Shown: positions 1 through 10,393 of the stretch, one piece after another
How positions within the stretch are numbered: position 1 is the first letter of the stretch
Layout of the letters: each line of letters begins with the position of its first letter
Made by a program: the position numbers and the translations under genes
Notes under the pieces: generated by a model
The model's input: only the letters and a program-made list of their open reading frames with translations
What the model was told of the DNA's origin: nothing
Database searches by the model: none
Source: Methanocaldococcus sp. 28A
GTDB taxonomy: Archaea; AGJL01; Methanococci; Methanococcales; Methanocaldococcaceae
NCBI GenBank assembly: GCA_049852185.1
Contig: CP187541.1
Direction: 5' to 3' (one strand)
DNA: 10,393 bases

Positions 1-444
1 ACTTATGAGATAATCATTTATGGGAGGGTCCAACATGTTGGGTTTAGGGATAGGATAGAAAATATAGGCAGAGGTTTAGGTATTAGTGGAATAATATATA
101 ACTATAAGGATGGGACAGTTAGGATATTAGCAAACTTTGATTCAGAAAGGAAGAAAAAACTATTCAAGGAATTTATTAAGGAACTTGAAGATGTAGATAA
201 CCTTATAAAAATAGAGAGGATTGAAGAGAGAGAACTAAATACATACATTGAATTTCCAGAGGGGATTAATAGAATATCAGCAGATGATTTAATAGAGCTA
301 AATAAAAAGTTGGATGAAGGAGTGAAGTATATTAAGTTTATATTTGGGGAGTTAGAGGAACATAAAAAGATTTTAATTGAGATAAAAGACACGCTATATG
401 AAATAAAGGAAATTCTTAAAAATAACAGCAATGCACAAAAATAA
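1..444 (+). CDS. Acylphosphatase-like protein with C-terminal coiled coil (copy 1, first 3 codons cut by the window edge)
   Basis: Same sequence as 3897-4340. Reads [16 protein letters not shown]...KNNSNAQK with stop TAA at 442-444. Confidence 0.88.
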
Positions 445-474
445 TACTTGTATGGTAATCAAACTGGATATAAG

Positions 475-500
475 TTTCTTTTCTTGCTTAAGCAAATTTT
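475..500 (+). terminator. Candidate T-rich terminator after the acylphosphatase-like gene, overlapping the 12-bp palindrome TTGCTTAAGCAA (484-495)
   Basis: TTTCTTTTCTT lies 30 nt after the stop codon, and archaeal intrinsic terminators are oligo-T tracts. A T8 run at 658-665 is an alternative candidate. Confidence 0.35.
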
Positions 501-541
501 CTCTCAAAACTTGTTAAAAAATCGCTTAATATCAGTTGTAG

Positions 542-575
542 ATAGTGATGTAATTAAATCAATTGATATTGATAG
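542..575 (+). repeat. 34-bp direct repeat, intergenic copy (ATAGTGATGTAATTAAATCAATTGATATTGATAG)
   Basis: Exact match to 1235-1268, or 37/38 if extended by 4 nt. Contains the palindrome ATCAATTGAT (558-567). Recurs at 4438-4471 and 8334-8367. Confidence 0.93.
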
Positions 576-675
576 TATAATTATGATATCACACAATTTT
601 AGAAACTTAAGTTTCCAAAGAAATTTTGTTTTAAAAAAGCTAAAACGGTTCTAGTTGTTTTTTTTGATGTAAATC

Positions 676-694
676 TTAAAGTAAACTACTTTAA
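676..694. repeat. Perfect 8-3-8 inverted repeat TTAAAGTA-AAC-TACTTTAA
   Basis: Seen directly. The function is unknown, though it is operator-like. Confidence 0.6.
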
Positions 695-846
695 ATTGAT
701 TATTATAATTTTTCCAGCTCTGCCTTTCAATTTCTTAATTAATTTAATCCCTCTTTTAAAGATATTAAAACAACCAACTAACTGTCTATTAAAATACTTT
801 TTACAATTAGAGCAATATCTTACTTATATTATAAACCTTTTGGGTT

Positions 847-863
847 AATAAAAACCTATAAAT
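847..863 (+). promoter_or_regulatory. Candidate archaeal promoter for mcm (A-rich BRE-like run plus TATAAA at 857-862)
   Basis: AATAAAAACCTATAAAT would place the start site near 885-890, at the foot of the leader hairpin. An alternative TATA-like sequence is TTATATTATAAA at 824-835. The region is AT-rich, so specificity is low. Confidence 0.35.
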
Positions 864-895
864 GTATGTAACTGTCAATAGCATTAAGTTGGGAA

Positions 896-932
896 AGGTA
901 GGGGGTGCCTCTAAGAGGCCAGCCCCCTACCT
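896..932. promoter_or_regulatory. GC-rich stem-loop upstream of mcm
   Basis: AGGTAGGGGG (896-905) pairs with CCCCCTACCT (923-932). The inner stem is GCCTC-TAA-GAGGC (907-919). It can be extended by AGTTGG (887-892) pairing with CTAACT (933-938). It is the only GC-rich island in the intergenic region. Recurs at 4792-4828 and 8688-8724. Confidence 0.8.
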
Positions 933-952
933 CTAACTAAAAACAAAGTATT

Positions 953-959
953 GGAGGTG
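953..959 (+). promoter_or_regulatory. Ribosome-binding site GGAGGTG for mcm
   Basis: Strong archaeal-type Shine-Dalgarno sequence 7 nt before ATG 967, which supports this start codon. Confidence 0.8.
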
Positions 960-966
960 TAAGGCA

Positions 967-3849
967 ATGAATAATATTAGTCCAAATAATATAAATACTT
1001 CACTAAATATCAGTTCCAAATACTCAAATGTAGAAATAAATCCAATATTGAAAGCAAACATTAAAGCTCTTTTGGAATTCCTAAAAGCTAAATTTAACAA
1101 TTCCATTGACTTAGAGAAAGCTGAAAAATTTGCATATAACAGAGGTTTAATAGATGAAAAAGGACACCTCACTGAAAAAGGTATGGAAATTTTAACAGTC
1201 TTATTCAGGTTGTTTCCAGACATTGATTTTACAAATAGTGATGTAATTAAATCAATTGATATTGATAGCATACTTAGAAAGTTAGAGACCCTATCCCAAA
1301 ATTCCACTTCTGGAAATGAGTGTTGCCAACAGGAGCCAACAGTTGCCAACTTTGAAACTGAGTATAAATCGTTTGCCAACTTTGAAAAAGACGTGCCAAC
1401 TTTTGCCAACTTTGAAAATAAGATGCCAATAGTTGCCAACAACGAATTGGCAAAAGTTGGCATTGCCAACAACGAATTGGCAAAAGTTGGCATTGCCAAC
1501 AATACTATGATAAATATGACAAATATGGATGATGTGTTATGTGTTATACTCAATAAGTTCGATATCTTAAAAGAAGATATTAGAAAATTAGCAAATGAAA
1601 TTAGAAAAGAAAAGAAAATTAGTAAGACTTTCGGCAAATCTTCCTTTTATGACATAATGAAATGGTTATTAACAGATAAATGCGTTGATACTCGATATAT
1701 TGCTGAGAATATAAAGAATCTAAACGCTTCATTGGGTTCCTACAAAGCAGATTTAGCATACCTCAACAAAATAGGATGGATATATGAGGATTTAGATGGG
1801 TTATATAAGTTGAATGTTGAGAAATTTTTATCAGATTTAGAGAGAGCAGGATTGATAAACAAGTTGCATTATGAAAGGGAGTTAGAGAATGCTTCATATA
1901 ATGAGATATGGGACCTTGACCAAAAGTATTACAGTTTAAATGTTGATGAGAATGGGGTTTTTAAGTTTGAATTTGGAGATAAAACACTGGAACAATATTA
2001 TTTGTCCTCAATGATATTAAATGAAACAAAAGTATTGATTAATAGGCTACAAAAAGAGTATTTTAAGAATTGGAGAAAAGAAAATTTAAAAGAAATTGTT
2101 GATTGTGAAGATGATACTTTATTGTTTCCGTTAATAAAGTGTCACTTTACGAATATTCCAATATCTGCGACTGAATGTATCCAATATCCAGACCCTTCAA
2201 AGGTTGGAAAACTTGTGGTTGTAGAGGCGGAGATATTAGAGGCAACACCAATAAAGAACATAGTAATTTGTGGAGAGTATTCAGAATATTTAGATGATGA
2301 CGAGCCACATATAGAATATTTTGACTTGAACACCAAGAAAATTCCAGAAACAATAAAGATTAAGACAGAAGATGGAGTAAAAGAGCTAAAATTAATTAGA
2401 AAATACATTCATACTGTTCAAGAGTTCCTACTACAACAGCCAATCGATGAATTAAACCCTAAAGAAGAGCCTAAGCCAATAAAGGGAGTGTGGATAGGAG
2501 CTGAAGGATTGTTTGATATAGGGGCCAAGGTAAGAATTGTTGGAATTTTGGACATCGATAAAAGTGATAGACCTATATCTCCTTATGTAATAAGAATTTT
2601 GCGAATTGAGGAGATAGAAGAGTTTTCTTATGGTCTTAGTGAGGAAGATATTAAAATAGCCAAAGAGTACTATGAGAGCAGAGGCGGAGATTTATTTAAG
2701 ATAGCAGATGATTTGCTCCCTAACATTATAGGTAATAAGCTGTTGAAAGTTGCTATATTGTTGCAGTTATGTAATGTGGAATCAGAGCCGAGAGATGGCT
2801 TTAATTGGAATCTACATATATTACTTGTCGGGGACCCTTCAACAGGAAAATCAAGAATTCTGAAGAGAGTTTATAATCTCTTCCCAAATAACCAATATGT
2901 TGATTTAACTAATGCGACACAAGCGGGTTTAGTTGGAGCAATGGAGGCAGTAAAAGGATACTTGGGGGAAGTGTATACCTTCAAAAGAGGAGCAATGCCA
3001 AAGGCTAATGGAGCAGTGTTATGCTTAGATGAGAAAGGAAATAAGGACACTTACAAATATTTTAACACATCTATGGAGGATGGATTTACAACGGTCAAGA
3101 AAAGAGGAAGAGATATAAAATTAAAAACAAATTGTGCTTATTTGTGGGCGTGCAATCCAAAGAAGGAAAAATTTGATTTGGATAAAACGATAACAGAGCA
3201 AATAGATATTCCAGAGTCAATATTATCAAGGTTTGATATTGTGGTTGCATTATTCAACCAATCGAAGGAACTAAATGAGATTGAGGATATTATAGATGCA
3301 ATTTTAGGAGAGGGCGAAAAAGATAAGGTAGATGATGATGTTTTAAGAAGATATATTTTGTATGCGAGAACCTTTAATCCGAAGATACCTAAAGAAATTA
3401 GGAAAGAAATTGCCAAATACTATCATCAATTACAAGGGAAGAGTTACTTAATGGATGCGAGAGTCGTAAAATCATTGTTAAAGCTAGTTAGGGCTATTGC
3501 AAAAGCACACTTAAGAAATGAAGTTATGAAAGAAGATTTTGAACTTGCAAAGAAAATATACCAAATGTATTTAGACACTGTCTTATACGACCCGGAAAGT
3601 GGAGTATATGACTTTGGAAAATTAGGAAAAGCTACGAAATCAGAAAGAGAAAAAATGGATAAAATAGTTGAGATAATAAAAGAGATTGCTAAAGATAGGG
3701 CTGACAACTTAGTTCCACAAACAGAGATTGAAGAGAAAGCTAAAGAGATGTTAGGAATTGATGAGAATGAAGTGGAAAGATTATTAAAGAAACTTGAAAA
3801 GATTGGCGAAATTCATGAGCCAAGAGCTGGCATATGGGGAGTATTATAA
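967..3849 (+). CDS. mcm: MCM-family AAA+ helicase with long N-terminal extension, putative plasmid replication protein (960 aa)
   Basis: Walker [14 protein letters not shown] (GDPSTGKS at 2830-2853), Walker B VLCLDE (3016-3033), sensor 1 WACNPK, arginine finger LSRFD (SRFD at 3226-3237), sensor 2-like [13 protein letters not shown]-fold motifs [11 protein letters not shown] / QEFLLQQP / [10 protein letters not shown], and C-terminal winged helix [17 protein letters not shown]. Confidence 0.95.
1235..1268 (+). repeat. 34-bp direct repeat, copy inside mcm (encodes [11 protein letters not shown])
   Basis: Exact match to 542-575, 693 bp upstream. Recurs at 5131-5164 and 9027-9060. Confidence 0.93.
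1321..1500. repeat. Array of (TT)GCCAAC boxes inside mcm, iteron-like
   Basis: GCCAAC ends at 1330, 1340, 1350, 1380, 1400, 1410, 1440, 1470 and 1500, with GCCAAT ending at 1430. Inverted TTGGCA copies start at 1447, 1457, 1477 and 1487. There is an exact 30-bp duplication (1441-1470 and 1471-1500) and three copies of TTGCCAACTTTGAAA. Recurs at 5217-5396 and 9113-9292. Confidence 0.92.
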
Positions 3850-3877
3850 TATTGGCTTATTACAAAAATATTAATCA

Positions 3878-3883
3878 AGGTGA
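3878..3883 (+). promoter_or_regulatory. Ribosome-binding site AGGTGA for the acylphosphatase-like gene
   Basis: AGGTGA-AACT-ATG is the typical methanococcal RBS arrangement and supports ATG 3888 over ATG 3834. Confidence 0.8.
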
Positions 3884-3887
3884 AACT

Positions 3888-4340
3888 ATGGCAACGACTT
3901 ATGAGATAATCATTTATGGGAGGGTCCAACATGTTGGGTTTAGGGATAGGATAGAAAATATAGGCAGAGGTTTAGGTATTAGTGGAATAATATATAACTA
4001 TAAGGATGGGACAGTTAGGATATTAGCAAACTTTGATTCAGAAAGGAAGAAAAAACTATTCAAGGAATTTATTAAGGAACTTGAAGATGTAGATAACCTT
4101 ATAAAAATAGAGAGGATTGAAGAGAGAGAACTAAATACATACATTGAATTTCCAGAGGGGATTAATAGAATATCAGCAGATGATTTAATAGAGCTAAATA
4201 AAAAGTTGGATGAAGGAGTGAAGTATATTAAGTTTATATTTGGGGAGTTAGAGGAACATAAAAAGATTTTAATTGAGATAAAAGACACGCTATATGAAAT
4301 AAAGGAAATTCTTAAAAATAACAGCAATGCACAAAAATAA
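3888..4340 (+). CDS. Acylphosphatase-like protein with C-terminal coiled coil (150 aa, copy 2)
   Basis: [10 protein letters not shown] resembles the acylphosphatase signature GxVQGVGFR, and NYKDGTV matches NxxDGxV, so the Arg and Asn are retained. The tail [40 protein letters not shown] is heptad-like. The start was moved from 3834 to 3888 on RBS evidence. Confidence 0.88.
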
Positions 4341-4862
4341 TACTTGTATGGTAATCAAACTGGATATAAGTTTCTTTTCTTGCTTAAGCAAATTTTCTCT
4401 CAAAACTTGTTAAAAAATCGCTTAATATCAGTTGTAGATAGTGATGTAATTAAATCAATTGATATTGATAGTATAATTATGATATCACACAATTTTAGAA
4501 ACTTAAGTTTCCAAAGAAATTTTGTTTTAAAAAAGCTAAAACGGTTCTAGTTGTTTTTTTTGATGTAAATCTTAAAGTAAACTACTTTAAATTGATTATT
4601 ATAATTTTTCCAGCTCTGCCTTTCAATTTCTTAATTAATTTAATCCCTCTTTTAAAGATATTAAAACAACCAACTAACTGTCTATTAAAATACTTTTTAC
4701 AATTAGAGCAATATCTTACTTATATTATAAACCTTTTGGGTTAATAAAAACCTATAAATGTATGTAACTGTCAATAGCATTAAGTTGGGAAAGGTAGGGG
4801 GTGCCTCTAAGAGGCCAGCCCCCTACCTCTAACTAAAAACAAAGTATTGGAGGTGTAAGGCA

Positions 4863-7745
4863 ATGAATAATATTAGTCCAAATAATATAAATACTTCACT
4901 AAATATCAGTTCCAAATACTCAAATGTAGAAATAAATCCAATATTGAAAGCAAACATTAAAGCTCTTTTGGAATTCCTAAAAGCTAAATTTAACAATTCC
5001 ATTGACTTAGAGAAAGCTGAAAAATTTGCATATAACAGAGGTTTAATAGATGAAAAAGGACACCTCACTGAAAAAGGTATGGAAATTTTAACAGTCTTAT
5101 TCAGGTTGTTTCCAGACATTGATTTTACAAATAGTGATGTAATTAAATCAATTGATATTGATAGCATACTTAGAAAGTTAGAGACCCTATCCCAAAATTC
5201 CACTTCTGGAAATGAGTGTTGCCAACAGGAGCCAACAGTTGCCAACTTTGAAACTGAGTATAAATCGTTTGCCAACTTTGAAAAAGACGTGCCAACTTTT
5301 GCCAACTTTGAAAATAAGATGCCAATAGTTGCCAACAACGAATTGGCAAAAGTTGGCATTGCCAACAACGAATTGGCAAAAGTTGGCATTGCCAACAATA
5401 CTATGATAAATATGACAAATATGGATGATGTGTTATGTGTTATACTCAATAAGTTCGATATCTTAAAAGAAGATATTAGAAAATTAGCAAATGAAATTAG
5501 AAAAGAAAAGAAAATTAGTAAGACTTTCGGCAAATCTTCCTTTTATGACATAATGAAATGGTTATTAACAGATAAATGCGTTGATACTCGATATATTGCT
5601 GAGAATATAAAGAATCTAAACGCTTCATTGGGTTCCTACAAAGCAGATTTAGCATACCTCAACAAAATAGGATGGATATATGAGGATTTAGATGGGTTAT
5701 ATAAGTTGAATGTTGAGAAATTTTTATCAGATTTAGAGAGAGCAGGATTGATAAACAAGTTGCATTATGAAAGGGAGTTAGAGAATGCTTCATATAATGA
5801 GATATGGGACCTTGACCAAAAGTATTACAGTTTAAATGTTGATGAGAATGGGGTTTTTAAGTTTGAATTTGGAGATAAAACACTGGAACAATATTATTTG
5901 TCCTCAATGATATTAAATGAAACAAAAGTATTGATTAATAGGCTACAAAAAGAGTATTTTAAGAATTGGAGAAAAGAAAATTTAAAAGAAATTGTTGATT
6001 GTGAAGATGATACTTTATTGTTTCCGTTAATAAAGTGTCACTTTACGAATATTCCAATATCTGCGACTGAATGTATCCAATATCCAGACCCTTCAAAGGT
6101 TGGAAAACTTGTGGTTGTAGAGGCGGAGATATTAGAGGCAACACCAATAAAGAACATAGTAATTTGTGGAGAGTATTCAGAATATTTAGATGATGACGAG
6201 CCACATATAGAATATTTTGACTTGAACACCAAGAAAATTCCAGAAACAATAAAGATTAAGACAGAAGATGGAGTAAAAGAGCTAAAATTAATTAGAAAAT
6301 ACATTCATACTGTTCAAGAGTTCCTACTACAACAGCCAATCGATGAATTAAACCCTAAAGAAGAGCCTAAGCCAATAAAGGGAGTGTGGATAGGAGCTGA
6401 AGGATTGTTTGATATAGGGGCCAAGGTAAGAATTGTTGGAATTTTGGACATCGATAAAAGTGATAGACCTATATCTCCTTATGTAATAAGAATTTTGCGA
6501 ATTGAGGAGATAGAAGAGTTTTCTTATGGTCTTAGTGAGGAAGATATTAAAATAGCCAAAGAGTACTATGAGAGCAGAGGCGGAGATTTATTTAAGATAG
6601 CAGATGATTTGCTCCCTAACATTATAGGTAATAAGCTGTTGAAAGTTGCTATATTGTTGCAGTTATGTAATGTGGAATCAGAGCCGAGAGATGGCTTTAA
6701 TTGGAATCTACATATATTACTTGTCGGGGACCCTTCAACAGGAAAATCAAGAATTCTGAAGAGAGTTTATAATCTCTTCCCAAATAACCAATATGTTGAT
6801 TTAACTAATGCGACACAAGCGGGTTTAGTTGGAGCAATGGAGGCAGTAAAAGGATACTTGGGGGAAGTGTATACCTTCAAAAGAGGAGCAATGCCAAAGG
6901 CTAATGGAGCAGTGTTATGCTTAGATGAGAAAGGAAATAAGGACACTTACAAATATTTTAACACATCTATGGAGGATGGATTTACAACGGTCAAGAAAAG
7001 AGGAAGAGATATAAAATTAAAAACAAATTGTGCTTATTTGTGGGCGTGCAATCCAAAGAAGGAAAAATTTGATTTGGATAAAACGATAACAGAGCAAATA
7101 GATATTCCAGAGTCAATATTATCAAGGTTTGATATTGTGGTTGCATTATTCAACCAATCGAAGGAACTAAATGAGATTGAGGATATTATAGATGCAATTT
7201 TAGGAGAGGGCGAAAAAGATAAGGTAGATGATGATGTTTTAAGAAGATATATTTTGTATGCGAGAACCTTTAATCCGAAGATACCTAAAGAAATTAGGAA
7301 AGAAATTGCCAAATACTATCATCAATTACAAGGGAAGAGTTACTTAATGGATGCGAGAGTCGTAAAATCATTGTTAAAGCTAGTTAGGGCTATTGCAAAA
7401 GCACACTTAAGAAATGAAGTTATGAAAGAAGATTTTGAACTTGCAAAGAAAATATACCAAATGTATTTAGACACTGTCTTATACGACCCGGAAAGTGGAG
7501 TATATGACTTTGGAAAATTAGGAAAAGCTACGAAATCAGAAAGAGAAAAAATGGATAAAATAGTTGAGATAATAAAAGAGATTGCTAAAGATAGGGCTGA
7601 CAACTTAGTTCCACAAACAGAGATTGAAGAGAAAGCTAAAGAGATGTTAGGAATTGATGAGAATGAAGTGGAAAGATTATTAAAGAAACTTGAAAAGATT
7701 GGCGAAATTCATGAGCCAAGAGCTGGCATATGGGGAGTATTATAA
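4863..7745 (+). CDS. mcm: MCM-family helicase, putative replication protein (copy 2)
   Basis: Translation identical to 967-3849. Confidence 0.95.
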
Positions 7746-7783
7746 TATTGGCTTATTACAAAAATATTAATCAAGGTGAAACT

Positions 7784-8236
7784 ATGGCAACGACTTATGA
7801 GATAATCATTTATGGGAGGGTCCAACATGTTGGGTTTAGGGATAGGATAGAAAATATAGGCAGAGGTTTAGGTATTAGTGGAATAATATATAACTATAAG
7901 GATGGGACAGTTAGGATATTAGCAAACTTTGATTCAGAAAGGAAGAAAAAACTATTCAAGGAATTTATTAAGGAACTTGAAGATGTAGATAACCTTATAA
8001 AAATAGAGAGGATTGAAGAGAGAGAACTAAATACATACATTGAATTTCCAGAGGGGATTAATAGAATATCAGCAGATGATTTAATAGAGCTAAATAAAAA
8101 GTTGGATGAAGGAGTGAAGTATATTAAGTTTATATTTGGGGAGTTAGAGGAACATAAAAAGATTTTAATTGAGATAAAAGACACGCTATATGAAATAAAG
8201 GAAATTCTTAAAAATAACAGCAATGCACAAAAATAA
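7784..8236 (+). CDS. Acylphosphatase-like protein with C-terminal coiled coil (copy 3)
   Basis: Identical to 3888-4340. Confidence 0.88.
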
Positions 8237-8758
8237 TACTTGTATGGTAATCAAACTGGATATAAGTTTCTTTTCTTGCTTAAGCAAATTTTCTCTCAAA
8301 ACTTGTTAAAAAATCGCTTAATATCAGTTGTAGATAGTGATGTAATTAAATCAATTGATATTGATAGTATAATTATGATATCACACAATTTTAGAAACTT
8401 AAGTTTCCAAAGAAATTTTGTTTTAAAAAAGCTAAAACGGTTCTAGTTGTTTTTTTTGATGTAAATCTTAAAGTAAACTACTTTAAATTGATTATTATAA
8501 TTTTTCCAGCTCTGCCTTTCAATTTCTTAATTAATTTAATCCCTCTTTTAAAGATATTAAAACAACCAACTAACTGTCTATTAAAATACTTTTTACAATT
8601 AGAGCAATATCTTACTTATATTATAAACCTTTTGGGTTAATAAAAACCTATAAATGTATGTAACTGTCAATAGCATTAAGTTGGGAAAGGTAGGGGGTGC
8701 CTCTAAGAGGCCAGCCCCCTACCTCTAACTAAAAACAAAGTATTGGAGGTGTAAGGCA

Positions 8759-10393
8759 ATGAATAATATTAGTCCAAATAATATAAATACTTCACTAAAT
8801 ATCAGTTCCAAATACTCAAATGTAGAAATAAATCCAATATTGAAAGCAAACATTAAAGCTCTTTTGGAATTCCTAAAAGCTAAATTTAACAATTCCATTG
8901 ACTTAGAGAAAGCTGAAAAATTTGCATATAACAGAGGTTTAATAGATGAAAAAGGACACCTCACTGAAAAAGGTATGGAAATTTTAACAGTCTTATTCAG
9001 GTTGTTTCCAGACATTGATTTTACAAATAGTGATGTAATTAAATCAATTGATATTGATAGCATACTTAGAAAGTTAGAGACCCTATCCCAAAATTCCACT
9101 TCTGGAAATGAGTGTTGCCAACAGGAGCCAACAGTTGCCAACTTTGAAACTGAGTATAAATCGTTTGCCAACTTTGAAAAAGACGTGCCAACTTTTGCCA
9201 ACTTTGAAAATAAGATGCCAATAGTTGCCAACAACGAATTGGCAAAAGTTGGCATTGCCAACAACGAATTGGCAAAAGTTGGCATTGCCAACAATACTAT
9301 GATAAATATGACAAATATGGATGATGTGTTATGTGTTATACTCAATAAGTTCGATATCTTAAAAGAAGATATTAGAAAATTAGCAAATGAAATTAGAAAA
9401 GAAAAGAAAATTAGTAAGACTTTCGGCAAATCTTCCTTTTATGACATAATGAAATGGTTATTAACAGATAAATGCGTTGATACTCGATATATTGCTGAGA
9501 ATATAAAGAATCTAAACGCTTCATTGGGTTCCTACAAAGCAGATTTAGCATACCTCAACAAAATAGGATGGATATATGAGGATTTAGATGGGTTATATAA
9601 GTTGAATGTTGAGAAATTTTTATCAGATTTAGAGAGAGCAGGATTGATAAACAAGTTGCATTATGAAAGGGAGTTAGAGAATGCTTCATATAATGAGATA
9701 TGGGACCTTGACCAAAAGTATTACAGTTTAAATGTTGATGAGAATGGGGTTTTTAAGTTTGAATTTGGAGATAAAACACTGGAACAATATTATTTGTCCT
9801 CAATGATATTAAATGAAACAAAAGTATTGATTAATAGGCTACAAAAAGAGTATTTTAAGAATTGGAGAAAAGAAAATTTAAAAGAAATTGTTGATTGTGA
9901 AGATGATACTTTATTGTTTCCGTTAATAAAGTGTCACTTTACGAATATTCCAATATCTGCGACTGAATGTATCCAATATCCAGACCCTTCAAAGGTTGGA
10001 AAACTTGTGGTTGTAGAGGCGGAGATATTAGAGGCAACACCAATAAAGAACATAGTAATTTGTGGAGAGTATTCAGAATATTTAGATGATGACGAGCCAC
10101 ATATAGAATATTTTGACTTGAACACCAAGAAAATTCCAGAAACAATAAAGATTAAGACAGAAGATGGAGTAAAAGAGCTAAAATTAATTAGAAAATACAT
10201 TCATACTGTTCAAGAGTTCCTACTACAACAGCCAATCGATGAATTAAACCCTAAAGAAGAGCCTAAGCCAATAAAGGGAGTGTGGATAGGAGCTGAAGGA
10301 TTGTTTGATATAGGGGCCAAGGTAAGAATTGTTGGAATTTTGGACATCGATAAAAGTGATAGACCTATATCTCCTTATGTAATAAGAATTTTG
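8759..10393 (+). CDS. mcm: MCM-family helicase (copy 3, truncated by the window end)
   Basis: ATGAATAATATT at 8759, and the sequence matches 967-2601 up to the window edge. It is missing from the ORF track because no stop codon is reached. Confidence 0.93.
   Translation, partial: MNNISPNNINTSLNISSKYSNVEINPILKANIKALLEFLKAKFNNSIDLEKAEKFAYNRGLIDEKGHLTEKGMEILTVLFRLFPDIDFTNSDVIKSIDIDSILRKLETLSQNSTSGNECCQQEPTVANFETEYKSFANFEKDVPTFANFENKMPIVANNELAKVGIANNELAKVGIANNTMINMTNMDDVLCVILNKFDILKEDIRKLANEIRKEKKISKTFGKSSFYDIMKWLLTDKCVDTRYIAENIKNLNASLGSYKADLAYLNKIGWIYEDLDGLYKLNVEKFLSDLERAGLINKLHYERELENASYNEIWDLDQKYYSLNVDENGVFKFEFGDKTLEQYYLSSMILNETKVLINRLQKEYFKNWRKENLKEIVDCEDDTLLFPLIKCHFTNIPISATECIQYPDPSKVGKLVVVEAEILEATPIKNIVICGEYSEYLDDDEPHIEYFDLNTKKIPETIKIKTEDGVKELKLIRKYIHTVQEFLLQQPIDELNPKEEPKPIKGVWIGAEGLFDIGAKVRIVGILDIDKSDRPISPYVIRIL

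Follow-up and report, generated by a model that had tools for sequence, protein, structure and literature searches.

A probable 3,896-bp two-gene MCM plasmid from a Methanocaldococcus-like host, with an iteron array inside its replication gene

Genes and intergenic features of the repeated unit

The window, by which we mean the whole 10,393-bp stretch of DNA analysed here, is the entire contig C2 of a genome that consists of two contigs (C1 is 1,545,598 bp). It is a head-to-tail concatemer (1–10393) of a 3,896-bp unit with copies at 1–3896, 3897–7792 and 7793–10393, that is, 2.668 copies, the remainder being 2,601 bp. A preliminary description of this DNA had reported a perfect 3,896-bp period and proposed a comparison of the copies. 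When the window was compared with itself at that period the copies proved identical (0 mismatches at 6,497 comparable positions), and each of the other periods from 3,800 to 4,000 gave at least 100 mismatches.

The unit carries one MCM gene and one acylphosphatase-like gene. The MCM gene (rep), assigned by Pfam, lies on the + strand at 967–3849 and encodes 960 aa; it recurs at 4863–7745 and at 8759–10393, where it is cut by the contig end. Its 2,883 nt make up 74.0% of the unit, in agreement with the 74% given in the preliminary description, and Pfam searches of 12 translated stretches of the window likewise bore out the absence of primase, rolling-circle Rep, Orc1/Cdc6, integrase, partition and toxin-antitoxin genes. 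The HUH Rep that marks rolling-circle plasmids was thus not found in these stretches. With no integrase found and only two genes, the unit falls outside the pT26-2 family, which is recognized by an integrase and conserved core genes. A tRNA scan found none, and the only match in an Rfam search of the unit and four chromosomal loci (E ≤ 1) was a sub-threshold one to a miRNA model, on the palindromic iterons described below.

The acylphosphatase-like gene encodes 150 aa at 3888–4340 on the + strand, with a full copy at 7784–8236 and a partial one at 1–444. Its ATG at 3888 has AGGTGA 7 nt upstream; a longer reading of the frame starts at 3834 (168 aa), and the start at 3888 was set by the chromosomal homologue. 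Residues 23–104 of the 168-aa reading match PF00708 (E 2.7e-13; 50.4 bits, cut-off 22.5), while the best score against the NCBIfam acylphosphatase equivalog, 41.1 bits, stays below the cut-off of 86. The protein ends in a C-terminal helical tail of ~60 aa. It contains FRD and YNYKDG, which we take to be the motif positions of the catalytic Arg and Asn; in the chromosomal acylphosphatase-like paralogue that Arg is replaced by Ile. The gene is probably a passenger, common to host chromosomes and other mobile elements.

The region upstream of rep holds several features. A conserved GC-rich hairpin lies on the + strand at 887–946 (copies at 4783–4842 and 8679–8738), 20–80 nt 5' of the rep start codon, with an RNA minimum free energy of −35.3 kcal/mol (z −3.2). 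It was found in pI, pMETVU02, L012–L015 and G014:C3, small plasmids and contigs that are compared below; across 7 sequences its 17 pairs are formed in 98.3% of cells, two of them with compensatory change. Immediately upstream is a promoter-like stretch (821–879, + strand) with the TATA-like sequence CCTATAAATG at 855–864. It has 78–82% matches at C1:638777 and C1:1071924, both just 5' of gene starts, and these matches and the TATA-like sequence suggest a role as a promoter. A Shine-Dalgarno-like GGAGGTG lies at 953–959. A promoter near 855 would probably give a single mRNA of ~3.5 kb that covers both genes and begins with the stable, conserved hairpin. A scan for sigma-70 promoters and intrinsic terminators, with a model unsuited to archaea, did no better than on shuffled sequences.

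Further upstream, on the − strand at 707–817, ~36 codons remain of the C-terminal end of a TnpB gene of the IS605 family, a remnant which the preliminary description had overlooked. It has DNA matches of 84–91% at 6 places in the chromosome, which carries full and partial TnpB copies; a chromosomal ORF has the Pfam domains OrfB_IS605 and Cas12f1-like_TNB. The stretch 715–817 was also considered as a CRISPR leader and rejected, its chromosomal matches being TnpB genes and not flanks of arrays. A 42-nt segment of the sequence coding for the MCM N-terminus (1235–1276) recurs in intergenic DNA at 542–583 (+ strand; 95% identity, 34 nt exact). This repeat is absent from the 6 relatives examined and was therefore treated as a recombination scar. 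A palindrome with GAAACTTAAGTTTC occupies 598–619 of the AT-rich intergenic region, and 604–638 of the unit matches 687–656 of the Methanocaldococcus lauensis plasmid pI at 86%.

Length of the contig and nature of the repetition

The true molecule is very probably 2.67 times shorter than the 10.4-kb record deposited for it. Since the copy number is not an integer, the copies are identical and contig C2 contains no unique flanking DNA, the evidence leans towards an assembler over-run of a circle whose circularity and 3,896-bp monomer size we infer. A like duplication is seen in a sister genome, where a 6,562-bp plasmid appears twice over in a contig of 13,123 bp (2 × 6,562 − 1). By contrast, the two ends of the chromosome contig do not overlap; the assembly was therefore otherwise properly trimmed, which counts against an over-run.

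The 692-aa protein on record for the contig consists of the ORF at 8759–10393 (545 aa) followed by 1–444 (147 aa). Judged by these reading frames, it fuses the MCM to the acylphosphatase-like protein, a chimera that arises only when a false end-to-start joint is read through. The practical consequence of an over-long record is a chimeric protein of this kind.

An unlikely alternative is that the cell contains real plasmid multimers, head-to-tail oligomers of the 3.9-kb unit, part of which was captured by a long read or by the assembly. It would be expected of a plasmid without a resolvase, and Pfam indeed found no recombinase or resolution gene; moreover, the small plasmid of the sister genome is present in almost exactly two copies. 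The contig, however, is not a complete multimer circle, because 2.668 copies is not a whole number, and the identity of the copies is explained equally well by an over-run.

The record could also be taken at face value, as a true 10,393-bp circle of two full units and a third with a 1,295-bp deletion that creates a chimeric MCM-acylphosphatase gene. The recorded gene call runs through the contig ends, which implies that the record was handled as a circle, and the frame happens to remain open over the joint. We consider this reading highly improbable: the joint falls at an arbitrary point in the MCM OB-fold region, the contig ends are its sole support, and in a molecule with 3.9-kb direct repeats one would not expect three copies to persist without any divergence. 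Tandem amplification in a chromosome or a larger replicon is scarcely credible, as nothing speaks for it specifically, the contig has no unique flank, the plasmid MCM has no chromosomal copy (the best matches in the chromosome are 32–33% identical to it) and the closest relatives are free small plasmids.

The status of the unit as a mobile element gained from a CRISPR spacer comparison, which the preliminary description had suggested: a spacer of a congeneric genome matches 2036–2070 at 32 of 35 positions. None of the 116 spacers of the host itself matches the plasmid, the best partial matches being 17/19 and 16/18. Ten other short matches in sister genomes were rejected as spacers, since no CRISPR repeats adjoin them. 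Among the sequencing runs searched for the stretch, none contained half of its words, and no RNA dataset was among those listed as containing it. Four runs of one study contained relatives only, with 8–12% of the sampled 31-mers per run and contigs ranging from >99% to <90% identity; the 3895-to-1 joint in these contigs only restates the unit boundary and was set aside.

The Rep protein and the iterons within its gene

By its domains and motifs the plasmid protein belongs to the MCM (AAA+) helicase family, and helicase activity is predicted. Pfam recognizes the MCM P-loop domain (E 5.5e-38, 130.7 bits against a threshold of 23.3) and the MCM lid (E 7e-13, 49.3 against 27.4). Residues 392–953 align with residues 102–685 of the Sulfolobus solfataricus MCM 4fdg (E 4e-49), and Walker A (GDPSTGKS), Walker B (CLDE), sensor-1 (N730) and the arginine finger (SRFD) are aligned to their SsoMCM counterparts and invariant in a 7-sequence alignment. 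Subdomain A and the zinc finger are missing, as the alignment begins at SsoMCM chain residue 102 and the CPKCGK of that chain stands opposite cysteine-free residues. The score against the cellular MCM model NF040949, 222 bits, is below its cut-off of 940.

The family has a private N-terminus of 390 aa, new here, which is predicted to form two folded domains with a disordered linker between them. We divide the protein into D1 (~23–111), the linker (112–185), a winged-helix-like D2 (186–309) and, from ~392, the OB-fold, AAA+, lid and WH. In the AF2 model of the N-terminus, pLDDT is 64–89 in blocks of D1, 85–96 in D2 and 23–37 in the linker; the full-length model is poor (mean pLDDT 50.5). All 50 of the VIA-align matches among those listed fall on D2, at Z 5.3–7.6, values which the tool rates as common. 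Going by their entry titles, we take most of them to be winged-helix-type nucleic-acid-binding proteins. Foldseek searches of the PDB with the N-terminal model gave no match at E ≤ 0.001, and D1 is barely covered by the fold searches. Residues 1–420 found matches in only 5 of 1.84 billion representative proteins, namely three MCMs of the family (P0006, P0009 and P0010) and two short proteins (189 and 199 aa) with similarity to parts of the module; no PHROGs family was found for the N-terminal 310 aa.

Codons 120–178 of rep, in the linker-coding part, contain an array of 10 exact TGCCAAC copies (1324–1500, + strand; repeated at 5220–5396 and 9116–9292). Eight are on the + strand and two are inverted, the latter giving rise to two 15-bp palindromes, GTTGGCATTGCCAAC, at 1456–1470 and 1486–1500. 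The 7-mer has 20 matches in 5,396 bp where 0.36 are expected, and 10 of them fall within 177 bp. The spacings of 20, 30, 20, 10 and 30 bp are multiples of ~10 bp, and TRF assigns the array a period of 30. Directly 3' of the iterons lies an AT-rich tract (1503–1621, + strand; 26.7% and then 16.7% GC) with 9-nt and 7-nt tandem repeats, a candidate unwinding element. Clustered, helically phased repeats beside an AT-rich tract constitute the layout of an iteron-type theta replicon, with putative binding by Rep, and rep itself probably contains the origin. Relatives have five to six arrays at the same codons (~117–180) with nearly identical spacing, each with its own 7-mer (TATTAAC, TACCAAC twice, TAACAAC and TGCTACT). 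The AT-rich tract follows the array in four of five relatives, at 18–25% GC; in the fifth, L015b, it has 30% against 32% for the contig. The type of D2 and the type of iteron are linked in 5 related plasmids, a link that physical adjacency alone could explain.

One possibility, which we regard as unlikely though worth serious attention, is that the TGCCAAC array provides Rep sites for autoregulation, copy control or incompatibility, the origin itself lying in the AT-rich intergenic region 445–966 with its palindromes and conserved hairpin, the latter perhaps a single-strand priming signal. The 60-nt windows of lowest GC, 652–711 (15%) and 551–610 (16.7%), are intergenic and do not follow the iterons, so the origin could be intergenic and the in-gene sites would then serve copy control. 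The hairpin occurs in plasmids whose Reps belong to no fewer than three unrelated types, further iteron-like copies lie in the intergenic DNA of pMETVU02 (164–212), and the GGGAACC iterons of plasmid pI are outside its rep gene. However, all 10 exact sites of the window plasmid are inside rep and none is intergenic, and an AT-rich tract stands directly after the array here as in four of five relatives, much like the lambda origin in gene O (PMC7466680).

It is very unlikely that the repeats are just a fast-evolving, low-complexity peptide linker, generated by slippage during replication, and that they do not function at the DNA level. Predicted disorder of the linker is in keeping with such an origin, as is the variation in repeat number among near-identical plasmids (L012 and P0004 are one 10-aa repeat apart). 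On the other hand, the same 7-mer occurs in frames 0, 1 and 2 as well as inverted, and encodes residues as different as CQ, AN, VPT and VG; its presence in three frames and both orientations therefore points to DNA sites, that is, iterons, and not to a peptide repeat. Differently framed copies have also changed together between plasmids (GCC to ATT, ACC or AAC), a concerted change that slippage of one unit does not explain.

Returning to an origin within rep, a single large protein, made up of D1, linker, D2 and an MCM core without subdomain A or zinc finger, would be initiator and helicase in one. It would bind its own iterons, probably through D2, melt the adjacent AT-rich DNA and load itself as an MCM ring, and host primase and polymerases would complete replication. 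We give about even chances to the proposal that one polypeptide combines origin-binding initiator and MCM helicase and has the origin, iterons and unwinding tract alike, in its linker-coding part, which would make this a self-contained archaeal replicon. The wider reading seems to us reasonably likely: that a Methanocaldococcus-like host carries a circular plasmid of 3,896 bp, over-run 2.67 times by the assembly, and that this plasmid is a pMETVU02-family replicon of the theta type whose initiator-helicase protein binds in-gene iterons.

There are hardly any descriptions of small archaeal plasmids whose replication depends on an MCM instead of a primase-polymerase or rolling-circle Rep. In the 3.9-kb unit, what is essential shrinks to a single protein, a single iteron array and ~520 bp of non-coding DNA. 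Should the origin reside in the iterons within rep, the family would be a compact system in which to study the targeting and loading of an MCM ring without Orc1/Cdc6. The specificities of origin and initiator would in that case be passed on together and could co-diversify into incompatibility types. The family would also offer natural, compatible origin/initiator pairs for shuttle vectors in hyperthermophilic methanogens; the window plasmid (3.9 kb) would be its minimal natural representative and a ready-made backbone of a replicating vector for Methanocaldococcus.

Relatives and comparison with known systems

By sequence comparison the plasmid is a new member, and the smallest, of the pMETVU02 family. 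The preliminary description had called it an unusually stripped-down MCM plasmid, and at 3,896 bp it is indeed smaller than all 25 MCM-bearing plasmids in PLSDB, of which the next in size are pMETVU02 (4,704 bp) and one of 12,197 bp. The novelty it had proposed stands in part. It had held that a near-identical characterised plasmid would remove that novelty, and none was found, the closest record having 72% DNA identity; the kind, however, is already known from pMETVU02, whose architecture is the same, and from five other relatives. The MCMs of these six are 47–66% identical to that of the window plasmid, on contigs of 4.3–6.0 kb; L014 closes as a 5,016-bp circle. No relative was found among genome contigs, searched with a single protein, or among viral contigs, searched with an alignment. 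None of ~8.4 million full texts searched names pMETVU02, the closest record and the sole relative on deposit; a 2010 paper on archaeal MCM evolution by Krupovic et al. may mention it. Nothing on in-gene iterons of archaeal MCM plasmids was among the literature matches listed, and searches for Methanocaldococcus lauensis found only unrelated papers.

pMETVU02 (M. vulcanius M7, NC_013409.1) likewise has two genes, one of which encodes an MCM of 948 aa; identity to the MCM of the window plasmid is 65.5% over 946 aa, N-terminal module included. It shares that module, the in-gene array at the same codons and the upstream hairpin. It differs in being 808 bp larger, in its iteron (TATTAAC where TGCCAAC is found here), in having iteron-like copies in intergenic DNA too, and in its second gene, a DUF5418-like 151-aa ORF on the opposite strand that is not acylphosphatase-like. 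Two small plasmids of the same genus, M. lauensis pI (5,142 bp) and G014:C3 (6,562-bp unit), have the same hairpin just 5' of one very large rep gene. The pI Rep resembles the plasmid MCM at most over 31 aa of the C-terminal winged helix, and its iterons are outside the gene; the G014:C3 Rep gives a weak C-terminal alignment (26% over 142 aa, E 0.003) and no match at E ≤ 1e-3, and G014:C3 carries an additional primase-like gene.

An in-gene origin would be comparable to those of bacterial RepA_N plasmids and phage SPP1. From the same host genus, the 22-kb pMEFER01 of the pT26-2 family also combines an MCM with an acylphosphatase-like gene, the product of the latter being 70% identical; unlike the window plasmid it has an integrase and ~34 genes, and its MCM is 33.5% identical and lacks the N-terminal module. 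The pT26-2 family is described in PMC6972569. In lambdoid phages the origin is located within the initiator gene O, whose central part contains iterons and an AT-rich tract, and additional iterons lengthen the protein (PMC7466680). The likeness to lambda O is thus the placement of iterons and AT-rich tract within the initiator's own gene; the difference is that O is an initiator only, which engages a separate helicase via P, whereas initiator and helicase would be fused here; the two proteins are not related.

SV40 large T, papillomavirus E1 and pRN1 ORF904 each unite origin recognition with a hexameric AAA+ helicase in one protein. These, however, are SF3 helicases, and ORF904 has a primase-polymerase in addition, while the plasmid protein is built on an MCM core in which Pfam found no primase domain.

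Repeat unit and its probable cause

The Methanocaldococcus sp. 28A genome comprises two contigs, the chromosome (C1, 1,545,598 bp) and C2, whose 10,393 bp make up the entire window. Compared with itself at an offset of 3,896 bp, C2 showed 0 mismatches over the 6,497 positions that could be paired; every other offset from 3,800 to 4,000 bp gave a far poorer match. The perfect 3,896-bp period reported in the preliminary description was thus confirmed. The window contains 2.668 copies of the unit (two full units plus 2,601 bp; unit GC 31.7%).

Each unit carries two genes on the plus strand: an MCM gene (rep, 967-3849; 960 aa; 2,883 nt, 74.0% of the unit) and an acylphosphatase-like ORF of 150-168 aa (3834/3888-4340; Pfam E 2.7e-13). 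The 960-aa product was assigned to MCM by Pfam (P-loop E 5.5e-38, lid E 7e-13, and a weak archaeal WH match). Pfam scans of a further ten stretches, among them every antisense ORF of at least 59 aa, gave no match to a replication, recombination, partition or toxin-antitoxin family. The earlier reading of a two-gene MCM replicon, 74% of which is one MCM gene and from which the named replication, integrase, partition and toxin-antitoxin genes are absent, was therefore essentially right.

The contig is probably an assembler over-run round a 3,896-bp circle, because the copies are identical, their number is not whole and there is no unique flank. As 2.668 is not a whole number, the contig is not a complete circular multimer, and real plasmid multimers are an unlikely source of the repetition. 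A true deleted trimer is much less probable again, and tandem amplification within a larger molecule, for which the contig lacks the unique flank, is the least probable of all. There is no copy of the plasmid MCM in the chromosome, whose own MCM genes are 32-33% identical to it.

The 692-aa protein on record for C2 consists of exactly the 545 aa encoded by the ORF at 8759-10393 followed by 147 aa read from 1-444, which joins an MCM fragment, ending ...VIRIL, to the acylphosphatase-like protein, beginning TYEII.... Some gene caller therefore read the 10,393-bp record as circular; the fusion is artefactual and arises from this false end-to-start joint. A terminal overlap was looked for in the chromosome contig and none was found, which counts against a generally untidy assembly. 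In a congeneric genome (G014), the third contig (G014:C3, 13,123 bp) is a 6,562-bp unit present twice, its period perfect at each of the 2,438 positions compared; small plasmids of the genus have thus been deposited doubled before.

Plasmid family, mobility and putative passenger gene

The nearest match on record is a plasmid of Methanocaldococcus vulcanius M7, pMETVU02, which is circular, has 4,704 bp and carries two annotated genes, for a 948-aa MCM and a 151-aa hypothetical protein. Its MCM is 65.5% identical to that of the window over 946 aa (DNA about 72% over the gene). A collection of 5.8 billion proteins yielded five more relatives at 47-66% identity, making six with pMETVU02; the contigs that bear them measure 4.3-6.0 kb. 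Of ten metagenome loci recovered, one (L014) closes as a 5,016-bp circle through a 127-nt terminal overlap. Among 40 species genomes of the order, the N-terminal module occurred in two, the window's own and that holding the 4,704-bp contig.

A search of PLSDB at E <= 1e-10 found MCM matches in 25 plasmids. As pMETVU02 is the smallest of these (the next has 12,197 bp), an MCM plasmid of 3,896 bp would be smaller than any in this set. The preliminary description had proposed an unusually stripped-down MCM plasmid; its small size stands against all 25, but the kind was already known from pMETVU02. A literature search found no paper naming pMETVU02; published accounts concern pMETVU01 and the pT26-2 family. 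The window plasmid is therefore a new, smallest member of an existing, unstudied family.

Two observations suggest that the plasmid behaves as a mobile element. A 35-nt spacer in a G014 CRISPR array matches the MCM gene (2036-2070) at 32 of 35 positions, and environmental contigs from one study show a swarm of related sequences at high word depth, mostly with 90-99% identity. A simple scan of the host's own 16 CRISPR arrays (C1; two repeat types, 116 spacers) gave no match to the plasmid. Four sequencing runs of one study each contained 8-12% of the window's 31-mers, and their contigs are relatives of >99% to <90% identity.

The acylphosphatase-like gene likely starts at ATG 3888, which has AGGTGA 7 nt upstream and agrees with the start of the chromosomal homologue. 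The protein scores above the Pfam threshold and below every NCBIfam equivalog threshold. It is 83% (MAFFT) or 79% (tblastn) identical to a chromosomal paralogue adjoining an HD-domain gene and 66-70% identical to a pMEFER01 gene, and DNA like its 5' part (window 1-450) occurs in 12 of 16 other genomes of the genus, several with two to four copies. We regard it as a putative exchangeable passenger. The chromosomal paralogue (C1:1471501-1471950; L004:1401-1868, minus strand) has Ile for the Arg of the FRD motif kept in the plasmid and pMEFER01 copies, and the paralogues may differ in activity.

Replication protein

Residues 392-953 of the MCM align to residues 102-685 of the S. solfataricus MCM (4fdg) with E 4e-49. 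The protein has Walker A (GDPSTGKS), Walker B (CLDE), the sensor-1 Asn and an SRFD arginine finger, none of which varies within the family. It lacks subdomain A, the zinc-finger cysteines have no counterpart in the 4fdg alignment, and the NCBIfam cellular-MCM model gives 222 bits, far below its threshold of 940. Where subdomain A would be stand about 390 N-terminal residues without wider relatives: residues 1-420 match only five of 1.84 billion representative proteins, three of them family MCMs and two short proteins (189 and 199 aa) covering parts of the module.

An AF2 model of the N-terminus, built from nine sequences, has two folded domains, D1 (residues 23-111, block pLDDT 64-89) and D2 (186-309, 85-96), separated by a disordered linker (112-185, pLDDT 23-37). 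The order of elements in modelled D2, helix-strand-helix-helix-hairpin, is that of a winged helix. All 50 VIA-align matches listed fall on D2, at Z 5.3-7.6, a range that is not decisive for this tool; they include eS19, ST1889, the MarR, ArsR and Fur families, TFE-alpha and the Rpa2 winged-helix domain. Judging by entry titles and by what is established for these proteins, we take most of those listed to be winged-helix-type nucleic-acid-binding proteins. Foldseek returned nothing at E <= 0.001 for the N-terminal model. As an initiator-MCM fusion, the protein would carry out binding, unwinding and self-loading steps.

One subclade (three separate contigs: L018:339-3097, L019 and L021) encodes the module (199-220 aa) and the MCM part (710 aa) in separate, overlapping ORFs. 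The interruption comes after a lysine-rich stretch; it may reflect a genuine split of the gene or programmed frameshifting, and in L016 and L017 the frame is continuous at this position. In L020 (1490-2740), the D1-iteron-linker-D2 module is joined to a different C-terminal part containing IAIEQPELHLHP, which resembles an ABC/OLD-type ATPase motif. The module may be portable between motor proteins, or the L020 contig may be chimeric.

Iteron array, upstream region and candidate origin

The linker-coding DNA contains ten exact copies of TGCCAAC in 177 bp (1324-1500; 0.36 expected per 5.4 kb), and none occurs elsewhere in the unit. Forward copies start 20, 30, 20, 10, 30, 30 and 30 bp apart, and two inverted copies pair with forward ones to give 15-bp palindromes, GTTGGCATTGCCAAC. 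The word is found in all three reading frames (0, 1 and 2) as well as inverted, and encodes CQ, AN, VPT or VG; it is therefore the DNA word, not a peptide, that is conserved. The relatives have arrays at the same codons (about 117-180), with spacings in a near-identical series and a palindrome at the end, each array built on a word of its own: TATTAAC in pMETVU02, TACCAAC in L012 and L015a, TAACAAC in L014, and TGCTACT in L015b, whose Rep has no BLASTP similarity to the window MCM.

The words have thus changed in concert between plasmids across differently framed and oriented copies, and selection for a putative common binding protein does explain this. Repeat-unit slippage leaves the concerted change of such copies unexplained. 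Repeat number differs by exactly 10 codons between near-identical plasmids (L012 and the one encoding P0004). Iteron identity appears to track D2 rather than D1, a pattern in five related plasmids that adjacency alone could explain: D1 is 97% shared between pMETVU02 and L014 but D2 only 61%, and their words differ, whereas L012 and L015a share 84% of D2 and the identical word. The metagenome contig L015 (9,836 of 9,933 bp covered) has a 1.48-kb block twice, 97.4% identical and 5,323 bp apart; one copy is followed by a family MCM broken into two ORFs, the other by an intact G014:C3-type Rep of 950 aa, which has an in-gene array of ten TGCTACT. It looks like a co-integrate of two related plasmids.

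In the non-coding region (445-966), a GC-rich hairpin lies just upstream of the rep start codon (887-946; RNA MFE -35.3 kcal/mol, z -3.2). It is conserved in pMETVU02, L012-L015 and the Methanocaldococcus lauensis plasmid pI (L010); across seven sequences its 17 pairs are 98.3% paired, with two pairs changed on both sides, and shifting the partner by one column lowers pairing to about 66%. G014:C3 has a third variant, GGTAGAGGGG...CCCCTCTACC, and at least three unrelated Rep proteins are thus found with the hairpin. A TATA-like CCTATAAATG (855-864) precedes the hairpin by about 25-30 nt, in a stretch resembling the upstream regions of two chromosomal genes. We infer that the hairpin may form the 5' end of the rep mRNA, for stability or translational control; it is also a candidate single-strand priming signal in DNA. 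G014:C3 (L037, 1-9000) encodes a 1,049-aa Rep unrelated to the window MCM behind the same hairpin, and also a primase-like protein, which scores 26.0 bits with Pfam DNA_primase_S, slightly short of the 26.8-bit cut-off.

The region also holds a remnant of about 36 codons of an IS605-family TnpB C-terminus (707-817, minus strand); with full copies of the gene scattered in the host chromosome, it indicates past insertion and deletion. In known elements the overlapping part of tnpB also encodes the guide-RNA scaffold. Chromosomal relatives lie at C1:352251, 632491, 1077740 and 1519326. A 42-nt direct repeat (542-583, intergenic, and 1235-1276, MCM N-terminal coding; 95% identical, 34 nt exact) keeps the same frame with respect to a TTG ORF of 68 codons (448-654). 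None of the six relatives examined has it, and it is private to the window plasmid.

An AT-rich tract of 120 bp follows the array, with a GC content of 26.7% and then 16.7% and with short 9-nt and 7-nt tandem repeats. The tract is similar in four of five relatives (18-25% GC); in the fifth, L015b, it has 30% against 32% for the contig. A serious rival to an origin at the array and this tract is an intergenic one, with the in-gene iterons serving copy control, since the plasmid's two lowest-GC windows are intergenic; we consider it possible, though the less likely placement.

The added value of the window plasmid lies in the family architecture: an initiator-MCM fusion, a phased, plasmid-specific iteron array in linker-coding DNA and a conserved upstream hairpin. 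Plasmid pI, in contrast to the in-gene arrays of the MCM family, has conventional extragenic iterons, ten GGGAACC/GGTTCCC clustered at 4403-4735 just downstream of its 1,076-aa rep gene. In the lambda origin, iterons and an AT-rich tract occupy the middle of gene O, whose product grows longer with additional iterons (PMC7466680). The window plasmid shares this layout, with array and AT-rich tract inside the initiator gene.

Follow-up and report, generated by a model that had tools for sequence, protein, structure and literature searches.

A phased array of candidate initiator-binding sites within the MCM helicase gene of a 3.9-kb Methanocaldococcus plasmid

The small plasmid of the thermophilic methanogen Methanocaldococcus sp. 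28A carries, inside the gene of its MCM-family helicase, an array of short GCCAAY boxes set on an exact 10-bp lattice. This array probably consists of iteron-type initiator-binding sites that form the replication origin, or its loading site, within the rep gene. Binding and origin function are inferred from the following observations. The lattice and the dyads are conserved at the DNA level among related plasmids, the boxes are restricted to the array, the array is exchanged jointly with the winged-helix domain D2, and an AT-rich tract adjoins it. Since the boxes look like landing sites of the helicase itself, the origin probably lies within the gene.

Results

The plasmid and its family

The window (10,393 nucleotides of contig CP187541.1, the whole stretch analysed) consists of 2.67 perfect copies of a two-gene plasmid of 3,896 bp; at a period of 3896, identity holds for 6497 of 6497 positions. 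The first open reading frame (967–3849, + strand) encodes an MCM-family helicase of 960 aa with an N-terminal extension of ~350 aa (D1, linker and D2). In the concatemer, this gene recurs at 4863–7745 and, cut off, at 8759–10393 (+ strand). Pfam detected both the P-loop ATPase (PF00493, E = 5.5e-38, aa 578–770, above the cut-off) and the lid (PF17855, MCM_lid, E = 7.1e-13), the pair that characterizes the MCM family. MCM matches were obtained in 40/40 genomes of the order, and a full-length MCM with the N-terminal extension in only two of the 40 (G000 and G016). The second gene (3834–4340, + strand) encodes an acylphosphatase-like protein of 168 aa (Pfam Acylphosphatase, E = 2.7e-13), which is probably cargo; the host chromosome carries a 79% identical paralogue, and the other fetched family members lack the gene. 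A sequence scan revealed no tRNA genes. A 234-aa antisense frame over the array (933–1637) was rejected as a gene: it is open in the 28A plasmid and L001, and broken in L002, L004 and L005. The bacterial promoter and terminator scan is uninformative for an archaeon. GC skew mainly reflects the coding bias of the two genes, which run in one direction, and was not used for origin placement.

The plasmid is a relative of pMETVU02 (NC_013409.1, Methanocaldococcus vulcanius M7), and the MCM proteins are 65% identical over 98% of the length. pMETVU02 and its metagenomic relatives belong to the same family, with two genes in 4–5 kb. pMETVU02 shares the array at the same linker position and the upstream stem-loop; it differs in its box (TATTAAC), in D2 (47% identical) and in the second gene, which encodes a hypothetical protein on the opposite strand. 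The public record annotates two CDS only and neither a repeat nor an origin feature, and none of the papers searched contains the name pMETVU02.

An exhaustive profile search for the N-terminal module in 1.84 billion proteins returned only six representatives, a word-based search with residues 1–348 gave seven proteins and no additional family members, and no further relatives were found among genome contigs or among viral contigs (queries: P0005 and the alignment). A search of sequencing runs listed four DNA runs, all from one study and each sharing 0.08–0.12 of the sampled words, and no RNA run. Upon assembly, the four runs proved to hold a mix of related plasmids. Short unitigs were ~96% like the window over 1178–1462 and broke within the array; branch points at conserved stretches arise from the assembly graph and did not count as evidence.

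Boxes and lattice

The array spans 1321–1500, with further copies at 5217–5396 and 9113–9292, that is, three per window; this repetition had escaped the initial annotation. The initial annotation had described ten GCCAAY boxes on a 10-bp lattice, which we could reproduce exactly. On the + strand, the boxes start at 1325, 1335, 1345, 1375, 1395, 1405, 1425, 1435, 1465 and 1495; the spacings are 10, 10, 30, 20, 10, 20, 10, 30 and 30 bp, and all ten fall in one residue class modulo 10. The four inverted boxes on the minus strand (1446, 1456, 1476 and 1486) also share one lattice class, offset by 1 bp. The direct boxes occupy all three reading frames, as had been claimed: six in frame 0 (GCC-AAC), three in frame 2 (CCA-ACn or CCA-ATA) and one in frame 1 (TGC-CAA). 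Ten direct boxes in 176 bp go well with an iteron origin, for which at least three clustered, regularly spaced direct repeats are expected. The annotation had further placed the boxes on one face of the helix. The lattice is indeed exact, but the facing is only approximate, because a 10.0-bp lattice and a helical repeat of 10.5 bp fall out of register by most of a turn within 180 bp.

GCCAAY occurred 52 times in the window as against 6.85 ± 2.33 in shuffled sequences, and none of 200 shuffles reached 52. Per 3,896-bp unit, 14 of the 18 occurrences lie within 1325–1500, and the array region holds 13 copies of the 7-mer TGCCAAY, with none on the remaining plasmid. The spaced pair GCCAAYN4GCCAAY was found 18 times genome-wide, always on the plasmid contig and never on the 1.55-Mb chromosome. 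When the codons were redrawn synonymously, with the peptide kept and the codon usage of the gene applied, a mean of 2.2 boxes was obtained versus the 14 observed, and none of 5000 redraws reached 14; these values, like the lattice statistics, overstate independence, because the repeat units are related by duplication. An excess over the redraw was likewise seen for L001, L002 and L004. The Ala codon GCC, otherwise rare, was used in 6/8 cases inside the array region and in 3/43 outside. TRF reported just three period-30 and seven period-10 arrays on the host chromosome, all weak and AT-rich, and none resembled the plasmid array.

Dyads and the AT-rich tract

The distal half of the array contains two perfect 15-bp dyads, GTTGGCA-T-TGCCAAC, in which the boxes stand head to head (1456–1470, and 1486–1500 at the distal end of the array). 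Both had been noted before, together with TTGCCAA-N7-TTGGCAA at 1433–1453 and 1463–1483, and all were verified; the four inverted boxes are the ones that form dyads. A perfect dyad of the plasmid's own box was present in 5/5 close-clade arrays. As each dyad is made of the box of its own array, both arms changed together.

The array is followed by an AT-rich tract (1501–1660), a candidate unwinding element, and this arrangement recurs in 5/5 close-clade plasmids. In the 28A plasmid, 1562–1621 is the lowest 60-nt GC window of the MCM gene (16.7% GC). The lowest or near-lowest such window of the gene lay at most 150 nt past the last box in 5/5 plasmids, as expected of an AT-rich element, although this AT-richness is partly forced by a conserved Lys/Glu/Asn-rich peptide.

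Conservation of the lattice in homologous plasmids

Arrays were found at the same linker position in the homologous plasmids, each with its own box: TGCCAAC in the 28A plasmid, TATTAAC in L001/pMETVU02, TACCAACGG in L002, L003 and L005, and YTAACAA in L004. In the five close-clade arrays, 10/10, 8/9, 8/9, 11/12 and 6/7 boxes belonged to one lattice class. Rayleigh R was 0.98–1.0 for period 10, whereas periods 9, 11, 12 and 15 gave no more than 0.48. Box counts in the array and elsewhere on the plasmid or contig were 13 and 0 (28A), 10 and 3 (L001), 9 and 3 (L002), 13 and 6 (L004), and 8 and 0 (L005). The linker peptides diverged meanwhile: the 28A protein is 20–29% identical to P0003–P0006 and P0008 in this segment, and those homologues are 7–54% identical to one another. 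The lattice is thus kept while the peptide changes, which bears out the earlier claim that the conserved unit is DNA and not peptide. Homologues that keep the peptide and lose the DNA motif would have argued against it; the opposite was found.

The comparison of L002 and L005 showed no substitutions in 56 box columns versus 12 in 90 non-box columns (Fisher p = 0.0035). Concerted evolution could hold boxes identical without selection. Array lengths differed in steps of 10 or 20 aa (70/80/90, 89/69 and 88/68), corresponding to 30 or 60 bp, so that reading frame and lattice are both preserved. In a more distant clade (L006, L008–L011), the boxes are spaced by 9, 21 or 30 bp, nearly all lie in one frame, 0/5 arrays have a dyad, and the linker peptide is T/N/E/K-rich. 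A peptide-level or slippage explanation could hold for these distant arrays.

Joint exchange of the array and D2

The array encodes aa 119–178 of the helicase. In the AF2 model of the N-terminal 348 aa, pLDDT values were 23–34 over aa 111–180 and stayed below 50 over aa 111–185, a segment with a folded domain on either side; the earlier description of the encoded peptide as an interdomain linker was thus borne out. D1 (aa 25–111; coding region 1039–1299, + strand) is a small helical domain with pLDDT 75–86 in this model and 91.5 when folded alone. Its best structural match reached just Z = 5.0, a few winged-helix entries (Cdt1 C-terminal domain, MarR) appeared at Z = 3.8–4.5, and a Pfam wHTH match fell below the cut-off. 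D2 (aa 186–322; coding region 1522–1932, + strand; pLDDT 83–93) has the three-helix bundle and β-hairpin wing of a winged helix, and its DNA binding is putative. Nearly all of its top structural matches were winged-helix proteins, the best at Z = 8.2 (rmsd 6.2, 96 aligned; VIA-align), a middling value of the kind that, according to the tool's own warning, can reflect a common arrangement. Foldseek, run on the model of 348 aa, found nothing at E ≤ 0.001; its hits were all weak, with E values of at least 0.29. In Pfam and PDB sequence-profile searches D2 had no match, apart from one chance PDB match (E = 0.11).

pMETVU02 and the metagenomic relative L004 are 97–99% identical in DNA except for a sharply bounded 480-bp cassette that comprises the array and the D2 winged helix. 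In 60-nt windows, 53–60 of 60 positions were identical outside nt 341–820 of the gene and 27–38 inside. P0003 and P0005 repeat the pattern at the protein level, with identities of 94% in D1, 54% in the linker, 56% in D2 and 98–99% in the rest. From the distal peptide V-S-A-T-N, our guess is that this second pair involves a CTAAC-type dyad. In an iteron origin, sites and initiator specificity are expected to co-vary, and array and D2 were replaced jointly in both near-isogenic pairs, the second being known at the protein level only. The covariation of phased repeats with the winged helix, which the initial annotation had proposed to look for, is therefore present in these two pairs. Its assignment of the boxes to the protein's own N-terminal domain needs a correction. 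The extreme N-terminus is probably not the reader, as D1 is 97% identical between two plasmids with different boxes; the domain that is swapped, D2, belongs to the N-terminal extension and is encoded downstream of the array.

Non-coding arrays beside other MCM genes

Two other MCM plasmids of Methanocaldococcus (G003:C2 and G007:C2) also have 10/30-bp arrays of similar build, located in the non-coding DNA ~0.46 kb ahead of the MCM gene. The G003:C2 array comprises 6.7 units of 30 bp (TTTATCC-gct TTTATCT-gtt GGATAAA-ggt), and the G007:C2 array has GATAAG boxes with period 10. These arrays share with the plasmid the 10-bp lattice, the 30-bp super-period and inverted boxes adjoining an MCM gene. 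They differ in their intergenic position ahead of a small HTH gene, in a GATAA-like box and in an MCM that lacks D1 and the linker. The MCM N-terminus there aligned weakly with D2 (E = 0.08), and a separate genome-search alignment started at residue 206. The product of the small HTH gene between array and MCM could be the binder in these two plasmids. TRF found no comparable array in three (L051, L052 and L054) of five other MCM-plasmid stretches.

Upstream stem-loop and intergenic DNA

A GC-rich stem-loop is located at 890–935 (+ strand; further copies at 4786–4831 and 8682–8727), ~30 nt ahead of the start of the MCM gene. This element was present in 6/6 close-clade sequences with 18 predicted pairs, two of them compensatory, and is the sole strongly conserved intergenic block. 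In the distant clade it was found at 0/6 loci, although arrays are present there. This element, which the initial annotation did not mention, is a rival or additional cis or origin element; given its place between a TATA-like element and the start codon, it could equally be part of a 5'-UTR or an operator. The GC minima of the plasmid fall in intergenic windows (654–713, 15%; 551–610, 16.7%). The intergenic DNA also holds a 42-nt copy (542–583, + strand, 95%) of the coding stretch 1235–1276 just upstream of the array, seen only in the 28A plasmid among five plasmids checked.

Discussion

We propose that the array represents cis-acting, iteron-type sites for the plasmid's own MCM-fusion initiator, written into linker-coding DNA. 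The reader would most likely be the D2 winged helix, encoded directly downstream, several copies of which would sit at one-turn spacing on the direct boxes. The distal head-to-head dyad, beside the AT-richest stretch of the gene, would let two helicase rings assemble in opposite orientations and open the DNA. The plasmid would then require no separate initiator, in a host order where Cdc6/Orc1 is missing. Occupancy of the sites would obstruct transcription of the MCM gene and might couple copy number to the initiator level. Whether array and D2 together make up an exchangeable origin-specificity cassette, through which the helicase recognizes its own coding sequence and forms a double ring on the dyad with no Orc1/Cdc6-type loader, is a more tentative matter, to which we give somewhat less than even confidence.

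The DNA-level evidence for the array would suit a control site equally well. The array could be a real protein-binding element that serves roadblock autoregulation, handcuffing copy control or incompatibility, with initiation at the stem-loop and the AT-rich intergenic DNA. The retention of the stem-loop in all six close plasmids, its two compensatory pairs, its standing as the only strongly conserved intergenic block and the intergenic location of the lowest-GC windows agree with such a division of roles. However, the position of the stem-loop also suits a 5'-UTR or operator, and the element is missing from the distant-clade loci where arrays persist. Own-box dyads next to an AT-rich tract are, moreover, the usual build of a helicase-loading site, and the non-coding arrays of G003:C2 and G007:C2 occupy the usual position of a plasmid origin. 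We consider a pure control element unlikely on balance.

It is less probable still that the linker is just a hypervariable, slippage-prone segment without DNA-level function, turned over by unequal recombination, with the cassette as a recombination hot spot. The unit number does vary within 90% clusters, assemblies break in the array (L006, P0017 and P0018 begin inside it), the linker is disordered in the AF2 model, and the distant-clade boxes lie in one frame and encode a T/N/E/K-rich peptide. Slippage of a 30-bp unit nevertheless leaves unexplained the 10-bp sub-sites, the three frames and the four unrelated box sequences. Nor does it account for the perfect own-box dyad ending each array, the rare GCC codons that build the box, the substitution-free box columns beside variable neighbours, or the non-coding arrays of the same build beside other MCM genes. 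A function in the peptide, as a repeated linker motif, or in the mRNA, as palindrome hairpins regulating translation, appears very improbable. Hairpins with stems of 6 bp and loops of 3 nt could form from the dyads, and a V-x-x-x-N pattern recurs in the distal peptide; this pattern is, however, simply what the GTT...AAC dyad encodes. Linker identity is low while the lattice is kept, 10-bp-spaced direct boxes have no RNA-structure rationale, and Rfam gave a single sub-threshold chance match (mir-2187, 31.6 bits against a gathering score of 67). Initiator-binding sites within the gene thus remain our preferred reading of the array.

These findings bear on the question of how MCM reaches DNA in the Methanococcales, an order reported to lack Cdc6/Orc1 (PMC3914693). 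The 3.9-kb replicon would offer a very small test system for origin recognition and MCM loading, in which replication relies on a single plasmid protein, an MCM with a putative site-specific DNA-binding module fused to it, and the putative sites lie in its own gene. One stretch of DNA would serve there both as protein code and as a phased binding array, and the natural variants reveal which changes are tolerated: 30-bp steps, and dyad arms that alter jointly. Should the cassette be what we suppose, the 30-bp super-period would satisfy two demands at once, since 30 bp contain an integral number of codons as well as of helical turns. Compatible shuttle vectors for hyperthermophilic methanogens could be developed from the replicon and its putative specificity cassettes. 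For the pMETVU02 family, the likely origin is unmarked in public annotation.

Comparison with known systems

The initial annotation had likened the array to the lambdoid phages, and the analogy holds in several respects. Lambdoid origins are described as lying in the middle of gene O, with iterons and an AT-rich region, and extra iterons as lengthening O (PMC7466680). The plasmid array likewise lies inside the initiator gene, encodes a linker and is followed by the AT-richest window of the gene. Iteron number varies among relatives in both systems and alters protein length, in the plasmids by steps of 30 or 60 bp. In lambda, the specificity modules, that is, the sites and the reader domain, differ between relatives, as they do in the plasmid family. 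In lambda, the coding sequence of the reader domain precedes the sites, whereas that of the co-swapped D2 follows them. Lambda O is an initiator only and recruits a separate helicase, whereas the plasmid initiator is fused to the MCM helicase; lambda iterons are ~19-bp sites, in contrast to 6–7-bp boxes on a strict 10-bp lattice. Pfam (E up to 0.1) found no phage O family in the plasmid MCM, the hits being MCM, MCM_lid and AAA+ relatives. The plasmid protein is an analogue of lambda O and not a member of the O family.

Bacterial plasmids provide further examples of sites within a rep gene. In RepA_N plasmids (pAD1, pSK41), the central, variable part of the gene contains the iterons. Semi-palindromic iterons are reported to be bound by the N-terminal domain of RepA_N proteins (PMC7145576). 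For the repABC plasmid p42d, PMC3155836 places the origin within the coding sequence of the initiator, repC, and describes an AT-rich region and no iterons. The repABC and RepA_N systems differ from the archaeal plasmid in their unrelated proteins, their bacterial hosts and the lack of a fused helicase.

The combination of putative binding module and helicase has a mechanistic parallel in eukaryotic viruses. SV40 large T antigen and papillomavirus E1 carry an origin-binding domain and a hexameric helicase in one polypeptide, and their origins contain short head-to-head boxes beside an AT-rich tract, which direct double-hexamer assembly. The own-box dyads and the AT-rich tract of the plasmid would fit the same double-hexamer logic. 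T antigen and E1 are SF3 helicases with non-coding origins, whereas the plasmid protein is an archaeal, MCM-family AAA+ enzyme with its sites in the gene and, unlike the viral proteins, a winged helix as the putative binding domain; the likeness is thus an analogy of mechanism only. If it operates as proposed, the cassette-bearing helicase would represent an archaeal equivalent of the viral initiator-helicases and, in an order without the canonical initiator, a natural system of minimal size in which MCM loads itself.

Plasmid and gene context

The window is the entire contig C2 of a 1.556-Mb genome in two contigs. A 3,896-bp unit is repeated head to tail along it, 2.67 times and without a mismatch (6497/6497 compared positions identical at period 3896). 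This perfect concatemer is either a genuine multimer or arose in the assembly of a circular plasmid. Genes and repeats are accordingly counted three times over in the window, and the array appears three times. Each unit carries two co-directional genes, encoding a 960-aa MCM protein (967–3849; MCM P-loop domain, E = 5.5e-38; MCM lid, E = 7.1e-13) and a 168-aa acylphosphatase-like protein (3834–4340; E = 2.7e-13). The intergenic DNA between them amounts to about 520 bp with 27% GC. The nearest named relative is pMETVU02 (4,704 bp) of Methanocaldococcus vulcanius M7, found through the genome search in a same-genus genome (G016), with 65% protein identity over 98% of the length. The finding thus sits in a small cryptic plasmid of a hyperthermophilic methanogen.

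The acylphosphatase-like protein has a C-terminal helical tail. The host chromosome carries a paralogue of its gene with 79% identity (G000:C1:1471501–1471950), and another plasmid (L052) carries a relative with 70%; the gene is missing from the other family members and is therefore probably captured cargo. As annotated, it overlaps the end of the MCM gene by 16 nt; translation more likely starts at an internal Met codon lying 18 codons further downstream.

Anatomy of the array

Ten direct GCCAAY boxes on the plus strand (starts at 1325, 1335, 1345, 1375, 1395, 1405, 1425, 1435, 1465, and 1495) all belong to one class modulo 10. They occur in three reading frames (frame 0, n = 6; frame 2, n = 3; frame 1, n = 1) and so cannot have arisen merely from repetition in the peptide. 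Another four boxes, inverted, share a class of their own with a 1-bp offset and form perfect GTTGGCA-t-TGCCAAC dyads at 1456–1470 and 1486–1500. The initial annotation had described these positions, the lattice, the three frames, and both dyads correctly in all details. It had also placed the sites on one face of the helix. The exact 10.0-bp lattice was borne out, but it drifts by most of a turn over 180 bp relative to a 10.5-bp helical repeat, so that bound proteins would follow a spiral round the DNA unless it were overwound or wrapped.

The array statistics overstate independence because the repeat units descend from one another: GCCAAY occurs 52 times in the window, far above random expectation, versus 6.85 ± 2.33 in shuffles (0/200 reached 52); the 7-mer TGCCAAY is found 13 times in the array region and 0 times in the rest of the plasmid; all 18 double boxes of the genome lie on this contig; redrawing codons from the gene's usage with the peptide fixed gave 2.2 expected boxes versus 14 observed (0/5000 redraws reached 14); and the Ala codon GCC is used in 6 of 8 cases inside the array region versus 3 of 43 outside.

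Shortly before the array, a 42-nt coding stretch (1235–1276) has a 95% identical copy in the intergenic DNA at 542–583, seen in this plasmid only, among five checked. It may be the scar of a past recombination at the left border of the cassette described below. An antisense 234-aa open frame over the array (933–1637, minus strand) is open in this plasmid and pMETVU02; it is broken in three related metagenomic loci (L002, L004, and L005) and is thus probably not a gene.

Arrays in related loci

Ten metagenomic loci and pMETVU02 were compared. Every member that has the region carries a repeat array at the same linker position, with differing box sequences: TGCCAAC in the window, TATTAAC in pMETVU02 (L001), TACCAACGG in L002, L003, and L005, YTAACAA in L004, and, in the distant clade, GACCACA or RACCAACA. 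Boxes in mixed frames fell on one 10-bp lattice in the five arrays measured from the close clade (window, 10/10; pMETVU02, 8/9; L002, 8/9; L004, 11/12; L005, 6/7), with a Rayleigh R of 0.98–1.0 at period 10 and at most 0.48 at periods 9, 11, 12, and 15. The window and L002 have the spacing series 10(11)-10-30-20-10-20-10-30 in common, with a box differing by one base throughout. This lattice was kept with linker peptides that are 22% identical, which upholds the earlier proposal that the conserved unit is DNA rather than peptide.

Each of the five close-clade arrays contains a perfect dyad made of its own box (GTTGGCA-t-TGCCAAC; GTTAATA-a-TATTAAC; CGTTGGTA-a-TACCAACG; TAACAACA-ac-TGTTGTTA), so both arms changed together. 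Between L002 and L005, no substitutions were found in 56 aligned box columns and 12 in 90 non-box columns (p = 0.0035). The most, or nearly most, AT-rich 60-nt window of the gene follows within 150 nt of the last box in 5/5 plasmids.

Several irregular loci were noted. In three distant-clade loci (L008, about 944–962; L009; L011), the gene is split inside D2, the second N-terminal domain, at an A6 run, giving a protein of about 200 aa (D1, array, and partial D2) and a 710-aa helicase; in-frame relatives have A7 (L006, about 232–250). The gene may be genuinely split or may undergo slippage at this run, or the missing A may be a homopolymer error. In L010 (1490–2737), D1, array, and D2 are joined to an unrelated C-terminal part with ATPase-like motifs that replaces the MCM; either the element is recombinant or the assembly is chimeric. 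L005, a 9,933-base contig, has a second copy of the stem-loop that precedes the MCM gene plus the first 59 nt of that gene (95%; 1580–1731 versus 6903–7052) before a different ORF, and its MCM gene is interrupted near nt 2600. These features point to a promoter-leader module that is shared, and to a copy that has degraded.

Domain structure and the swapped cassette

An AlphaFold2 model of residues 1–348, built on 9 sequences, showed three parts. D1 (aa 25–111) is a small helical domain (pLDDT 75–86; 91.5 when folded alone), residues 111–185 are unstructured (pLDDT about 25), and D2 (aa 186–322) is a second domain (pLDDT 83–93). The array encodes aa 119–178, matching the low-complexity linker between predicted domains that had been described. 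The best VIA-align match of D2 (Z = 8.2, rmsd 6.2, 96 aligned) was to solved winged-helix DNA-binding domains, and the top rows were nearly all winged helices (Fur/PerR, ArsR, MarR, TFE-alpha, and the RPA32 winged helix); Foldseek also returned winged helices, weakly (E at least 0.29). These scores are middling, and D2 is assigned a winged-helix fold with a putative DNA-binding function. For D1, no structure matched clearly (best Z = 5.0). Proteins with the N-terminal module are very scarce: of 1.84 billion searched, 6 representatives reached E ≤ 0.001.

The plasmids pMETVU02 and L004 are nearly identical, sharing 53–60 of 60 positions per 60-nt window over a span that starts 200 nt before the gene and runs through to the gene's end, except at gene nt 341–820, where identity falls abruptly to 27–38/60. 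This segment covers the array and continues through the winged helix of D2 as far as the wing. D1 is 97% identical, though the boxes are TATTAAC and YTAACAA. At the protein level, the homologues P0003 and P0005 are likewise 94% identical in D1, 54% in the linker, 56% in D2, and 98–99% in the remainder; D2 of P0005 is closer to that of another homologue, P0006 (71%). Both pairs differ chiefly in the array or linker and D2, and two backbones thus each occur with two cassette types. The co-variation of phased repeats with the winged helix, which the initial annotation had put forward as a check, is therefore present in two pairs. Such swaps are what matched binding sites and reader domain would produce, and, for these two pairs, one compared as protein, they point to D2, not D1, as the putative reader. 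The array had been matched to the protein's own N-terminal domain; a domain of the same protein fits, but it is D2 that travels with the boxes.

Arrays beside other MCM genes

In another Methanocaldococcus MCM plasmid (G003:C2), a 30-bp unit is repeated 6.7 times without variation in a non-coding region; a 778-aa MCM is encoded 0.46 kb downstream, and a small HTH gene lies between the two. The unit consists of three 10-bp sub-sites (TTTATCC-gct, TTTATCT-gtt, and GGATAAA-ggt), i.e., two direct boxes and one inverted. A second plasmid (G007:C2) has GATAAG boxes at period 10 and an inverted pair in the same arrangement. The MCM N-termini of the two are 49% identical and align weakly with D2 (E = 0.08; the genome-search alignment begins at residue 206). 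Since non-coding arrays share the 10/30-bp build, coding alone does not account for it; repeat arrays next to MCM genes usually take this form in these plasmids, and the pMETVU02 family is the case in which the array has ended up within the gene. TRF detected no comparable array in the fetched stretches of three further plasmids. A 190-bp repeat (2.8 copies; L050, 960–1498) additionally precedes the 30-bp array of G003:C2, making its putative origin region compound.

Proposed mechanism and alternatives

The comparisons establish a constraint on the DNA itself, the swapped cassette, and the anatomy of the region, and they support the core reading that the gene holds an array of DNA sites paired with a domain of the protein it encodes. 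We infer that the plasmid's own initiator-helicase binds the boxes as iteron-type sites, most likely through D2. Direct boxes would gather several protomers at one-turn spacing, and the terminal head-to-head dyad beside the AT-rich tract would set two rings in opposite orientation for melting. Site occupancy may impede transcription of the MCM gene, tying copy number to protein level. The array is a candidate origin.

An array serving in control or incompatibility, with an origin located elsewhere, is considered unlikely. In favour of this alternative, the lowest-GC windows of the plasmid are intergenic, and a GC-rich stem-loop (890–935; further copies at 4786–4831 and 8682–8727), about 30 nt before the MCM start codon, is the only strongly conserved intergenic block. 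Its 18 predicted pairs, two of them compensatory, are kept in 6/6 close sequences (window and L001–L005), but it was not found in the distant clade (0/6 loci) and could equally be a 5′-UTR element; a 5′-UTR structure, an operator, or part of an origin could each account for it. A slippage-prone linker devoid of DNA function is less probable still. Linker length varies within 90%-identity clusters (70/80/90, 89/69, and 88/68 residues), in steps of 30 or 60 bp that preserve both reading frame and lattice, and the distant clade, with 9/21/30-bp spacing, nearly all boxes in one frame, and no dyads, fits slippage as well. However, slippage does not account for the lattice kept across three frames, the dyads built from each array's own box, the use of rare codons, or the non-coding counterparts. 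A function at the peptide or RNA level found little support and is very improbable.

Comparison with known systems

No text naming pMETVU02 was found in the literature search, although supplementary files could list the plasmid uncommented. Searches on iterons, MCM, and plasmids in Methanocaldococcus, or on archaeal plasmids with an intragenic origin, returned no description of such an array, and a term search of two papers on hyperthermophile plasmids gave no mention of M. vulcanius plasmids. Cdc6/Orc1 is missing from Methanococcales (PMC3914693), which makes a self-targeting MCM of particular interest. What is new is that a known kind of arrangement, here with putative iterons inside the gene, occurs in archaea and within an MCM gene, and that the evidence from natural variants is unusually clean.

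RepA_N plasmids have oriV inside rep. In SV40 large T antigen and papillomavirus E1, an origin-binding domain is fused to a ring helicase, and short boxes occur in inverted pairs. The MCM fusion and inverted boxes recall these proteins by analogy only. The plasmid protein is an MCM; Pfam placed it in none of the families of lambda O, repC, RepA_N, large T antigen, or E1. The repC gene of repABC plasmids likewise holds oriV inside a rep gene, but has no iterons (PMC3155836), in contrast to the present array. The nearest functional parallel is the lambdoid origin, which lies in the middle of gene O and consists of iterons and an AT-rich region, extra iterons adding residues to O (PMC7466680).
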